From NCBI GenBank assembly GCA_043767805.1, contig JAYUGC010000036.1, positions 1-64,000 on the forward strand: a DNA stretch of 64,000 nt, given 5' to 3'. The notes below the pieces were generated by a model, which was not told the origin of the DNA, searched no databases, and saw only the letters and a program-made list of their open reading frames with translations. Origin of the DNA: Pseudomonadota bacterium (GTDB lineage: Bacteria > Bdellovibrionota > FAC87 > UBA2466). Below are positions 1-64,000 of the stretch, piece after piece; the stretch's first letter is position 1, and every line of letters begins with the position of its first letter. A program made the position numbers and the translations under genes.

Positions 1-918
1 AGAGAGATGTCTGGTAGCGGGCGCGAGCGATTACTTGCCCAAGCCCGTCGACATCAACTCCCTCTTGTCGCTGCTGAGGATCTGGCTGACCAAATGACCG
101 AGCGAGACTGGGAAGGCCTCGAAGTCGATCTCCTGATTCGCGCCGTCTTTGAGCGCTACGGCTACGATTTCAGGGAATACTCGCCGGCGTCGCTTCGCCG
201 GCGCATCAAGGCCGTTCTTATCAAGCAGAATGTGCGGAAGGTTTCCGAGCTTACCGAAAAGGTCATCCACGATCCGGATGCTTTTTCGGCTTTACTCGTG
301 CATCTTACCGTGACCGTCACCGAGCTCTTTCGCGATCCGCTTTTCTTTCGTTCGCTTCGGGAGAACATCGTCCCCTATTTGCAGACCTTTTCCGAGTTGA
401 AGGTTTGGCATCCGGGTTGCGCCACGGGAGAGGAAGTCTACTCCATGGCCATCCTGCTCACCGAAGCGGGGCTTTATGAGCGCAGTCTCATCTATGCTAC
501 CGACATCAACGTGAATGCGCTCACCAAGGCGCGGGAAGGCATTATCGCGGAAAAGGCTCTCTCCGAAGCGCAGGGGCGATACAAGGAGTCGGGTGGGCTC
601 TTTAATCTAAGTAAGTACTTCACGACGGAGTACCGAGCGGCTATCGCCGACCGCTCGTTGAAACGTCATCTCGTTTTCTCGGATCATAATCTCGTCACGG
701 ACGGGAAGTTCGGAGAGATGAACCTCATTCTCTGCCGTAACGTACTCATCTATTTCTCGCCGCCTCTGCAAAGGCGGGTGCTTCAGCTGCTCTGGGACAG
801 CCTCGCGATAGGGGGGTTTCTTTGCCTCGGCATGAAGGAAAGGTTAGATTCCCAAAGAGATTTACCCGGATGTTATCTGTACTCGAAAGCCGATCGCATT
901 TATCAAAAGAAGGTATGA
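1..918 (+). CDS. cheR: CheR-type SAM-dependent methyltransferase; frame open to window edge, N-terminal extension resembles RibB C-terminus
   Basis: Motifs [49 protein letters not shown]. Confidence 0.92.
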
Positions 919-1511
919 GTCCCACCGAAGGGTATCGCCTCGTCGTCATGGGCGCTTCCGCCGGCGGCCTCGAGGCCTTGCGCGAGATTACCGGGAAGCT
1001 TCCTCCGTCTTTCCCGGTTCCCATTCTCATCGTTCAGCACTTGGGCCGTCATGCAGAGAGCCACTTTGCCGACGTTCTAGCCATGCATTGCGGTTTGCCC
1101 GTGAAGGAGGTTGAGGATAAGGAAAGTTTGCGGGCCGGGGTCATTTATACGGCTCCCGCGAATTACCACGTCCTAGTCGAGAGAGACCTCACGGTTTCTC
1201 TTTCGGTCGAGGCTGCCGTCAACTTTTCGCGGCCTTCCATCGACGTGCTTTTTGAAAGTGCCGCGGACGCGGTGGGAAAGGGCTTAATAGGCGTCCTTCT
1301 AACGGGCGCCAATGAAGATGGGGCGCGGGGAATGGCGGCGATTAAAAAGCGGGGTGGTTTCGCCATCGTCGAAGATCCGGGAAGTGCCCGCTTTAGAGCC
1401 ATGCCTGCCGCGGGCTTGAGAGAGGCAAAGGTGGACTTGGTGCTCCCCCACCACGCCATCGGCCATGCCTTATTGAAGCTCTTTTCTACCGGGTCTTTCG
1501 TTTCGCTTTAG
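915..1511 (+). CDS. cheB: Stand-alone CheB methylesterase (no receiver domain)
   Basis: GASAGG, VQH, RPSIDVLFESAA, LTGANEDG motifs; ATGA overlap with cheR stop at 915-918. Confidence 0.92.
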   Translation: MSPTEGYRLVVMGASAGGLEALREITGKLPPSFPVPILIVQHLGRHAESHFADVLAMHCGLPVKEVEDKESLRAGVIYTAPANYHVLVERDLTVSLSVEAAVNFSRPSIDVLFESAADAVGKGLIGVLLTGANEDGARGMAAIKKRGGFAIVEDPGSARFRAMPAAGLREAKVDLVLPHHAIGHALLKLFSTGSFVSL

Positions 1512-2013
1512 TTTGCTTCGGCTTTTTCTTTTTCTTGGCGGAAGTTTTCTTGCGCTTCCTCGCGGTCTTTTTCTTGGTAGTCGGCGCTTTCGGCGCGGGC
1601 TTTAACGTCATCGAGACGTCGTAGGCCTCTTTGAGCCAGTCCGTAATGGGAGCCTCCACCTCGTCGCGGTGGGTAAGGTAAACCATGTGCGCCGTCTTCA
1701 CTTTGGTGGAGGCGTAGGTCTTTCTGACCGGAGGCGATTTCTCCTCTCTGCCCAGAAAGAAACAAACTTCCAGCCGGTTTTTCGTGGGACGCACGAAGCA
1801 GTAGCAGACCTTACGGGAAAACATGATGGAACGGTGAGAGGCGTAAATGCGCTGCTCACCAAAGGAGACCGCGGTCTCACGCAACCGGGCCCAGGCGTCC
1901 TGCAGATCTTCGGAAAGATCCTGGGTGTGCTTTTCCTCGGTGGTCGACCAGCAGTCATGAACCTGCTTGTCGTCGACCCATTGGCGGCAGTGGTAGCACT
2001 CTCGTCCCGGCAT
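1486..2013 (-). CDS. DUF5655-like protein with N-terminal CxxC...HxC and Lys-rich tail
   Basis: CYHC...HDC; IMFSRKVCYCFVRP; DWLKEAYD. Confidence 0.6.
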   Translation of the reverse strand: MPGRECYHCRQWVDDKQVHDCWSTTEEKHTQDLSEDLQDAWARLRETAVSFGEQRIYASHRSIMFSRKVCYCFVRPTKNRLEVCFFLGREEKSPPVRKTYASTKVKTAHMVYLTHRDEVEAPITDWLKEAYDVSMTLKPAPKAPTTKKKTARKRKKTSAKKKKKPKQTKAKRKTR

Positions 2014-2052
2014 CGGTCCCAGGAGAAAGCTTGGGCCGGGCTTTGTCAAATC

Positions 2053-3375
2053 TTAGCCGGCTTTGCGGATGTCTTTTGGAGCGGCGTCCATCATCGTCGC
2101 GAGGCTTCCGAAGACGGCGCGGCCCGCGCTGTCCACCAGCTCTCGCGTGAGCTTGGACTCGAGGCTCAGGTAAGAGATGTGGTCGGACACCCGGTTCAGA
2201 AGATCGCGCGGATGCACACTTCGGAACTCACGCTTGGCCTGCTTGTAGTACTTGGCGATGAGGTACTGAAACGCGTTTTCGTCGAAGGCGATTTTCTTTT
2301 TCGCGCAGATGGACTGAAAAATAATCTTGTACTCGCCCTCCGTGGGGCTCGGCGTCTCGATCATGTACTTGATGCGGCGCCAGAACGCTTCGTCGCCGAG
2401 GTCGCGCGGATCGAGGTTGGTGGAGAGAATGATGAGCTGCTCAAAGGGGACTTCAATCTTCTTTCCGCTGGAAAGCGAAAGAAAGTCCATCGCCTTTTCG
2501 AGCGGGTAAATCCAGCGGTTCAGAAACTCGGTCGGCTTTACCTTTTGGCGGCCGAAGTCGTCCACGAGCAGTACGCCGCCGTTGGCTTTGAGCTGAAAGG
2601 GCGCCTCGTAGCTTCTCTGGCCGCTGCGAAACGTGAGATCGAGCATGTCGAGAGTGAGCTCGCCGCCCACTACGATGAAGGGCCGAATCACGTGGACCCA
2701 GCGCGGATCCAGGGCCTTGGGATCCTTTTTTAGAGGATGATTGTCGGGAAGGGCCGACTCCGGAATCGGAACGTGCACCTTCTCGTCGTACACTTGGATG
2801 AACTCGCCGTCCACTTTCAGGGTGTGCGGCACGAAGATGCCTTGGCGGAAGAGACGGGCGATGCGCTCGGCCATGGTGGTCTTGCCGTTACCTGGTTTTC
2901 CGTAGAGGAAAATGGGTCCCCCCGAGTTGATGGCGGGCCCCAGCTGATTCAGATAGTCCTGGCTGATTAGAATGTCCGAGAAAGCGGCGTCGAGATGCGC
3001 CTTGCGGACATACTTGTACTGAAACCTCTGCTGCTGAACGGCGACGGTGTAGTCTTGGATGTCGACTGGCGAGGGACCGAAGTAGGTCGAGCGCCGGTTC
3101 GCCTTGTTCGCGTCCTCGGAGCCTTTCGGCGTCAGGCCGAAATCGAGACCGGCGTTGCCGCCGATACCGGAGCCGCCCAAGGTGCCGATAAGATCGCGGT
3201 CACGTAGGCTTTTGATGACCGGCTCGACGAGGGAGTAGGGGACTTTGATGATGTTGGCGAAGTCCGAACCGCGGGTGGAGCCTTGAGCCGCGAGGATTTT
3301 TAGGATGCTGTCTTCGACGTAGTAAACATCGAGTTTGGCTTCTTCGAGGGACTGGGGCTTTTTCGGGAACCACAT
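2053..3375 (-). CDS. AAA+ family ATPase with N-terminal winged-helix-like region
   Basis: Walker A GKPGNGKTT, Walker B LLVDDFGRQ, STNL sensor, FWRRI Arg finger. Confidence 0.85.
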   Translation of the reverse strand: MWFPKKPQSLEEAKLDVYYVEDSILKILAAQGSTRGSDFANIIKVPYSLVEPVIKSLRDRDLIGTLGGSGIGGNAGLDFGLTPKGSEDANKANRRSTYFGPSPVDIQDYTVAVQQQRFQYKYVRKAHLDAAFSDILISQDYLNQLGPAINSGGPIFLYGKPGNGKTTMAERIARLFRQGIFVPHTLKVDGEFIQVYDEKVHVPIPESALPDNHPLKKDPKALDPRWVHVIRPFIVVGGELTLDMLDLTFRSGQRSYEAPFQLKANGGVLLVDDFGRQKVKPTEFLNRWIYPLEKAMDFLSLSSGKKIEVPFEQLIILSTNLDPRDLGDEAFWRRIKYMIETPSPTEGEYKIIFQSICAKKKIAFDENAFQYLIAKYYKQAKREFRSVHPRDLLNRVSDHISYLSLESKLTRELVDSAGRAVFGSLATMMDAAPKDIRKAG

Positions 3376-3540
3376 TCTACGACTTCTCCTGAACTGGGTA
3401 ACTTATCGGCCTTGGCGGGCCCGAACCTGAAGGATGGGACAGCTCTTTTTTGGATTCGAATTACTTTGTAACGGCCTGTACTTAGCCTGTCGGCGGGCCC
3501 TAAAATGCGGCGAGTCTAAAACGTGCTTCGGAGTTTCAAA

Positions 3541-3773
3541 ATGGCGGTCAAACGAGTCGTAATTAAATTCAAGTCGGGGAAAGAGTTCAAAAGCTGGCTG
3601 TCGAAAAACCGGAGCCTTCCGGACGGCATCTGGATCCGCTTTTTCCGCAAAGATTCCGGCATGCCGACCATCACCTATGCCGAGGCTTTAGATGAGGTAG
3701 AGAGAAGCGCCTAAAAGCGATTCTCGAGATGCTTAAAAAGGGAAAGAGCTATCACACTCAACCGGATGTCTGA
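3541..3773 (+). pseudogene. YdeI/OmpD-associated family remnant with internal deletion and frameshift
   Basis: N-terminus FKSGKEFKSWL...GIWIRFFRKDSG..TITYAEALDE joined out of frame to C-terminus REKRLKAILEMLKKGKSYH (3699-3773). Confidence 0.75.
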
Positions 3774-3922
3774 TCGCCGACAATGGGAAGAATGTGCCCC
3801 GTGATGAAGCTCGAGTCCGCATCGGAGACGAGAAACACGTAAGCGAGCGCGATCTCCTCCGGCTGCGCGGGGTGCTTGAACTGCGTCTTCATGCCACGAA
3901 AACGGATGAGCTAGCTCCGCAC

Positions 3923-4540
3923 CTACTTCTTCATGAGCTTCGCCGATTGCTCAAAGAAGCGCTTGAACGCAGGCCTATCGGAGCAACGCTCTTTATAGCT
4001 TTCGAACACGGGACGCACCGGCATGCTCTTCGTCAGGAATCCCCACCCAATGGCGGAAGCCATGAAAACGTCGGCCGCCGTAAACAGATTACCGAGAAGG
4101 TATCGGCCGGGGATGAGCGCTTTCTCGAGCGTATTCATCGTATCGTCGTAGGTACCGTAAGAGAGCGCTCCCGGTCTGCCGGGCTCCCGATTCATCATGC
4201 GATCGTTGATGGCTTGTTCGACGCAGGTCACGCCGAAAAAGAGCCAGCGGTAATAGCTTCCGCGCGCGGGATCGGTCAGGGCAGGAGCGAGCCGCGCTTC
4301 GGGAAAAGCATCGGCGAGGTACGCGCAAATCGCGGCGGTTTCCGTAATGGTGGTCCCGCGGTGAACGATGGTGGGAAGCTTCCCCATGGGATTGATGGCG
4401 AGAAAGGCCGGGTCCTTTTGGTCTTTCTTGTCGAAGCTCATCAGCTTCAGCTCGTACTTCGCGCCGACTTCTTCCAACATCCAATGGACGATGCGGGCTC
4501 GGGACATGGGATTGTAATAAAACGCGACGGTATCGCTCAT
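3923..4540 (-). CDS. Glutathione S-transferase family protein
   Basis: SRARIVHWMLEE, INPMGKLP, ITETAAICAYLAD, FTAADV. Confidence 0.92.
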   Translation of the reverse strand: MSDTVAFYYNPMSRARIVHWMLEEVGAKYELKLMSFDKKDQKDPAFLAINPMGKLPTIVHRGTTITETAAICAYLADAFPEARLAPALTDPARGSYYRWLFFGVTCVEQAINDRMMNREPGRPGALSYGTYDDTMNTLEKALIPGRYLLGNLFTAADVFMASAIGWGFLTKSMPVRPVFESYKERCSDRPAFKRFFEQSAKLMKK

Positions 4541-4684
4541 GGGGGTTTCCTCCGCGGCCATTCTGGATCGGACCCCTTCAAATGGCAAAGATTAGGTAGT
4601 CATATTGGCGGCTTAAAGCACCCGCTCCGGCCTCGGACAGGATTGCTGGGAAGCCGATACCCAGATGTGTTAAACCCCTCCTCC

Positions 4685-5215
4685 ATGGAAAAGCCTATTT
4701 GCAGGACCTGTCAGAAGCCCAAAGGCACTCTCGAGTGCGGTCCCTGTCAGGCCTCCGTCTGTAGGAAGTGCGCCCAGTTTGTGCGAGAGAACACATTTTC
4801 CTTCCTGGAAAAGGTCCCCGCCGAGATTCAACACCAGACCTATTGCGGGCAGTGTTTTGATTCCATCGTGGCGCCCGCGCTCAATGAGTACGAGGCCACC
4901 ATGGAACGGGCCCGGGGCATCATCGTTTACCTGAAGAATCAGGGCGAAGAGACCCGCCTCATCAAGCGCTCCGAAAAGCCCTTCAAAGTCGTCGATTGCG
5001 CTGACCGCGAAGAGACCATGATGCGGCTCGCGTTCATGGCGGCGAGCAACCACTTCAACACTCTGGTCGATGTGCAGATCGATTACAGAAAAGTCCGCAA
5101 GGAAGCCTACCAAACGACCCTTTGGAATGGCTCCGCCGTGCCCACTCAGTTAGACGGAAAGCTTCTCAGCGTCGTCGAGTGGAGCGCTCCCGTGAATAAT
5201 CTCGGAACTCGCTAG
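4685..5215 (+). CDS. Hypothetical protein with N-terminal Cys4/Cys4 zinc-finger-like region
   Basis: CRTC...CGPC...CRKC...CGQC; ATG at 4685 after the GST gene. Confidence 0.65.
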
Positions 5216-6255
5216 CCGAACGACTTCGCGTCGATGACGAAGCGGTAACGCACGTCACCCTTCATCATGCGCTCGTAGGCTTCGTTGATTTTCTGAATGG
5301 GAATCGTCTCGATTTCGGACGCGATGTTCTTCTTGCCGCAGAAATCGAGCATCTCTTGGGTTTCCGCGATGCCGCCGATGAGCGAGCCGGAGAGACTCCG
5401 CCGTCCCATGATGAGGCTGAAAGCTCCCACTTGCGGCGCGGTCGGCGGAACGCCGAGAAGGACCATCGAGCCATCTCGCTTCAAGAGATTGAGGTAGATA
5501 TTCCAGTCGAGCTCCGCGGAGACCGTGTTGATGATGAGATCGAAGCTCGCCGCGAGATCCTTAAAGGTCTTTGCGTCGGAGGTCGCGTAGTAATGTTTTG
5601 CGCCGAGCTTGAGACCGTCCTCTTTCTTTTTGAGGCTTTGGCTCAGAACAGTCACTTCCGCGCCCATGGCCGCCCCGAGTTTCACGGCCATGTGACCCAA
5701 GCCACCGAGCCCGACCACGGCAACTTTCTTGCCGGGGCCTGCTTTCCAATGACGAAGGGGAGAGTAGGTGGTGATGCCCGCGCAAAGTAAGGGCGCCGCC
5801 ACGTCGAGAGAAAGATTGTCCGGAACTTTTAAGACAAAGCCTTCGTCCACCACGACTTTGGTGGAGTAGCCGCCGTAGGTCGGCGTCTTACCGTCCTTTT
5901 CTTTCGCGTTGTACGTACCGACGAATCCGTTCGTGCAAAACTGCTCGAAGCCCTGGCTACAGTTCGTGCAATCGCGGCAAGAGTTCACCATGCAGCCGAC
6001 GCCGACTCGGTCTCCCGTTTTGAACTTGGTGACCTGCGCACCGACTTTGGAAACGACGCCCGTAATCTCATGACCCGGCACCATGGGAAAGCTCGAGCCA
6101 CCCCATTCGTCCCGGGCCTGGTGAATGTCCGAGTGGCAGACTCCGCAATAGTGAATGTCGATTTGAACGTCCTTGGGGCCGGTCTCCCGGCGGGTGATCT
6201 CGAAAGGGCCCAGGGGCTGGTTGGCGGATTTTGCGGCGAAAGCTTTGGTGGCCAT
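5212..6255 (-). CDS. Zn-dependent NAD(P) alcohol dehydrogenase (cinnamyl-ADH/YahK type)
   Basis: CGVCHSD, GHE, structural Zn cysteines, [15 protein letters not shown]. Confidence 0.95.
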
Positions 6256-6351
6256 GGTGTCGTTCTCCTAAGGTTCGTTCATACCCTATTTCCGCGGCGC
6301 CTTCAGCTTCTCGCGGATCTCGGTCAAAATTTCGAAATAATGCCATAAGAA

Positions 6352-6383
6352 CGCCCGCTCTCCCGGTGAAAGGAAAGCGGGCG
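6352..6383. terminator. Stem-loop, probable intrinsic terminator
   Basis: cgcccgct...agcgggcg inverted repeat. Confidence 0.4.
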
Positions 6384-6700
6384 CCCTGTTCGTTCGCTCT
6401 TTAACTCAGGTGCCGGCTTCGGTGACGCCGCAGCTTAAGCCCGCTTCGTCCGAGAGACCGAGGAGGGTGATCTTGCCTTGGCCATTGCTCAAGGTGAGCT
6501 CATTGCTTACTGGTAGCGCGGAAAAGTCCGGTCGGCTCACTCGCGGCGAAATAAAAAGCCTACTTCACATAAGTATTTGTAATTAAATTTTATTTTTGAT
6601 TAATTCGCTCCCCTCCCTCTTTGCCCTTCTCGCCGAGGTCCGAAAAATGATAAACGCCTGTCACTCACAATTTCGTCCTAACTCTAAAGGTGGAGCGCAC

Positions 6701-7369
6701 ATGAAGCTGAATTTGGGATTTTTGCGGTCGTTGATTTTGGTCTCGGGTCTCGTCGTTTTCGGTATGTCGGCTCACGCCGACGAAACCAAGAAGGAAGAGA
6801 CCAAGGTCGTTCGTAAGACGGAAATCAATCCGTACAAGATGGGCTTCGGCGTCCAGGCCGGTCTTGCCATCGGCAATGCCAATCTCGAGCCGGTGACCGA
6901 GAGCTCCAATCGCACGGGCTTTACCTTGGGCGGTTACGCGGAAGTTCCGCTCCTTCCCGGCTTTCTCTATTTCCAGCCGGAAGTGAACTATCTCCAAAAA
7001 GGCGCGTCGAATGGCCATTTCGGCTCTCAAGCCACGGCGAGGCTCAGCTATCTCGAAATGCCGTTACTCGCGAAAATCAAGTTGATGGTGCCTCGCGCGC
7101 GGCCTTTCGTGCTGGCGGGTCCGACGCTGGCTTACTTGGTCTCGGGCAGCATCGAAGGCGCCGGCGGCAACTTCGACCGCAGCCGTTTCAATAACGTCGA
7201 TATCGGCTTGCTCTTGGGCGCGGGCTTCAGCTTTCAGCTGGGCGACACGCTCAACTCGTCCGAGATGTCCGTCTCCCTGCGCTACACCCGCGGATTGAAC
7301 AACCTGGACTCCGGCTCCAACGAGTGGAAGTCCAACGTGCTCGGTCTTCTGGTCGGCATTCAGATCTAA
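6701..7369 (+). CDS. Outer-membrane beta-barrel (porin family/PorT-like) protein
   Basis: Signal peptide (AHA), QPEVNYLQKG, YLEMPLLAK, amphipathic strands. Confidence 0.8.
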   Translation: MKLNLGFLRSLILVSGLVVFGMSAHADETKKEETKVVRKTEINPYKMGFGVQAGLAIGNANLEPVTESSNRTGFTLGGYAEVPLLPGFLYFQPEVNYLQKGASNGHFGSQATARLSYLEMPLLAKIKLMVPRARPFVLAGPTLAYLVSGSIEGAGGNFDRSRFNNVDIGLLLGAGFSFQLGDTLNSSEMSVSLRYTRGLNNLDSGSNEWKSNVLGLLVGIQI

Positions 7370-8076
7370 TCCGTCCGTTCCCAATCGATCGGGTTTTTGC
7401 CGAGTTTTTTGAGGATGGCGTTCGCCTTCGAGAAGGGCCGACTACCGAAAAATCCGTTATAAGCGGACAGCGGCGACGGGTGGGCCGATTCAATCACGAA
7501 GTGGCGTTTATTCGTGATGAGCGCCTTCTTTTTTCGAGCAGGCGCGCCCCAGAGAATGAAGATCAGCGGCACTTCGCGCTCGTTCAATAAACCGATGGCG
7601 CGGTCGGTGAAGACTTCCCAGCCGTGATCTTTGTGCGAGTGGGCCTGACCCATGCGTACCGTAAGAACGGTATTGAGAAGCAGTACGCCCTGGTCCACCC
7701 AGTGGCTCAGCTCCGATTTCGTGCGATCCACGGGCTTACCGAGATCGGCCTCGATTTCCTTGAAGATGTTCACCAGGCTTGGCGGCTTGGGCTTTAGCTC
7801 ATTGGGAACCGCGAAGCAAAGGCCGACTGCTTGACCCGGTCCGTGATACGGATCTTGTCCGAGGATAACGACTTTGACGTCCTCGTAGTCGAGACTCTGC
7901 AGGGCTCGAAGCACGCGATCCCGACGCGGAAATATCCTCTTTCCGGAGTTGTACTCCGTCCGCAAAAATTGAGTCAGACCCGAGAAATATTCTTTCTCGG
8001 CCTCGGGCGCGAGAATCTCTCTCCAGCGAGGAGGCAAGTTCTTCGGAAAGGCGGAAGCGGACTGGGATTCGGCCAT
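7366..8076 (-). CDS. ung: Uracil-DNA glycosylase, family 1
   Basis: GQDPYH, PPSLVNI, LLLNTVLTV, HPSPLS. Confidence 0.97.
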   Translation of the reverse strand: MAESQSASAFPKNLPPRWREILAPEAEKEYFSGLTQFLRTEYNSGKRIFPRRDRVLRALQSLDYEDVKVVILGQDPYHGPGQAVGLCFAVPNELKPKPPSLVNIFKEIEADLGKPVDRTKSELSHWVDQGVLLLNTVLTVRMGQAHSHKDHGWEVFTDRAIGLLNEREVPLIFILWGAPARKKKALITNKRHFVIESAHPSPLSAYNGFFGSRPFSKANAILKKLGKNPIDWERTD

Positions 8077-8192
8077 GCCCGTTTCATAGCGCAGGACCGT
8101 GGGTCCGCCAAGAATTTCGGTGGAGGCCGCGCGCTGTCAGCTCGCGGTGCCGAAACGCCGTCTTAGGATGAGCTTTAACGTTAAATAGGAGA

Positions 8193-8294
8193 TCAATCCG
8201 ACCGGGCCGAAGAGCAGGGTACCCCGAAGAGAGTGAGCGCGGTCGACACGAGGATACCACCAATGATGGCAAGGCCCATCGGGCGTCGCGATGG
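8193..8294 (-). pseudogene. Fragment matching the last TM helix of an RND (AcrB/CzcA) transporter
   Basis: Minus-strand translation PSRRPMGLAIIGGILVSTALTLFGVPCSSARSD*. Confidence 0.65.
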
Positions 8295-8295
8295 G

Positions 8296-8685
8296 TTAGA
8301 CCGCGGTATTCAGAGCGGGTTTCCGAGTGTAGCGATAGGCCCACGCAATGAGTAAAAGCTGCATCGGAAGGCGAAGCCACAGTAAAGCCGGTGGCGCGGG
8401 AGTGTCGCCCAAAGAGATTTGGTGAATCGCCATGTACAGGTTCGCCGGAAACACGGCGACGTAGAGTGCGATGAGCCCCCAGGCAGCTTTGCGCTGAAGC
8501 GCCGGAATCAAAAGTCCCATGCCGCCCAAGATCTCGAAGAAGCCGCTGATATAGACCAGGGCAAGGGGCGCCGGTAAGTAATCCGGAACGATGCGCACGA
8601 ACGGACCGGGGTCGGCCAAGTGAAGCGCCCCGGCCAAGGTCATTAGACCAGCGAGTAACCAACGGGGAATCTTTCTTAGCGCCAT
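8296..8685 (-). CDS. DoxX-family membrane protein
   Basis: AGALH, IVPDYLP, SGFFEILGG, VFPANLYMA, LRLPMQ. Confidence 0.85.
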   Translation of the reverse strand: MALRKIPRWLLAGLMTLAGALHLADPGPFVRIVPDYLPAPLALVYISGFFEILGGMGLLIPALQRKAAWGLIALYVAVFPANLYMAIHQISLGDTPAPPALLWLRLPMQLLLIAWAYRYTRKPALNTAV

Positions 8686-8701
8686 GCAGACAAAGTACTC
8701 G

Positions 8702-9139
8702 CTACGCACCAGCAGGGGAAGCGGAGAGGTGGGCGCGGCAATAAGTCTCGAGGCGCTCCAAAACGTCGGTGAAGCCGTCGAGATCCGCGGGCTTCACGAT
8801 GAAAAGATTCGCGCCTAGCGCCATGCATTTCGAGATGTCTTGCTGGGCTTGCGAAGTGGTCAAGATAATCACGGCAACCTCCTTCAGGGGCTCCGTTTGT
8901 CGAATCTCCTGAAGCACTTCGAGCCCGTCTTTGCGGGGGAGATTTAAATCGAGCAGGATGAAATCAGGCCGCGGCTTTTGGTTCAAATACTCTATCGCCG
9001 CCTCGCCGTCCGAAACGAACGAGACATTGAACTTTCTCTGACTCTTATGCAGCATGTCCGCGATGAGCCATTGATCGGCGGCATTATCCTCCACCGATAG
9101 CAATTCCAGTGGATTTGAAGCGTCGCGCAGTAAGCTCAT
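8702..9139 (-). CDS. Single-domain response regulator (Rcp1-like)
   Basis: VEDN, PDFILLDLNLPRKDG, ILTTS, VKP. Confidence 0.92.
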   Translation of the reverse strand: MSLLRDASNPLELLSVEDNAADQWLIADMLHKSQRKFNVSFVSDGEAAIEYLNQKPRPDFILLDLNLPRKDGLEVLQEIRQTEPLKEVAVIILTTSQAQQDISKCMALGANLFIVKPADLDGFTDVLERLETYCRAHLSASPAGA

Positions 9140-9224
9140 AGATTTTAGCGGCCCGTGCTTTTAAGTTACGCCTGCTTCCCGTCAGGATCAATATCTGGCT
9201 AATCGTTTGCATAAGCTCAAGCTC

Positions 9225-9452
9225 ATGAAGCACTTCAAAAAACCGGAATTTCTGCGGCGGCTGGGCTCCTGGATCCTCAAGTTACGGAAATCCAAGGGAA
9301 TAGGTCAGGATCGGCTCACCTCGGAAGCGGGGCTGGCCAAAGGCACGGTTAGTAAAATCGAAGGGGGAGACGTGGACCCAAAAGCTTCCACCCTGGTGAA
9401 ATTGGCCAACGCCTTGGACGTTCCACCGGCAAAGATCCTGGCTATGGAGTAG
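9225..9452 (+). CDS. XRE-family HTH transcriptional regulator
   Basis: LRKSKGIGQDRL...TVSKIEGG..DPKASTLVKLANALDV. Confidence 0.85.
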   Translation: MKHFKKPEFLRRLGSWILKLRKSKGIGQDRLTSEAGLAKGTVSKIEGGDVDPKASTLVKLANALDVPPAKILAME

Positions 9453-9461
9453 TAGATTCCC

Positions 9462-10628
9462 TCAGGCTTCCGCGGCGATCGCGGTGCTAGAAAGATACGC
9501 CTCGACCGAGGGCAAGGTGAAGGAAAAAGTCGTTCCGCTGCCTTCCTGGGACTCCACCCAGATGCGTCCCAAGTGGCGCTCGACGATCTTCTGGCAGACG
9601 GCTAGGCCGATTCCCGATCCCGGATATTCCTTAGGGTTGTGCAGCTTTTTGAAAATCCGGAAAATTCGGGCCGAATGCTGCGGGTTGATGCCGATGCCGT
9701 TGTCGGTCACCGAAAAGAGCACACGACCGTCCCGATTTTCCCCTTTGACGACGATTTCCGGCGTGGTGCCCGGCCGGCGAAACTTGATGGCGTTGTGCAG
9801 AAGATTTTGGAAAAGCTGAAGGATTTGGGTCTCATCGCCCGCGATATCGGGAAGATCCACTTCGATGCGAATGTGGGCGCCGGCCTCCTTGATACCAATT
9901 TCCAGAATACCCACGACTTCGTCCACGAGCGCGTTCATGCTTATGGGAGCGAGCTGCACTTCAGAAGCGCCAACTTGCGCGTAAGTGAGAAGCGCCAAGA
10001 TTAATTCACGCATGCGGCGAGTGCCGTCCACTGCAAAGGCTATGTAGTCCTTGGCGGTGTCGTCAAAGACGCTCGCGTATTTCCGGTCGAGCAGCTGTAC
10101 ATAGCTGGTGACGGCCCGGAGCGGTTCTTGGAGATCGTGGGAAGCGATGGAAGCAAACTCGTTCAACTCGGCATTGCTGCGCTCGAGCCTGAGCAGCAAC
10201 TCTTTCGTCTCGTACTGTCTTTGACGATCGGCGAGGGCAGCTTTGAGAACGCTGATCAAAGTCGCGGTCCGCACCGGCCGCTCGAGGAGGGTCGCGTTTC
10301 TGAGCGGGTCCAGAATGCTCATCACTCGCGAACTTCCTTGGGCGATTTGTCCAGCGCTCGTCACAACTAGAAAAGGAAGATGAGACCATGGCGGCTCTTT
10401 GCTAAGTTTCATTTTTAGCCGGTCCATCCCGGCCGGGGCGAGCGTTTCCCCGGCGATCAGGACGGCGCCCGCGCCCCGGTCGAGCTCTTCACAAAGCTGA
10501 TTCAGATCCGTGCAAACGTCGGCTTGGACGAGCGCTTTTTTCAAAACCGCAGCCGAGAGCAGGGCGTCTCGCTTGAGAGACGCGAGAACGAGGACTCGCA
10601 TTTCGAGACCGGACCGATTTAGTGTCAT
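9462..10628 (-). CDS. Sensor histidine kinase with degenerate N-terminal receiver-like domain
   Basis: H-box ASHDLQEPLR, N-box QNLLHNAIKF, DNGIGI, GSGIGL. Confidence 0.93.
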   Translation of the reverse strand: MTLNRSGLEMRVLVLASLKRDALLSAAVLKKALVQADVCTDLNQLCEELDRGAGAVLIAGETLAPAGMDRLKMKLSKEPPWSHLPFLVVTSAGQIAQGSSRVMSILDPLRNATLLERPVRTATLISVLKAALADRQRQYETKELLLRLERSNAELNEFASIASHDLQEPLRAVTSYVQLLDRKYASVFDDTAKDYIAFAVDGTRRMRELILALLTYAQVGASEVQLAPISMNALVDEVVGILEIGIKEAGAHIRIEVDLPDIAGDETQILQLFQNLLHNAIKFRRPGTTPEIVVKGENRDGRVLFSVTDNGIGINPQHSARIFRIFKKLHNPKEYPGSGIGLAVCQKIVERHLGRIWVESQEGSGTTFSFTLPSVEAYLSSTAIAAEA

Positions 10629-12121
10629 AGAATACGACCGCGATCGGTGTCGAGCGCGAACGGTAACCCCGCAAGGATGCCTTGGATGTGAGGCATAGGG
10701 GGGCTGACCTCAACTCCATTTTTCCCCAAGATGAGCTCGCGAATGCTGGACTCGTGGGGCCCGCTTCGTTTTTTGACGACGGAAATCGCCTTCTTCACGC
10801 ACCCCTCCATTTCGTAAAACCGGAAAAGGACGACGTTATCCGCCAGGTAGCTGGCGTCAATGGGAGCGGCGACCGACGTTCCGAAGAGGCCATGCTGGGC
10901 GCAAATCAAAATGGTGGTAGCTCCTTGTTGATTCAAGTAGCTGAGCAGCTCGTGGAGCTGGATGATGAGAAAGCGCTCTTCGGGCATCGCGTTCAGGTAG
11001 CCGTTCAGGCTATCGATAATGACCACGCTGGCTTTTTGCTTCTCGACGCTCTCTTTAACCCGCGAAACGAATTCGCCGGGAGACAACTCGGCCGGATCGA
11101 CTTGATGGAGGAGCAAGAGGCCTTTTTTGACGAAACTTTCCAGATCGATACCAAACCCTCTGGCCCGGGTGAACAAGCTGCCGAAGCCTTCGTCGAAACA
11201 GAAGACGGATGCCTTTTCGCCGCGCCCCATGGCGGCCACCGCGTACTGCATGGAGACGCTGGATTTTCCGCACCCGGCGGGGCCCATGAAGAGGCTGCTC
11301 GAACCTTTCGGAAGGCCGCCTCCCAAAAGAGCGTCCAAAGGGGTGACGCCACTGAGTACCGCCCTCTTCTCGAATTCCTGATGGTGTTCGGCGGAGACGA
11401 GGCGAGGGAAGACTTGGAGCCCTCCCTTTTGAATGACGAAATCATGAAAGCCTCCGCGGTATTTCACGCCGCGAAGCTTGACCACGCGGAGACGACGGCG
11501 TTCCGCCCCGTACTCCGGAGAGAGCTGCTCGAGCATAACGGCGCCGTGCACCAAGCTCTGTAGCTGGAGGTCGCCGACATCCGAAGTGCGGTCGTCCAAG
11601 AATAGAACCGTGCACTCGCGCCCTATGAAGAAATGCTTCAATGCCAGGATCTGCCGACGATAGCGAAGCGGGTCTCGGGCGAGTAGCCGCATCTCGGATA
11701 GGGAATCAAAGACGACGCGCTTGGGTTTTGCGCGCTCGACCACATCGAGCACGGCCTTGGTGGTCTGCCCCAGCTCGACTTCCGAGGGGTGAAAGAACGT
11801 GTATTGGTCCTGACTGTCGCCAGCCTCGTCGTCGGTAGGGCCTAGCTCGAAGAGCTCAATTCCCTCCAAAGACCAACCGTGGCTTTTCGCGACGGAACGC
11901 AGCTCGTCACTTGTCTCGGAAAGAGTAACGTAGAGACAGGACTCGCCCTGTGCTCGCCCTTCCATGAGGTAACTAAGGGCGAGGGTGGTCTTTCCGCTCC
12001 CAGGATTTCCCTCAATGAGATAGACGCGATTTTGCGGAAAGCCACCGCAGAGCACATTATCGAGGCCTTCGATTCCGGTGGTGACCCGCTCTTCTAAGGG
12101 CGAGGTATTTTCATTTGCCAC
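10625..12121 (-). CDS. KaiC-like double-domain RecA-superfamily ATPase
   Basis: Two Walker A motifs (GNPGSGKT, GPAGCGKS), KLRG and KKRS fingers, SYLAD. Confidence 0.9.
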   Translation of the reverse strand: MANENTSPLEERVTTGIEGLDNVLCGGFPQNRVYLIEGNPGSGKTTLALSYLMEGRAQGESCLYVTLSETSDELRSVAKSHGWSLEGIELFELGPTDDEAGDSQDQYTFFHPSEVELGQTTKAVLDVVERAKPKRVVFDSLSEMRLLARDPLRYRRQILALKHFFIGRECTVLFLDDRTSDVGDLQLQSLVHGAVMLEQLSPEYGAERRRLRVVKLRGVKYRGGFHDFVIQKGGLQVFPRLVSAEHHQEFEKRAVLSGVTPLDALLGGGLPKGSSSLFMGPAGCGKSSVSMQYAVAAMGRGEKASVFCFDEGFGSLFTRARGFGIDLESFVKKGLLLLHQVDPAELSPGEFVSRVKESVEKQKASVVIIDSLNGYLNAMPEERFLIIQLHELLSYLNQQGATTILICAQHGLFGTSVAAPIDASYLADNVVLFRFYEMEGCVKKAISVVKKRSGPHESSIRELILGKNGVEVSPPMPHIQGILAGLPFALDTDRGRIL

Positions 12122-12149
12122 TCTAATCTCCTCTTAGGGAGCTCAGGAA

Positions 12150-12165
12150 TTCAATAAACGTGCCA
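12150..12165 (-). promoter_or_regulatory. Putative sigma54-type promoter for the kaiC-like operon
   Basis: TGGCACGTTTATTGAA (GG-N10-GA, one mismatch). Confidence 0.45.
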
Positions 12166-12320
12166 TGGCTTTACGGCAAGATTTGCTCGGCCGTCGTGTC
12201 CGATGAGTGTCTCCAAAAAGTGACACTGCCGCGCGAGAGAGCCAGAGCGGTTACAACCCCCGTCTTCCGAGAACTCTTTCTTGAGAACGCCCGCCTGCTG
12301 AAATACTCGGCGAACGGCCG

Positions 12321-12701
12321 CTAAGTCATTTGAGCGGATAGGCGGGGCACTACGAGGCATGCCACCGTCATAATGATTTCGCTGATCAAGAAATAGAACA
12401 TCATCGGCTTGCGCGGCGCTTCGAAGACGAGACCCGCCACGCGGGTGAGGCCTAGCCCCGCATACACTGCGGCACCGAGCCATGCCGCCGGAAGGGCAAA
12501 CTCTTCGAGGATAGCGGCGGCGATGAAGCACCCGCCAAGAGCGGTGCAGAGGCCTCCATAAGTCGCTCTGAAATCGGTGAGTCCCGAGGGGTGGGTGAAA
12601 CTAATGCCCAGCGCATTCGCCGTGTCCTTCGTCCAGAAGAGGCAGATGCCTCCAATCGCGAGAAAGATAACTCCGTTCACCCAATTCAATGTGCTCATCA
12701 T
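12321..12701 (-). CDS. DUF4345-like membrane protein
   Basis: Four hydrophobic segments; DFRATYGG; GLTRVAGL. Confidence 0.7.
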   Translation of the reverse strand: MMSTLNWVNGVIFLAIGGICLFWTKDTANALGISFTHPSGLTDFRATYGGLCTALGGCFIAAAILEEFALPAAWLGAAVYAGLGLTRVAGLVFEAPRKPMMFYFLISEIIMTVACLVVPRLSAQMT

Positions 12702-12730
12702 GAGAAACAGCTTATATAATTCATTTACCC

Positions 12731-12934
12731 ATGGCGACTTTCATCGCGCTACTCAGAGGCATCAATGTGAGCGGGCACCGGCCCGTAAAGATGGGCCGCC
12801 TCTACCTTCACCGCCCGAAAAGTTACGGCCTCACCAAATTCTCGAATCAGAATATCGAGAAGTGGCTCTCGGTTAGCGCGACAACGCGCAACTGGAAAAC
12901 CGTAAACGAGCTATATCGCCTGGCGACGCAATAA
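12731..12934 (+). pseudogene. DUF1697 family gene with large in-frame internal deletion
   Basis: N-term IALLRGINVSG...VKM fused directly to C-term ...ATTRNWKTV; only 67 aa. Confidence 0.75.
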
Positions 12935-12977
12935 AAAAAGGAGGAGACCGCAGCTCGTCGTCGGTCTCCTCCTTCTT
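12933..12977. terminator. Intrinsic terminator between convergent genes
   Basis: 13-bp stem aaggaggagaccg/cggtctcctcctt with flanking A-run. Confidence 0.8.
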
Positions 12978-12996
12978 CGATTACGACTACGCCTTA

Positions 12997-13557
12997 CTAC
13001 GGATAATAATAGTAGTAGGGGTTGTAGTAGTAACTGTAACGGTACGGGTACCGGTAGTAGCTGTACGGGTAATAACTATAGGGATACGAGTATCCGCCAT
13101 AGTAATAACCGTAGTTGCCGTATCCTCGGTAATTACTGTAGTAGCCACGGTATCCATAACCGTAAAGGCCGTAGTTACCGCTATTGTAGTACCAGTTCCA
13201 GCTCGCGCGAACTGCGTTGGACTGTCGATCGGCGTTGGTGGCTTTCGCTACCGACGACGGCATCGCATCGCTCTTATCCGGCTCCACGGCTACGCCGTTT
13301 CGTTTGTCGAGTTGCAGGGCCACTTGCTCAGCCGTTTGATCGTTGACCACCCTCTGACTTAAGTTCAGACCAAACACTTCCGCGGATACGTCTTGTCCGG
13401 AAGCGTCCTGTAAGGATTTAACGACGATCACTTTCGGCAGCGCGGCCGAGCTTGGGACGGCTGCCACGTTTGCGCTAGTGTCCGCCGAAAAGGCCGGCAC
13501 CGCACTGAAGAGTCCGAGCGCTACCGAAAGCAGCGGGACTGTTAGTTTATGAAACAT
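12997..13557 (-). CDS. Secreted protein with extremely Tyr-rich C-terminus
   Basis: GGAGG RBS, signal peptide, tail with 33 Tyr in last 67 aa. Confidence 0.8.
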   Translation of the reverse strand: MFHKLTVPLLSVALGLFSAVPAFSADTSANVAAVPSSAALPKVIVVKSLQDASGQDVSAEVFGLNLSQRVVNDQTAEQVALQLDKRNGVAVEPDKSDAMPSSVAKATNADRQSNAVRASWNWYYNSGNYGLYGYGYRGYYSNYRGYGNYGYYYGGYSYPYSYYPYSYYRYPYRYSYYYNPYYYYYP

Positions 13558-13613
13558 ATTTTCCTCCACATGATGAGACTTCCACGCACGACAGTGTGCT
13601 TGACAGCAGGTTC

Positions 13614-13629
13614 TGCATACCGGAAGCCA
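13614..13629 (-). promoter_or_regulatory. Putative sigma54 promoter for Tyr-rich protein
   Basis: TGGCTTCCGGTATGCA (GG-N10-GC). Confidence 0.45.
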
Positions 13630-13647
13630 AAGTGAAGGAAAATTTGA

Positions 13648-14010
13648 CTATGCGGACGGACCGAAGTGCCCGGCGACGAGACGCCATCCGTCCACGGTTC
13701 TCAACCAGACCCGGGTGAAGCGCAGTGCGCCCTGAAATCCAGGTAAGGTGAGATCTGCGCGACAGGTCACGATTGCCATCTCGCCATGTTCGGTAACGAC
13801 GAGATCGCTCACGTCGAAAGATGTGAACTTCCGAAAGCCTGCGGGCTCATGGGCTTCCACCATCTCTCGCTTCGTGAAGACTTGGCCGTCATGTCCCGTG
13901 AACTTGGAGTTTTCCGCTAGGTACGTCTCGAAAAAAGCGGGATCGTTATGAAAGTCCGCTTCCCTAAGACGAGCCTCGAGCTCCGTGATTTCCCGGATCG
14001 TATCGCTCAT
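13648..14010 (-). CDS. NTF2-like/DUF4440 protein
   Basis: ELEARLREA, LRFTRVW...GWRLVAGH. Confidence 0.8.
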   Translation of the reverse strand: MSDTIREITELEARLREADFHNDPAFFETYLAENSKFTGHDGQVFTKREMVEAHEPAGFRKFTSFDVSDLVVTEHGEMAIVTCRADLTLPGFQGALRFTRVWLRTVDGWRLVAGHFGPSA

Positions 14011-14702
14011 TACTTGGGGAGATTATTCTCGCACGTCGCCTGAGCGTAGTAGTTCTGCACAGTCGTACCGGAGACGTTTTTCATCTCGCCGTACTGGGTG
14101 CAAAAGAGATTCTTGTTCGATTTCAACAGAGCGTTGTCGCAAGTCGGGGCAGCGTAGAAGTTATGCACGGTCTCGCCTTCGCTGTTTTTGAGCTCGCCGT
14201 ATTGCGTGCAGAAGAAACCGTCTTTGGCTTCCTTCATCGAATCGTTGCAAATGGCTTGGCTGTAGAAGTTCTGAAGCGAAGCGCCGGTGTTGTTTTTCAA
14301 TTCTCCGTACTGGGTGCAAAAGAGATTGGCGCGGCTTACTTTCAGCGCGTCCGTGCAGGACGTCGCCGCATAGTAATTGTTCAGCGTCGTTCCCTTCGAG
14401 TTTTTCAGCTCGCCGTATTGGGTGCAGAACATGGAGCCGTGGGAAACTTTGAGCGCGTCCGTGCAGGTCGCCTCGGCGTAGAAGTTGTGGACGCTTTCGC
14501 CTTTGACGGTTTCTTTGAGCTCGCCGTATTGGCTGCAGAAGAGGTTCGCGCGGGAGCCGGCGACCACTTCGAGGCATTTCGCGTTCGCGTAGAAGTTGTG
14601 GAGGGTGACACCGTCCTGGTTCTTTAATTCTCCGTACTGAGTGCAAATCAGGGCGCCGCAAGCGGGAAAGGAAACCAAGGCAGCGAAAAGAAACGACTTC
14701 AT
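14010..14702 (-). CDS. Secreted six-repeat Cys-paired protein
   Basis: Signal peptide plus six ~36-aa repeats FCTQYGELKNxxGxxxxN(F/Y)YAxxxC. Confidence 0.8.
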   Translation of the reverse strand: MKSFLFAALVSFPACGALICTQYGELKNQDGVTLHNFYANAKCLEVVAGSRANLFCSQYGELKETVKGESVHNFYAEATCTDALKVSHGSMFCTQYGELKNSKGTTLNNYYAATSCTDALKVSRANLFCTQYGELKNNTGASLQNFYSQAICNDSMKEAKDGFFCTQYGELKNSEGETVHNFYAAPTCDNALLKSNKNLFCTQYGEMKNVSGTTVQNYYAQATCENNLPK

Positions 14703-14812
14703 GAACGATCCTCCAAAAAAGCGATGGCGGAGATTGCCATGAAGGTGAGTACCAAATCAAGAGGCCGCTAGTAAGTCTTTAATTCTTTACCGGTTCCGGC
14801 TAAACCATCCTC

Positions 14813-15172
14813 ATGCGGGACAGCAAATTAGTCTATTCAACCGACCCGAAGCTCAACGAAAAATGCCCGAAATGCCGGGAAGTGAAATCCGAGTGCACGT
14901 GCCCGCCCCCGGTCGACCCGAAGGCGGCCAAGTTCGTGGCTATCCTTCGGATTGAAAAGCAGGGGCGTGGCGGAAAAGTCGTCACCGTGGTGGACGGCCT
15001 TCCCAAGGAGAGCCTCTTCCTAAAGGATCTGACGCGCCATTTGAAAAACCGCTGCGGCTCCGGCGGCACCTTCCGGATGGAAGGTAAAGATGGGGTCGTC
15101 GAGATTCAGGGCGATAAGCGCGAGCTCATCCGAACATTTCTCGAAGCCAAAAAGATCCGCGTCAAAGGCTGA
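14813..15172 (+). CDS. yciH: SUI1/YciH translation initiation factor homolog
   Basis: LVYSTD, GRGGKVVTVVDGL, LKNRCGSGGT, EIQGD. Confidence 0.88.
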   Translation: MRDSKLVYSTDPKLNEKCPKCREVKSECTCPPPVDPKAAKFVAILRIEKQGRGGKVVTVVDGLPKESLFLKDLTRHLKNRCGSGGTFRMEGKDGVVEIQGDKRELIRTFLEAKKIRVKG

Positions 15173-15184
15173 GTCCATCATGCT

Positions 15185-15200
15185 CGGCTCCATCCTTGCA
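15185..15200 (+). promoter_or_regulatory. Putative sigma54 promoter
   Basis: CGGCTCCATCCTTGCA (GG-N10-GC) 27 nt before the start at 15227. Confidence 0.45.
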
Positions 15201-15226
15201 GTTACTAGTTAAGGAAAGGAGCCACC

Positions 15227-15556
15227 GTGAAACCTACTATTTATCTCTTTGTCGTTACGATAGCGGCTCTCATCTCTCTTGCCGCGACCGTACCTTATGC
15301 CACGGCTCCCCGCACTTCGTTTACGGGAAGCGAGGTAAGGCAGGAGACGGAGCGAGCGAACGACCCGAGCCGTATGCCACTCGTGCAAACGCCCTCTCCC
15401 AATACGTCGATAGGAGTCGCCACTCAACCCGAGCAGAACCGGTCCGAGCCCAATCAAGGCATCACCAAGACTTGGGACGATCGCTTTCGGCAGAACCCCA
15501 CGGCTGATTCCGATGCCGAAGAGGTCAGGGAACGAGCCCGCGGGACCGCCGAATAA
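15227..15556 (+). CDS. Hypothetical exported protein
   Basis: AAGGAG RBS, GTG start, hydrophobic N-terminus, polar remainder. Confidence 0.6.
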   Translation: MKPTIYLFVVTIAALISLAATVPYATAPRTSFTGSEVRQETERANDPSRMPLVQTPSPNTSIGVATQPEQNRSEPNQGITKTWDDRFRQNPTADSDAEEVRERARGTAE

Positions 15557-15558
15557 AG

Positions 15559-15918
15559 TTAGCGGACTTTGACGCTACAAGAGAGCCATTCGCCAGACGC
15601 TATGACGACGCCCAGCTTGATGACCGTGTCCGCGCCGTTAGCCGCGATTGGGAAGTACGCGTAGGCCGAATGGCCGCCCGCCGTTTGAATATAGACATCA
15701 TAGCTCTCGGGATGATTCACCGACAGCTTGACCTGTTCGTTGTTGGGACCGACGGCCACGGCGAACATGCCGTAGTGCATTTTGGGATTGATGTTTGAGA
15801 ACGTCAAAATTTCTCCCGCGCTCTCGAGCTTGCAATGCCCGTCGACGACCTGAGGGTTGCCCGCCGCCATGAGCGCCGGGGCCAGCAATAAACCAAGAAA
15901 AGCCAATTTGTTTCGCAT
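15559..15918 (-). CDS. Hypothetical secreted protein
   Basis: GGAGG RBS, signal peptide, two Cys. Confidence 0.65.
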   Translation of the reverse strand: MRNKLAFLGLLLAPALMAAGNPQVVDGHCKLESAGEILTFSNINPKMHYGMFAVAVGPNNEQVKLSVNHPESYDVYIQTAGGHSAYAYFPIAANGADTVIKLGVVIASGEWLSCSVKVR

Positions 15919-16086
15919 ACGAACCTCCAATGCAGTCACTTTCGCTCCTGCCGCGCCTCGTTGTCCAATTGGATCTGCCTATAGGTGTAATTACGCCGGT
16001 AACAGCAGTTAAAGCCTACCGGGGTGCGTCCCGAGGGAGCGGGGGCCGCGTGTTACGCTTTAGGGGTACCTTAAAGGAGAAAGCTT

Positions 16087-17136
16087 ATGCGTCGTTCTCT
16101 CGGTTTATGGTTCGCGGCTTTGGTGATTGGTCTCATGGGGAGGGGAGCGCTTCCCGCCGATCCCGTCTTTTCGAGCTACTACGTAGACGGGAGCGACAAA
16201 GCGCTCATCCGCCAGCTCGCGGAAAACTTCGACCTGCAACGACGGAGCGGAACTGGGTTTGAAGTTCTGGTGCGCGCGGATCGCGCGGCGGAGCTATTTA
16301 AAGCCGCGCCCCAGGCGACGCTCGTCGAGCGAGACGTGCAAGACGTCTTTCGCCGCGTGGATCTCAGGGACTATCATGATTTCAACTCCGTACAGCAAGA
16401 GCTGAAAGATGTCGTCCAAAAGTATCCGCAAATCGCGGCGCTCGAAAATTACGGCGTTTCCCAAGACGGAAGGCCTCAGCTCGTACTCCGGCTGACCGGC
16501 CCCACGCTGAGCCAAAAGCCGGAGATTTTGATTACGTCCTCCACTCACGGCGATGAGCTCATCACGGTGGAACTGACGATGAGCCTCATTCAGAAGTTCG
16601 TAACCGCGTACGGGAGCGACACGCGTCTCACCCATATTTTGGATACCCACGTCGTCTATTTCATTCCGGTGGTGTCACCCGACGGCTATGTTCATCACAC
16701 CCGCTACACGAACGGCGTCGATCCTAACCGCAATTATCCCTGGCCCAGCGATCCCGATAAGAAATCCAATGTCGCCCTCGTGAACGAGATGGCTTGGGTA
16801 GCCAGCCACTCCATCGTGGGGAGCCTCGACATTCACTGCAACCTCGCCACCGTCATGTACCCCTGGGCGTATACGAGTCAAAAGCCGGGCGCCGAGCTTT
16901 CCCGCTTTCAAGACATCTCTCGCGCGATGGCTCAAGACACGGGTTACAACCACGGCCAGATTTCCGACGTATTTGGCACGGCTAAAGGAAGTAGCGCCGA
17001 CTACTGGTACTGGAAGCACAAGTCGATTTCCCTGGGCTATGAGATGGGCGGATCGTTTTTGCCGAATGCGCGCGACTTGCCGCGCGCGTTTGACGCCGAT
17101 ACGGCGGCGATCCTTCGTTTTATCGAAAGCTTCTAG
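16087..17136 (+). CDS. Secreted M14 zinc carboxypeptidase
   Basis: Signal peptide, HGDE, NGVDPNRNY, DIH, YPW, catalytic GYEMG. Confidence 0.9.
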   Translation: MRRSLGLWFAALVIGLMGRGALPADPVFSSYYVDGSDKALIRQLAENFDLQRRSGTGFEVLVRADRAAELFKAAPQATLVERDVQDVFRRVDLRDYHDFNSVQQELKDVVQKYPQIAALENYGVSQDGRPQLVLRLTGPTLSQKPEILITSSTHGDELITVELTMSLIQKFVTAYGSDTRLTHILDTHVVYFIPVVSPDGYVHHTRYTNGVDPNRNYPWPSDPDKKSNVALVNEMAWVASHSIVGSLDIHCNLATVMYPWAYTSQKPGAELSRFQDISRAMAQDTGYNHGQISDVFGTAKGSSADYWYWKHKSISLGYEMGGSFLPNARDLPRAFDADTAAILRFIESF

Positions 17137-17147
17137 GCGGGCGAAAT

Positions 17148-17175
17148 CGCCGCCGGATTTACCCGGCGGCGTTTT
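17148..17175 (+). terminator. Intrinsic terminator
   Basis: cgccgccgg/ccggcggcg stem followed by tttt. Confidence 0.75.
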
Positions 17176-17190
17176 AGTTCGGACTAAGGC

Positions 17191-17496
17191 TTACAAGGTC
17201 TGGCGAGTGGCGATGCACTTCGGCTGGCCTTCGTTCCAGCGGCAGTTGCCGAAGGTGTACTTGTCGCACGCGTTCGCGTCGGTGTTGAAAATCTGGCAAG
17301 CGTAGGGACTCGACGGCGCGCTGATTTTCTCGCAGAAACCGCCGCCTTCCATGTAACGGCAGAACGGGACCCGGGCGCAATTGCCTTTGGAATCCGTGTA
17401 GTGGTTGCAGATTTCTTCGAGAGAGTAGGTCTGCGCGGGCGCATTTGCGGCAAAGAGCAAGAACGCGATGGGGACTAGCTTCAAGAACTGGGACAT
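17191..17496 (-). CDS. Small secreted Cys-rich protein with two 4-Cys repeats
   Basis: Signal peptide; 8 Cys in two similar units. Confidence 0.7.
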   Translation of the reverse strand: MSQFLKLVPIAFLLFAANAPAQTYSLEEICNHYTDSKGNCARVPFCRYMEGGGFCEKISAPSSPYACQIFNTDANACDKYTFGNCRWNEGQPKCIATRQTL

Positions 17497-17600
17497 ACGT
17501 ACCTCTTAAGAACAGTGGGGGTTAATAATCGAGGGCGTGATTTAGCCGATTGCCCTGTCCCGGATCAAGAGGGGCTTCCCCAGAAGTGTTGCCGAATTTT

Positions 17601-19046
17601 TCAGCGGTTGCGCTCGAAGAGGGCGGTGAGCTGGGCGGCGTAGTTCCAGGTGAGGTGAGGCGCGCCCTGCATGAAGCCCGTGTCGCGATTGATTTGCTCG
17701 CTCTGGGACCAGTCCTTGTGGGCGTGGTAGCTCGCCCGCATCAGATAGCTATCGCCTTCGAAGCGAAGCTTTTCGAGAAGCCGCGCGAAGCGAGGGTCTT
17801 CGCCCCGTAACGTGGTTCCCGCGGAAAGCGAATCGTTCGGAGCCAAGTCCCGGAAGAAGGCGAGATTCATCTCCGTAATGCGGATTTCGCCTCGGTCTCT
17901 AAACGTGTTGGCGGCTTTGTAGTGCATTTCAGAAAACGCCGTCGTGAGCAGCGGCCAGGGATTGCCCGGCGGGTTTCCATCGGTCTGGTAACCGTCGTAG
18001 CGGTCTTCCGGATAGCGCCCGATGAGCGTGCCGAAAAGACCCTTGTGGTTCACAGGGTAGAGGCCGGAAAAAGAGCGCTTCAGATGAAAAGCGGTAGCTA
18101 GAACGCGGTCGTCGGAGGCGCCCATCCAGCCGTCTCCGGCATCGCCCTTGAGCGCGCCCAAGAGGACGGCGGTATCCAGCCCTGAGTCTTTGTAATCGAG
18201 CCCGCCGGAAAAACGTTTCGTCGCTTCGAGGTAGCCTTTCTCACCGCTCCAATGAGATTCCAAAACGGGGCGCATGGCGCGTGCTTCCTGCTCGTAAAAG
18301 TCGGCGGCTTCCGGATCTCCCAGACGGCGGGCGAGCGACGCTCCGTCGAGAAGGGCTTTTCTTTGCACCATCAGCGTGAAGAAATGCTGACCGTTCACTT
18401 CTTCCCAAAGGTCGAAGCAGGTCTCCCGCCAGTGGTGCGCGACGCTTTCGAGATCCGCTTTGATGAGGCTTCGCTTCGAACGGTCATAGAGCTGGTTTCT
18501 GACCTCTCCCTCGCGGCCTTCGGCGAGTAAACCGTTGGCGAAGCGCACGAAGAGCGAGGCGCGTAAGGCTTGGCTGTCGTTTTGAGGACGGCCCCAGGGC
18601 TGAGAGAAAGGCGTACCGTCGACGTAAAATTTTGGCTCACCGAGACCGCTCAAGGTCGGCGCGTTTTGATTGCCCTTCGAAAAACGCGCGAAGTCCATGA
18701 GCCGGCGGAAGCTATCGGCTCTATGCTCCGGGGCCTTCGAACTTAAGTAGAAACTTAGGACGGGCTCGTAGGAAAGAGAGGCGTCTCGCACCCAGTGGTA
18801 CCAGTAATCGGGGTTCGACCGGGAAGGCGAGGCGACGACCGCGCCCGGCGCGGTGCCTTCGGGGCTCAGGTTCTTCCAGAGAAAGAAGGCCGATCGCTCG
18901 ACTTGCTTCGCGGCCCAGCCGCTGATTTCCGCCGAATCCCGTTTGGCCGAGAGACGCGCCATGGTTTTCGCGCAGGTTTCCTCCGCCCACGTAGGCGTTA
19001 CCCACGCGAAAATACAGACGAAAGCCAAATGTTTGAAGCGCGCCAT
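17601..19046 (-). CDS. Secreted GH15 glucoamylase, fungal-type motifs
   Basis: YHWVRDA, LGEPKF, WGRPQND, DLWEEVNG, GRYPEDRY, GNPW, SEQ, LTW. Confidence 0.9.
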   Translation of the reverse strand: MARFKHLAFVCIFAWVTPTWAEETCAKTMARLSAKRDSAEISGWAAKQVERSAFFLWKNLSPEGTAPGAVVASPSRSNPDYWYHWVRDASLSYEPVLSFYLSSKAPEHRADSFRRLMDFARFSKGNQNAPTLSGLGEPKFYVDGTPFSQPWGRPQNDSQALRASLFVRFANGLLAEGREGEVRNQLYDRSKRSLIKADLESVAHHWRETCFDLWEEVNGQHFFTLMVQRKALLDGASLARRLGDPEAADFYEQEARAMRPVLESHWSGEKGYLEATKRFSGGLDYKDSGLDTAVLLGALKGDAGDGWMGASDDRVLATAFHLKRSFSGLYPVNHKGLFGTLIGRYPEDRYDGYQTDGNPPGNPWPLLTTAFSEMHYKAANTFRDRGEIRITEMNLAFFRDLAPNDSLSAGTTLRGEDPRFARLLEKLRFEGDSYLMRASYHAHKDWSQSEQINRDTGFMQGAPHLTWNYAAQLTALFERNR

Positions 19047-19096
19047 TCACTCCCCAGCAATAGGGGGAGTCTGTATCATGACCCGGCGTACCGACG

Positions 19097-19771
19097 CTAG
19101 ATTCTGCCTAGGAAAATAGAGTGTTGCGCGCCCGCTGTGGAGCGAGCGCGGGCCTTCTGGACGTCGACCTTGAAGCCGTTCTTGGAGAGGAGTTTCGCGA
19201 AAGCGGGGTTCTTCGCGACCGACCAAACCGCCAGGCAGCCGCCCGGACGAAGGGCCGCTTTGGCGAGACGAAGGCCTTTGGAATCATATAACCGGCGGTT
19301 TCCGCCAGTGCTGAACGCAGTGGGACCGTTGTCGACGTCGAGCAAAATGGAGTCGAATCCACCCGGCTCTTCCTGCAAAATTTCGACGACATCGCGCTGA
19401 ACGATCTGCACCCGCGAGTCCGCCATGGCTTCATGAGCGAGGTTGAACTCAGGATTACTGTTCCAAGCGACCACGGCCGGCATGATCTCGGCGACCACCA
19501 CTGTCGCGTCTTCGGCGACATGCTTCAGGGTGGCCTTCAGGGTGAACCCAAAGCCTAAGCCCCCCACGAGAACCCGGGCTTTCCGCTTGGTCTTGATGTC
19601 GGCGCATCCCAATTCCGCGAGCACTTCCTCGGAGTTGTGCTGGCGGGTCGACATCAGCTCGATGCCATTGATGCGGATGTAGTGGCAGCCGTCGTGCTCG
19701 TGCAATGACAGTGTTTTTCCATCGGGGGTCTTAGCGTGCTCGAGCGGCGTCCATTTTTTCACAGCATTCAA
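19097..19771 (-). CDS. Spermidine synthase-like SAM-binding protein
   Basis: ELMSTRQHNSE, VLVGGLGFGFTL, ILLDVDNGP. Confidence 0.8.
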   Translation of the reverse strand: MNAVKKWTPLEHAKTPDGKTLSLHEHDGCHYIRINGIELMSTRQHNSEEVLAELGCADIKTKRKARVLVGGLGFGFTLKATLKHVAEDATVVVAEIMPAVVAWNSNPEFNLAHEAMADSRVQIVQRDVVEILQEEPGGFDSILLDVDNGPTAFSTGGNRRLYDSKGLRLAKAALRPGGCLAVWSVAKNPAFAKLLSKNGFKVDVQKARARSTAGAQHSIFLGRI

Positions 19772-19992
19772 TCTAGTTCAGTCGGGGTGATGAAGGGAAA
19801 AAATCTTAGTTCAGAGTCGATTATTCGTCTTTTTTCGGGGCTTTGAGGACAAACGGCAGGAAGAGGTTCCCGGCCCGGAGAAAGAGAGGATGCTCAGAAA
19901 CGTCTCAGTGTTCTTTTTACGGTTCTCAGTTCGAGAACGCGGACCGTTCGCAAACGCCGGCTGTCGTGACCCACACCTGCAAGTACTAGAAT

Positions 19993-20029
19993 AAAAAAGG
20001 CCCCCTTACCATCCGGCAAGGGGACCTTT
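19993..20029 (-). terminator. Intrinsic terminator downstream of the 588-aa gene
   Basis: aaagg-ccccctt...aagggg-acc-ttt imperfect stem with A-run. Confidence 0.6.
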
Positions 20030-20048
20030 CGTTTGAATAGGGGCTACC

Positions 20049-21815
20049 TTAGTTCTTCGGAGCGATCGTCACGGGAGCCGGCTTCGGCTTGGACGGGCTC
20101 AGGTAAGGAAGGTAGTTCTCGGTGATGACGTTGAAGTCGAACAAGTAGGTCCGGTTCATTTGGAACTGGGGACGCTCTTCGTTCGGCTTGTGGACGATGT
20201 TGACCGTGAGGTCGTTCGCCGCGCCGCCGGGGGCAGCCGGAGCCGCCATCGATTCCATGGCCGCGCCACGAGCGAAGCTCTTGTTGTGCATCGCCGGCTG
20301 TCCTACGCGAATGTCGACCAAGTGCGCGTTGGTGAAGCCGTGGGCCCGGGCGTCTTGCGCGAGGGGACCATTGGCATTCAACACGTAAGCGGTCGCATTT
20401 TCCCGCGCCGCGATGGCGAGGGTGCGCTTGGTGGCTTCGGAGACCTGACCGGTCACATCACTGACCGCGACCCGGGTTTCGTCGGTGCGGAGCGTGGAGG
20501 TGTTGTACCGGGCCTGGAGCTTCTCAGCCAAGTCGAGCAGGGCGTTGAAGTCTTTCGACTTCAAAGCAAACGACCGGTCCACCGACCAGAAAGATGGAAG
20601 ATCGTTCGTGTTGCCGCTCGCCGGAGCGTCGATGAGATCGTTCGTGCAGGTGTTCAGGTAACGGATGGCCGGAGAGTTCGGCTTGGTCACGTCCCATTCC
20701 ACGGGCTGGTAAGGGAAGTACTCTTGCGGATTGCCGGCTTCGTTGTTCTCGAACCGGTCGGACTCCGTCGCGGGGCGCGTGCCCTGGAACGTGCGGAGAT
20801 CCTTCAAGAGGTCGGTGGCCAACGGATCGAGCGCCTGAGCCGCGTTCGCCTTCGTCGTCTGGCAAACCACGTTGAGGCTCGCGTTCACTTCGCCGAAATC
20901 GGCGTCGGTGGTCGCTTTGCCGGTGATCTCGTACTCGGAGCGGATGCCTTCGACTTTGGAGTTGGTCGCGTCGATGAGGTCCTTCGCTTCGGAGTAGATC
21001 GTGTAGACGAGCGGCAGCTCGAGGGTCACTTTAGGAGCCTGGCCGCGCGTTACCGCGTTGCCGACGACCGGAGAGTAGCCCGCAGGATACGCCGCGTGGT
21101 GACCGAGATAATGCGCATTCTTGAATTTCAGCGTGCGCAGGTCGCTCGCGAACTTGCTGTTCGTGCCCGTCGCTTCGAGACGCGCTTTATTGAGCGTGTC
21201 GGCGAGCATTTCGCGCTTGGTGTTCTCGGTGACGTCGTAAGAGATGGGGGTGGTCGAGATCTTCACGGAGTCCCGGGCCTTGCTCTGCGCAATGGCTTGA
21301 ACGCTTTTCAGCAAACCTTCGACGAAGTCGAGATCGTCGGTACGGATACCGAAGCGCTGGCTACCGGCGTACACCGTCGCGGTTTTGGCTCTGAGCGCGA
21401 TCTCCTTGCCCGCGCAAACGTCGATACGCTTCACGGTACCCGCGACCACAACGTTGTTGCTGTTGCGAGTGGGCTGGGTGACCTGGAGGCGAGAGCCGGC
21501 AATTTCGGAGATGCCGCCGATGTTGCCCCAGTAGGGCTTCCGTTTTTCGGTCTGAGCCGCGGTGTTGTTCGCAATCGACTTCCACACGTTTCCGCTGACC
21601 GCTTCGATGACTTTACGGACGTCGTCGGCGGACTGGCGGCAGGTCACCTGAAAGGTGAACCAGACTTCGCCGAATTCCGGCGGCTTTTCGGCCAAGCCCG
21701 AGCCTTCATAGCTGAGGCGGGCGACGCGAGGGTCGGTCGTATCGGCGACAGCGCCGTTAAGAGAGATGAGACTCGCCAGGATCAAAAATCCGGCGGTCAT
21801 GCGTTTCGTATTCAT
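20049..21815 (-). CDS. Secreted protein, probably two tandem SIMPL (DUF541)-like domains
   Basis: Signal peptide; internal duplication YEGSGLAEKPPEFGEV / YEITGKATTDADFGEV; ARGAAMESMAAPAAP tail. Confidence 0.6.
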   Translation of the reverse strand: MNTKRMTAGFLILASLISLNGAVADTTDPRVARLSYEGSGLAEKPPEFGEVWFTFQVTCRQSADDVRKVIEAVSGNVWKSIANNTAAQTEKRKPYWGNIGGISEIAGSRLQVTQPTRNSNNVVVAGTVKRIDVCAGKEIALRAKTATVYAGSQRFGIRTDDLDFVEGLLKSVQAIAQSKARDSVKISTTPISYDVTENTKREMLADTLNKARLEATGTNSKFASDLRTLKFKNAHYLGHHAAYPAGYSPVVGNAVTRGQAPKVTLELPLVYTIYSEAKDLIDATNSKVEGIRSEYEITGKATTDADFGEVNASLNVVCQTTKANAAQALDPLATDLLKDLRTFQGTRPATESDRFENNEAGNPQEYFPYQPVEWDVTKPNSPAIRYLNTCTNDLIDAPASGNTNDLPSFWSVDRSFALKSKDFNALLDLAEKLQARYNTSTLRTDETRVAVSDVTGQVSEATKRTLAIAARENATAYVLNANGPLAQDARAHGFTNAHLVDIRVGQPAMHNKSFARGAAMESMAAPAAPGGAANDLTVNIVHKPNEERPQFQMNRTYLFDFNVITENYLPYLSPSKPKPAPVTIAPKN

Positions 21816-22036
21816 TCGTTCCTCCTAGGAACCGGGTTTTAAAGTGCCCCTAAGGTTTAGTGGTCCATGTCGCCGTGCGCAATGTCTTAAATGGTAAGTT
21901 TTCTTAAAAACGTTCACTGATTTGTGAACGATCCTCCTCGCGGAACGTGAAAAATTGCGAACGACATTCCTGAAAAGACTTCACTTCCCGGTGGCTTGTC
22001 CTGTTGCCAGTCTGGGACACACGGGAGGATCGAAAC

Positions 22037-22729
22037 ATGCTTGTTCCAAAACGGATCTTGGTTTTTATTTTTTTCATGGCTGGGCTTGGAGCGAGCGCGG
22101 CCGATCAGGGGCAACTGATTCCCATCGATAAGCCGTGGAAACGGGCGGTGGTGGATTTCGCCGCAAAACATCTCCAGCACTCCGCCTGGGGTTTCGGCCA
22201 CTCGCAAAGAAATCTGCTTCTCTCTTTGAGTCTAGCGCGCGAGGAGGGTTTGACCGTGGATGCCGACGTGCTTTTTGCGGCCGCCTTCCTTCACGACATG
22301 GGTGGCTTCCCGGCGTTCGAAAAAAAAGGCGTGGACCACGCCGTTCGCTCGGCCGAGTTGGTCGACACGATTCTGAAGTCAGCCGGCTTCCCCATGGAAA
22401 AACTGGAAGCCGTGAAGGGCACCATTCTCGCTCACACGTATTACAATCCGAAACCGCCCGCGACACCGGAAGAAACGGTGTTTCGCGACGCCGACGTCCT
22501 CGATTTCATCGGCGCCATGGGGATTGCGCGGATCTTGTCGGTAACGGAGCGCGAGAGTTTTACGCCCACCCTCAAAGACGCGGTCGCGGCGGTGGGGCAG
22601 ATGCGCGGCTCCATGCCGGCCAAGCTCACGACTAAAGTGGCCCGCAAGGAAGGCGTCACGCGAGTAGCTGAAATGGACGCGTATTTTCGCGCGCTCGGGC
22701 GGGAAGCTTTCGGCAATCGTCTGTACTGA
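22037..22729 (+). CDS. HD-domain phosphohydrolase with signal peptide
   Basis: H..R, AAFLHDMG, DHA, AH, DADVLD. Confidence 0.82.
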   Translation: MLVPKRILVFIFFMAGLGASAADQGQLIPIDKPWKRAVVDFAAKHLQHSAWGFGHSQRNLLLSLSLAREEGLTVDADVLFAAAFLHDMGGFPAFEKKGVDHAVRSAELVDTILKSAGFPMEKLEAVKGTILAHTYYNPKPPATPEETVFRDADVLDFIGAMGIARILSVTERESFTPTLKDAVAAVGQMRGSMPAKLTTKVARKEGVTRVAEMDAYFRALGREAFGNRLY

Positions 22730-22769
22730 GAACTACACGGCGGGAAAAAATCGGGTTAAGACTTAAAGG

Positions 22770-23882
22770 ATGCGGCTTCCTCCTTTTATCCTGGAACGGT
22801 ATCTGGCCGAACGCGAGTTCGTGGCGCCCCTGGTGCTTTGCGCGTCGGACTGCGAGTCTCGTTCTTTAAGTGAAATTCTGGACCTCGAGCCGGGAAGCCG
22901 GGAAAAATTCGAGATGCTTTGGCTGGGCTACACCGAAGCGCCCGGGCACCCCGAGCTGCGCAAAGGCATTGCCTCGCTTTACGAAACCATTCGCCCCCAG
23001 AACGTGCTCACCTTCGCGGGAGCGGAAGAGGCTATCTTTACCTTCATGAACGTGGTGCTCGGCAAGGGCGATCACGCGATCATTCATTGGCCCTGCTACC
23101 AGTCGCTCTTTCAGGTGGCAGAGAGCGCGGGCTGCGAGATCACTCGCTGGGAAGCCGATCCTGACGATGGCTGGCGCTTGAGTCTCGACGCTTTAAAGCA
23201 ATCGCTTCGGCCTAATACGAAGGCGGTCATTCTCAATAGCCCACACAATCCGACGGGCTATCTCATGAAGCCCCAGGAAATTCGCGAAGTCGCCCGAGTC
23301 GTGGAGAATCACGGCGCGATCTTATTCGTCGACGAAGTGTACAAGGGACTCGAGTATGACCCGGGCTCGGCGCTTACTTCCGGCTGCGATCTCGCTCCCT
23401 CGGCCGTCACGCTCGGAGTCATGTCGAAAAGCTTGGGTCTCGCCGGGCTTCGGATCGGCTGGCTCGCCACTAGAAATACGGCGCTTCTGGAAAAACTCGC
23501 GAGTTACAAGGATTACACTTCCATCTGCAATAGCGCCCCGAGCGAGTTCCTCGCGACGATTGCGATTCGCCATAAGGGCGAGATCTTGAATCGCAATCGC
23601 GGCCTCATCGCCGACAACCTCGGTCTTCTCGACGCCTTCTTCTCCGACCACGCCGATAGCTTGAGCTGGGTCCGGCCCAAGGCGGGCTGTATCATTTTTC
23701 CAAAATGGAAAAAGGGAAGCACCGACCGGCTGTGCGAAAGCGTTTTGAAGGAGACAGGGGTTCTACTCGCGCCAAGCTCTAAGTTCGCTTTTGGCGATAG
23801 TCATTTCCGGATCGGCTATGGGCGGCGCAATTTCCCGGCGGCACTCGCGGCATTTCGGGGCTATCTCCAAAAAACGCGCTAG
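22770..23882 (+). CDS. PLP-dependent class I/II aminotransferase
   Basis: PHNPTG, DEVY, SKSLGLAGLRIGW. Confidence 0.9.
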   Translation: MRLPPFILERYLAEREFVAPLVLCASDCESRSLSEILDLEPGSREKFEMLWLGYTEAPGHPELRKGIASLYETIRPQNVLTFAGAEEAIFTFMNVVLGKGDHAIIHWPCYQSLFQVAESAGCEITRWEADPDDGWRLSLDALKQSLRPNTKAVILNSPHNPTGYLMKPQEIREVARVVENHGAILFVDEVYKGLEYDPGSALTSGCDLAPSAVTLGVMSKSLGLAGLRIGWLATRNTALLEKLASYKDYTSICNSAPSEFLATIAIRHKGEILNRNRGLIADNLGLLDAFFSDHADSLSWVRPKAGCIIFPKWKKGSTDRLCESVLKETGVLLAPSSKFAFGDSHFRIGYGRRNFPAALAAFRGYLQKTR

Positions 23883-24736
23883 TAGACGATTTCGGCTAAG
23901 CGGGCGCGCACGCGTTTGATTTCGGTGTCCAGGGGGAACGAAGCTTCTCCCGCCTCGGAGATCTCTTTCCTTCGTTCGATGTAGTGGCGGAGCAACCGCC
24001 GTAAAGTAGCCGCCGCCTGCTCGGGCCGATTTGCTTTGAGATGACTATCCGCCAAGAGATCGTAAGCGGGAATCAGGTCGGGACTGAACTTGATGGCTTC
24101 TCTAAGGTAGGAAATGGCTCGCTCTGGACTGCCTTCTTCGAGCTCCAGAGATCCCAGCGCCATTTTTGCATGCCCGTTCTCAGGATTACGCGCGCTCAAT
24201 CCTTGAAAGAAGGCGAGCCCTTCTCGCACCGAACGAGTCTCGGCGTAAAGCTCGGTCAGGCCGGCCATGATGTCAGGCCGATCGGGATTGCCTTGGAGCG
24301 CCAGGCGAAAATATTGCTCCGCTCGTTGAGGGTCGTCGAGGCGGTGGCGAAAGAGGAGCGCTAAAGTGTTAGCGGTGTGCACGTTCCCGGGATTGGCTTT
24401 GAGCATGCCGAGGAGCAGGTCTCTCGCTTCCTCGAACTTTCCGGCCTCGATGAGGTCCGTGACCCGGTTCATTTCCGAGGGAACGCAATCCGGATCGGAG
24501 CGATTGGGATTGCAGCTTTCCACTCCCTGGGGAACGTCGGTGAGCTTTACGCCGGGACGGACCGGGGCGCGAGGACGGGGCTCGGGCAGGGCGAGCTGGA
24601 GCGGCGCAGTCGAGGCCATTTGCGTGCGGGTCGCGCGATCTTCCGTGACCTTTCCAATCCACGGCAAAAGCGAGATGAGATATACGCAGCCGAGCAGAAT
24701 CCCTATTAAGGTTAAGGTGCGCAAAGCTCGGGTCAT
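23879..24736 (-). CDS. Membrane-anchored TPR protein
   Basis: N-terminal TM; TPR-like repeats (A..Y...AL...P). Confidence 0.75.
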   Translation of the reverse strand: MTRALRTLTLIGILLGCVYLISLLPWIGKVTEDRATRTQMASTAPLQLALPEPRPRAPVRPGVKLTDVPQGVESCNPNRSDPDCVPSEMNRVTDLIEAGKFEEARDLLLGMLKANPGNVHTANTLALLFRHRLDDPQRAEQYFRLALQGNPDRPDIMAGLTELYAETRSVREGLAFFQGLSARNPENGHAKMALGSLELEEGSPERAISYLREAIKFSPDLIPAYDLLADSHLKANRPEQAAATLRRLLRHYIERRKEISEAGEASFPLDTEIKRVRARLAEIVY

Positions 24737-24822
24737 CTCCGATCCATAACAGCCGGACGGCAAAGGTGCCACGCTAAAACCTAACGCTCAGTACCACGCC
24801 CACACCTAAGTATAATGCGTTC

Positions 24823-26013
24823 ATGAGTCATTTGACATCCTGGGTAGGTTTTGGAAGAGAAAAGGCCGCGAGTGATCTGCATCTCGAGCCCGGCTCCCCT
24901 CTGGTTTTGAGAATCCGGGGCGAGCTGGTGACGGTCGGTGAAACGCTCACTTCGGACGGAACTCAGCAAGCCGCGAAAGAGATCATGGGGTCCTCGCGGT
25001 GGCAGGAATTCCTCCAGCAGCGATCCGCGGATTTCTCGCACACGCTCGCGGGTGTCCGTTGCCGGGTGCACGTGTACCAAACGCTTCACGGCGTGAGTCT
25101 AGCGGTCCGGCTACTCTCCACGTTTCGCACCACGCTTTCGGAGTCCAACCTCCATCCGGACTTGGCGCGTTTCACTAAAGCCGAGACGGGTCTCGTGCTC
25201 ATGTGCGGTCCCACGGGAAGCGGAAAGTCCACGACGCTCGCGGCCTTTGTCGAGGAGATCAATCAGTCGCGGCGTGGCAACATCGTCACGGTGGAAAGCC
25301 CCATCGAGTACCATTTCAAGAACCGAAAATCGTTCATCCGGCAAAGAGAGGTGAACCATCACACTCCGAGCTTCGAGCAGGCCATCGTCGATTCGATGCG
25401 AGAGGATCCTGACGTTCTGGTCATCGGCGAGATGCGGACCCCCGATGTCATGCGGCTCACTTTGAACGCGGCTGAGACGGGGCATCTCGTTTTTTCGACC
25501 ATTCATTCCTCGTCCTGCGCGGAAGCCATTACGCGGCTCTGCATGTCGTTTCCGGCGGAACTCCAAAGTTCCATCAGCAATCAAGTCGCTGATTGTTTAG
25601 TGGGAGTGATTTGTCAGCGGCTCGTCTACTACCCGCAGTACAAGATCCGGGTGCCTCATTGTGAGATCCTAGTCGCCAACTCCGCGGTGAAGTCGGTCAT
25701 CCGGGCGGGGACGTTCAGCAAGATTCCGAACGCGATTCAAACCGGGGGCGACGAGGGCATGTGGACGTTCGATCGCTATAAGCGCTGGGCGGAACAAAAT
25801 ACGAACTGGTTAATTCCCTCGACGAAGCCCATCGAGGTCATCGAGGAAAGGGCCATTTCGGAAGCTCCCGTCTCGAAGCCTCAACAAAAATATAAGGTCT
25901 CCACTCCGGAGCTCGACGCGCGGCCCGAGCCAAAAGCCGTGGAGATAGCGGCGACCGACGACGATCTCGATGATCTTATCCAGCAAATGATCGATCCCAA
26001 AAAGAAGAAATAG
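24823..26013 (+). CDS. pilT: PilT/PilU-family type IV pilus ATPase
   Basis: ASDLHL, GPTGSGKST, ESPIEY, REDPDVLVIGEMR, TGHLVFSTIH. Confidence 0.85.
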   Translation: MSHLTSWVGFGREKAASDLHLEPGSPLVLRIRGELVTVGETLTSDGTQQAAKEIMGSSRWQEFLQQRSADFSHTLAGVRCRVHVYQTLHGVSLAVRLLSTFRTTLSESNLHPDLARFTKAETGLVLMCGPTGSGKSTTLAAFVEEINQSRRGNIVTVESPIEYHFKNRKSFIRQREVNHHTPSFEQAIVDSMREDPDVLVIGEMRTPDVMRLTLNAAETGHLVFSTIHSSSCAEAITRLCMSFPAELQSSISNQVADCLVGVICQRLVYYPQYKIRVPHCEILVANSAVKSVIRAGTFSKIPNAIQTGGDEGMWTFDRYKRWAEQNTNWLIPSTKPIEVIEERAISEAPVSKPQQKYKVSTPELDARPEPKAVEIAATDDDLDDLIQQMIDPKKKK

Positions 26014-26019
26014 GCCTAG

Positions 26020-26295
26020 TTATCGGCGCAGGTACTTCCAATCGAACACGAAAGTGCCGAAGGGCAAGATCGCCGCGAAGAAAGAGGCGACGAGCTTTTT
26101 CGCGGACCATTTCTCTGTCTGCGAAAGCTGAGTCGCGTGGAAGAAGTAGGCGATAAAGAGCATCCCGTGAATCCAGCCGATGAACTTCACGCCAAGGGGT
26201 TGGCCGTACATATACTTGAGTGGCATCCCCACCCCGAGCAGGAGCAGGAACGATACCCCTTCCGCAATGCCGATCGCCCGAAACCGTTGGTGCAT
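26020..26295 (-). CDS. DUF3817 membrane protein
   Basis: FRAIGIAEGVS, MPLKY, GWIHG, PFGTF. Confidence 0.85.
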   Translation of the reverse strand: MHQRFRAIGIAEGVSFLLLLGVGMPLKYMYGQPLGVKFIGWIHGMLFIAYFFHATQLSQTEKWSAKKLVASFFAAILPFGTFVFDWKYLRR

Positions 26296-26317
26296 GCCTT
26301 CTCCTCTTAAAAGGTGG

Positions 26318-26815
26318 TTAGTACCTTTTAAGAGATTCGAGGTCGAGAAGGAAGCGTTTCGTGTCGAGCCCTCCCGCGAAACCGGTGAGCTTGCCGCTCG
26401 AGCCGACGACGCGGTGGCAGGGGACGAAGATCGAGAGGGGATTGCGGCCATTGGCCGCGCCTACCGCGCGCGCAGATTTGGGAAGCCCCATGGCGCGGGC
26501 TTGCTCACCGTAGCTGACCGTTTTGCCGTAGGGGATTTGTCTCAAAGCGAGCCACGCTTTTTGCTGGAACTCGGTGCCGTGGGGATCGAGCGGCAAATCG
26601 AACTCGTGGCGCTTTCCCGCGAAGTACTCGGCGAGCTGGGTCTTGGCCTTCTTAAATAGTGGGATTCTCTCGCCGCGAGTGAGGGCGGGCAGGCGCACCC
26701 GGCCCTCGCGCTCCCTCTGCCAGAGTACCGCGCGGAGGGCGTGCTTGGTACCCACCAACCGAAGGTTGCCCACCGGGGAATCGAGATCGTCGAAAAGAAG
26801 CTCGTCGGTTTTCAT
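26318..26815 (-). CDS. ogt: Methylated-DNA-protein-cysteine methyltransferase
   Basis: GTEFQ, IPYG, ARAVG, PCHRV. Confidence 0.93.
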   Translation of the reverse strand: MKTDELLFDDLDSPVGNLRLVGTKHALRAVLWQREREGRVRLPALTRGERIPLFKKAKTQLAEYFAGKRHEFDLPLDPHGTEFQQKAWLALRQIPYGKTVSYGEQARAMGLPKSARAVGAANGRNPLSIFVPCHRVVGSSGKLTGFAGGLDTKRFLLDLESLKRY

Positions 26816-28278
26816 TTCGTCTTTCCTTTTTTCATGGGGACCGCGGTCATCGCCGCCTTCCACAAATAATGAGTGGCGTAAGCGCGCCACGGTTGCCAGC
26901 CTTGCGCTCGCGTACCGGCCTTTTGCTTTTTCAGCTCCCGTCCCAATATCAGATCGGTCTCGGGAAACGCGTCGGGATCTCTTAACGCGCGCATGGCGAT
27001 GTACTCCGCGGTCCAAGGGCCAATTCCACGAATGGCGAGTAGAGCCGCCCGTTGCTCCGAGCCGTCGGAGGCGGGCGATAAGCGCACTTTGCCTTCGACT
27101 ACCGCCTGGGAAAGCGCCACGAGCGCCGCCGCTTTGGTGCGCGGCACGCCGAAGGTCGCCGGATCGGCCTTCGCTAGCCGAAGCGGAGTCGGAAAAAGAT
27201 GAAGTAGTTTCGACGCGGTCTCGAACCGTAGCGGCTTTCCATAACGCACGACGATTCTGCCCAAAGACGTGCAAGCTCCTCGAATGGAAACCTGCTGGCC
27301 CATGATGGCGCGGATGGCGACCTCATAGCCGTCCCAGCCGCCGGGCACTCGCAAGCCGGGAGTCAGCTCGATAAGCTTTTTTAACGGTAAATCCTGGCTC
27401 AAATGAGTAGAGATCGTGAGTGGGTCCGCTTCGAGATCAAAAAGAAAGCGTACCTTCTCAACGATATCCAGCAGGGAAGTGCCGACCGCTCCGTGGAGAG
27501 ATAATTCGAGGAGGCTAGCTTCGGGCTTCGGCCGGACGGAGAGAAACCCAGGCACTCCGTTCGCTTCAAACGTCCTCGAGTACACGCCTTCCTCGAAGGT
27601 CTCGATTCCCGCAATGGCGTGGCTCGAAAGAAACGCAAACATGTCGTCCCAAGCAAGCGGAGGCCGATAGGGAAGTCGCAGGACTAACGCGGTGTCGGTT
27701 TTTTCCTTGGGACCGCGCTTTTGGCGCGCCTCCGTCGGAGAGCGATGAAAGCGTTTCTTGAAGGCGTCATTGAACCGGCGCACGGACTCAAAGCCCGCGT
27801 TGAAAGCGATTTCGGTCATGGGAAGGCTCGTCTCATCGACGAGCTGGCGCGCGAAATCGAGCCGGCGTAGAAGCGCTACGGCATGGGGTGGAGCGCCGAG
27901 ATGCTCTACGAAGAGCCGGCTCAGATGCCGTTCGGTAACGCCGAACTGATCCGCTAAAGCAGGGAGGCCCTCTCTGTCGAGTGCGCCTAGGCTGATGAGC
28001 CTCAAAGCACGCGAGACGGTGGCCGTCGTGCCGAGCCAAGCCGGTGTTCCCGGGCTGGTTTCGGGGCGGCAACGAAAACAGGGGCGGAATCCCGCTTCTT
28101 CCGCCGCGGCGGCGGTTTGAAAGAAGGCAACGTTCTTCTTGTGGGGCGTGCGCGCGGGACAAATGGGTCGGCAGTAAATTCCCGTGGTGGTGACGCCAAA
28201 AAAAACCCGCCCGTCGAAGCGGCGGTCTTTCGTGACTAGAGCCCGGTAGAAGGGGCTTTGAGGAGAGGTCCTTGCCAT
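26812..28278 (-). CDS. alkA: Ada-AlkA fusion (Ada Zn domain, AraC HTH, 3-methyladenine glycosylase)
   Basis: GIYCRPIC, GFRPCFRC, GQQVS, HhH GIGPWTA, WRAYA. Confidence 0.92.
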   Translation of the reverse strand: MARTSPQSPFYRALVTKDRRFDGRVFFGVTTTGIYCRPICPARTPHKKNVAFFQTAAAAEEAGFRPCFRCRPETSPGTPAWLGTTATVSRALRLISLGALDREGLPALADQFGVTERHLSRLFVEHLGAPPHAVALLRRLDFARQLVDETSLPMTEIAFNAGFESVRRFNDAFKKRFHRSPTEARQKRGPKEKTDTALVLRLPYRPPLAWDDMFAFLSSHAIAGIETFEEGVYSRTFEANGVPGFLSVRPKPEASLLELSLHGAVGTSLLDIVEKVRFLFDLEADPLTISTHLSQDLPLKKLIELTPGLRVPGGWDGYEVAIRAIMGQQVSIRGACTSLGRIVVRYGKPLRFETASKLLHLFPTPLRLAKADPATFGVPRTKAAALVALSQAVVEGKVRLSPASDGSEQRAALLAIRGIGPWTAEYIAMRALRDPDAFPETDLILGRELKKQKAGTRAQGWQPWRAYATHYLWKAAMTAVPMKKGKTK

Positions 28279-28345
28279 GACTCATACATAGCAGACCGCG
28301 CGGCCAAGGACTGGCCATTTTCGGACATGAATGGAAACGCGCGGT

Positions 28346-29083
28346 TTAGGGCCGACGGCTCCAAACGCCCAGAATGGATTTTCCCAGGCGATGGCCGAAG
28401 AGAGGATCGAAGATCCGAGATAGCGGAATGAACACGCGATCCCAAAGGGTGATTTGCCATTCGGTGGGATTGGCTTCCCGGAGCAGCAGACGATTCACCA
28501 AAGACAGCGTCATGCCGACGCTATCGAGGTACTCGAGCTTTTCTTGGTGAAGGCCTTTGGGAACCGCGGCGCTCAAGGAGGCTTTGGTGTAGCGGCGAAA
28601 ATGTCCGACGGCTTTATCGAAGGCGGAGTAGAGGCTCGGATGAGCCGGAGATAGGACGACGACGTGGCCCATGGGTGTCAGATGAGCGAGAGCGCGCGCC
28701 ATCTCTTCTCCGTCGCGCTCGATGTGTTCCAAGACGTCGATGTAGAGGATCGTATCGAATGTTTCAGAAGGCGCGAGATCGGCGAGCGTGCCTTGGCGGC
28801 ATTCTACTTTTTTTGTCCACGAGTCCGAGCGGGATTTCAGTTCCTCGCAGTTGGCGGGATCGGGCTCCAAGCAAACCCAGTTCGCCCCCGAGTCACCGGC
28901 GAGAATCTGCGTGTTGGCGCCGATGCCCGCTCCAACTTCGAGCACTTTCTTTCCCAAGTAAGGCTTCAGGCGCGCCCGGAAATAGCGCTTCCAGTTCACG
29001 GCGAGCTGAAACGTCGTCAACTCTTCGCCTTGGTAGAATTTTGATTCTTTTGTCACAGCGGCGGCTTTCATGGCGGTGTTCAC
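28346..29083 (-). CDS. Class I SAM methyltransferase
   Basis: VLEVGAGIG, YIDVLEHIE, GHFRRY. Confidence 0.85.
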   Translation of the reverse strand: MNTAMKAAAVTKESKFYQGEELTTFQLAVNWKRYFRARLKPYLGKKVLEVGAGIGANTQILAGDSGANWVCLEPDPANCEELKSRSDSWTKKVECRQGTLADLAPSETFDTILYIDVLEHIERDGEEMARALAHLTPMGHVVVLSPAHPSLYSAFDKAVGHFRRYTKASLSAAVPKGLHQEKLEYLDSVGMTLSLVNRLLLREANPTEWQITLWDRVFIPLSRIFDPLFGHRLGKSILGVWSRRP

Positions 29084-30117
29084 GCTTTCCGGGCTTTTTT
29101 AGAGGGTCGTAGGGTGGCTGCTTCGAGCACGGGCCAGACGTGTCGGATTTCATCGACGAAATTTTGGTACCCAAGGGCCGGGATAAAGTTCGCGTTCACT
29201 CTCGCCTGCAGAAAGTGCAGAGCAAACAGCACGGTGATGATGAGGCTTCCCGTGCAAAAGCATAGCCCGATGACGGCCGTGAGAATCACCGAGAGAGGAA
29301 GCGAGTAGTCCCAGATGAATTGTCCTCCGACGGCCGCGCCGAACGCGGTGGCTCCAATGAGCTCTCCCAAGCCCGTCACGATAAGCATGCGCGCGACGAC
29401 CGTTTCGCTGAACACGGACAGAGCGCTCATGCCGTGATTCACGAGATCGATAAAGCGCATCTTCGATTCTCCCATGAGCCGTTTGGCGCGATGGGTGGGA
29501 ATCGTCGTGTAGGCAAGGCGAGTCTTCAAGACCGCCGCCGCATAGTGATTCCAAAGCTCGCTCGCGATGACCAGCTCATGCAGGAGCTCGGGCGGCAGCG
29601 CGCTAAAATTACCGAAGCGAATCGAGTGGCCCACCAGCAATTTGTGGAGCAAGCGGTAGCACTGATAGAAGAAACGAAAGACGGGGCCTTCCGAGCGGAG
29701 CGTCCGTTCGGCGAAAACGACTTTGGTTTGTCCCGTGGTTTCGAGCTCGCTCAGGAGTCTCGGAATGTCCTGGGGCGAGTCCTCACCGTCCGCGTCCATG
29801 ACGACGACCGGTAACGCGGGAGTCAGCTGAGCCAAGTGAGAGAGTCCGACGGCCAAGGCCCGTTGGTGGCCCAGGTTTCTCCGCAGCCGAAGGATTTGCA
29901 CGTCTCTCAGCGCCGAGTCCTCGGGGAGAGTCGGCGGAAGCGCGAAAGGCTGCTTTGAGCTATCGTCGACGATCCAAACTTCCGCGGTGAGCTCGTTCGC
30001 CCGCAACACAGTGTCCACATTTTGAAGCAGTTTTCCCACCGCTTCCCAATCATTGAAGACCGGGATGAGCAGCCGGAAACTCTTTGCGGCCGAAGGGGGT
30101 GCCACTTTCGAAATCAC
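29080..30117 (-). CDS. GT2 glycosyltransferase with C-terminal TM helices
   Basis: LIPVFND, VDD, NLGHQRAL, MDADGED; GTG start with GGAG RBS. Confidence 0.85.
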   Translation of the reverse strand: MISKVAPPSAAKSFRLLIPVFNDWEAVGKLLQNVDTVLRANELTAEVWIVDDSSKQPFALPPTLPEDSALRDVQILRLRRNLGHQRALAVGLSHLAQLTPALPVVVMDADGEDSPQDIPRLLSELETTGQTKVVFAERTLRSEGPVFRFFYQCYRLLHKLLVGHSIRFGNFSALPPELLHELVIASELWNHYAAAVLKTRLAYTTIPTHRAKRLMGESKMRFIDLVNHGMSALSVFSETVVARMLIVTGLGELIGATAFGAAVGGQFIWDYSLPLSVILTAVIGLCFCTGSLIITVLFALHFLQARVNANFIPALGYQNFVDEIRHVWPVLEAATLRPSKKARKA

Positions 30118-30171
30118 TCTATGTACTCCAAGGGTTCCCCACTCTATCGGCTTTTGGGAAACACCCCTTGA

Positions 30172-30187
30172 TGGCACCTCCTTTGCA
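30172..30187 (+). promoter_or_regulatory. Sigma54-type promoter
   Basis: TGGCACCTCCTTTGCA, near-consensus, 27 nt before ATG 30214. Confidence 0.65.
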
Positions 30188-30213
30188 AATCTAAACGGCA
30201 GGAGGGACCTTCC

Positions 30214-30987
30214 ATGATAGCTCGTCGCGTCGCTGGCTTTCGCTTTCTGGGTTTCGACATCGGGCTGGATCCGAGCTGGATCTTTCTGGCGTCGCTGGTC
30301 ACCTGGGCTTTGGCCATGGGGTTGTTTCCCTTCCACTATCCCGGCCTCGCCCCGAGAGCCTATTGGACCATGGGGGCCTTGGGCGCTCTTGGACTCGTCG
30401 CCTCCGTTTTGGTTCATGACATGAGCCGCGCCGCAATGGCCCGGCGGGAGGGAACTCTGATGCAGGGAATCACCTTGTCTCTGTTTGGAGGGCAAACGGA
30501 AGCTGACGCGGAGCCGCGTAATCCAAAGGCCGAGCTTTGTAGTGCTTTGGCGGGTCCGCTCGCGAGCTTGATTTTGATGGGGGCTACTTTTCTCATTCTC
30601 ATCTTGGCCCACGGCTTTGCTTGGTCCGCGGCGGTCATCGGCGTGCTTGGTTTCATTTGCGCCATCAATGCCGTGCTCGTTCTCTTTAACCTTTTGCCCG
30701 TGTTTCCCTTGGACGGCGGCCGGCTGGTGCGAGCGGGAATCTGGCAGTGGAAGAAGAACTTCGTCGAGGCCACTCGTCTGGCCACGCAAACGGGAGAAGG
30801 AGTCGGCTGGGCTTTCGTGATCGTCGGAGCTTTGGGATTTCTCCGAGGCAATCTCGTGGCGGGGCTGTGGTGGTGTCTCGTCGGGCTTTTTCTGCGGGGA
30901 ACGGCAAAGGCGGCCTTCCAACAAATTTTCTCCACTCCTGCCGACGTCCTTCCCCCTTACGAAGAATCCCACCGCAACGCCGCCTAA
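30214..30987 (+). CDS. Site-2 protease (M50) homolog with degenerate HExxH
   Basis: LFGG, AGP, FNLLPVFPLDGG present; HDMSR replaces HExxH. Confidence 0.8.
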   Translation: MIARRVAGFRFLGFDIGLDPSWIFLASLVTWALAMGLFPFHYPGLAPRAYWTMGALGALGLVASVLVHDMSRAAMARREGTLMQGITLSLFGGQTEADAEPRNPKAELCSALAGPLASLILMGATFLILILAHGFAWSAAVIGVLGFICAINAVLVLFNLLPVFPLDGGRLVRAGIWQWKKNFVEATRLATQTGEGVGWAFVIVGALGFLRGNLVAGLWWCLVGLFLRGTAKAAFQQIFSTPADVLPPYEESHRNAA

Positions 30988-31070
30988 AAAGGTGTCTGGA
31001 TACTTTTAGCTAAAACTGGGGTGGCAAATTTGATGCCGGTCTTGGCTAAAAGTATCCAGACACCTTTTTA
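30985..31070. repeat. REPIN-like inverted repeat, copy 1
   Basis: Perfect 26-bp arms taaaaaggtgtctggatacttttagc (30985-31010, 31045-31070), 34-nt spacer. Confidence 0.9.
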
Positions 31071-31088
31071 GTTCTTATACTTTGGCGG

Positions 31089-32864
31089 ATGGATAGCCAT
31101 GCTTTCTTGCTTAACCTTGCGGCGTTCTTGGGGACCGCGGTCATTGCCGTTCCTTTGTTTCAAAGAATAGGACTGGGATCGGTTCTGGGATTTCTCGCCG
31201 CCGGCTCCCTGCTCGGGCCTTGGGGCATTCGCCTCATTACCGACGTAAAAAGCATCTTGAGCTTCGCCGAGCTGGGCGTGGTGCTTCTGCTCTTCGTCAT
31301 CGGCCTGGAACTAAAGCCCAGCCGTCTCTGGGTGATGCGAAGAACCGTGTTCGGGTCGGGCGGCGCGCAGGTGGCGCTAACGACCCTCGTTCTCGCCGTC
31401 ATCGGGCATTTCCTCGGGCTTTCGCCTGCCGCGGCCTTCGTCGCGGGACTTGGCCTTTCGCTCTCTTCGACCGCGTTCGCTCTGCAAATCCTCTCTGAGC
31501 GGGGACAGCTCAATACGATTTCGGGACGTGTCTCTTTTGCGATTCTTCTCTTTCAAGACATGGCGGTCATCCCGCTCCTAGGTCTCATCCCGCTTCTCGG
31601 AGGCGCCGAAGCCGCCGTTTCCGCGACCAGCTTCGCCCTCGGCACGCTGAAAGTCGTCGCGGTGATAGCCGGCATCGGAGTGGGCGGAAGATTTCTTCTG
31701 CGGCCTCTCTTTCGCATGGTGGCCAAGACCCGCATGAAGGAAGTTTTCACCGCGGCGGCCCTTCTCGTCGTCGTCGGTACGGGTCTTCTGATGGAGGCAG
31801 TCGGCATGTCGATGGCGCTGGGCACCTTCCTTGCCGGCGTTCTCCTGGCTGATTCCGAGTTTCGCCACGAGATTGAGACCGACATCGATCCCTTCAAAGG
31901 TTTGCTCCTTGGCCTCTTCTTCATGGCCGTCGGGATGTCCGTCGATTACGGCTTGATTCTTAGCCAGCCGCTCACGGTATTTGGCTTGGTTCTGGGTTTC
32001 ATGGCGATAAAGATCGCCATCACTTATGGCCTTGGCCGGAGAACGGGCTTGAACCCGGAATCGGCTCGCAACCTGGCGTTCGTCCTTCCGCAGGGAGGCG
32101 AGTTCGCCTTCGTGCTTTTCGCGGTGGCGTCTCAAAGTGGCGTGATGCCGGTTCCGCTCGCTAACCTCCTCGTCGTGGTAGTGACTGTCTCGATGGCTTT
32201 GAGCCCCATTCTCTTCTCGGTGAACGAGACTTACTTTTGCTACCGCAAACAGAAGCAGGCGTCCGCTCCGTTCGACACTTTGCCGAGCGAAGCCAATCCC
32301 ATCATCATCGCGGGCTTCGGACGTGTCGGTCAGATCGTAGGCCGTCTGCTACGCGTGCAGGGCATCAAGTACACGGCGCTGGAACTTGATTCCGAACAAG
32401 TAGAGCTCGTGCGCCGCTTCGGCACCGAGATTTATTACGGCGATGCTTCCCGGCTCGATTTGCTGGAGATGGCCGGCGCGAAAACCGCGAAGGCGTTCGT
32501 CCTGGCCATCGATGACATCGAGTCCTCGGTAAAGACCGCGAAAGTGGTGCGGGAGCATTTTCCGCATTTGAAAATCTTCGCGCGTGCCCGCAACCGGGCC
32601 CACGTATACGAGCTGATGAACCTAGGGGTCACTCTTATCAGCCGTGAGACCTTCGGATCGAGTCTCGAGATGGCCCGCGATCTGCTCGTCGATCTGGGAG
32701 TCGAGACGAGTAAAGCCGAGCGCATGGTCGCCAAATTCCGCGACCACGACGAGAAGACTTTGCAAGGCCAATACGAGATTCACGGCGACGAGAAAAAGAT
32801 GATCGCGTTTAACCGCCAAGCCGTGGCGCAGCTGGCCGATCTGTTCCGCGCCGACCAAACTTAA
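31089..32864 (+). CDS. kefC: CPA2-family glutathione-gated K+ efflux protein (KefB/KefC)
   Basis: AELGVVLLLF, LLFQD, RHEIETDIDPFKG, TrkA-N domain IIAGFGRVG. Confidence 0.9.
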   Translation: MDSHAFLLNLAAFLGTAVIAVPLFQRIGLGSVLGFLAAGSLLGPWGIRLITDVKSILSFAELGVVLLLFVIGLELKPSRLWVMRRTVFGSGGAQVALTTLVLAVIGHFLGLSPAAAFVAGLGLSLSSTAFALQILSERGQLNTISGRVSFAILLFQDMAVIPLLGLIPLLGGAEAAVSATSFALGTLKVVAVIAGIGVGGRFLLRPLFRMVAKTRMKEVFTAAALLVVVGTGLLMEAVGMSMALGTFLAGVLLADSEFRHEIETDIDPFKGLLLGLFFMAVGMSVDYGLILSQPLTVFGLVLGFMAIKIAITYGLGRRTGLNPESARNLAFVLPQGGEFAFVLFAVASQSGVMPVPLANLLVVVVTVSMALSPILFSVNETYFCYRKQKQASAPFDTLPSEANPIIIAGFGRVGQIVGRLLRVQGIKYTALELDSEQVELVRRFGTEIYYGDASRLDLLEMAGAKTAKAFVLAIDDIESSVKTAKVVREHFPHLKIFARARNRAHVYELMNLGVTLISRETFGSSLEMARDLLVDLGVETSKAERMVAKFRDHDEKTLQGQYEIHGDEKKMIAFNRQAVAQLADLFRADQT

Positions 32865-33397
32865 GCCGCGCGCTCGTATCTCTCCTCGAAAGGCTCCTGG
32901 GTGACGCGAGCCTCTTGCTGGAAGAGATAAGGCGCCGTTCCCAAGACTCCTCCGTAAACGAGATGAGCCAGGAACCAGGCCGCGGGCATGAGCTCGAGCC
33001 GCGTGCTCATCACCGGATTTAGGGACGGCAAGAGAAGATAAGTCGCCGTGCCCCAGACCACGAGCGCCGAGGCCACGCTCAGTACCATGCACGCGCTTCG
33101 GGTGAGATCCGCCGGTAGAAAGTAGCCGTAGGCAGCCCCCAGTCCCGAGGAAATGGCGAGATGGATGAGCAGGCCGGTTATCCCAGTTCCGGCACCTCCA
33201 ATCAGCGCCTCGGTACCAAAAATAACGGCGGCGATTTGGTTGAGCGGAAACCAGAATCCCATCCCGGTGGCGGCCGAAAAAATCATGAGGAGGAGAATCA
33301 TTCCGAGGCCCGCGATGAGTCCCATCTTAGCGCTCGCTTGAACTCGATCTCGCTTTTCAAAAGGAGTCAGTAATTCGGGAGTCCAAAGTTTCGCCAT
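32861..33397 (-). CDS. Hypothetical 4-TM membrane protein
   Basis: Hydrophobic segments, conserved-looking His (IHL, AHLVYG). Confidence 0.7.
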   Translation of the reverse strand: MAKLWTPELLTPFEKRDRVQASAKMGLIAGLGMILLLMIFSAATGMGFWFPLNQIAAVIFGTEALIGGAGTGITGLLIHLAISSGLGAAYGYFLPADLTRSACMVLSVASALVVWGTATYLLLPSLNPVMSTRLELMPAAWFLAHLVYGGVLGTAPYLFQQEARVTQEPFEERYERAA

Positions 33398-33410
33398 ACG
33401 AGGTCTCCTT

Positions 33411-33974
33411 TCACTCAGCCTTCCGGCCGAGGAGGGTGAAAGTCAGATCCAAATGCTGGGCTAAAATGGGACGCATCCTGACGATGTGATTGCGGACATC
33501 CGACACGGGCAAGTTACCCACGGCATCGGTCAAGGTTTGCAGGGCTTCTTCGTTTTCCCCTTTGATGAGTTTCAAGAACTCTCCATCGAATTGATCGGTC
33601 GGCAGCTTACCCAGCTCCGTGATGAGCTCTTGATGGCGAAGGGAGTCCATTTTCTCGTGAGGAGCGACATCTTCGTTAGACACAGCCACTTTCATCTCGT
33701 CGGCAAGGTCGATGAGCATGCCATCCGCCAGACGATGGTCGCGCATCAAGCGATCGCCGTAAGCGCGTATCTCGGGGGTGGTCCCCTTTTGCTTGGCGAG
33801 CTCTCCCAAGCGTATTTCGTGGAGGTGAGTGCGGTGCACGGACGTCACTACCTGCGTCAAAGGCGGTCGCTTAACGCCGAGCTGGGCAGCGCCCTTGGTC
33901 GCAAGCAGCGCGGCCAACACTAATGCGACACCCACAGACCAGAAGTGATCGTTTCTGTTGCGGAAGGGCTTCAT
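33411..33974 (-). CDS. DUF4142 (ferritin-like) exported protein
   Basis: EIRLGELA, IRAYGDRLMRDH, FDGEF, PILAQHL. Confidence 0.75.
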   Translation of the reverse strand: MKPFRNRNDHFWSVGVALVLAALLATKGAAQLGVKRPPLTQVVTSVHRTHLHEIRLGELAKQKGTTPEIRAYGDRLMRDHRLADGMLIDLADEMKVAVSNEDVAPHEKMDSLRHQELITELGKLPTDQFDGEFLKLIKGENEEALQTLTDAVGNLPVSDVRNHIVRMRPILAQHLDLTFTLLGRKAE

Positions 33975-34010
33975 ACCCAATCTCCTTTGGGGATACCGAT
34001 GAAATCAGAT

Positions 34011-34026
34011 TGCAAAAGCCGTGCTA
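34011..34026 (-). promoter_or_regulatory. Putative sigma54-type promoter
   Basis: TAGCACGGCTTTTGCA (AG-N10-GC, one mismatch). Confidence 0.45.
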
Positions 34027-34328
34027 GCTTTTGTACCGGACCCGGCCGTTGTCTTATCCGAAGCGCGAGAGCCCGGCCGCGCCGTCAAAGAGCCGATGGG
34101 GTGACAGTCTTCCACGCAGTGCGCCCCCATTCGAAACGACCTTACGGATTTCCATTCCGAGCACGCGCAGTCTATCCAAAGTCGCGACGTCGAATACCTT
34201 CGCTCGCTCCCTCACTGTCTTTTGCCATCCCGGCGGCACGGGAAGCTCGTCTTCTGGGTGACCTTCAGTGGAAGCGAGGCTAAGCGAGCCTGCATTTGCC
34301 CTGTCCCCGGGACGCGACGCCGTCGCTT

Positions 34329-34814
34329 TTAGGTGCCCGTTCTGAGGTCAATCTTTTCGTTGTGGGTACCACCGAACTTACCCGTGATGGCGGCCTTGGC
34401 CATTTCCAGATAGAACCGCGGTCCCGTGGGGCCTTCCCAGTACTCAGCGCCCTCGACGTCAAACTTAATGAGCGAGAGATGCGGATCGTCGACCCCTTCC
34501 GGGAACCACGCCTTGTAGCTCGGCTTCCAGAGCTCTTGGATTTTGGCTTTGTCCTTCACGACTTCCCCCGTGCCATAGGCGGCGACGAAGCGGTTGCTGT
34601 CGGGATCGGCGTAAGTGACGTTGATGTCGCGGTTCTCGTAGAGCTCGTACACCTTCGCCGAATTATCGCTCGTGAAAAACCAAAGCGTTCCTTCGAATTC
34701 CACCTGCTGAGTCGCCATGGGACGGCTGTGGAGCTTTCCTTGAGAGGTAACGGTGGTGAGCATCGCCATGGGAATACCTTTGATGAGGCTGCCTAGTTTC
34801 GCCTTCTGGTCCAT
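34329..34814 (-). CDS. General stress protein, pyridoxamine 5'-phosphate oxidase-like fold
   Basis: AMLTT, LHSRPM, LWFFT, AWFPEGVDDP, AEYW. Confidence 0.88.
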   Translation of the reverse strand: MDQKAKLGSLIKGIPMAMLTTVTSQGKLHSRPMATQQVEFEGTLWFFTSDNSAKVYELYENRDINVTYADPDSNRFVAAYGTGEVVKDKAKIQELWKPSYKAWFPEGVDDPHLSLIKFDVEGAEYWEGPTGPRFYLEMAKAAITGKFGGTHNEKIDLRTGT

Positions 34815-34839
34815 AGGACCTCCTTTCTTAGCCTCTACT

Positions 34840-34855
34840 TACAAATTGCGGGCCA
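34840..34855 (-). promoter_or_regulatory. Putative sigma54-type promoter
   Basis: TGGCCCGCAATTTGTA (GG-N10-GT, one mismatch). Confidence 0.4.
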
Positions 34856-34874
34856 TAGTCAGGTGGCGCTTAAG

Positions 34875-35492
34875 CTACTCAGCCTTCTTCTCGAAATAGC
34901 GGAGATCGACAAAGAGCGAAGCGGCCAGAACCAGGAAACGCTCTTCGGGGCTCAAAGACGCGGATTGAAACTGAATGCGAAACTGATCCGCGTCGGTAAA
35001 CACCTCGGTTAATAGACCCGACCATCGTTTCTGTAAGAGAGCGACTTCCATGCCGTTCTTCTGGAACGCGAACGTCCAGGGACTCCAGAGCGGAGAGCGG
35101 ACGCGAAGGAGCTCTCGTCCCGAAGAATCGAGGACGTCGAAGCACTTGCTGAAAAACGCGAACCGCTGCTCGAGCGCGCCCACCTCCTTTCCTTCCTCGG
35201 TGACTATCTCCAGCCGCTGAAAGAAAAGCCGGAAAGGATGGTTCACCCGAAAAATGGGCCGCTTATCTCTATCGAAAATCACGATGTTGAACCGGCGCCA
35301 GTGACCGAACCATTGTCTGAAAAAGAAACCGAGAATCCCTTTCTGCTGCTCGGCCGCAAAGCCGATGCTTTCACCGGACTCGAGCCGAAGCTCGTACTTA
35401 TTGCGCGTTTCGTAGCCGAAGAGCTCCGGTAGCTCCCGTCTTTGGATGACGTAAAGCACTTTTTCCCGGCCAATGGCGTCTAACAAACTCAT
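34875..35492 (-). CDS. Phospholipid scramblase/LURP-one-like protein
   Basis: GYETRNKY, KRWSGLLTEVFTDADQF, VDLRYFE; ATGA overlap with upstream gene. Confidence 0.8.
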   Translation of the reverse strand: MSLLDAIGREKVLYVIQRRELPELFGYETRNKYELRLESGESIGFAAEQQKGILGFFFRQWFGHWRRFNIVIFDRDKRPIFRVNHPFRLFFQRLEIVTEEGKEVGALEQRFAFFSKCFDVLDSSGRELLRVRSPLWSPWTFAFQKNGMEVALLQKRWSGLLTEVFTDADQFRIQFQSASLSPEERFLVLAASLFVDLRYFEKKAE

Positions 35493-36475
35493 TTGAGCAC
35501 GCGGTTCCCCAAGGCGGGAAACACCTTTCCAATTTTTCTCATTAGGTACTCTCCATACGTTCCCTGAAACGCATGGACGCTTTCCCGATCCCACCGCTCG
35601 TCCCGATCGTCTCTGGCGGGCGGCTGGCTCGCGAGCTCGATGGGTCTCACGTCGGCTTTGAAATTCGGATCGAAGAAAAAAGGAAACGAAAGGCGATCTT
35701 TGCCGGAAACATTGCGAACCAGGTGCGGCGTCGAGCGGTAAAGCCCACCCGTCATGCGATCGAGCATGTCGCCCAAGTTGCAGACGAAGGTTCCCGGAAT
35801 GGGCGGCGCAGAGAGCCACCCATTCGGAGTTTTGATTTCGAGACCGCCGCAGTCGTCCTGCTTCAAGATCGTGAGGATTCCGTAATCGGTATGTTCGCCC
35901 ACGCCCCAATCCGGAGAGTTCTTCGGCAAGGGCGGATAATGGAAGAGACGAAAGAGAATCAGAGGGTCCGCCGTATAGCGCGCGTGAAAGTAATCGGGAG
36001 TAAGTCCGAGCGCGAGGGCGATACCCTCCATCAGCGTGTGCCCGAGCCGAGTCATCGCTTTCAAATAATCGAGGACCACGGTGCGGAGCTCGGGCAAGTC
36101 TTTGGGGAAAAGGTTCGGGCCGTGAAGCGGTAGGCCTGGCTTTCCTTCGCTTCCGAAGTAAATGCCCTCTTTCCGATCGGGTTTGCCGGAGGTGAGCTCT
36201 CCTCCCAAAGGAAAATAGCCGCGCCACGCGGATCCGCCCCGGCTCATCTCCATCTCACGCTTCGCGCTCTCCGGTTTCGAGAAGAACTCGCGGCTCAAAG
36301 CCTCGAGCCGCGCTTGCAGCCCCTCATCCACGCCGTGATTTTTCACGTAAAAGAAGCCGGATGCCCGGCAGGCTTGGTCGATTTCCCGGGCGAGCGCGTC
36401 GCGGCGAGCGGACTTGTCTCTCAAGGGCCCGACGTCGAGCACGGGCAGGGAAGCGGGGAAAGCTGGCTCGTCCAT
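35489..36475 (-). CDS. 2OG-Fe(II) dioxygenase, isopenicillin N synthase family
   Basis: GFFYVKNHG, HTDYG, NLGDML, STPH, RLS. Confidence 0.92.
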   Translation of the reverse strand: MDEPAFPASLPVLDVGPLRDKSARRDALAREIDQACRASGFFYVKNHGVDEGLQARLEALSREFFSKPESAKREMEMSRGGSAWRGYFPLGGELTSGKPDRKEGIYFGSEGKPGLPLHGPNLFPKDLPELRTVVLDYLKAMTRLGHTLMEGIALALGLTPDYFHARYTADPLILFRLFHYPPLPKNSPDWGVGEHTDYGILTILKQDDCGGLEIKTPNGWLSAPPIPGTFVCNLGDMLDRMTGGLYRSTPHLVRNVSGKDRLSFPFFFDPNFKADVRPIELASQPPARDDRDERWDRESVHAFQGTYGEYLMRKIGKVFPALGNRVLK

Positions 36476-36699
36476 GGGAGTAAGGTAATCCCCCCAATGA
36501 ACCTAAGTCCACTTTCCCCTTAGCCTAGGGTAAAATTAAGACTAGGCCATAATCTCTTCTCTCCCCGCGACTCGCTGGTAACAGGTGATAAAGAACACTG
36601 CGTTCGAATCGATCCTCAGGCCTGAACTTCTTTACGGTAGATAGAGAGCATTCCCCGCGCCCAGCCAATCCAGTCACGACACAAAAACAGGGAGATCCC

Positions 36700-38082
36700 A
36701 TGAGACCGAGCCTAATGATTGCGGTACTCGCGAGCGTCATGAATTTGACGGCGATGGCCGCGAAGCCAAAATTGACCGCCGAAGTTTTGAGCCGCGTGCC
36801 CGAGAAATACAATATCAACGCCAAGAAGAACCGGGCGGCGAAGGAAGAGCTCGAAGATCTCATCGAAAGCTGCGGATCGGGCGTGGTCGAAGGGGCGGTC
36901 TCCCGTACGGGCGAGGCGCTCACCAACCGTTGCAGCTTCCAAGTTAAGCTCGACGAGCTTTTCTTCCGGCCTACCGCCGAAAAGACGGGTCTTTTGCCCG
37001 ATAGGGATTGGGCTTATCAAGACGGCGTGACCTTTTTCGAGCCCAAGGTAAATGTCGCGGAACTTCCCGATAGCTTCGACTTGCGGGACTTGATGAAAAA
37101 CGGCCAGCCCGAGATCCGCACCCAAAATTGCGGCGACTGCTGGGCGTGGGCCACTCACCACGGCCTGGAAATCGCGCGCGCCGTCCACGATCAAAAGGCG
37201 CTCGATCTTTCCATTCAGACCGTGCTCTCTTGCTCGAAGCAAGGATCCTGCGGCGGTGGTTACATGAGCGCGGTCGATTTCCTCGCGCACGGCTTGCCCT
37301 TCGAGGCGGATTTCCCCTACGCCGGCACGGATAAGACGTGCAAGTTCTCGTCGAGCGACATCACCAAAGGCTGGGAAGGCAAAACCATCGGCACGCCTTT
37401 CATCGGGGATTCGCTCGCCCATTCGCGCGCGAAGCAAAAGCACGACGGTAGCTACCGTGAAGGCAGTAAAGTGCAGCAGATGATGGCCGCCATGTACCAG
37501 TGGAAATCGCCGCTGGTGGTGACGGTCGCGGCTTACTCCATCTCGGGCCCCGGCATCTACAACTCCTGCAGCTCGATCAACTCGGGCGGTAACCACATGG
37601 TCACCATCGTGGGCTGGGATACGGTCGGCGGAAAACGCATCGCGAAAGTCTGGAACTCCTGGGGCAAAATCCACGGCGAGAACGGCGTTTCCAAGATCCA
37701 ATGGGAATGCGGCGACGGAAAGTTGAACCGCGGGCTCGGCGTCGAAGCGAAAATCGTGCAGTACAAGCCGCCTTGCACGCCGCCGGACGCGAGTCAAAGC
37801 TCCATGAAGGAAATGGTAAAGGGTGGAACCGTGCAAGTCGGCGCGGCCCAGCCCGCGGGCTCGAAGTGCTCATGGACGCCTACCGCGGGTCTCGCCGATC
37901 CGACGGCTTGCGTGACGCAAGCGAGTCCTGGCATGTCGACGGAGTATCACCTTTCCGTGGAGAACGACTGCGGCAAGAGCTCGAGCATGACCCTCGTTTA
38001 CGTCTGGGGCATGCTCCGGGATACGGCGAACCGGCGCGATATGGTCCACACTCCGTTCGGAGACGTGCCTTACAGGCCTTGA
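36700..38082 (+). CDS. Secreted papain-like (C1A) cysteine protease with C-terminal extension
   Basis: LPDSFDLR, QNCGDCWAW, CGGG, NHMVTIVGW, NSWG. Confidence 0.88.
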   Translation: MRPSLMIAVLASVMNLTAMAAKPKLTAEVLSRVPEKYNINAKKNRAAKEELEDLIESCGSGVVEGAVSRTGEALTNRCSFQVKLDELFFRPTAEKTGLLPDRDWAYQDGVTFFEPKVNVAELPDSFDLRDLMKNGQPEIRTQNCGDCWAWATHHGLEIARAVHDQKALDLSIQTVLSCSKQGSCGGGYMSAVDFLAHGLPFEADFPYAGTDKTCKFSSSDITKGWEGKTIGTPFIGDSLAHSRAKQKHDGSYREGSKVQQMMAAMYQWKSPLVVTVAAYSISGPGIYNSCSSINSGGNHMVTIVGWDTVGGKRIAKVWNSWGKIHGENGVSKIQWECGDGKLNRGLGVEAKIVQYKPPCTPPDASQSSMKEMVKGGTVQVGAAQPAGSKCSWTPTAGLADPTACVTQASPGMSTEYHLSVENDCGKSSSMTLVYVWGMLRDTANRRDMVHTPFGDVPYRP

Positions 38083-41000
38083 TTACTCGGCGGTCGCGGG
38101 AACCGTTTCTTTTTGCTGCTGGGCCGACTCACGCGCGGTTTTGGTCGCGCGCTCGGCGTCTGCCCATTGGCCTAGCTTCAAGTAGGATTCTGCGAGCTTG
38201 CGGTTCGCTTCCGTGTCCAGCTTGTGCGCGTTTTGGTACGCCTGATAGAAGGGTGCGGCTGACGCGTACTCGGCGCGCTGGAAGTAGTAATCTCCGACGA
38301 GCTTATTGAAGTAGTCCCCGCACGCGTTCGTATAGCCGGGAACGTCCGCTAGCATTCTCGCCATGCGGGGCGCGACGGCAGCAAAGCGCCCAAGCTTCTG
38401 CTCGGCGCCGGTTTGGTAGCAATCCGTGATTTTGTCGGCGAGCTTGCGGTTCGAGCCGACCAAAGCAAGTACGCGGTTCGGCTCGCCCAGCTCCGTCCAC
38501 GAGGAGAGCAGGAGATTTAAATGCGCCGGGCTCGGCGCGCCTTTCATCGCTTTCACTAAGGCGTCTCGGGCCGCTCCGTATTTCTGCGCTTTCAGATAGA
38601 GATAGCCGAGCCGGCCTTGGCGAATGGGGCTCTCGTCGCTTGTCGCGACGTAAGACTCGAGAAGGCGCGCGAACTTCGCGGGCTGATTGCTTTCATTGAG
38701 CGAGACGAGAACATCATAGGCCGGATCTTCTTGCCCTTCGACGAGCTTTACGGCGGCAGGCTCGTAATGCGTGGTCAAGAAAGTCTGGGGTGACTCGGAA
38801 TCGGGAACGCCGTCGTAGAAGAGCCGGCTTTGCCGGGTTTCCGCATAGGCGTTGCGATCGGTGTTCCACGACGAGCCTTCGGAAACTTTCAGGGCCGCGT
38901 CCCGGCTCATGACGAAGTGAGCAAGCAAGCTTCCGACCGAGCGGAAGGGCACGCCGGAGAGCTTCTGCGAGAAACGAGTCTGCCGAGCCAGGCGATTGAC
39001 CTCGGTGACGTTGAATTTCAGCGGTCGATTCGAGCCGATGAGAATCATCTCTTGATCGTTTTCTCCGCTAAACACCGCGCCTTGAGGGAAGACGCCGTAG
39101 AAAGTCTTCAAGATGCTGCGAAGAGTGACCGTGTCCATGTTGTAGAGGTTCAGCCACTGCGAGTAGATGCCGTTCGGGGCAAGGTTGCCCTGCACGATCT
39201 CGAAAAACTCCTTCGTGAACAGATTCGCCGCGCCCGCGAGCCACGACTGCGACGGCTGAGAGACGATGATGTCCCACGGCGCTCCAGCTTTGGTGGCCAG
39301 CACGTAGCGCGCATCCTCTACGGAGAGATCCAGGTTTCTGCGCTTTAAGATCGGGTTGTTTCCGCCGTGGGCTTTCTTGGAGGCTTCGAGGATGGCGTTC
39401 TCGAGCTCCACGACCCGGACTTTGGCGAGGGGCAAGGACGTCAGTAAGTCGACCGTGAAACCGCCGCCGTAGCCGACGACGAAAGCCCGCTTCGGGCTTT
39501 CGCTCAAAGTGTAAGGAAGGATGCCGAGCAAGGCTTCGTAGCGGGGCAATTCGTTGAGGTTTCCGATGTGATAAATCGATTCGTTCAAGCCGTTTGTTTT
39601 GAGGCGCAAATAGTTGCGGTACGACTCGCCGTCTTTCGGATCGTGGGTGAGTGTGATGAGGCTCGTCTCGCCTTCTTTGATCCACACGAACTGTTCATAG
39701 TTGGACGCGAACGTTCTGAGCGTTTGGGTGAGCGTCGCCCCGCCTTCGATGCGCTGGGAGTAAGCGGACTTCACGATGTTCGAGAAATCGACTTTGATGA
39801 CGAGAATGAGAGCTAAAGCGGGAAGGGCGGCAAGGGTCCAGCGCGCCGGCTTCGGGCTCCACATCCAGAGAGCGAGCACCACTCCGCCCAGCAGGAGCGC
39901 CGAGGCGAGTTGAATGGTGAGGGAAGAGCCGAAGGCCGGCACGAGCACCACGCCCGCGAGATAGGAGCCGACGATCGCGCCCAGAGTATTTGCGCTATAC
40001 GCCCACGAGACCGAGCGAGAAGCGGCCGGACCGTCTTCCGAAAGTAACTTCACCGTAAGCGGAAAAAGCGCGCCGAAGCAAATCGTCGCGGGAAGCAGCG
40101 CGATGGTGCTGAACAAGCACTTTAAACCCAGTAGCGACATGCCGGTCGCCGATCCCCGGCTCAAATAGTAGCCCGCGAGATGAGTCATGAGCGGCAAGCC
40201 GTTCAGCCAGGCGGTCGCAAGCGTCGTGAACGCGGCGGCGCCGGCGAGCAGACCGATAAGCCAAGCAGTACGATTTTGCGAGCGCAAAAGCCAGTAGCGG
40301 CAAGCCCACGCGCCGAGCGCGAGACCAAAAAGATACGTCGATAAAACGAGGCCCAAGCCGTAGACGTTATTACCGAGATAAATGCCGAGGTACTTGTTCC
40401 AAACCACTTCCGCGACGAGGGAGCTGAAACCGCAAAGGGTGGTGAGACCGACGAGTACCCAAGAGCGCCGGGCTATGCGGCCCCCGAACACGGGCTCCGC
40501 CGGTGGCGCGGGAGCAAAGCGCGCGGGCGCGAAAAACGCGGCGCCGGCGATGAGAAAGTTCACGAGAGCCGCGGTGAGGTTCGCGCCGATGACTCCGAAG
40601 CGCGGCAAAAGAAGAAAGCTCGCGCCGAGCGCGCCCGCGACGGCGCCGAAGGTGTTGATCGCGTACCAATGGCTGACGCCGTCCCGGGAGCCCGAGCGCA
40701 GAGTCGGTAGCGCGCGCACTAATATGGGAAGCGTTGCTCCCATGGCGACCGTCGCCGGAGTCAGGAGAAGGGCGACGACGAAAAATTTAATGGGGTGACT
40801 GAGCCACGCGGCGTTTCCCTCGGCGGGAAGCCAGGCGAGGATTTGCGAAAAGTGCAGAAGCGGAAAGAGCACGAGCGCGCCGTAGAGACCGAGGGCGCCT
40901 TCCACCATTCCATACAAGCGAAGCGGCGGAATTTTGCCGCGGTACCGGCCGGCCCAAAAACTTCCCGCCGATAAGCCGAGAAAGAAAAGCGCGAGCACGA

Positions 41001-41121
41001 CACTCAACGCCCGGGTGGTCGAACCAATCCCGAGGGAAAGAACTCTAATCCAGAGGGTTTCGTAAATGAGGCTCGCGGCCCCGGAGAAGAAGAACAGAAG
41101 ACTAAGGCTCCAACTCAGCAT
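38083..41121 (-). CDS. Fused MFS-like membrane/spermidine synthase-like protein with TPR-like C-terminus
   Basis: SGAASLIYETLW, NTFGAVAG, VGYGGGFT, LFTKEFF, QWL. Confidence 0.85.
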   Translation of the reverse strand: MLSWSLSLLFFFSGAASLIYETLWIRVLSLGIGSTTRALSVVLALFFLGLSAGSFWAGRYRGKIPPLRLYGMVEGALGLYGALVLFPLLHFSQILAWLPAEGNAAWLSHPIKFFVVALLLTPATVAMGATLPILVRALPTLRSGSRDGVSHWYAINTFGAVAGALGASFLLLPRFGVIGANLTAALVNFLIAGAAFFAPARFAPAPPAEPVFGGRIARRSWVLVGLTTLCGFSSLVAEVVWNKYLGIYLGNNVYGLGLVLSTYLFGLALGAWACRYWLLRSQNRTAWLIGLLAGAAAFTTLATAWLNGLPLMTHLAGYYLSRGSATGMSLLGLKCLFSTIALLPATICFGALFPLTVKLLSEDGPAASRSVSWAYSANTLGAIVGSYLAGVVLVPAFGSSLTIQLASALLLGGVVLALWMWSPKPARWTLAALPALALILVIKVDFSNIVKSAYSQRIEGGATLTQTLRTFASNYEQFVWIKEGETSLITLTHDPKDGESYRNYLRLKTNGLNESIYHIGNLNELPRYEALLGILPYTLSESPKRAFVVGYGGGFTVDLLTSLPLAKVRVVELENAILEASKKAHGGNNPILKRRNLDLSVEDARYVLATKAGAPWDIIVSQPSQSWLAGAANLFTKEFFEIVQGNLAPNGIYSQWLNLYNMDTVTLRSILKTFYGVFPQGAVFSGENDQEMILIGSNRPLKFNVTEVNRLARQTRFSQKLSGVPFRSVGSLLAHFVMSRDAALKVSEGSSWNTDRNAYAETRQSRLFYDGVPDSESPQTFLTTHYEPAAVKLVEGQEDPAYDVLVSLNESNQPAKFARLLESYVATSDESPIRQGRLGYLYLKAQKYGAARDALVKAMKGAPSPAHLNLLLSSWTELGEPNRVLALVGSNRKLADKITDCYQTGAEQKLGRFAAVAPRMARMLADVPGYTNACGDYFNKLVGDYYFQRAEYASAAPFYQAYQNAHKLDTEANRKLAESYLKLGQWADAERATKTARESAQQQKETVPATAE

Positions 41122-41135
41122 CCTACCAACCCCAT

Positions 41136-41170
41136 AAAAAAAGCGAGGGCGGGGAGTTCCCGCCCTCGCT
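41136..41170 (-). terminator. Intrinsic terminator
   Basis: 12-bp stem agcgagggcggg/cccgccctcgct plus A-run. Confidence 0.85.
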
Positions 41171-41182
41171 CAAGAAGGAATA

Positions 41183-43102
41183 TCAGAACTCGAGGAACGC
41201 GTCCAAGCCAGCGTCGCTGTTCGCCATGGGCATGCCCATCGGCATGGGCTCAGGGCCGGGACCGGGCTCCATCGGCATGGGGCTCGGACCAGGATTGGGC
41301 ATCGGGCTTGGTCCGGGGCCGGGACCCGGATTCGGGTTCGGATTCGGGTTGGGCATTGGCTGAGGCCCAGGCATCGGACCCGGGTTCGGGTTCGGATTGG
41401 GCATCGGCATGGGGCCCGGATTTGGGTTCGGATTCGGGTTGGGCATTGGCTGAGGCCCAGGCATCGGACCCGGATTCGGGTTCGGATTGGGCATCGGCAT
41501 CGGACCCGGCATCGGTTCCGGTCCGGGCCCAGGCATGGGGTTCGGCATCGGATTCGGATTCGGCATCGGGTTCGGCATGGGATTGGGCATCGGCATGGGG
41601 CCGGGGCCAGGTCCGGGCATCGGGAACGGATTCGGATGCGGTCCGGGCATGGGGCCAGGTCCGGGCATCGGTCCGGGGCCCGGCATGGGTCCCGGCATCG
41701 GATGGGGATTCGGATTCGGCATCGGGTGCAGATTCGGCACGCAAGAGTTGGAGCCGGGCGACCAGTGAGTGCCGGGTCCGCAGATCTTGTTGTGCGGGAT
41801 CAGATTACAACCGCCGCCGAAGTATCTGTAACCGGGAGGACAGTAAGGATGATTGGAAACGCATCCGCCGTGTTCCCAGTGGCTTCCAGGTCCACAATGT
41901 TTCTGCGTCGGAACGCAAGATTGCGAGCCGGGATTCCAGTAGTGGTGATTCGGGCAGTAGCCGTGGTGGCTGATGCAGCTACCGAAGTGCGGATCGTAAT
42001 ACTGATTCGGTCCGCAAGACGTCGGCCAGAGAGAAATACAGCCCAGCGTGGCCCAAGAATACTTGAAGCCGATGGAGCAGCTGTACGGAAGGCGCGTGCA
42101 ATGTCCGTAGTAACTGTCCCAAGAGTAGTTCCAAGGACAACGAGGCGCGCTGGCCGGCTGACATTGCGAGCTATAGGGATCGAAGTACCAACCGGGCAAG
42201 CAGCTGATACTTGGGGGCGGTTGCGGATACTGAACGCAGTTATTGCTCGAGGGCTCGTAGTACGTTCCCGCGGGGCAATCGATTTGCGCTTCTTGTACGC
42301 AGAAGCCTTGGGCTTCGTCGTAGTAGTAACCGGCCGGGCAGCTGGGCGCGGGGCCAGGCAACGGGCCGGGGCCCGGGTTCGGATTCGGCGCGACGGCGTC
42401 GTTGATGGTCAGCTGGAACTGGCGGTAGGAAAGATTTCCATCCGGATCGGTCAGCTGCACCGAGAAGTAATGAGAGCCGGCGACCGTGCCGCGGCCCTTT
42501 AGTACCGTGCGAAATTCGTTGTCGATCGGAGTGAGAGCGAAATCATCCGGAAACTCTCCGGTGAAAAGCTCCGACTGGACCGAGGGGGCGCTGTCCTTAT
42601 CGAAACTGATGTCAGTTTGATAGAGCTTGCCGACCGTCGCTTCGGGAAGAATGCGATCGGTGGAGAACTTCGGAAAGAGAAAGTTATCGTTCTCGTCTCC
42701 GAAGAAGCACATCTCGCGGAAGATGGCGTCCTGGCCTTGCGGCCGGGCGGAAGCGACTAGACACCAATGTTGCGTGAAGAGAGGAGTACCGAAGATGAGC
42801 GCTTTGCTCGCCGTCGTTTGCTCGAGCTCGAGGCCCGGCGGTAAATCACCGTACGCGATGGTCCATTCAATTGGGACCCCAGCGGGCGCATCCGAGAGAG
42901 TCAGTTCGGTCTGGGACTCTTCGCCGTATTTCACGCGAAGGGTGTCGTCGTGCACCTGAATGACGGGGGCAGCGGCCGCCCTCGCTTCGGTTGCGGTTGA
43001 TTCGCTCTGGTTGTTCCAAACCCTAAATTGGCTGGTGCCAGAGGCGGTAAAGCCCATCAGCATGGCGACTGATAGGAATGCCAATCCTAATTTTTTTTTC
43101 AT
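41183..43102 (-). CDS. Secreted surface protein: Ig-like domains, Cys-rich repeats, Pro/Met/Gly/Asn tail
   Basis: Signal peptide; GDLPPGL..IFGTP (He_PIG-like); CPxGxx(W/Y/F)...C repeats; PMPGP/PNPNP tail; alternative GTG start 43117. Confidence 0.8.
   Translation of the reverse strand: MKKKLGLAFLSVAMLMGFTASGTSQFRVWNNQSESTATEARAAAAPVIQVHDDTLRVKYGEESQTELTLSDAPAGVPIEWTIAYGDLPPGLELEQTTASKALIFGTPLFTQHWCLVASARPQGQDAIFREMCFFGDENDNFLFPKFSTDRILPEATVGKLYQTDISFDKDSAPSVQSELFTGEFPDDFALTPIDNEFRTVLKGRGTVAGSHYFSVQLTDPDGNLSYRQFQLTINDAVAPNPNPGPGPLPGPAPSCPAGYYYDEAQGFCVQEAQIDCPAGTYYEPSSNNCVQYPQPPPSISCLPGWYFDPYSSQCQPASAPRCPWNYSWDSYYGHCTRLPYSCSIGFKYSWATLGCISLWPTSCGPNQYYDPHFGSCISHHGYCPNHHYWNPGSQSCVPTQKHCGPGSHWEHGGCVSNHPYCPPGYRYFGGGCNLIPHNKICGPGTHWSPGSNSCVPNLHPMPNPNPHPMPGPMPGPGPMPGPGPMPGPHPNPFPMPGPGPGPMPMPNPMPNPMPNPNPMPNPMPGPGPEPMPGPMPMPNPNPNPGPMPGPQPMPNPNPNPNPGPMPMPNPNPNPGPMPGPQPMPNPNPNPNPGPGPGPSPMPNPGPSPMPMEPGPGPEPMPMGMPMANSDAGLDAFLEF
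41324..41500. repeat. Near-perfect 90-bp tandem duplication inside the Pro-rich tail
   Basis: 41331-41410 nearly identical to 41421-41500. Confidence 0.85.
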
Positions 43103-43166
43103 CTGAAGTTTCTTCACTGTGAGACCCCCAAAATTTAATTTCGCTCTCGCGATGAATCTGTGCGAA

Positions 43167-43182
43167 AGCAATTCCGATACCA
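43167..43182 (-). promoter_or_regulatory. Putative sigma54 promoter
   Basis: TGGTATCGGAATTGCT (GG-N10-GC). Confidence 0.45.
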
Positions 43183-43364
43183 AACCGAAGAAAACTGCCG
43201 CTGATGTTCGCTTTGTGAGGGAAACAGTACACATTCGATGAGGGTCCGCAACGGACCGGCTCGTCATGGCTCGGAAAAACTTACTTCTTCGTCGGAGCAA
43301 TTCGGCACCATTTCTAAGACGCATAAGCGACGGAAAAAATGGCTCAACGAATCAGTGTGGCGTT

Positions 43365-44084
43365 TTAAACGGGAGTGTTGCGAGCCAGAGCGTGAGGAGC
43401 GGGTGGGGCAAAGTACTCTGTGACGCAATGAATCAAGTGGAGACACCCCGTGTATTTACCGGGACGAAGGATGAGCTCCTTTTCATTTAAGCGCACGATC
43501 CACTCCCAACCGGTCTTTGAGAGATAGCGAATGCGAGCGTGATCTTCTTCTTCGATGACTTCTCCGCCCGTTTTGGAGGCGTAGGCTTCAAACTTTCGCA
43601 CCAGGTCATCGAAGTCGGGCTCGCCTAAGAGCGGAAGCACCACTTCCTGAAAGCTCACCGGAAAGAGAGAGTCGAACTCCCGGGGGAGAGCCGCCGGCGG
43701 AACGTTTAACCGGAGCGTGCGCACGGTGCGTACTTGCGCGGGGTCCTCGGGATCTTGACCTGAGTCGATGGAGAACCAAAACGAAGCCGTCTCCACCGAG
43801 CCCGCGCCTTCCGCCGCCGAGCGCTCGACCTCGTCGCGTACGAGGCCCAAAAGCAGCTTCGCATTTTGATAAATCTTTTGCGTCTCCGCGCGCACCGACT
43901 CCTCAAAGAGCGTGCGCACCCAGGTGTCGGCGGATACGTGCACGCGGTCGGGGACCCGGTGTTTGTTGCGATCAAAGCCCGGCACCCAAGTCACGGGGTG
44001 GCACTGCACGCTTCTCAAGTAAGCTTTTTCGGCATCGATACTCACGTCGAGCCGGGCTGGCGTTGGTTTCGCGGACTTCTTCAC
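43365..44084 (-). CDS. Hypothetical protein
   Basis: 239-aa ORF filling the gap between genes, protein-like composition. Confidence 0.6.
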   Translation of the reverse strand: MKKSAKPTPARLDVSIDAEKAYLRSVQCHPVTWVPGFDRNKHRVPDRVHVSADTWVRTLFEESVRAETQKIYQNAKLLLGLVRDEVERSAAEGAGSVETASFWFSIDSGQDPEDPAQVRTVRTLRLNVPPAALPREFDSLFPVSFQEVVLPLLGEPDFDDLVRKFEAYASKTGGEVIEEEDHARIRYLSKTGWEWIVRLNEKELILRPGKYTGCLHLIHCVTEYFAPPAPHALARNTPV

Positions 44085-44168
44085 TGGGAAGCAATATGCC
44101 CTAGAGAGGCGCCGCGAGGAAGGATCGAAATCCCCTTAGAGGGAGGCGGCGGTGGGAAGCGCCGGAAG

Positions 44169-45248
44169 TTAAAAAGACGGCTTGGAGCGAGCGAGTCTGG
44201 CCAAGACCCAGCCTCGCACGGTGAGCATGGGCAACTCGACCAGCAGATAGGTCGCCGACGCGATGAGTACGCATGCGATGAGCCAGGCGGAAATATTGGC
44301 CCACCAGTTACCTGCGAAAGGCGAGCGCTTCTCGAACAGTCTAAGGAGTAACCAAAACCAGAGATAAACGCCGTAGGAAATCTTCGCAATCCAGTGGACG
44401 GCGGACTTCACGAAGCTAGGTAGGGGCATCTCGTAGTGATACGTCGCGACGAGTAGCGTCCCGAAGCCGGCGGCGAGAAGCGTGTAATAGAAACTCATTC
44501 CCAGTTTTCCGGTGACTTGCCCTGTGAACGAGGCGCCAATGAGACCCGCTATAAGGAGAGAGACGAACAGGCACAGCGCCTGTTTTTTCGCGTTCCAAAC
44601 GCTCCATTGGGGAAAGGTTCTAGCTAGGAAAATCCCCATGGAAATGCCGTCGAGATGGAGGTGAGTCTCCCAGCCGAAGAAATGGCCTTCGCTCAAATCG
44701 AAAAAGGGCCTGAGGCCGAAGGCGGTGCTGGCGCGCCAGGCGGTGCTGAAAACCAAGGGAAAAAGCCAAAACCACGGGGGCATGTCTCTTACCCGTCTCA
44801 CCAAGAGTAAGAGGGGGAAAGCTAAGTAAAAGTGTTCCTCGACGCAAAGAGACCAGCTCTGAATGAAATCGAAATTGGAAACGTAGTTCTGAGCGAAAAG
44901 CAGGTAGGTAGCCCCTGCCCCTCTAAAGGGGAACCCAAGCAGTTTCGGCTTGATGAACACGTAGACGAAAAGAACGAAGCCGTAGAGAGGAATCGTGCGC
45001 AGCCAGCGTTGGGCCCAAAAGATCGCCAAGGTATTGCCGGGGCGGTCGAAGGTCAGCGCGAACGCCTGTCTTCCGATGAGAAATCCAGAGAGCACGAAGA
45101 AGAGATCGACCCCGCTCCATCCGTAGGAGGCCAGGCGACTGAAAGCAGGGCTGATGCCCGGGAGATCGCCGCCGTGGAAAAGGAGAACGCCGCCAATGGC
45201 GAGCACCCGCAGGATATCCAAGTTCAAATTGCGGGAGCTCGAAGTCAT
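44169..45248 (-). CDS. Acyltransferase family 3 (OafA-like)
   Basis: LDILR, GVDLFFVLSGFLI, WSLCVEEHFY, ISYGVYL. Confidence 0.9.
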   Translation of the reverse strand: MTSSSRNLNLDILRVLAIGGVLLFHGGDLPGISPAFSRLASYGWSGVDLFFVLSGFLIGRQAFALTFDRPGNTLAIFWAQRWLRTIPLYGFVLFVYVFIKPKLLGFPFRGAGATYLLFAQNYVSNFDFIQSWSLCVEEHFYLAFPLLLLVRRVRDMPPWFWLFPLVFSTAWRASTAFGLRPFFDLSEGHFFGWETHLHLDGISMGIFLARTFPQWSVWNAKKQALCLFVSLLIAGLIGASFTGQVTGKLGMSFYYTLLAAGFGTLLVATYHYEMPLPSFVKSAVHWIAKISYGVYLWFWLLLRLFEKRSPFAGNWWANISAWLIACVLIASATYLLVELPMLTVRGWVLARLARSKPSF

Positions 45249-45330
45249 GAAAATAGTAGGAACGGAGGAGGCGGGGGCGAGCTTCTATTTTACACTGGGC
45301 GGCCGGCTTATTTTGACGCGTCGAGAGGGG

Positions 45331-45813
45331 TTACTGCGGGAGCAGCGCCTGAATCTGAGCCTCCAAGGATTCGGGCTTGGCCTGCGGCGAAAGGCGCGCG
45401 ACCACGGTTCCGTCAGGGCCGATGAGAAATTTCGTGAAATTCCATTTGATGCCGCTCGTGCCGAGAAACCCTTTCTCCTCGTGCTTCAAATATTCGTAAA
45501 GCGGATGGGCATTGCCGCCGTTGACGTCGATTTTCGCGAAAAGCGGAAAGCTAATCTGAAAGCGGCTCTCGCAAAACGACTTGATCTGCGCGTCCGTTCC
45601 GGGCTCCTGACCGCCGAACTGATTGCAGGGGAAGGCCAGTACCTCGAAGCCGCGGTCTTTGTACTTCTTATGAAGTTCCTCGAGACCGGAGTATTGGGCG
45701 GTGAAACCGCATTCGCTGGCGACGTTGACGACGAGCAGCACCTTTCCCCGGTAAGAGGAGAGGGTGGTCTCGCTACCGTCGTTCGTCTTAACCTTAAAGT
45801 CGTAAATACTCAT
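45331..45813 (-). CDS. Glutathione peroxidase family (Cys type)
   Basis: NVASECGFT, FPCNQFG, KWNFTKFL. Confidence 0.95.
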   Translation of the reverse strand: MSIYDFKVKTNDGSETTLSSYRGKVLLVVNVASECGFTAQYSGLEELHKKYKDRGFEVLAFPCNQFGGQEPGTDAQIKSFCESRFQISFPLFAKIDVNGGNAHPLYEYLKHEEKGFLGTSGIKWNFTKFLIGPDGTVVARLSPQAKPESLEAQIQALLPQ

Positions 45814-45846
45814 CGGGGCACACTAGCACTGCGACAATCGCTCCGG

Positions 45847-47544
45847 CTAGAACTTGTGAGCTTTGAGAAATTTAGAAAGGAGAAACGGCTCGCTGGGCAC
45901 GGGCTCTTTGCGGAACTCGGAGACCGGAGCACCCGAGACGTCTCTCAGCTGAAAATGAACGAGGTTATGGCTAAGCGTCGCGAGCTTTGGGAAAAAGGCC
46001 GCGGCGTAGGCATTCGTACCTACGCGAAGATACGGGCCGACCTCACTCATTGGCTTACCGTGCACGCGAATGTCCTTTAGGCGGTTCAGAAAAGGGAGGC
46101 CCTTCGGGTTTCGGGTAAAAGTAAGCGAGTCGCTGAAGGTGAGCGCGAAGTGCGGCGATATCCAGCGATACGCTTCCAAAAGCTGTAGCAGCAAAACGAA
46201 ATCTTCTTTTGAGAACGTCGAGGTGACGATAGGGGAGCCCAAGCTGAAATCGTCTCCGAAGCCGATGGAGAGCACTCGAAAGAGATCGGAAAATTGATAA
46301 GGTGTCGGTTTGCCGCCTACGAGAGGCAGATTTTCCCGGATGAGACTTCGCGCCGTGAAGTACACGTCGACCGGAGGGCTCGCCGTTTGGTTGAGCGTCT
46401 CGCGAATGCCCGACATCACCAAGGGACCAAGGCCTTCCCCCGTCTCCCAGTTTTGCTCGAGGGTTTTGTGAACCGTGACCACAGGCGTGTCGTACTCGAA
46501 CCCCGCGGGCTTTAACTTCGCAGCAAGCTCTTTCTTATAGGAAGCGATCTGCGCGAGAATAACGGGATCCGCCACCACCGAGTCGTCGATTTTCCGATAG
46601 GTCGCGCCCTCGTTTCTTAAAGAGAGCCCCTTTTCACCGGTCTCAAGCTCCAGCACACCTAGATACTTGCCGTAGTTTCCGGCTTGGGCGACGAGAGTCG
46701 TTCCGGCGCGTACCGGAGTTTCATAAAGTTTGTGAGTGTGCCCGGAAACGACGAGATCGATTCCCGGCACTTTGCCAAGCGCCACGTCTTGAGGCGCGCC
46801 TCCGTGCACTAGCGCAATGACGAGACCCACTCCTTTTTCACGGTGTAATTGCTCCGCCCGTGATTTTGCTAGCGCGAGAAAATCGTCGAGCTTTGGCTGA
46901 GCCGATAGGTCGTCGAAGCCGACGACGTGATTGGGGCCACGGCTACTGGCGCAATCTCGCGCGGCATCGGGACTCAAAAATCCGAGAATAGCCACGCGAA
47001 GCGTTTGCCCGTGGTAGGTGAGTGCTTTGATGACTTCCCTGGGGATTTCATTCAGTGCGGCGCCTTCGCTTCGAAGGGCGTTCGTCACGACGAGATTTGC
47101 TAAACCGAACTTCGCCTTGCCCTTCGCGAGCATCGCCGCGAGGCCCCCATTTCCCGCATCGAACTCGTGATTGCCGAAAGTGACGGCGTCATACCCGACG
47201 TCATGAAAGAAAGAGAGCTCGGGAACCGAGGGGGACCCCGCTACCGGCCCCAAACCGTGGAACAAGGAGCCCGAGAAAAAATCGCCCGCGTCGACCAGTA
47301 GGACCGGCTCGCCTTCGTTTTCCTTTTGCGCGCGCATAGCGCGAATGACACTGGCGAGCCGGGCATAATGCCCTTGGATGGGGTCGCCATCTCCGGCTTT
47401 GGCGGAAAAGAGCGCGTCGGGGCCGCTTCCCTCGAAATGAGAATGCAGATCGTTCGTGTGGAGCACGGTGAGGCGAAATGCCTCGGCGCCCCGGCACGAG
47501 AACCCGATTCCGAAAAGAATCAGGAAAAAGAAAGAAGGCCGCAT
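45847..47544 (-). CDS. Exported 5'-nucleotidase-type metallophosphoesterase
   Basis: HTNDLHS, DAGD, GNHEFD, SGHTH. Confidence 0.88.
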   Translation of the reverse strand: MRPSFFFLILFGIGFSCRGAEAFRLTVLHTNDLHSHFEGSGPDALFSAKAGDGDPIQGHYARLASVIRAMRAQKENEGEPVLLVDAGDFFSGSLFHGLGPVAGSPSVPELSFFHDVGYDAVTFGNHEFDAGNGGLAAMLAKGKAKFGLANLVVTNALRSEGAALNEIPREVIKALTYHGQTLRVAILGFLSPDAARDCASSRGPNHVVGFDDLSAQPKLDDFLALAKSRAEQLHREKGVGLVIALVHGGAPQDVALGKVPGIDLVVSGHTHKLYETPVRAGTTLVAQAGNYGKYLGVLELETGEKGLSLRNEGATYRKIDDSVVADPVILAQIASYKKELAAKLKPAGFEYDTPVVTVHKTLEQNWETGEGLGPLVMSGIRETLNQTASPPVDVYFTARSLIRENLPLVGGKPTPYQFSDLFRVLSIGFGDDFSLGSPIVTSTFSKEDFVLLLQLLEAYRWISPHFALTFSDSLTFTRNPKGLPFLNRLKDIRVHGKPMSEVGPYLRVGTNAYAAAFFPKLATLSHNLVHFQLRDVSGAPVSEFRKEPVPSEPFLLSKFLKAHKF

Positions 47545-47584
47545 TGCGTTTAAGCAGTATCACGTCGGCTGAGTCCGGAAAAGG

Positions 47585-47600
47585 CGGCACCCTTGTTGCA
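47585..47600 (+). promoter_or_regulatory. Sigma54-type promoter
   Basis: CGGCACCCTTGTTGCA (GG-N10-GC). Confidence 0.6.
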
Positions 47601-47638
47601 AAACAATAGCTAGGAAGCACAACTGGGAGACCGAGACG

Positions 47639-48304
47639 ATGTCCTATCACTTACCTTTTTTTAAGAACCGGCCCGAAGCGGGAGATCAACTCGCTCAACG
47701 CCTGATCCGATACCAACGAGACTCGAAAGCCGTGGTCTTAGCCTTGCCTCGCGGTGGTGTTCCCGTCGGCTATGAGGTCGCCATGGAGCTAGGCTTGCCG
47801 CTCGACGTCTTTGTCGTCAGAAAGCTTGGGTTTCCCGGGCATCAAGAGCTCGCCATGGGAGCGGTCGCCAGCGGCGGCGTGCGCGTCCTAACTAAAGAAA
47901 TCGTCGATCTCTACGGAGTTTCCGCCTCTACTCTGGAATCGATCACCGAGGCCGAGACCGTAGAGCTCGTTCGCAGAGAGCTTGCCTACCGGCGAGGGGA
48001 GCCACCGCGAGAGGTCGCGGGCCAAACCGTCATCCTGGTAGACGATGGGCTCGCGACCGGATCCACTATGCTCGCCGCGATCAGAGCGCTGCGCAAACGA
48101 AGGCCCGCGCGTCTAATCGCCGCGGTGCCCGTGGCCGCGCTTGCCGCGGTGGAGCTGCTATCGTCGGAAGCCGACGAGGTGGTGTCCGTCGAGACGCCCA
48201 AGCCCTTTTACTCCGTAGGGCAGTGGTACGAGGACTTCACCCAGACAACCGACGCGGATGTTCGCTTTTATTTGAAGCAAGCGCGCCGCCGAACGGCGGC
48301 CTAA
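47639..48304 (+). CDS. Phosphoribosyltransferase family protein
   Basis: LPRGGVPV, ELAMGA, PRPP loop VILVDDGLATGST. Confidence 0.9.
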   Translation: MSYHLPFFKNRPEAGDQLAQRLIRYQRDSKAVVLALPRGGVPVGYEVAMELGLPLDVFVVRKLGFPGHQELAMGAVASGGVRVLTKEIVDLYGVSASTLESITEAETVELVRRELAYRRGEPPREVAGQTVILVDDGLATGSTMLAAIRALRKRRPARLIAAVPVAALAAVELLSSEADEVVSVETPKPFYSVGQWYEDFTQTTDADVRFYLKQARRRTAA

Positions 48305-48369
48305 AGCCTCATTCCTAAACCGACGGAAGTAGTTCAATCATCCCGCGAGCCAAGCGCTTTCCGAGTCTT

Positions 48370-48876
48370 TTAGGCGACGAGCTTCAGCTTGTGCTTGCCG
48401 CTCTTAATCTCGTAACGCCCCATCAATTCCGCGGTTCCGATGACGTGGCCTTCCACTTCGGTCAGTAGCTCGTCCTTCGTCATGCCGGGAGCCAAGTCCA
48501 CCGCGGCATTCAGCGCGAGGAGCCGGAAAAAATAGCGATGGGGACCGTCTCCCGGAGGCGGCAGCGGCCCGCCGTAACCCAGATGACCAAACGAGTTCAA
48601 GCCTTGCCGCGCGTGCGGAGGTAGCTCGAGGGTCTCCGACTGCGGGATGCCTTCCGGGAGCTTCGTGACGTTTCCTGGAATTTTATACAGCACCCAGTGC
48701 ACGAAAGGCTCGGCTTTCGGCGCGTCTGGATCTTCGGCGATGAGTACGAGCTCTTTGGTGCCGTCGGGAATGCCCGCCCATTCGAGAGAGGGGCTTTGAT
48801 CCTGGCCTTCACCAGTCAGGTCTTTAGGGATGGTTTCTCCACTGGAGAAGGAATGTGAGCTCAGAGTAAATGCCAT
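48370..48876 (-). CDS. YbhB/YbcL (PEBP) family protein
   Basis: DPDAP, FVHWV, GYGGPLPP, HRYFF. Confidence 0.92.
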   Translation of the reverse strand: MAFTLSSHSFSSGETIPKDLTGEGQDQSPSLEWAGIPDGTKELVLIAEDPDAPKAEPFVHWVLYKIPGNVTKLPEGIPQSETLELPPHARQGLNSFGHLGYGGPLPPPGDGPHRYFFRLLALNAAVDLAPGMTKDELLTEVEGHVIGTAELMGRYEIKSGKHKLKLVA

Positions 48877-48899
48877 TTTGGTTCTAAGTCCTTTTTGGA

Positions 48900-49073
48900 T
48901 TACGCGACTTTTTTCACCGCGTACTTGCGCTTATTGTGCTCGAACTCGTCTTTGCAGGTGTTACTGCAGAAATAGATCTTCTGTCCCTCGAACTCGGCGG
49001 TGTCGGCCGCGTCCTCGGGCTGCACTTCCATCCCGCACACGGGATCTTTGCCGTGGAAGTCGAATTCAATCAT
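48900..49073 (-). CDS. YHS-domain protein, 57 aa (absent from ORF track)
   Basis: MIEFDFHGKDPVCGMEV...KIYFCSNTCKDEF; AAGGAG RBS. Confidence 0.85.
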   Translation of the reverse strand: MIEFDFHGKDPVCGMEVQPEDAADTAEFEGQKIYFCSNTCKDEFEHNKRKYAVKKVA

Positions 49074-49130
49074 AGCGTTTCTCCTTTAGGCTTCAGTTTT
49101 GTTGCAGACTGTAACTACCCGGGTACCGGA

Positions 49131-49778
49131 TCAGCTAGCCATGCGCCATTCGCGCCCGGACGCGCCCGTCTTCTCGAACTCTTTCCAGCGAAGCGCTACT
49201 TCGGGCCAGTTCACGAGGTGCCAGAAAGTTTTGACGTACTCAAGCCGGCGATTCTGGTGCTTCAGATAGTAAGCATGCTCCCAAAGATCGAGCACCAGAA
49301 GCGGGGTCATGCCTTGCGAGAGCGGGCTCTCGTGATCTCTCGTCGTGAGAAGCTTCAGCTCGCCTGCTGGCGTGGTCGCAAGCCACGCCCAGCCGTTCGA
49401 AAAATGCTCGGTGGCGAGCTTGGAGAACGTCTCCTTGAAAGTCTGCAGGGAGCCGAAGGTACTCGTGATTAATCCGTCGAGGTCGCCTTCGGGGCCGCTC
49501 TGCGATTGCGGCGTGAGCACCGTCCAAAAAAGGCTGTGGTTGGCATGTCCGCCGGCGTTGTGAAGCACGTCCGTCCGGATCGAAGCGGGAAGGCTGTCGA
49601 TGGATTTCAAAAGGTCCTCGACCTTCTTCTTCTCACCGGGGTGCTTGTCCATGACCTCGTTCAACTTATCGACGTAGGTTTTGTGATGCCCATCGTGATG
49701 GACTTTCATGGTGGCCTCGTCGATGAGCGGCTCAAGCGCATTGTAAGCGTAAGGCAATCTCGGCAGTACGTATTTCAT
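49131..49778 (-). CDS. Fe/Mn superoxide dismutase
   Basis: HHDGHH, NHSLFW, GWAWL, DLWEHAYY. Confidence 0.93.
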   Translation of the reverse strand: MKYVLPRLPYAYNALEPLIDEATMKVHHDGHHKTYVDKLNEVMDKHPGEKKKVEDLLKSIDSLPASIRTDVLHNAGGHANHSLFWTVLTPQSQSGPEGDLDGLITSTFGSLQTFKETFSKLATEHFSNGWAWLATTPAGELKLLTTRDHESPLSQGMTPLLVLDLWEHAYYLKHQNRRLEYVKTFWHLVNWPEVALRWKEFEKTGASGREWRMAS

Positions 49779-49803
49779 TTCAGCTCCCTTGCTCTGTTCT
49801 CCA

Positions 49804-49836
49804 TGCAGAGCCCGTGCCGATGGTATGGCCGATGCA
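49804..49836. promoter_or_regulatory. Back-to-back divergent sigma54-type promoters (SOD / DUF2171)
   Basis: Minus strand CGGCACGGGCTCTGCA (49804-49819); plus strand TGGTATGGCCGATGCA (49821-49836). Confidence 0.55.
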
Positions 49837-49873
49837 CGTTCTTTCGGATCTAACCCACAAAAGGAGGCCCCGC

Positions 49874-50146
49874 ATGCTGACGAGTCAGATCAAAAAAAAT
49901 CTATTCGTGGAGGCACGCTCTACCCGCGGCGAGCTCTACGGCACTCATGTTGGAACGGTGGATCATTTGGACGGAGACAAGTACATCAAGCTCACGCGCA
50001 AAGACTCACCCGATCACCGCCATCATTGGATTCCCGTCGACTGGGTGGAGCGTATCGAAGACGAGACGGTATTCCTAAACCGAACCACCCAAGAGTTCTA
50101 TCACGGCCAGCTCAACGAGCGGCCACCCCTCAAGAAGCACTCTTAA
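49874..50146 (+). CDS. DUF2171 protein
   Basis: HVGTVDHLDG..IKLTRKDS...HHWIPVDWV; AGGAGG RBS. Confidence 0.85.
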   Translation: MLTSQIKKNLFVEARSTRGELYGTHVGTVDHLDGDKYIKLTRKDSPDHRHHWIPVDWVERIEDETVFLNRTTQEFYHGQLNERPPLKKHS

Positions 50147-50162
50147 AAGGTAGGCCTACCTT

Positions 50163-50861
50163 TTAAGACGAATGGGGGCGCCACCGGCGGCGCGAGATGT
50201 GGAGTGTGGACTCGTAGTGAATTTGTTGCTCGACCATGTGACCGAACACATCGAGGAGGTTTTTGTGAGCGGTCTGATTCTCGGGGTACATGGAATCGAG
50301 TAGCCAGTGGATGGCCTCAATCGTGGAATAACATTCGGGAGTAGGTTGGTGGCGCACCCGAAACGTGGAAGGCGTCGAAGGCGTGAAACGAATCGTAGGA
50401 AGATGCGCGAGATTTTTGCTATAGCGCCGCACTCGTTTTGCCTGCGCCCAGGTCGCGTCGATGATGAAAATGACGAGTCGCTTTCCCGGCGGAAAAATTG
50501 CGCGCCGGCCTTCCGGTGAGAGTGAACTTACATCCGTCGCATTGCGCGTGGGATAGAGTACCACGGGGTAGCACTCCGGATCGGCAAGCAGCGCATTCAC
50601 TTTCGTGTTGTGCGTGTAGTTGCTTCCTTCGAGCAAAAGCGAGTTCGGCAAACAAAGGTGTGCCATGCGGCCGGTCGCAATCGAGCGGCGCGCTTCGTGC
50701 CGGTGGATCAAAATCACGAAAAGCGGGTCCGGAGTGAAGGCTTGGATTTTCGGGCAGTAACAACCTACCAGGGGGCGGCGGCAGCGCTCACACTTTGGCC
50801 GCGGGCCCTTGATGGCCGCGGCTCGCCGCTCTTTCTCCAGTAGGTAGGTCTGTAAATTCAT
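50163..50861 (-). CDS. DTW-domain tRNA aminocarboxypropyltransferase (TapT-like)
   Basis: CERC..CYC, H..E, ATG, DATW, STIEA. Confidence 0.85.
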   Translation of the reverse strand: MNLQTYLLEKERRAAAIKGPRPKCERCRRPLVGCYCPKIQAFTPDPLFVILIHRHEARRSIATGRMAHLCLPNSLLLEGSNYTHNTKVNALLADPECYPVVLYPTRNATDVSSLSPEGRRAIFPPGKRLVIFIIDATWAQAKRVRRYSKNLAHLPTIRFTPSTPSTFRVRHQPTPECYSTIEAIHWLLDSMYPENQTAHKNLLDVFGHMVEQQIHYESTLHISRRRWRPHSS

Positions 50862-50912
50862 GAGGGGCGAATATAGGGGGCGGGGCCTCGAAAGTCACAA
50901 AAGCTTCAAATA

Positions 50913-51029
50913 ATGCTGACCGTTCCTCAGTTTCGGGTGGTCGCCGCCATCGGGCGGGGCATGGCCCGCGCCAGCGAGTTAGCCCGCTTTCTCGGAGTCA
51001 GCTAGGCCGCCATGTCCAAGACGATTGCC
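50913..51029 (+). pseudogene. MarR-like HTH remnant with in-frame stop, ending at the repeat element
   Basis: MLTVPQFRVVAAIGRGMARASELARFLGVS*AAMSKTIA; TAG at 51003-51005. Confidence 0.7.
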
Positions 51030-51102
51030 AAAAGGTGTGTGGATACTTTTAGCTGGCGGCGGCACGGGATTTGCCTTAGCTAAAAGTATCCACACACCTT
51101 TT
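51030..51102. repeat. REPIN-like inverted repeat, copy 2
   Basis: Perfect 25-bp arms aaaaggtgtgtggatacttttagct (51030-51054, 51078-51102), 23-nt spacer. Confidence 0.9.
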
Positions 51103-51859
51103 AGCCGGTTCGGCGGAAGGGGAGCGCGTTTTCGGCGAGAGAGTGCAGGGTCATGGCGTTTGGGAGAGCGGCGCCCATCGCGGTGTTATCGAAGATGCAC
51201 CAAACTTCGACCCCTTGCTCGGACCAGGCGAGCAAGTCTGAGAAAAGATTTTCGAGCTGAGGCCCGGAGTAAGCCGAGTAATACATCTGCGGCGATCCAT
51301 GCAGCCGGTAGTACACGAGCCGCTTGGACGCTAGCGGTTGCGCGGCGGCCGGCACCGGATCGGCGGCCACCCGCGCGATGTCGAGCTTCGTGAAAAGCAC
51401 TTCGGCTTCCGGTGTAAACCAGGTCCGATGGCGTGGCTCGCAAACAATGGCGCCGCGAAACCGAAGCCGAAGCTCGGACAAGAAAGTGTGCGCGACTTTC
51501 GGCTCCAGCCAAAGGCTCGGCGGCAATTGAACGAGGAGCGGCCCCAATTTCTTACCCAAGCCCGCGACCTGATCGAGAAAGGCCACGAGCAGTTCGCTTG
51601 CGCCTTTAAGCCGATGCACGTGGGTAATGGCTTTCGGAACTTTCACCGAGAAGCGGAAATCTTCCGGGACGGACTCCGCCCAACGGCGGTAAGTCTCCCA
51701 ACGATGAGGCCGATAGAAGGAGGAGTTAATCTCGACCGAGGGGAATCTTCCAGCGTAGCGATGTAAATGCGTGCCTTCTCCCGGAAATTCCTCGGCAAGA
51801 ATCGTGGGCAGCGCCCAGCCGGCGCATCCCGTTCTAATGCGTTTCGATTTTGGCGCCAT
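51101..51859 (-). CDS. DUF72 (YecE/UPF0759) protein
   Basis: GCAGW, VEINSSFY, FSVKVPKAITH, QLPPS, EPRH, RLHG, IFDN. Confidence 0.92.
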   Translation of the reverse strand: MAPKSKRIRTGCAGWALPTILAEEFPGEGTHLHRYAGRFPSVEINSSFYRPHRWETYRRWAESVPEDFRFSVKVPKAITHVHRLKGASELLVAFLDQVAGLGKKLGPLLVQLPPSLWLEPKVAHTFLSELRLRFRGAIVCEPRHRTWFTPEAEVLFTKLDIARVAADPVPAAAQPLASKRLVYYRLHGSPQMYYSAYSGPQLENLFSDLLAWSEQGVEVWCIFDNTAMGAALPNAMTLHSLAENALPFRRTG

Positions 51860-51860
51860 C

Positions 51861-52652
51861 TCAATCCTCTCGTTCGAGATGTAGCAAAGACAGTACCAAC
51901 TCCGGCGTCAGCCGGATGGATTCTTCCCGAACCCAGAGGGGGAGAGCATCGGCATCTTCCAACCAAAAAGCCGCCCGCAAGGGAACGGCTTGGATATCGG
52001 TGCGCGAAGAGGTGAGGAGCTGGTGTGCGGCGGAGAGTTTGTCCGGCTGCTGCTTCATCTCGATGTCGGGAGAAACATTCGCGCCTTTGGCCCACCAGAT
52101 CCGGCCCTTGGGGGCGTAGCAAACTAAAATGAGAGGAGCGGCGTCCAGTTCCACCCAGCGAATCGCGGTGGCGGTGAGGCTCGTCTGAAAGAGTTTTCCC
52201 ATCGCCTCGATGTTGGCCAAGCAGGGCGGCCGCTCCGCCATGAATTTCGTGCACAAGGGCCGGGGTAGAAGGAGATCCACGGCGTATCGGTTCGCCCGCC
52301 GTTCCGGATTCTTTTCCCCGCGGTTCAGCGGCTGCACCAGCGCGTCTCCGCCACAGGCGAACGCGGTCTTGCCCCGATCCCACATCCAGTGACCCAGCTC
52401 GTGCGCCGCCGAAAAGCGCTGGCGAGGCACGCTCGACTGGCTGTTCACGGTGATGAAAGCTCTCTTCCCGTAACCGATGAGGCGCGCTTCGCTGCCCTCC
52501 ATGGGCTCGTAAAGGACGGTAGCGCCACAATGCTGAGCGATCGCCTCGATTTGAATATCGCCCGGGGTCTCGATACCCAGCTCGAGAAGAAGATCGTCGG
52601 CGGAGACATGGGGCTCGGCGCTTACCGCGGCCAAGTCAGCGTCGATCGCCAT
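51861..52652 (-). CDS. ImmA/IrrE-family (DUF955) Zn metallopeptidase without fused HTH
   Basis: RQRFSAAHELGH, ERRANRYAVDLLLP, TSLTATAIR. Confidence 0.9.
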   Translation of the reverse strand: MAIDADLAAVSAEPHVSADDLLLELGIETPGDIQIEAIAQHCGATVLYEPMEGSEARLIGYGKRAFITVNSQSSVPRQRFSAAHELGHWMWDRGKTAFACGGDALVQPLNRGEKNPERRANRYAVDLLLPRPLCTKFMAERPPCLANIEAMGKLFQTSLTATAIRWVELDAAPLILVCYAPKGRIWWAKGANVSPDIEMKQQPDKLSAAHQLLTSSRTDIQAVPLRAAFWLEDADALPLWVREESIRLTPELVLSLLHLERED

Positions 52653-53070
52653 TCAATACCCCTAACGCTTCGAGCTGTTTCAGAAGGCTTTCCACATCGG
52701 CGTCGGAGAGGCTCTTGAACTCACGGTGTTGCAGAGTCAAAAACGTCTTCTCTCCTTGGGGGAATCTTTGAAAAATGGAATTGAGTAGCTCACGCCGGTC
52801 GGATTCCCCCGAGGGGAGCGTGTAGCTGCGGTCTTTATAACGGCGGACCTCTTCGCGATAAACAGCGAGCGCGTTATTCAACGCTTTTTGCTTAAAAGAT
52901 CGGACACCATCCAGGAGACAGGCTCTAACTTGTTCGGCTTTGTGAGAGGCCTCGGGGCCTGCGTCTCTGAGCACTTCCGCGTCTGTATCCTGGAGTGAGC
53001 TGTCGGCCAGCATCGCAAACAGCTTTTGTATTTCTTCCGTGTCCCTATTTTCTGGATATATAGATGCCAT
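52636..53070 (-). CDS. Hypothetical helical protein, candidate anti-sigma/peptidase substrate
   Basis: 144-aa ORF with GGAG RBS between the sigma-like gene and the peptidase; 17-nt overlap with the peptidase. Confidence 0.7.
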   Translation of the reverse strand: MASIYPENRDTEEIQKLFAMLADSSLQDTDAEVLRDAGPEASHKAEQVRACLLDGVRSFKQKALNNALAVYREEVRRYKDRSYTLPSGESDRRELLNSIFQRFPQGEKTFLTLQHREFKSLSDADVESLLKQLEALGVLNGDRR

Positions 53071-53084
53071 GCTAACTCCCTACC

Positions 53085-53693
53085 TCAAGAGGTTTGTGCG
53101 AGGCGTTCCACGCCTCGTCTCATGCGCTTTAAAGCGCTCTCATAATTTTTTCTGTCCAGGCTAGCGTTAACTTGGATTTCAGGGCCGGTGAGGCCTTCAC
53201 TCAGTCCGTCTAAGATGCTCATGACGTCTTCGTCATGCTCGAAATGCGCTTTGATGCGACGAAGCTGTTGCTGAGCTTCAAGGACTCTTTCTACGCTGGG
53301 GCTCGATGAAGAAGCGGAGCTGATGGGGCTGAACTTACCGGACTCATCACTGACATCGGACTCGTTCAGTACGCTTACCGTGCGCTCTCTCTCGTTCCAA
53401 TGACTCGAGAGACTTCTCATTACGCCCACGAGATGCGTAAAAAAACCGACCTTCCTGCGCTTCCAGCGCCTCTCGCCACCCAATGTGGCTACCACCGCTT
53501 CCTCGAGCAAATCCTCATGGTCCCGGCCTAATGTCCGCCCGCCTAGGGAACGGATACGATAACGCGCGTAACGCTCCAGTCTCAGCAGCTCTTCCTCAGT
53601 CAGCGAGCGAATGGCGGACTGAACTTCGTCGATAGACGCAGCTTGCTCTTCGGTCTCAGAACGCAAAACTACGTTATCAGGGACTTCGATCAT
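53085..53693 (-). CDS. Sigma70/ECF-like factor
   Basis: Region 2-like L.RYA...HEDLLEEAV...W...F..HL.GVMRS; region 4-like GLTGPEI...YESALKRMRR. Confidence 0.7.
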   Translation of the reverse strand: MIEVPDNVVLRSETEEQAASIDEVQSAIRSLTEEELLRLERYARYRIRSLGGRTLGRDHEDLLEEAVVATLGGERRWKRRKVGFFTHLVGVMRSLSSHWNERERTVSVLNESDVSDESGKFSPISSASSSSPSVERVLEAQQQLRRIKAHFEHDEDVMSILDGLSEGLTGPEIQVNASLDRKNYESALKRMRRGVERLAQTS

Positions 53694-53863
53694 CCTAAGT
53701 CCCATATAACACAGTGCCGGCCACCCATAAATTCCGGACGCGTCGAAGAAAAAAATTCCTTTTGTCCAAAAAAGAGAAACGAACGGCATTCACACTCGTG
53801 AATACAGAAAACACGAATAGAGACAAACAAACGGGAACTGAGCACTCGGGAAGGAATCCATCC

Positions 53864-54943
53864 ATGGCTAAAACGAAAGAACCGCAAAGAATGCAAGTGC
53901 GAGTCGGGCAGGATCGCACCTTGGCCGGGCGGAGCGGCCGCTTAGACAAATGGGTGCAGTCGATGCCCCAAGATCTTAGTCAAAAGAAGCCTACTAGCAT
54001 TTCGGCGGAGCTGGCCACGATGCAGGCGAACGCCTTGAAGGCGCGCTCGCAATGGGAAGACTTGAAAGAACAGGCGGTTCTGGCCTACGAGTCCGGCTTA
54101 CTCCCGAGGTCCATCGATAGCCGCGAGAGAGCGGTCACCATCGCGCTCATGGGCAAAGAGCTCGGCGTCGCTCCCATGCAGGCCCTCTGCGGGATTTACG
54201 TCGTCAACGGCATGGTGGCGCTTCGGGGAAGCTTGATGTTGCGGCTTATCTACGAGCGAGTTCAAGGCGCTCGTATCACGGTGCTGACGGCGCCTGACCG
54301 ATCCGAGCAGGAATGCGCGGTCGAGATGACTCGTCCGAACGGAACGCCTCAGGTATTTCGTTATACGGTGGAAGACGCGAAAAAAGCGGGCTTCATGAAT
54401 AAGCCGATTTGGCAGCAGCACACGGCAACCATGTTGCGGTGGGCGGCCATTCGCACCGGAGCCCGAGTCGTCTTCGCCGATGCCATCGCGGGATGTTACA
54501 TGGAAGACGAGATCCCAGCCTCGGATACGGTGAGCATGCCGGTCGAAACTCCGGTCTTCGCTTCCGCTCCCGTCTCGGTGCAGGCCCAGTCCGCGCCGGC
54601 AACGGCGGCGGCAAGCGCGCCGAAAGTCGAGACGCCGGTGGCCGCGCCGAAGGTAGAAGTCAACGAGCGTACGGATTTCGAAGCCGCGCCTTTGTTTGAC
54701 TCGTCGCCGTCTCGTCCTCGTACGGTAGTGGCTTCGCTCCCGCGCACGGTAACCAAAAAGCGAGTAAGCCGGCTTTACGCCATCGCTTACCAGCACAAAT
54801 GGAGTCGTCAGGAAGTGGGAGTGGCCGTCGATAAGTGGTTCCAGAAACGGGATCCTCGGCAGTTAAATCGCGCCGAGTACGACCGGATCTGCCAATACCT
54901 CTTGGACAACGGCACGAAGGACATGTTGAACGAAAGAGCTTGA
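53864..54943 (+). CDS. RecT/Red-beta-like single-strand annealing protein
   Basis: SGLLP, GKELGVAPMQAL.GIYVVNG, YTVEDAKKAG, W.QH...ML...A...AR..F.D...G.Y..DE; Ala/Pro linker and small C-terminal domain. Confidence 0.75.
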   Translation: MAKTKEPQRMQVRVGQDRTLAGRSGRLDKWVQSMPQDLSQKKPTSISAELATMQANALKARSQWEDLKEQAVLAYESGLLPRSIDSRERAVTIALMGKELGVAPMQALCGIYVVNGMVALRGSLMLRLIYERVQGARITVLTAPDRSEQECAVEMTRPNGTPQVFRYTVEDAKKAGFMNKPIWQQHTATMLRWAAIRTGARVVFADAIAGCYMEDEIPASDTVSMPVETPVFASAPVSVQAQSAPATAAASAPKVETPVAAPKVEVNERTDFEAAPLFDSSPSRPRTVVASLPRTVTKKRVSRLYAIAYQHKWSRQEVGVAVDKWFQKRDPRQLNRAEYDRICQYLLDNGTKDMLNERA

Positions 54944-55055
54944 AGGCTAGGGCTCCCCAGTAGTTTAGAGAGCCCAACGAGAGCGGGGTCTTTATGAGGA
55001 ACGCATGGCTTCTCCCCACTGCGTGCTTCAATAGGCCCCGCTTTCTTTATTGGGA

Positions 55056-55688
55056 TTAGGCGCGCTGGAAAGCGAGAGCCATGTTCGTGGGCAGGGGGAA
55101 TTTTTTACCCGCCAAAGTCATCTGGTACTCGGAAGCGATTTCATTTAGCCACTCCGGCCTAAACAGATTCACCCGGAAGCCTTGAACCCATTTTTCGAAG
55201 CGATAGTACGTTCCCCCTAGGCCGACGCGCGGGCACAAGACGACGAGCCTGCCACCAGGGGCGACCAGGCGGCAGAGGTTTCTGAAAGACGATTCGGGAT
55301 TACTGACGAAATCGAGGCTTCCCGCGCAGATGACTCTGTCGAAGGTGCGCTTTAAGACGAGACTCTCCAAATCATCGACCCACGCCTCGTCGAGCCGGCG
55401 CGCTACTTCTTCGATCATATCGGGCGCGGCATCGAAGGCGCAGACGTAAGCGCCCCCACGTTTGGCTTCCAGCGCATAGAAGCCCGAGCCGCATCCCGCA
55501 TCGATGACCGCGCGGGCTCCGGTGAGCTCGCAAAGACTCAAAACCGCCGACCGCTCCCGCCGTCTGGCAAGGCCAAGAGCGCCTCGCTTGACGTGCGTGT
55601 CGTATTTCCGAGCCAGGGTGTTGTAATAAAGGACCGCCCGATCTCTATCGGCTGCCGTAACGTGGAACTCAGCTGTCGCGTTCATCAT
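55056..55688 (-). CDS. Class I SAM methyltransferase
   Basis: VIDAGCGSG, FDRVIC, APGG. Confidence 0.85.
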   Translation of the reverse strand: MMNATAEFHVTAADRDRAVLYYNTLARKYDTHVKRGALGLARRRERSAVLSLCELTGARAVIDAGCGSGFYALEAKRGGAYVCAFDAAPDMIEEVARRLDEAWVDDLESLVLKRTFDRVICAGSLDFVSNPESSFRNLCRLVAPGGRLVVLCPRVGLGGTYYRFEKWVQGFRVNLFRPEWLNEIASEYQMTLAGKKFPLPTNMALAFQRA

Positions 55689-55705
55689 AAGCTGAGCTTA
55701 GAAAG

Positions 55706-55721
55706 AGCAAATTCAGTGCCA
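55706..55721 (-). promoter_or_regulatory. Sigma54-type promoter
   Basis: TGGCACTGAATTTGCT, near-consensus. Confidence 0.6.
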
Positions 55722-55734
55722 AGGACGCCGAGTC

Positions 55735-56319
55735 TTAAATGGATTTCGGTGGGTCGACGTCATCGGGCGTATTCCAGTTCGCATGGATGCGAGCGTCCTG
55801 GACGGCAACGCGGGCTTTACGAGCTTGCGGTAAAGCGCGGAGCATCTCGTCTAGCCGGGCCGGGGCCGCGGCGTTCGCGATGCTTTGCAGTAAAGCGTTC
55901 GATAAGAGAACGGGATGGCCGCCTCTTTGTTCGAAAGTCGGAATGGCGGCAAGCGTTTCCGGGGTGAGCGCGGCCGACAGCGCCTGCCAAACTTCGGGGT
56001 TGGGAGCGGGAACATCCAGCGGCAAGACAAAGGCGCCTTCCGCTTTTGCCGCAAGCGCCGCGCTCGCGCCTATCTGCAGCGAGGAAAATGGCCCGCGGCT
56101 GGTATCGGGGTTGCTCAAAGTCCCAACCCAATCGGGAACTAAATCCACCAAAGTATCGTCGTCCGCGGCGAGAACCACCCAGCCAACTTTACCGCCCGCT
56201 TCTTTAAAGCGGACCCACTGGTGTGTCACTAAAGGAAAGCCATGGATCGGAAGCTTCCCCTTCGGTGACTGCATCCGGCTCGACTTGCCGGCGGCGAGTA
56301 GAATCAGCGGGTATTTCAT
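55735..56319 (-). CDS. MocA/MobA-like molybdenum cofactor nucleotidyltransferase
   Basis: LAAGKSSRM..PK, GPFSSL, GGHPVL, NTPDD. Confidence 0.85.
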   Translation of the reverse strand: MKYPLILLAAGKSSRMQSPKGKLPIHGFPLVTHQWVRFKEAGGKVGWVVLAADDDTLVDLVPDWVGTLSNPDTSRGPFSSLQIGASAALAAKAEGAFVLPLDVPAPNPEVWQALSAALTPETLAAIPTFEQRGGHPVLLSNALLQSIANAAAPARLDEMLRALPQARKARVAVQDARIHANWNTPDDVDPPKSI

Positions 56320-57076
56320 ACAGGGTCTCCAAGACTTGGGCTGCGAAACTAATGGCGATTTCCTTGGGAGCTTTGCCTTTGAGCGGAATGCCGATGGGAC
56401 ACGTAACTTTTTCCAAAGCACTTGCTTCGATCCCGAGGCTCTGTAAGCGGGACTGAAAGCGCCGCCACTTCGTGCGGCTTCCGATGAGGCCCAAGTAGCG
56501 CGCTGGTTTACCGACCAGTTCGCCAAGGATAGCCTGATCCAAAGCATGTTGATGGGTCAGCACCACCGCGTAAGTCCGCTCGGCTTCCCATTTGGCTTTT
56601 GTCACAACATCGAGCCAGGGCTCGGGATGCCGTAAGACCGAGCTCGGAATTTCCGGAGAGAAGAGCCATTCCGGTCGTGGGTCGATGAGGTGAATTTGAA
56701 AAGGCGTTTCGGCAAGCACTTGGCAAACGGCTCGGCCCACGTGACCCGCGCCGAAAACATAAAGCTGAGGCCCCCGGTGCAGCACCTCGATGAGAAGTGC
56801 CACGGTACCTCCGCAACACTGACCTGTCGTGGGGCCGAGTGGAATCTTGGCGAACCGGGGTTCTCCGAGGCTCAACGCTTTCGCCGCTTCGGCGAGGGCT
56901 AGCTGCTCGAGGGAGCCGCCCCCAATGGTCCCAAAGAACTCGCCGTCCTCGCAGACGAGCATCTTCGCGCCGATTTCCCGCGGCGCGGAGCCGGAATGAC
57001 TGGCGACCGTGACTACCGCCACGGGACGGCCCTCCAGGCGCAGGGACTCAAGTTTCGAGAGCCAGTCCCAGTTCAC
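56204..57076 (-). CDS. xdhC: XdhC/CoxI accessory protein
   Basis: GSAPREIGAKM, GTIGGG, CCGG, FGAGHVG, IGSRTK, CPIG; 3' end overlaps next gene. Confidence 0.9.
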   Translation of the reverse strand: MNWDWLSKLESLRLEGRPVAVVTVASHSGSAPREIGAKMLVCEDGEFFGTIGGGSLEQLALAEAAKALSLGEPRFAKIPLGPTTGQCCGGTVALLIEVLHRGPQLYVFGAGHVGRAVCQVLAETPFQIHLIDPRPEWLFSPEIPSSVLRHPEPWLDVVTKAKWEAERTYAVVLTHQHALDQAILGELVGKPARYLGLIGSRTKWRRFQSRLQSLGIEASALEKVTCPIGIPLKGKAPKEIAISFAAQVLETLYEIPADSTRRRQVEPDAVTEGEASDPWLSFSDTPVGPL

Positions 57077-57933
57077 AGTGTCTCCAGAAACTGCCGGAGC
57101 AAGTTTTGAGCGACTTGTTTGCGGTAGACCGCCGTCGAACGGATATCGTCGATAGGAGTGAGCTCTTTGCCCAGCGCTTGGACGGCCGCTTCTATTTCCG
57201 CGCTCCCGAGTTTCTTGCCGAACAGAGTCGCTTCCGTGCTCTGGCAACGGTAAGGAACGGGCGCCACGCTACCGTACGCGAGACGGATATGAGCGACCGT
57301 GCCGTCTTCTTCGAGCTTTGCGCCGGCGGCGAGACAGACTTTGGAGATCGCTTGGGCTTTGCGCGTGCCAACCTTGCGGTACCACTGCGAGGTGCCGGCC
57401 GCGGGGCGTTTAATCCGAATGCGGCGGAGCAGCTCGTTCGGAGCTAGCGCCATCGTCTTATAGCCCGTGTGAAAAGACGCATAGGGAATCCACCGCGCGC
57501 CCGTTTTCGAGACCAACTCGACTTCAGCGTCATAAACGAGAAGAGCGGGCGGAGAGTCTGCCGCGGGAGACGCGTTTGCGATGTTGCCACCGAGAGTGCC
57601 TCGGTTCTGAATGGCGATGGCGCCCGTCTCGGAGGCCGCTCGGCAGAGCAATGGAAAATCCGCCTGCAGGTCCGTGTTTTCCCGGATTTCCGAAAACGTC
57701 GTCAAAGCTCCGAGCGTGACCGAGGCCGGAGTCTTTTCAAACGACTTGAGCTCTTTCATGCCCCAAAGGCTAAGGTAACTTCCCGCGGGAAGTCTGCCGG
57801 CCTCGAAAAGCACCATGAGATCGGTGCCGCCTGCGAGAGGTTTCCATTTTCCCGGCTCGGCGTGGATGAGCGCAAGGGCTTCCTCCAGCGTCTTCGGAAC
57901 TCGTACGTCGTAATTCGGGAGATAGGCTCTCAC
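57073..57933 (-). CDS. Xanthine dehydrogenase family FAD subunit
   Basis: LAGGTDL, IQNRGTLGGNIANASPAAD, PIDDIRST. Confidence 0.9.
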   Translation of the reverse strand: MRAYLPNYDVRVPKTLEEALALIHAEPGKWKPLAGGTDLMVLFEAGRLPAGSYLSLWGMKELKSFEKTPASVTLGALTTFSEIRENTDLQADFPLLCRAASETGAIAIQNRGTLGGNIANASPAADSPPALLVYDAEVELVSKTGARWIPYASFHTGYKTMALAPNELLRRIRIKRPAAGTSQWYRKVGTRKAQAISKVCLAAGAKLEEDGTVAHIRLAYGSVAPVPYRCQSTEATLFGKKLGSAEIEAAVQALGKELTPIDDIRSTAVYRKQVAQNLLRQFLETL

Positions 57934-58394
57934 GGCTTCGCCTCCGCCGCGCGGGAGACCGCCTCGAAAATTTTCATGTAACCCGTGCAGCGGCAAAGAT
58001 TTCCCGCGAGACCCTCGCGGATGTCCGCCTCCGTGGGAGCGGTGTTCTTTTCGAGAAGCTTGACCGCGGCGAGAATCATTCCGGGCGTACAGATGCCGCA
58101 CTGAGCGCCTCCGGTTTGGAGAAAAGCTTTTTGAACGGGGTGAAGCTCGCCGTTTTGGGCGAGTCCTTCAATGGTGGTGATAGCCGCGCCTTCCGTCTGT
58201 ACCACGGGAATCAGGCAGCTATTGACTAGCTTACCGTCGATAAACACGGAGCAGGCTCCACACTCACCCTCTCCGCAGCCTTCTTTGACTCCCGTGCAAT
58301 GGCCTTGCTCTCGGAGGACGTCGAGAAGGCGTGCCATCGGAAAGGCTTTGAACTGGGACGCTTTTCCGTTCACGCGGCAACTCACTTCAATCAC
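57930..58394 (-). CDS. Xanthine dehydrogenase family 2Fe-2S subunit
   Basis: GCGEGECGAC, QCGIC, NLCRCTGY. Confidence 0.93.
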   Translation of the reverse strand: MIEVSCRVNGKASQFKAFPMARLLDVLREQGHCTGVKEGCGEGECGACSVFIDGKLVNSCLIPVVQTEGAAITTIEGLAQNGELHPVQKAFLQTGGAQCGICTPGMILAAVKLLEKNTAPTEADIREGLAGNLCRCTGYMKIFEAVSRAAEAKP

Positions 58395-60597
58395 GGGCGG
58401 CCTCCCAGGCAAGGTGAAGGTCTTCGGGCATCAGGGGGATGGCGCTCATTTGCAGGCCGGTGGCATTCTCGATGGCATTTAGAATCGCCGGCCCTGGGCC
58501 ATCCATGGGGAGCTCGCCGATGCCTTTGCCGCCGTAAGGACCGTGGCCGAGATTCGTCTCGATGAAAGCGGTGCGAATACGCGGAACATCGGCCGCCGTC
58601 GGCATGATGTAGTTGGTCATCTGGTTATTAATCATGGCGCCGTCTTTCCAGATCACTTTTTCGTAAAGCGCGTAGCCGACGCCTTGGGCGACGCCGCCTT
58701 CGATTTGTCCCGCGGCGAGTACCGGATGAATCACGCGCCCGGCTTCCTGCACGGCGACGAAATCTTCCACGCGAGTCTCGAAGGTATCCATGTCGACGGC
58801 GACTTGAGCTACGTACACCGCCCAAGCAAAGGCCGCGTACGCGTCGCCCTTATACGCTTGATCGTCCCAGAGAACACCGGCCGGTTGCTTGTACTGGCTG
58901 TACACTTTGAGCGGCCCGAGCTTTGCGATGTAGGACTGGCACGCGGCTTTGAAAGAGTCGCGGGTATGGGGCGATTTCAGATGCCCGCTCGAGACAAGGG
59001 CTTGGAGGAGTCCCTGCGCGGCTTCCTCCACGAGCTTTCCCACCACCATACAGGTGCGAGAGGCCACGGTGGGTCCGCTATCGGGGACTTGTGCCGTGTC
59101 GGGCTGGGCGATGAGTATATCGTCGTAATGAAGGCCGAGCGCATCCGCCGTGATCTGCGAAAAGATGGTATTGGTGCCTTGGCCGATTTCGGTGCTTGCC
59201 GCGAGTACGCGCACCTGGCCTTCGGCCGTGGCCTCTACGCCGACGACCGAGGAAAGAAACTTCTCTCCCGAGCCGGTGAACCCCGCGCCGTGTAGAAAAG
59301 AAGCGAACCCGATGCCGCGCTTCACGCGGGACATCGGATTTTCCTTAGCAAACCGATCCCGCAGCTCGTGATACTGGCTCATCTGAAAGGCTTTTTTGAA
59401 GAGGCCCGGGAAATCGACTTTCTCTTTGATGAGCTGAGACGTCGCGGTGACATCGCCTAGCTCCAGAAAGTTTCGGCTGCGAAACTCATAGGGAGTGAGA
59501 CCGACAGCGGCGGCCACTTTGTCCATGTGTCTCTCTAGCCCAAAGAGACTTTGAGGCGCGCCGAATCCGCGAAAAGCGCCGTGGGGCGGGGTGTGCGTCA
59601 TCACCGCGCGGCTCTTGATACGGACGTTGTCGCAGCGGTAGGGACCGGCCGCGTGAATGGTGCCGCGAGAGAGCACGACGGCGGAAAGCGTGGCGTAGGC
59701 GCCGCCGTCCAAAAGAAAATCTATCTCCATGGCGAGGAGCTTGCCCTCTTTCGAGACGGCGGTGCGGTGTCTCGTGCGGGAGGGGTGGCGCTTCGTCGTC
59801 GCGGCCATGTCTTCCGCGCGATCGTAAATCATTTTGATCGTCTTGCCGGATTTCCACGCGAGTAGCGCCGCGTGGCCGGCGAGTAACGTCGGATACTCTT
59901 CCTTGCCGCCGAAACCGCCTCCCGTCTCGACCTGAACGATGCGCACTTTGTCGGAGGGCAATCCGAAGAGGGGCTTAAGTCCCTTGTGAACGTAGTAGGG
60001 ACATTGGAGTGAGCCCCAGACCGTGACGCCGTCTTTGGGATTGGCGACGGCGACCATGCCGTTGGTCTCGATATAGAGCTGCTCTTGCGCGCCCGTGAAG
60101 TACTCGCCCTCGACGACGAAATCGGCGTCCTCCCAAACCGGATCGACGTTTCCTTTTTCGACGAGATAACTTTTGAAGACCTTGTCGGCTTTTTCGAAAT
60201 CCAATACCGGCGGCGAGCGCTCGTACTCGATGCGGACGCGCTTGCGGCCTTCCTCGGCCATGCCTTTGTCGGGGTGGGCGAGGAGAAGGACGGGCTCGTA
60301 GGGGTGATGGACTTCGCTTTCTGCGAGGAAAGGCTGATCCCTCTCGATGAGGGTGACGACGTTCTTTCCAGGGATGTCTCTCGAGGTCACCACCGTGAAC
60401 TCGCGCCAAGGCACGCCGGCCTCGAAGTGAACGGCTTTGATCTTGCCATGGGGAACCGTGCTGCGGACGGTAACGCCGTACCAGGCGCCCGGAAAATCCA
60501 AGTCGTCGATATAGCGCGCTTCGCCGGTGACTTTGCTTCGGCCTTCCTTACGAAGGACCGGCTTACCCACCCAGGTTTCGGTATTAGCTTTGCCCAA
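58387..60597 (-). CDS. Xanthine dehydrogenase family molybdopterin-binding subunit
   Basis: GGGFGGKE, AFRGFG, EIGQG, GQIEGG, KGIGE. Confidence 0.93.
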   Translation of the reverse strand: MGKANTETWVGKPVLRKEGRSKVTGEARYIDDLDFPGAWYGVTVRSTVPHGKIKAVHFEAGVPWREFTVVTSRDIPGKNVVTLIERDQPFLAESEVHHPYEPVLLLAHPDKGMAEEGRKRVRIEYERSPPVLDFEKADKVFKSYLVEKGNVDPVWEDADFVVEGEYFTGAQEQLYIETNGMVAVANPKDGVTVWGSLQCPYYVHKGLKPLFGLPSDKVRIVQVETGGGFGGKEEYPTLLAGHAALLAWKSGKTIKMIYDRAEDMAATTKRHPSRTRHRTAVSKEGKLLAMEIDFLLDGGAYATLSAVVLSRGTIHAAGPYRCDNVRIKSRAVMTHTPPHGAFRGFGAPQSLFGLERHMDKVAAAVGLTPYEFRSRNFLELGDVTATSQLIKEKVDFPGLFKKAFQMSQYHELRDRFAKENPMSRVKRGIGFASFLHGAGFTGSGEKFLSSVVGVEATAEGQVRVLAASTEIGQGTNTIFSQITADALGLHYDDILIAQPDTAQVPDSGPTVASRTCMVVGKLVEEAAQGLLQALVSSGHLKSPHTRDSFKAACQSYIAKLGPLKVYSQYKQPAGVLWDDQAYKGDAYAAFAWAVYVAQVAVDMDTFETRVEDFVAVQEAGRVIHPVLAAGQIEGGVAQGVGYALYEKVIWKDGAMINNQMTNYIMPTAADVPRIRTAFIETNLGHGPYGGKGIGELPMDGPGPAILNAIENATGLQMSAIPLMPEDLHLAWEAARD

Positions 60598-60690
60598 GTT
60601 TCACTCCCCCGGCTCTTATATCCGGTGGCGCTTCGATATACCAGTTTCCCGCTCTTGAATGGCGCGGGGCGGCAGGGCTAGCATTCTCCC

Positions 60691-61128
60691 ATGGATCACT
60701 TCATGAATGCGGCGATAGCCGAGGCGGAACTGGGACTACAAGAGGGCGGAATCCCTATCGGATCGGTGCTGGTCATCGACGGAAACATCGTAGGGCGTGG
60801 TCACAACCGCCGGGTGCAGAAGGGGAGCGCCATTCTCCACGCGGAGATGGATTGCCTGGAAAGCGCCGGCCGGCTCACGGCGCGCGACTACCAGCGCGGG
60901 GTGCTTTATTCGACGCTTTCCCCGTGCGACATGTGCAGCGGGACGGCGCTCCTCTACAAGATTCCCCATATCGTCATTGGGGAGAACCAAACTTTTCAGG
61001 GGCCGGAAGCTTATGTGCTTTCCCGGGGAGTTCTCCTCGAAGTCCGTAACGACGAACGATGTTTGAAGCTCATGGCGGATTTCATCAAGAAGCACCCTCA
61101 GCTCTGGAACGAGGACATCGGAGTTTAA
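60691..61128 (+). CDS. Cytosine/nucleoside deaminase (Fcy1-like)
   Basis: GGIPIG, HAE, SPCDMC, WNEDIG. Confidence 0.9.
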   Translation: MDHFMNAAIAEAELGLQEGGIPIGSVLVIDGNIVGRGHNRRVQKGSAILHAEMDCLESAGRLTARDYQRGVLYSTLSPCDMCSGTALLYKIPHIVIGENQTFQGPEAYVLSRGVLLEVRNDERCLKLMADFIKKHPQLWNEDIGV

Positions 61129-61131
61129 TCT

Positions 61132-61536
61132 TTGAAGGCGGAAGCTTACTGCGCGACTCAGCTCAAAGTTCTGGAAGCGGAGCATTTCATTGCGGTCGCG
61201 GAAGAAAAGCCCGGCCGGAAAGCGCCCGATCTCTTGAGCTACCGTCGTGACGGAAACTGTCTGTCGTTTCGCATCCGCGAAGTGAAGTTCAAGCTCGAGG
61301 AAAGACTCGTCAAGAAAGCGTTGGCCCAGCTGGAGTCGGGTCTCGAGCAGATGGGAGAATACCCGGCGCCCTCCATCGATCGTTTGGAACTGGTCGTGGC
61401 GCTTCAGGGCAGGAAAATCAAGACGCCGGAAAAGTGTTTTCTGGGTGCGGCGCTGAGCGAGAACCGATTCGAGCTGCTTTTAGGTGGCCAGCCGTGCCGG
61501 GTGCGCTCGCACGTAGTTACCGTACTTTTTCTATAA
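61132..61536 (+). CDS. Hypothetical protein, possible PD-(D/E)xK fold
   Basis: PD...EVK...KALAQL; TTG start 3 nt after the deaminase stop. Confidence 0.45.
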   Translation: MKAEAYCATQLKVLEAEHFIAVAEEKPGRKAPDLLSYRRDGNCLSFRIREVKFKLEERLVKKALAQLESGLEQMGEYPAPSIDRLELVVALQGRKIKTPEKCFLGAALSENRFELLLGGQPCRVRSHVVTVLFL

Positions 61537-61642
61537 GTTTCGCGCATAAGAAAGCCGGCCCTCCCTCTTAAATAGAACCCACGCTTCGCGGGTTTCAGGA
61601 AATTCTTTCCGGAACGGGTGTCGCTAGGCACCGACGACGGGG

Positions 61643-63070
61643 TTAGCGGTGCTTTTTCATCATCACGTAGTAGACGAGGCCCGAAAGACCGAAGCCCACG
61701 AACCAAGCATAGTGATACAGGCCGTTGATTAGCGCCGGAACCGCGTCGGCCGGGAGTACTTTGATCGCGGTCAGAAAGCCCGGGACATTGGGCAGAATTC
61801 CCGCAATCAAGGCTACGACCGACGCCCGGTTAAAGCCGTTCGAGTACCAGTACCGCCCGGTCTCGGTATAAAGCTCGTCCACCACGAGCTGCTGGTGGCG
61901 AATCAAGAAGTAATCGACGATTAATATGCCGCCGATGGGGCCTAGAAGGCTCGAGTAGGCAATCAACCAGGTGAAGATATAGCCATTGGGATCGGCCATG
62001 AGCTTCCAGGGGAAAATCAACGCCCCAATGACCCCCGTGACGTAGCCGCCCATCTTGAAGTCGATCTTGTCGGGGGCAAGGTTCGAAAAGTCGTTGGCGG
62101 GGCTCACGATATTGGCCGCGATGTTGGTGGCGAGCGTCGAGATAATGACGGCGAGCATCGCAAAGCTCACCAAAATGGGCGAATCGAACTTACCGGCCAG
62201 CACTACCGGATCCCAGATGAGCGTCCCATACACGATGAACGTCGCGCTGGTGACGACCACGCCCACGAACGAAAACGCGGTCATGGAGGCCGGAAGCCCA
62301 ATGGCTTGTCCCATGATCTGCGCCCGCTGCGACTTCGCGTAACGAGTGAAGTCGGGAATGTTCAAAGACAGCGTCGCCCAGAAGCCCACCATGCCGGTGA
62401 GTCCCGGAAAGAAGAACGCCCAGAACTCGGCGGAAGTCTGAAATTTCGAGGGCTGCGCCAAGATGGGGCCGAGGCCCTTTGCCGCGACCATGGCCCAGCC
62501 GAGAAGTGCCAGCGCCGCGACCGGCAAGAAGACCGCTTTGAAGAGGAGGAGCTTCTTGATGCTATCGATGCCGAGGTACACGACGTACATGTTCAGGCAC
62601 CAGAACAGGAAGAACGTAATCGCGGGACCCGTCTCCAAGCCGAACCAAGCCGGGAACAGGGGCGGCAAGGCGGCGATGCCCGGCACCCAGATCTTCAAGA
62701 TCTGATAGAGGGAGAAGCCGCCGATCCAAGTTTGGATGCCGAACCACCCGCAGGCGACGATAGCTCGCAAAATCGCGGGAATGTTCGCGCCCCGGATACC
62801 GAAGCTCGCGCGGGCAAAGACCGGGAAGGGAATGCCGTAGCGGGCGCCGGCATGGCCGTTCAAGATCATCGGGACCAGGACGATGGCGTTACCGAGAAAG
62901 ACGGTGAGGATTGCCTGCCACCAGTTCATGCCCCCTTCGATGAGGGAGCTCGCCAGCATGTAAGTCGGTATGCACAGACTCATACTGATCCAGAGGGCCG
63001 CGTAGTTCCACGTTCCCCAGGTGCGTTTTTCCATTGGGACTACGGCTAGGTCCTCATTGGTGTAGCTCAT
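61643..63070 (-). CDS. NCS1 nucleobase:cation symporter
   Basis: RAIVACGWFGIQTW, LNIPDFTRY, NIAANIVSPANDF. Confidence 0.95.
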   Translation of the reverse strand: MSYTNEDLAVVPMEKRTWGTWNYAALWISMSLCIPTYMLASSLIEGGMNWWQAILTVFLGNAIVLVPMILNGHAGARYGIPFPVFARASFGIRGANIPAILRAIVACGWFGIQTWIGGFSLYQILKIWVPGIAALPPLFPAWFGLETGPAITFFLFWCLNMYVVYLGIDSIKKLLLFKAVFLPVAALALLGWAMVAAKGLGPILAQPSKFQTSAEFWAFFFPGLTGMVGFWATLSLNIPDFTRYAKSQRAQIMGQAIGLPASMTAFSFVGVVVTSATFIVYGTLIWDPVVLAGKFDSPILVSFAMLAVIISTLATNIAANIVSPANDFSNLAPDKIDFKMGGYVTGVIGALIFPWKLMADPNGYIFTWLIAYSSLLGPIGGILIVDYFLIRHQQLVVDELYTETGRYWYSNGFNRASVVALIAGILPNVPGFLTAIKVLPADAVPALINGLYHYAWFVGFGLSGLVYYVMMKKHR

Positions 63071-63084
63071 TTTTCCTCTGGAAT

Positions 63085-64000
63085 TTAAATGGTTTTGTCG
63101 GCGTAGCTCGGATGTAAATCGTACGGGAAGGGCGCCTTGGAGTCATACAGATTCATGCACTCCGGCACCGGGCAAACGGCGACGCAGAGATTACAACCCG
63201 TGCAGTTGTCGTATAGGAGCTCGGCCACGTTGCGAGATCCCGTCGCGCGCTTCGCGTCCGGAATGGATTTCAAAAGAAGCGCCTTGTAACCCGCGTCGTC
63301 ACAAGCGACCACGCAGAGATTGCAGCCGGTGCAAGTCGTCTGGTTGATGGCGACCTTTTCCGACGAGGAATGCTTCAAGAGGAAATCGAACGATGTTATC
63401 TTGGTGTACATGTCGCCGACGATCTCGTTCACGGTCTTGAAGCCCATCTCGTCCATGTACTTCTCGAGGCCCTTGTTCATGCCTTCGATGATCTTAAATC
63501 CCCGGATCATGATTTCCGTGCAAACCTGAAGCTGGCCGGCTCCCATAAGCAGGTACTCGACGCCTTCGGACCAGGAGCTGATGCCGCCGACGCCCGAGAT
63601 GGGAAGGCCGGTGGCCTGCTTACACTCCGCAACGCATTTCAAACCAATGGGCTTCACGGCGTTGCCGGAAATGCCGCCGATGGCCGTATAGCCGTTCACG
63701 GAAAGATGCGGCTCTTTCTTATAAATATCGACGCCGATTATGCCGTTTACCGTGTTGATGACGGTGATGGCATCGGTACCCGCGTCCTGGGCGGCTTTCG
63801 CCATGACTTTGATATTAGTCACGTTGGGCGTGAGCTTCGTCAGAATCGGAACCTTGCTGGAGGCCTTCGCCGTTTTGACGATGTTAGAAACGATGATCGG
63901 ATCTTGGGAGCAGACGGCGCCCATGTCTCGCTCGGGCATGCCGTGCGGGCAGCCCAAGTTCAATTCCACGGCGTCGCATCCTACCTTATTCATCTCTACG
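63085..64000 (-). CDS. preA: Dihydropyrimidine dehydrogenase subunit PreA (5' end outside window)
   Basis: ELNLGCPHGM, KLTPNVT, GGISG, two C-terminal CxxCxxC ferredoxin motifs. Confidence 0.9.
   Translation of the reverse strand, partial: VEMNKVGCDAVELNLGCPHGMPERDMGAVCSQDPIIVSNIVKTAKASSKVPILTKLTPNVTNIKVMAKAAQDAGTDAITVINTVNGIIGVDIYKKEPHLSVNGYTAIGGISGNAVKPIGLKCVAECKQATGLPISGVGGISSWSEGVEYLLMGAGQLQVCTEIMIRGFKIIEGMNKGLEKYMDEMGFKTVNEIVGDMYTKITSFDFLLKHSSSEKVAINQTTCTGCNLCVVACDDAGYKALLLKSIPDAKRATGSRNVAELLYDNCTGCNLCVAVCPVPECMNLYDSKAPFPYDLHPSYADKTI

Follow-up and report, generated by a model that had tools for sequence, protein, structure and literature searches.

Within a 64-kb window (the whole stretch of DNA that was analysed), we identified four closely spaced minus-strand genes encoding a putative sigma factor, a 144-aa protein, a metallopeptidase and a DUF72 protein, divergent from a plus-strand RecT-like gene (Table 1). 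All five are present in the window's ORF list. The sigma and 144-aa genes are separated by 14 nt, the 144-aa and peptidase genes overlap by 17 nt, the DUF72 gene starts 1 nt after the peptidase stop, and the divergent spacer between the sigma and RecT-like genes measures 170 nt. The ORF coordinates and junctions given in an original prediction were re-read in the sequence, and all proved correct.

Table 1. Genes and predicted elements of the locus, in window coordinates.
Feature	Position	Strand	Basis or remark
DUF72 gene	51101..51859	-	Pfam DUF72, E = 5e-56
CapP-family M78 (ImmA/IrrE) metallopeptidase, 263 aa	51861..52652	-	PADLOC capP, Pfam Peptidase_M78
Candidate anti-sigma, 144 aa	52636..53070	-	Helical N-terminal body without HTH, CapH-type C-terminal tail
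CapH-like tail of the 144-aa protein, residues 111-137	52660..52740	-	Conservation, alignment with canonical CapH
Putative divergent ECF-type sigma factor, 202 aa	53085..53693	-	hhalign profile match, sigma2 and sigma4 fold matches
Predicted sigma-facing promoter, CGTCC-N16-CGGCAC	53714..53740	-	Ends 20 nt before sigma start codon
Predicted cargo-facing promoter, TGTCC-N16-CGGCAT	53763..53789	+	Ends 74 nt before RecT-like ATG
Perfect palindrome, ATTCAC-N4-GTGAAT	53788..53803	.	Read in sequence; overlaps end of cargo-facing -10 word
RecT-like cargo gene, 359 aa	53864..54943	+	PHROG RecT/Bet-like families

The peptidase is a full-length CapP, matching the PADLOC capP model (E = 1.6e-50) over positions 8-242 of 242, C-terminal sensor region included. 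It also matches Pfam Peptidase_M78 (E = 1e-11), and its sole match among PDB sequences is the solved CapP 7t5t (E = 6.7e-7), with an alignment limited to residues 70-190. The zinc-site motif HELGH lies at residues 84-88, in agreement with the predicted ImmA/IrrE peptidase, and is followed at residues 117-124 by ERRANRYA, which we take to represent the family motif ExxANxFA. This is the genome's sole CapP.

In Pfam, the 144-aa protein has no match at E ≤ 0.01; its lone row is DUF883 (E = 0.056). Its predicted monomer model (pLDDT 87.9) matched no solved fold in a structure search. The protein's family comprises at least 769 clusters (50% identity; E ≤ 1e-3). PADLOC capH matches its residues 91-137 (E = 0.0031) and is matched by 48 of 145 partner-family members, the next family being matched by 4, with individual statistics that are weak. 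A family scan detected no HTH in this protein or in the nine trio-type partners scanned, consistent with the original observation that the locus lacks an HTH repressor gene; by contrast, the proteins at the CapH position of canonical loci in the phylum match HTH_3 in 13 of 13 cases (3e-6 to 1e-17).

The C-terminal tail (LTLQHREFKSLSDADVESLLKQLEALG) is strongly conserved across 145 sequences, with T112 in 98%, Q114 in 95%, an aromatic residue at position 115 in 88%, R116 in 99%, L136 in 100% and G137 in 96%. In alignments, the H115-R116 site falls on the F-R of CapH from canonical systems of the same phylum, and the surrounding stretch is exposed and non-helical in the monomer model. E. coli CapH is cut by CapP at F82|R83 (Lau et al. 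preprint, 10.1101/2022.04.27.489752). CapP would most likely cleave the 144-aa protein between H115 and R116 (codons 52723-52728). The partner, a candidate anti-sigma, thus carries a tail of CapH type on an HTH-less body.

Sequence profiles and predicted fold indicate that the 202-aa protein is a very divergent ECF-type sigma factor, in line with the sigma-like call of the original prediction. Profile-profile comparison with the genome's own ECF sigmas (hhalign) gave a probability of 95.4% and E = 1.8e-8 over 141 columns that span sigma2 as well as sigma4, and a structure search matched the two domains separately. Sigma2 occupies about residues 20-111 and sigma4 about residues 133-202, with a disordered linker at 107-129. 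The start codon at 53693 is backed by homologues, in which M-x-E is invariant. The TIGR02937 score (22.5 bits) lies below the curated cut-off of 42.9, which nine other proteins of the genome exceed, and Pfam Sigma70_r2 gives E = 0.084. Classical ECF sigma/anti-sigma structures are among the matches of the structure search.

The order sigma, partner, CapP is kept in all five further genomes of the phylum encoding the 144-aa protein and in three of the four metagenome loci returned (the fourth is a spurious short match within a 1711-aa protein), and is therefore not a matter of chance. It is identical in all eight other trio loci first found. None of these eight, a same-genus genome (G171) included, has a DUF72 gene next to the trio; in G171 the trio adjoins a PRTase gene whose window counterpart lies at 47660-48283. 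DUF72 had been listed as one of four tightly coupled genes; it lies outside the conserved module, probably co-transcribed by read-through from CapP. Among 30 CapP loci of the phylum, an HTH CapH lies upstream in 13, sigma plus partner in 11, and both in none. One sentence of Lau et al. (2022; 10.1101/2022.04.27.489752) mentions 24 CBASS systems with capH and capP beside a predicted sigma70-family sigma factor, which bears out the original statement on sigma-like partners near anti-phage loci. The preprint offers no mechanism for sigma-containing systems.

The divergent spacer contains two back-to-back copies of (T)GTCC-N16-CGGCAY, one directed toward the sigma operon and the other toward the RecT-like gene. 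The pattern GTCC-N16-CGGCAY has two matches in the 64 kb, both in the spacer, against 0.33 expected. Distant loci repeat this twin layout: a sigma-facing element occupies the matching position in L018, L011, L013 and L014, and cargo-facing copies occur in L018, L009, L011, L012, L013, L014 and L010. The sigma-facing element of L010 has its own -10-like word (AGAGCCTAG) and retains the -35-like word and spacing, as co-variation of sigma2 with the -10 element predicts. The palindrome at the cargo-facing copy does not keep its second arm in L018.

Across these loci the spacing inside each copy is fixed at 16 nt and that between copies varies from 12 to 23 nt, which suggests two promoter units rather than one operator. 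The elements also point outward, ending 20-75 nt before start codons. A single operator would be expected if the sigma-like protein were an RNAP-independent two-domain DNA binder on bipartite sites, oligomerised by the 144-aa adaptor through its CapH-type tail; CapP cleavage would then de-repress both divergent genes as in CapH/CapP, and the housekeeping sigma would transcribe them. The only role demonstrated for the CapH tail is the oligomerisation required for DNA binding (Lau et al. 2022; 10.1101/2022.04.27.489752). Together, both copies of the motif make up a large inverted repeat in mid-spacer, a position suited to an operator; several loci show, on visual inspection, TATA-like words a few nucleotides past the sigma-facing CGGCAY; and the sigma scores fall under curated cut-offs. 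We nevertheless consider such a split repressor unlikely, given the promoter-like geometry, the altered L010 word and the inclusion of sigma2, besides sigma4, in the ECF profile match. The arrangement suggests that the sigma is autoregulated via a bipartite promoter before its own gene. The original prediction had the sigma transcribe repair genes; no such regulon was found, and the predicted output consists of its own operon and the RecT-like gene only.

The RecT-like frame opens at 53714, and the ATG at 53864, preceded by GGAAGGA, is its most likely start and the one that gives the 170-nt spacer. The protein comprises a RecT-like core (about residues 35-221, 53966-54526), a Pro/Ala/Val-rich linker and a C-terminal module (residues 286-352, 54719-54919). 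Pfam RecT matches weakly (E = 5.4e-4), its 20.0 bits falling short of the cut-off of 24 bits, and five PHROG RecT/Bet-like families match, the best at 1.4e-9. A tblastn search against phages returned 227 records, the best with 32.5% identity over 45% of the query; phage RecT-like matches show 27-33% identity. The C-terminal module is 61% identical to a stand-alone 115-aa protein encoded divergently from sigma in G171 (locus L007), and is present in the same divergent position in G203. The part kept opposite sigma in close relatives is this module of about 70 aa, not RecT, and here it is fused behind a RecT-like core. The RecT-like gene is monocistronic and is followed by a convergent methyltransferase gene (55056-55688), and no partner exonuclease was found among its immediate neighbours. 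Divergent cargo also occurs in L009-L012 and L014.

The trio is patchily distributed (6 of 401 genomes) and host families are intermixed within CapP clades, which together point to horizontal transfer. Other copies adjoin CBASS, DUF3892, Mrr, RelA/SpoT and integrase genes, and GC content dips to 0.518 at 53001-54000 from about 0.58 around. These features would suit a mobile defence-island regulator left behind as a remnant after the loss of its immune cargo, with RecT-like and DUF72 neighbours of no regulatory meaning. We regard this as very unlikely, as the three ORFs are intact, their catalytic and tail motifs are conserved, the predicted cargo-facing promoter copy is intact, and the cargo's C-terminal module keeps its divergent position in G171 and G203.

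Several indirect lines of evidence support the original idea that a sigma factor is freed when the peptidase cleaves its anti-sigma. First, the 144-aa protein carries a CapH-type, putatively cleavable tail. Second, the 202-aa protein appears to contain true sigma2 and sigma4 domains. Third, HTH CapH and sigma plus partner are mutually exclusive beside CapP. Finally, the predicted bipartite promoters are twinned and face outward. Sigma, partner and CapP probably form a switch that activates its own operon and the adjoining RecT-like gene. On balance, we find it fairly likely that the locus as a whole represents the DNA-damage switch of CapH/CapP in a form built around a sigma factor.

In the resting state, the variable helical N-terminal body of the 144-aa protein would keep the ECF-type sigma inactive, and its tail would correspond to the oligomerisation and cleavage domain of CapH, to which it appears homologous. 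Single-stranded DNA (ssDNA) arising from DNA damage or phage attack would activate CapP, as is known for E. coli CapP. Active CapP would cut the tail, most likely at the site predicted above, and the cleaved partner would release sigma or be degraded. Free sigma would guide RNA polymerase to the two spacer promoters. The sigma-facing promoter would renew expression of the trio and, by read-through, of DUF72, in a positive feedback; the cargo-facing promoter would drive a RecT-like single-strand-annealing protein fused to the small conserved module.

The same architecture could respond to a signal other than DNA damage or ssDNA, for example a protein of phage origin, a different nucleotide bound by the C-terminal domain or, in a Bdellovibrio-like host, a cue tied to a stage of predation. 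ssDNA activation is known for the CapP of E. coli MS115-1 only (Lau et al. 2022; 10.1101/2022.04.27.489752), the window's CapP can be aligned to the solved structure over its central residues only, and the genome already encodes LexA for an SOS response. We think a different trigger quite unlikely, given that the capP match includes the C-terminal sensor region and that an ssDNA-annealing cargo is consistent with a DNA-damage signal.

Like CapH/CapP as described by Lau et al. (2022), the switch proposed here has a CapP-family M78 peptidase gene directly downstream of the substrate gene, putative ssDNA activation, a substrate tail with an aromatic-Arg site, and a cassette divergent from the operon it controls; other trio copies share its CBASS and DUF3892 cargo classes. 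Unlike CapH, the 144-aa partner has no HTH and so would not bind DNA alone in the known way. A dedicated sigma is added, which would act through activation by release rather than de-repression, and a RecT-like gene takes the place of an immune operon as cargo.

The IrrE/DdrO regulon of Deinococcus includes strand-annealing repair proteins, which the RecT-like cargo parallels. In IrrE(PprI)/DdrO, as in ImmA/ImmR of ICEBs1, DNA damage leads to cleavage of a transcription regulator by an M78 peptidase (Lau et al. 2022), as we propose here; those peptidases, however, act on HTH repressors, and the systems work without a sigma factor. CalpL/CalpT/CalpS of type III CRISPR and TPR-CHAT/Csx30/CASP-sigma of type III-E share the proposed logic, in that a signal-activated protease cuts an anti-sigma-like partner and frees an ECF-like sigma (10.1101/2023.06.23.546230). 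Their proteases are a SAVED-Lon and a CHAT caspase-like enzyme, unrelated to the M78 zinc peptidase, and respond to cyclic oligoadenylate or target RNA rather than, as we infer here, ssDNA. Sequence and structure searches revealed no similarity between the CRISPR-system partners and the 144-aa protein. Membership in CalpL/CalpT/CalpS was rejected, the protease here being an M78 CapP and not a cyclic-oligoadenylate-activated SAVED-Lon.

Classical ECF pairs such as RseA/sigmaE and RsiW/sigmaW have several features of the proposed switch: the sigma and anti-sigma genes share a transcript, their promoter is autoregulated, and the response is triggered when the anti-sigma is proteolysed. Most of those anti-sigmas sit in the membrane and are processed by site-1 and site-2 proteases, whereas here all components would be cytoplasmic, with the protease encoded in the same operon.

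Three families of DNA-damage-activated immune-operon controllers are known; CapH/CapP, one of them, works by destroying a repressor. If our reading is correct, the CapP sensor protease and cleavable tail have been rewired to free an activator in the form of a dedicated sigma that reads a promoter code of its own, and the logic shifts from de-repression to self-amplifying activation. This would be the third independent protease-gated sigma release in stress or defence, after CalpLTS and Csx29/30/31. Possibly, though we advance this only tentatively, the partner founds a large unnamed family of cytoplasmic anti-sigmas in which a sigma-binding body acquired the CapP-cleavable tail of CapH. Combined with an orphan clade of ECF-like sigmas that co-evolves with it and uses its own -35/-10 code, (T)GTCC-N16-CGGCAT, the partner would form a portable, self-amplifying, ssDNA-reading switch. 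In a predator-like bacterium this switch may have moved from phage defence to a LexA-independent DNA-damage response with a RecT-type annealing protein as output, which would make it the sigma-based equivalent of IrrE/DdrO in Deinococcus.

The sigma and canonical forms are about equally frequent in the sampled phylum. Since the sigma form is common and the partner family is large, many 'hypothetical' gene pairs could become annotatable at once. With promoter words and a scissile bond predicted, the model can be tested directly. Its RecT-like cargo points to a module that may be recruited for DNA repair besides immunity.

The original prediction described four minus-strand open reading frames and a divergent plus-strand one, and an ORF listing recovered all of them at the positions claimed. 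The junctions also agree: the sigma-like and 144-aa genes are 14 nt apart, the 144-aa and peptidase genes overlap by 17 nt, DUF72 follows the peptidase stop by 1 nt, and the sigma start is separated from the RecT-like ATG by 170 nt, matching the claimed ~170 bp. The HELGH motif of the peptidase was likewise found, within a Pfam-recognized family. The PADLOC capP model matches this protein over model positions 8-242 of 242 (E=1.6e-50), and CapP 7t5t (E=6.7e-7) is its sole PDB sequence match. Judged by sequence, the peptidase is CapP, and it is the only CapP in the window genome. CapP is an ssDNA-stimulated protease whose substrate is the HTH repressor CapH; the cut falls between F82 and R83, in the first helix of the C-terminal oligomerization domain, and leads to de-repression of a divergently transcribed immune operon (Lau et al., bioRxiv 10.1101/2022.04.27.489752).

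Features of the sigma/partner/CapP locus and of the small cargo protein in related loci
Feature	Position	Strand	Remarks
Sigma-like gene	53085-53693	-	start 53693 backed by homologues
144-aa partner gene	52636-53070	-	
Peptidase (CapP) gene	51861-52652	-	Pfam Peptidase_M78 (1e-11); HELGH at residues 84-88
DUF72 gene	51101-51859	-	Pfam DUF72 (5e-56)
RecT-like cargo gene	53864-54943	+	ATG at 53864; 359 aa
Predicted cargo-facing promoter, TGTCC-N16-CGGCAT	53763-53789	+	towards RecT-like gene
Predicted sigma-facing promoter, CGTCC-N16-CGGCAC	53740-53714	-	towards sigma gene
Small cargo protein of relatives	L007:1929-2276; L009:4311-4700		115-129 aa

The Pfam scan assigns the 144-aa partner to no family at E<=0.01 and shows no HTH in it. 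Against the PADLOC capH model, residues 91-137 of the partner give a weak match (E=0.0031). A full HMMER profile search assigns the partner to a family of 769 representative clusters at E<=1e-3 (422 at E<=1e-10), which a word-index homologue search, returning 8 relatives only, strongly underestimates. Members are nearly all 135-160 aa long, and those that are named are called 'hypothetical'. The capH model is matched by 48 of 145 aligned members at E<=0.01 (best 2.8e-5), and any other family by at most four. The best-conserved region in these 145 members is the tail, L-T-x-Q-[H/F/Y]-R-[D/E]-[F/L]-x-x-L-[S/T]-D-x-D-[V/I]-E-S-x-L-x-Q-L-x-x-L-G (T112 98%, Q114 95%, R116 99%, L136 100%, G137 96%). 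In six canonical CapH proteins of this phylum, all with the HTH, the C-terminal end reads F-[F/Y]-R-[G/D]-[F/L]-x-x-L-[S/T/P]-x-x-D...Q-[I/M/V]-[D/E]-x-[L/I]-K. In a modest hhalign alignment (E=1.2e-3, probability 18.9%, 52 columns), H115-R116 of the window partner lies opposite the invariant F-R of these six proteins. Because this position aligns with the mapped F82|R83 cut of CapH, CapP is predicted to cut the partner at H115|R116.

On the strength of these alignments, the 144-aa protein is a CapH-type tail on a new body. There are also hints that the partner family derived from CapH through a remodelled N-terminus: hhalign places the partner segment L-P-x-x-x-x-R-R-x-L-L (residues 85-100, ~52771-52818) opposite P-S-x-P-x-L-R-R-L-A, which closes the CapH HTH domain. 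PDB sequence searches with the partner profiles gave nothing meaningful and did not reach the solved CapH C-terminal domain, and comparison of the partner model with known folds (Foldseek, VIA-align) yielded neither an anti-sigma fold nor an HTH fold. Plasmids gave zero tblastn matches to the partner, and a profile scan of viral contigs found no relative.

The trio at the core of the original prediction is conserved. Of 401 genomes sampled from the phylum, six are detected by the partner profile, and the order sigma, partner, CapP is kept in all five partner-bearing genomes other than the window's, as well as in three of the four metagenome loci returned. CapP itself is found at E<=1e-20 in 28 of the 401 genomes, at 30 places, which we sorted by the ORFs upstream of each. 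At thirteen places, the gene directly upstream encodes an HTH_3 protein of 100-156 aa, and a sigma is absent. At eleven, the upstream gene encodes a non-HTH protein of 135-162 aa and follows a gene for a 194-262 aa protein (the window itself as L021, and L022, L023, L026, L028, L029, L031, L032, L033, L035 and L038); six of these are strong on both trio HMMs, L032, L033, L035 and L022 are weak on one or both, and L031 is counted from architecture alone. The remainder comprise L049, with a 188-aa protein that matches the partner HMM weakly, L048, with other proteins upstream, and four places with no upstream ORF by the sorting rule.

In a maximum-likelihood tree of 27 CapP proteins, the window CapP falls within a trio clade of eight rows (support 99/98), and a second trio clade holds five, including L049 (100/100). 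The HTH-paired CapPs fall into two clades: one of all seven long proteins (100/98), to which the trio-like L022 is sister, and one of the six short ones. Partner labels are clustered on the tree (0 of 500 shuffles as low). From the upstream sorting and this tree, HTH CapH and the sigma-partner pair are alternatives, and CapP lineages follow the partner type. Host families are mixed inside the CapP clades, indicating horizontal transfer. The metagenome trios L014 and L015 lie within an apparent defense island (L014:1301-2449, 6995-8182, 8261-9598; L015:949-2514) that includes an HTH-M78 fusion protein, an Mrr-type restriction endonuclease, a RelA/SpoT-domain protein and a large deaminase-domain protein.

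We identified exactly two matches to the pattern GTCC-N16-CGGCAY in the 64-kb window, both in the 170-bp spacer (shuffle mean 0.33; 5 of 100 shuffles reach two anywhere in the window). With a slightly relaxed pattern, a back-to-back pair is present upstream of sigma at four more loci: L018 (the same sequence as L007, counted once), L011 (TGTCG ... CGGCAT in both directions), L013, and L014/L015 (TCTCC ... GGGCAT and CGGCAA); because the motif was derived from the regions counted, the argument from these relaxed matches is in part circular. Independent of this is the strict pattern taken from the window, which occurs again at the equivalent position in L018 and in L009 and L013 (sigmas 40-52% identical). 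L009 and L012 have the cargo-facing copy only. L010 lacks CGGCAT and has TGTCC-N16-AGAGCCTAG facing both ways as an exact twin. Spacing within each copy is constant at 16 nt, and the two -35-like words are 12-23 nt apart. In the window, L018, L014 and L010, ~20 nt separate the end of the sigma-facing copy from the start codon; cargo-facing copies stop 21-75 nt before the cargo start. We read the motif pair as a dedicated -35/-10 code, diverging together with the sigma, that would provide autoregulation and control of the divergent gene.

The main competing explanation is that the sigma-like protein is a DNA-bound repressor, oligomerized by the partner. Several features argue against a repressor: the protein matches sigma2, the N16 spacing is fixed, the motif copies face outward and the -10 word is altered in L010. 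We regard this explanation as rather unlikely. A PDB sequence search with the sigma profile returned nothing meaningful, and a scan of the genome contigs with the sigma alignment found one locus only.

It is fairly probable, in our assessment, that CapP controls a private sigma factor at this locus. In this mechanism, ssDNA would trigger CapP, CapP would cut the CapH-type tail of the putative anti-sigma partner at the predicted H115|R116 site, the cleaved anti-sigma would let go of the sigma, and the sigma set free would transcribe its own operon and the RecT-like gene. By analogy with CapH, cleavage so close to the C-terminus may disrupt an oligomer on which tight sigma binding depends, or expose the fragment to degradation. 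That the trigger is something other than ssDNA or DNA damage seems improbable.

Across the window genome, the motif has 43 loose and 7 strict matches, mostly within coding frames, and this genome-wide search revealed no large regulon. The only other clean intergenic match is a strict TGTCC-N16-CGGCAT (L071; contig C193 of the window genome G000, 27728-27754); the ATG of a gene for a secreted S8 subtilase of 772 aa follows 25 nt downstream, and the site may be a second sigma target or a chance match. Within the sigma gene of L012, a CGTCC-N16-GGGCAT sequence at the 3' end (L012:7051-7077) lies shortly before the partner gene; it could be an internal promoter or have arisen by chance. A perfect palindrome, ATTCAC-N4-GTGAAT (window 53788-53803), partly coincides with the end of the cargo-facing CGGCAT, at what would be the start of the cargo transcript; the same-genus relative lacks its second arm, and the palindrome may act locally as a hairpin or operator. 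Upstream of the sigma-like genes of the second CapP clade (L031, L032, L033), GGCAA-N14-CAGCAG..TAAT is arranged back-to-back as a large inverted repeat, seen by eye only, which suggests a second promoter code of a second sigma clade.

Divergent cargo at other loci includes SMODS/CD-NTase (L010) and a DUF3892 protein (L011), both published CapH/CapP cargo classes (10.1101/2022.04.27.489752). Further trio neighborhoods contain HTH-M78 fusion, Mrr, RelA/SpoT, deaminase and integrase genes. The window cargo has a distant RecT-like annealing core at residues ~35-221 (5 PHROG families, best 1.4e-9), followed by a Pro/Ala/Val-rich linker, and it matches 227 phage records (best 32.5% identity over 45% of the query). 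Its residues 286-352 are 61% identical (E=3e-29) to a stand-alone 115-aa protein divergent from sigma in L007 of the same-genus genome G171, and this C-terminal module likewise occupies the divergent position in genome G203. Residues 8-60 are weakly similar to the N-terminus of the 115-aa protein (34% identity, E=9e-5). Because both ends of the window cargo match the small protein, the latter seems to be the ancestral cargo of this bacterial family, and the window gene looks like this protein with a RecT core and linker added. The C-terminal module has no Pfam family, no informative Atlas match (scores <0.9) and no match in a word search among shorter proteins. No gene for a partner exonuclease adjoins the RecT-like gene.

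DUF72 had been placed in the coupled unit, an assignment that does not stand: it is absent beside the trio at every other locus. In G171, CapP is directly followed by a PRTase gene, which in the window stands 3.5 kb further on. When window 47639-51859 is compared with G171 (L008), the ~3.5 kb between CapP and the PRTase gene proves to be missing from this place in G171; it encodes DUF72, a DTW-domain protein, a 110-aa ORF, an Fe/Mn superoxide dismutase, a small zinc-ribbon-like ORF and a PEBP-like protein. A Cu/Zn SOD is found further along in G171. With 1 nt between CapP and DUF72, transcription is likely to read through into DUF72, but incidentally. GC content is 0.518 at window 53001-54000, versus ~0.58-0.60 in the flanks, a dip centered on the sigma gene and spacer that fits a horizontally acquired cassette. 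An empty-site probe with the flanking methyltransferase returned only ~47% identical, paralogue-like matches. We consider it very improbable that the cassette is a stranded remnant.

Sigma partners near anti-phage loci, mentioned in the original prediction, do appear in the literature: a single sentence of Lau et al. notes that in 24 CBASS systems a sigma factor of the sigma70 family is encoded beside capH and capP (10.1101/2022.04.27.489752). That sentence was all that a search for a CapP- or IrrE-cleaved anti-sigma returned, and no account of how sigma-containing CapH/CapP systems work was found in the literature searched, with most subscription journals outside its scope. Protease-released sigma factors are described in type III CRISPR systems, namely CalpL/T/S (10.1101/2023.06.23.546230) and TPR-CHAT/Csx30/CASP-sigma. 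These resemble the proposed window trio in that a protease releases a sigma, but their proteins are unrelated to those of the trio. Particular to the window locus is its non-immune, RecT-like cargo. The window genome also encodes LexA, and the cassette would thus be a second, parallel damage circuit.
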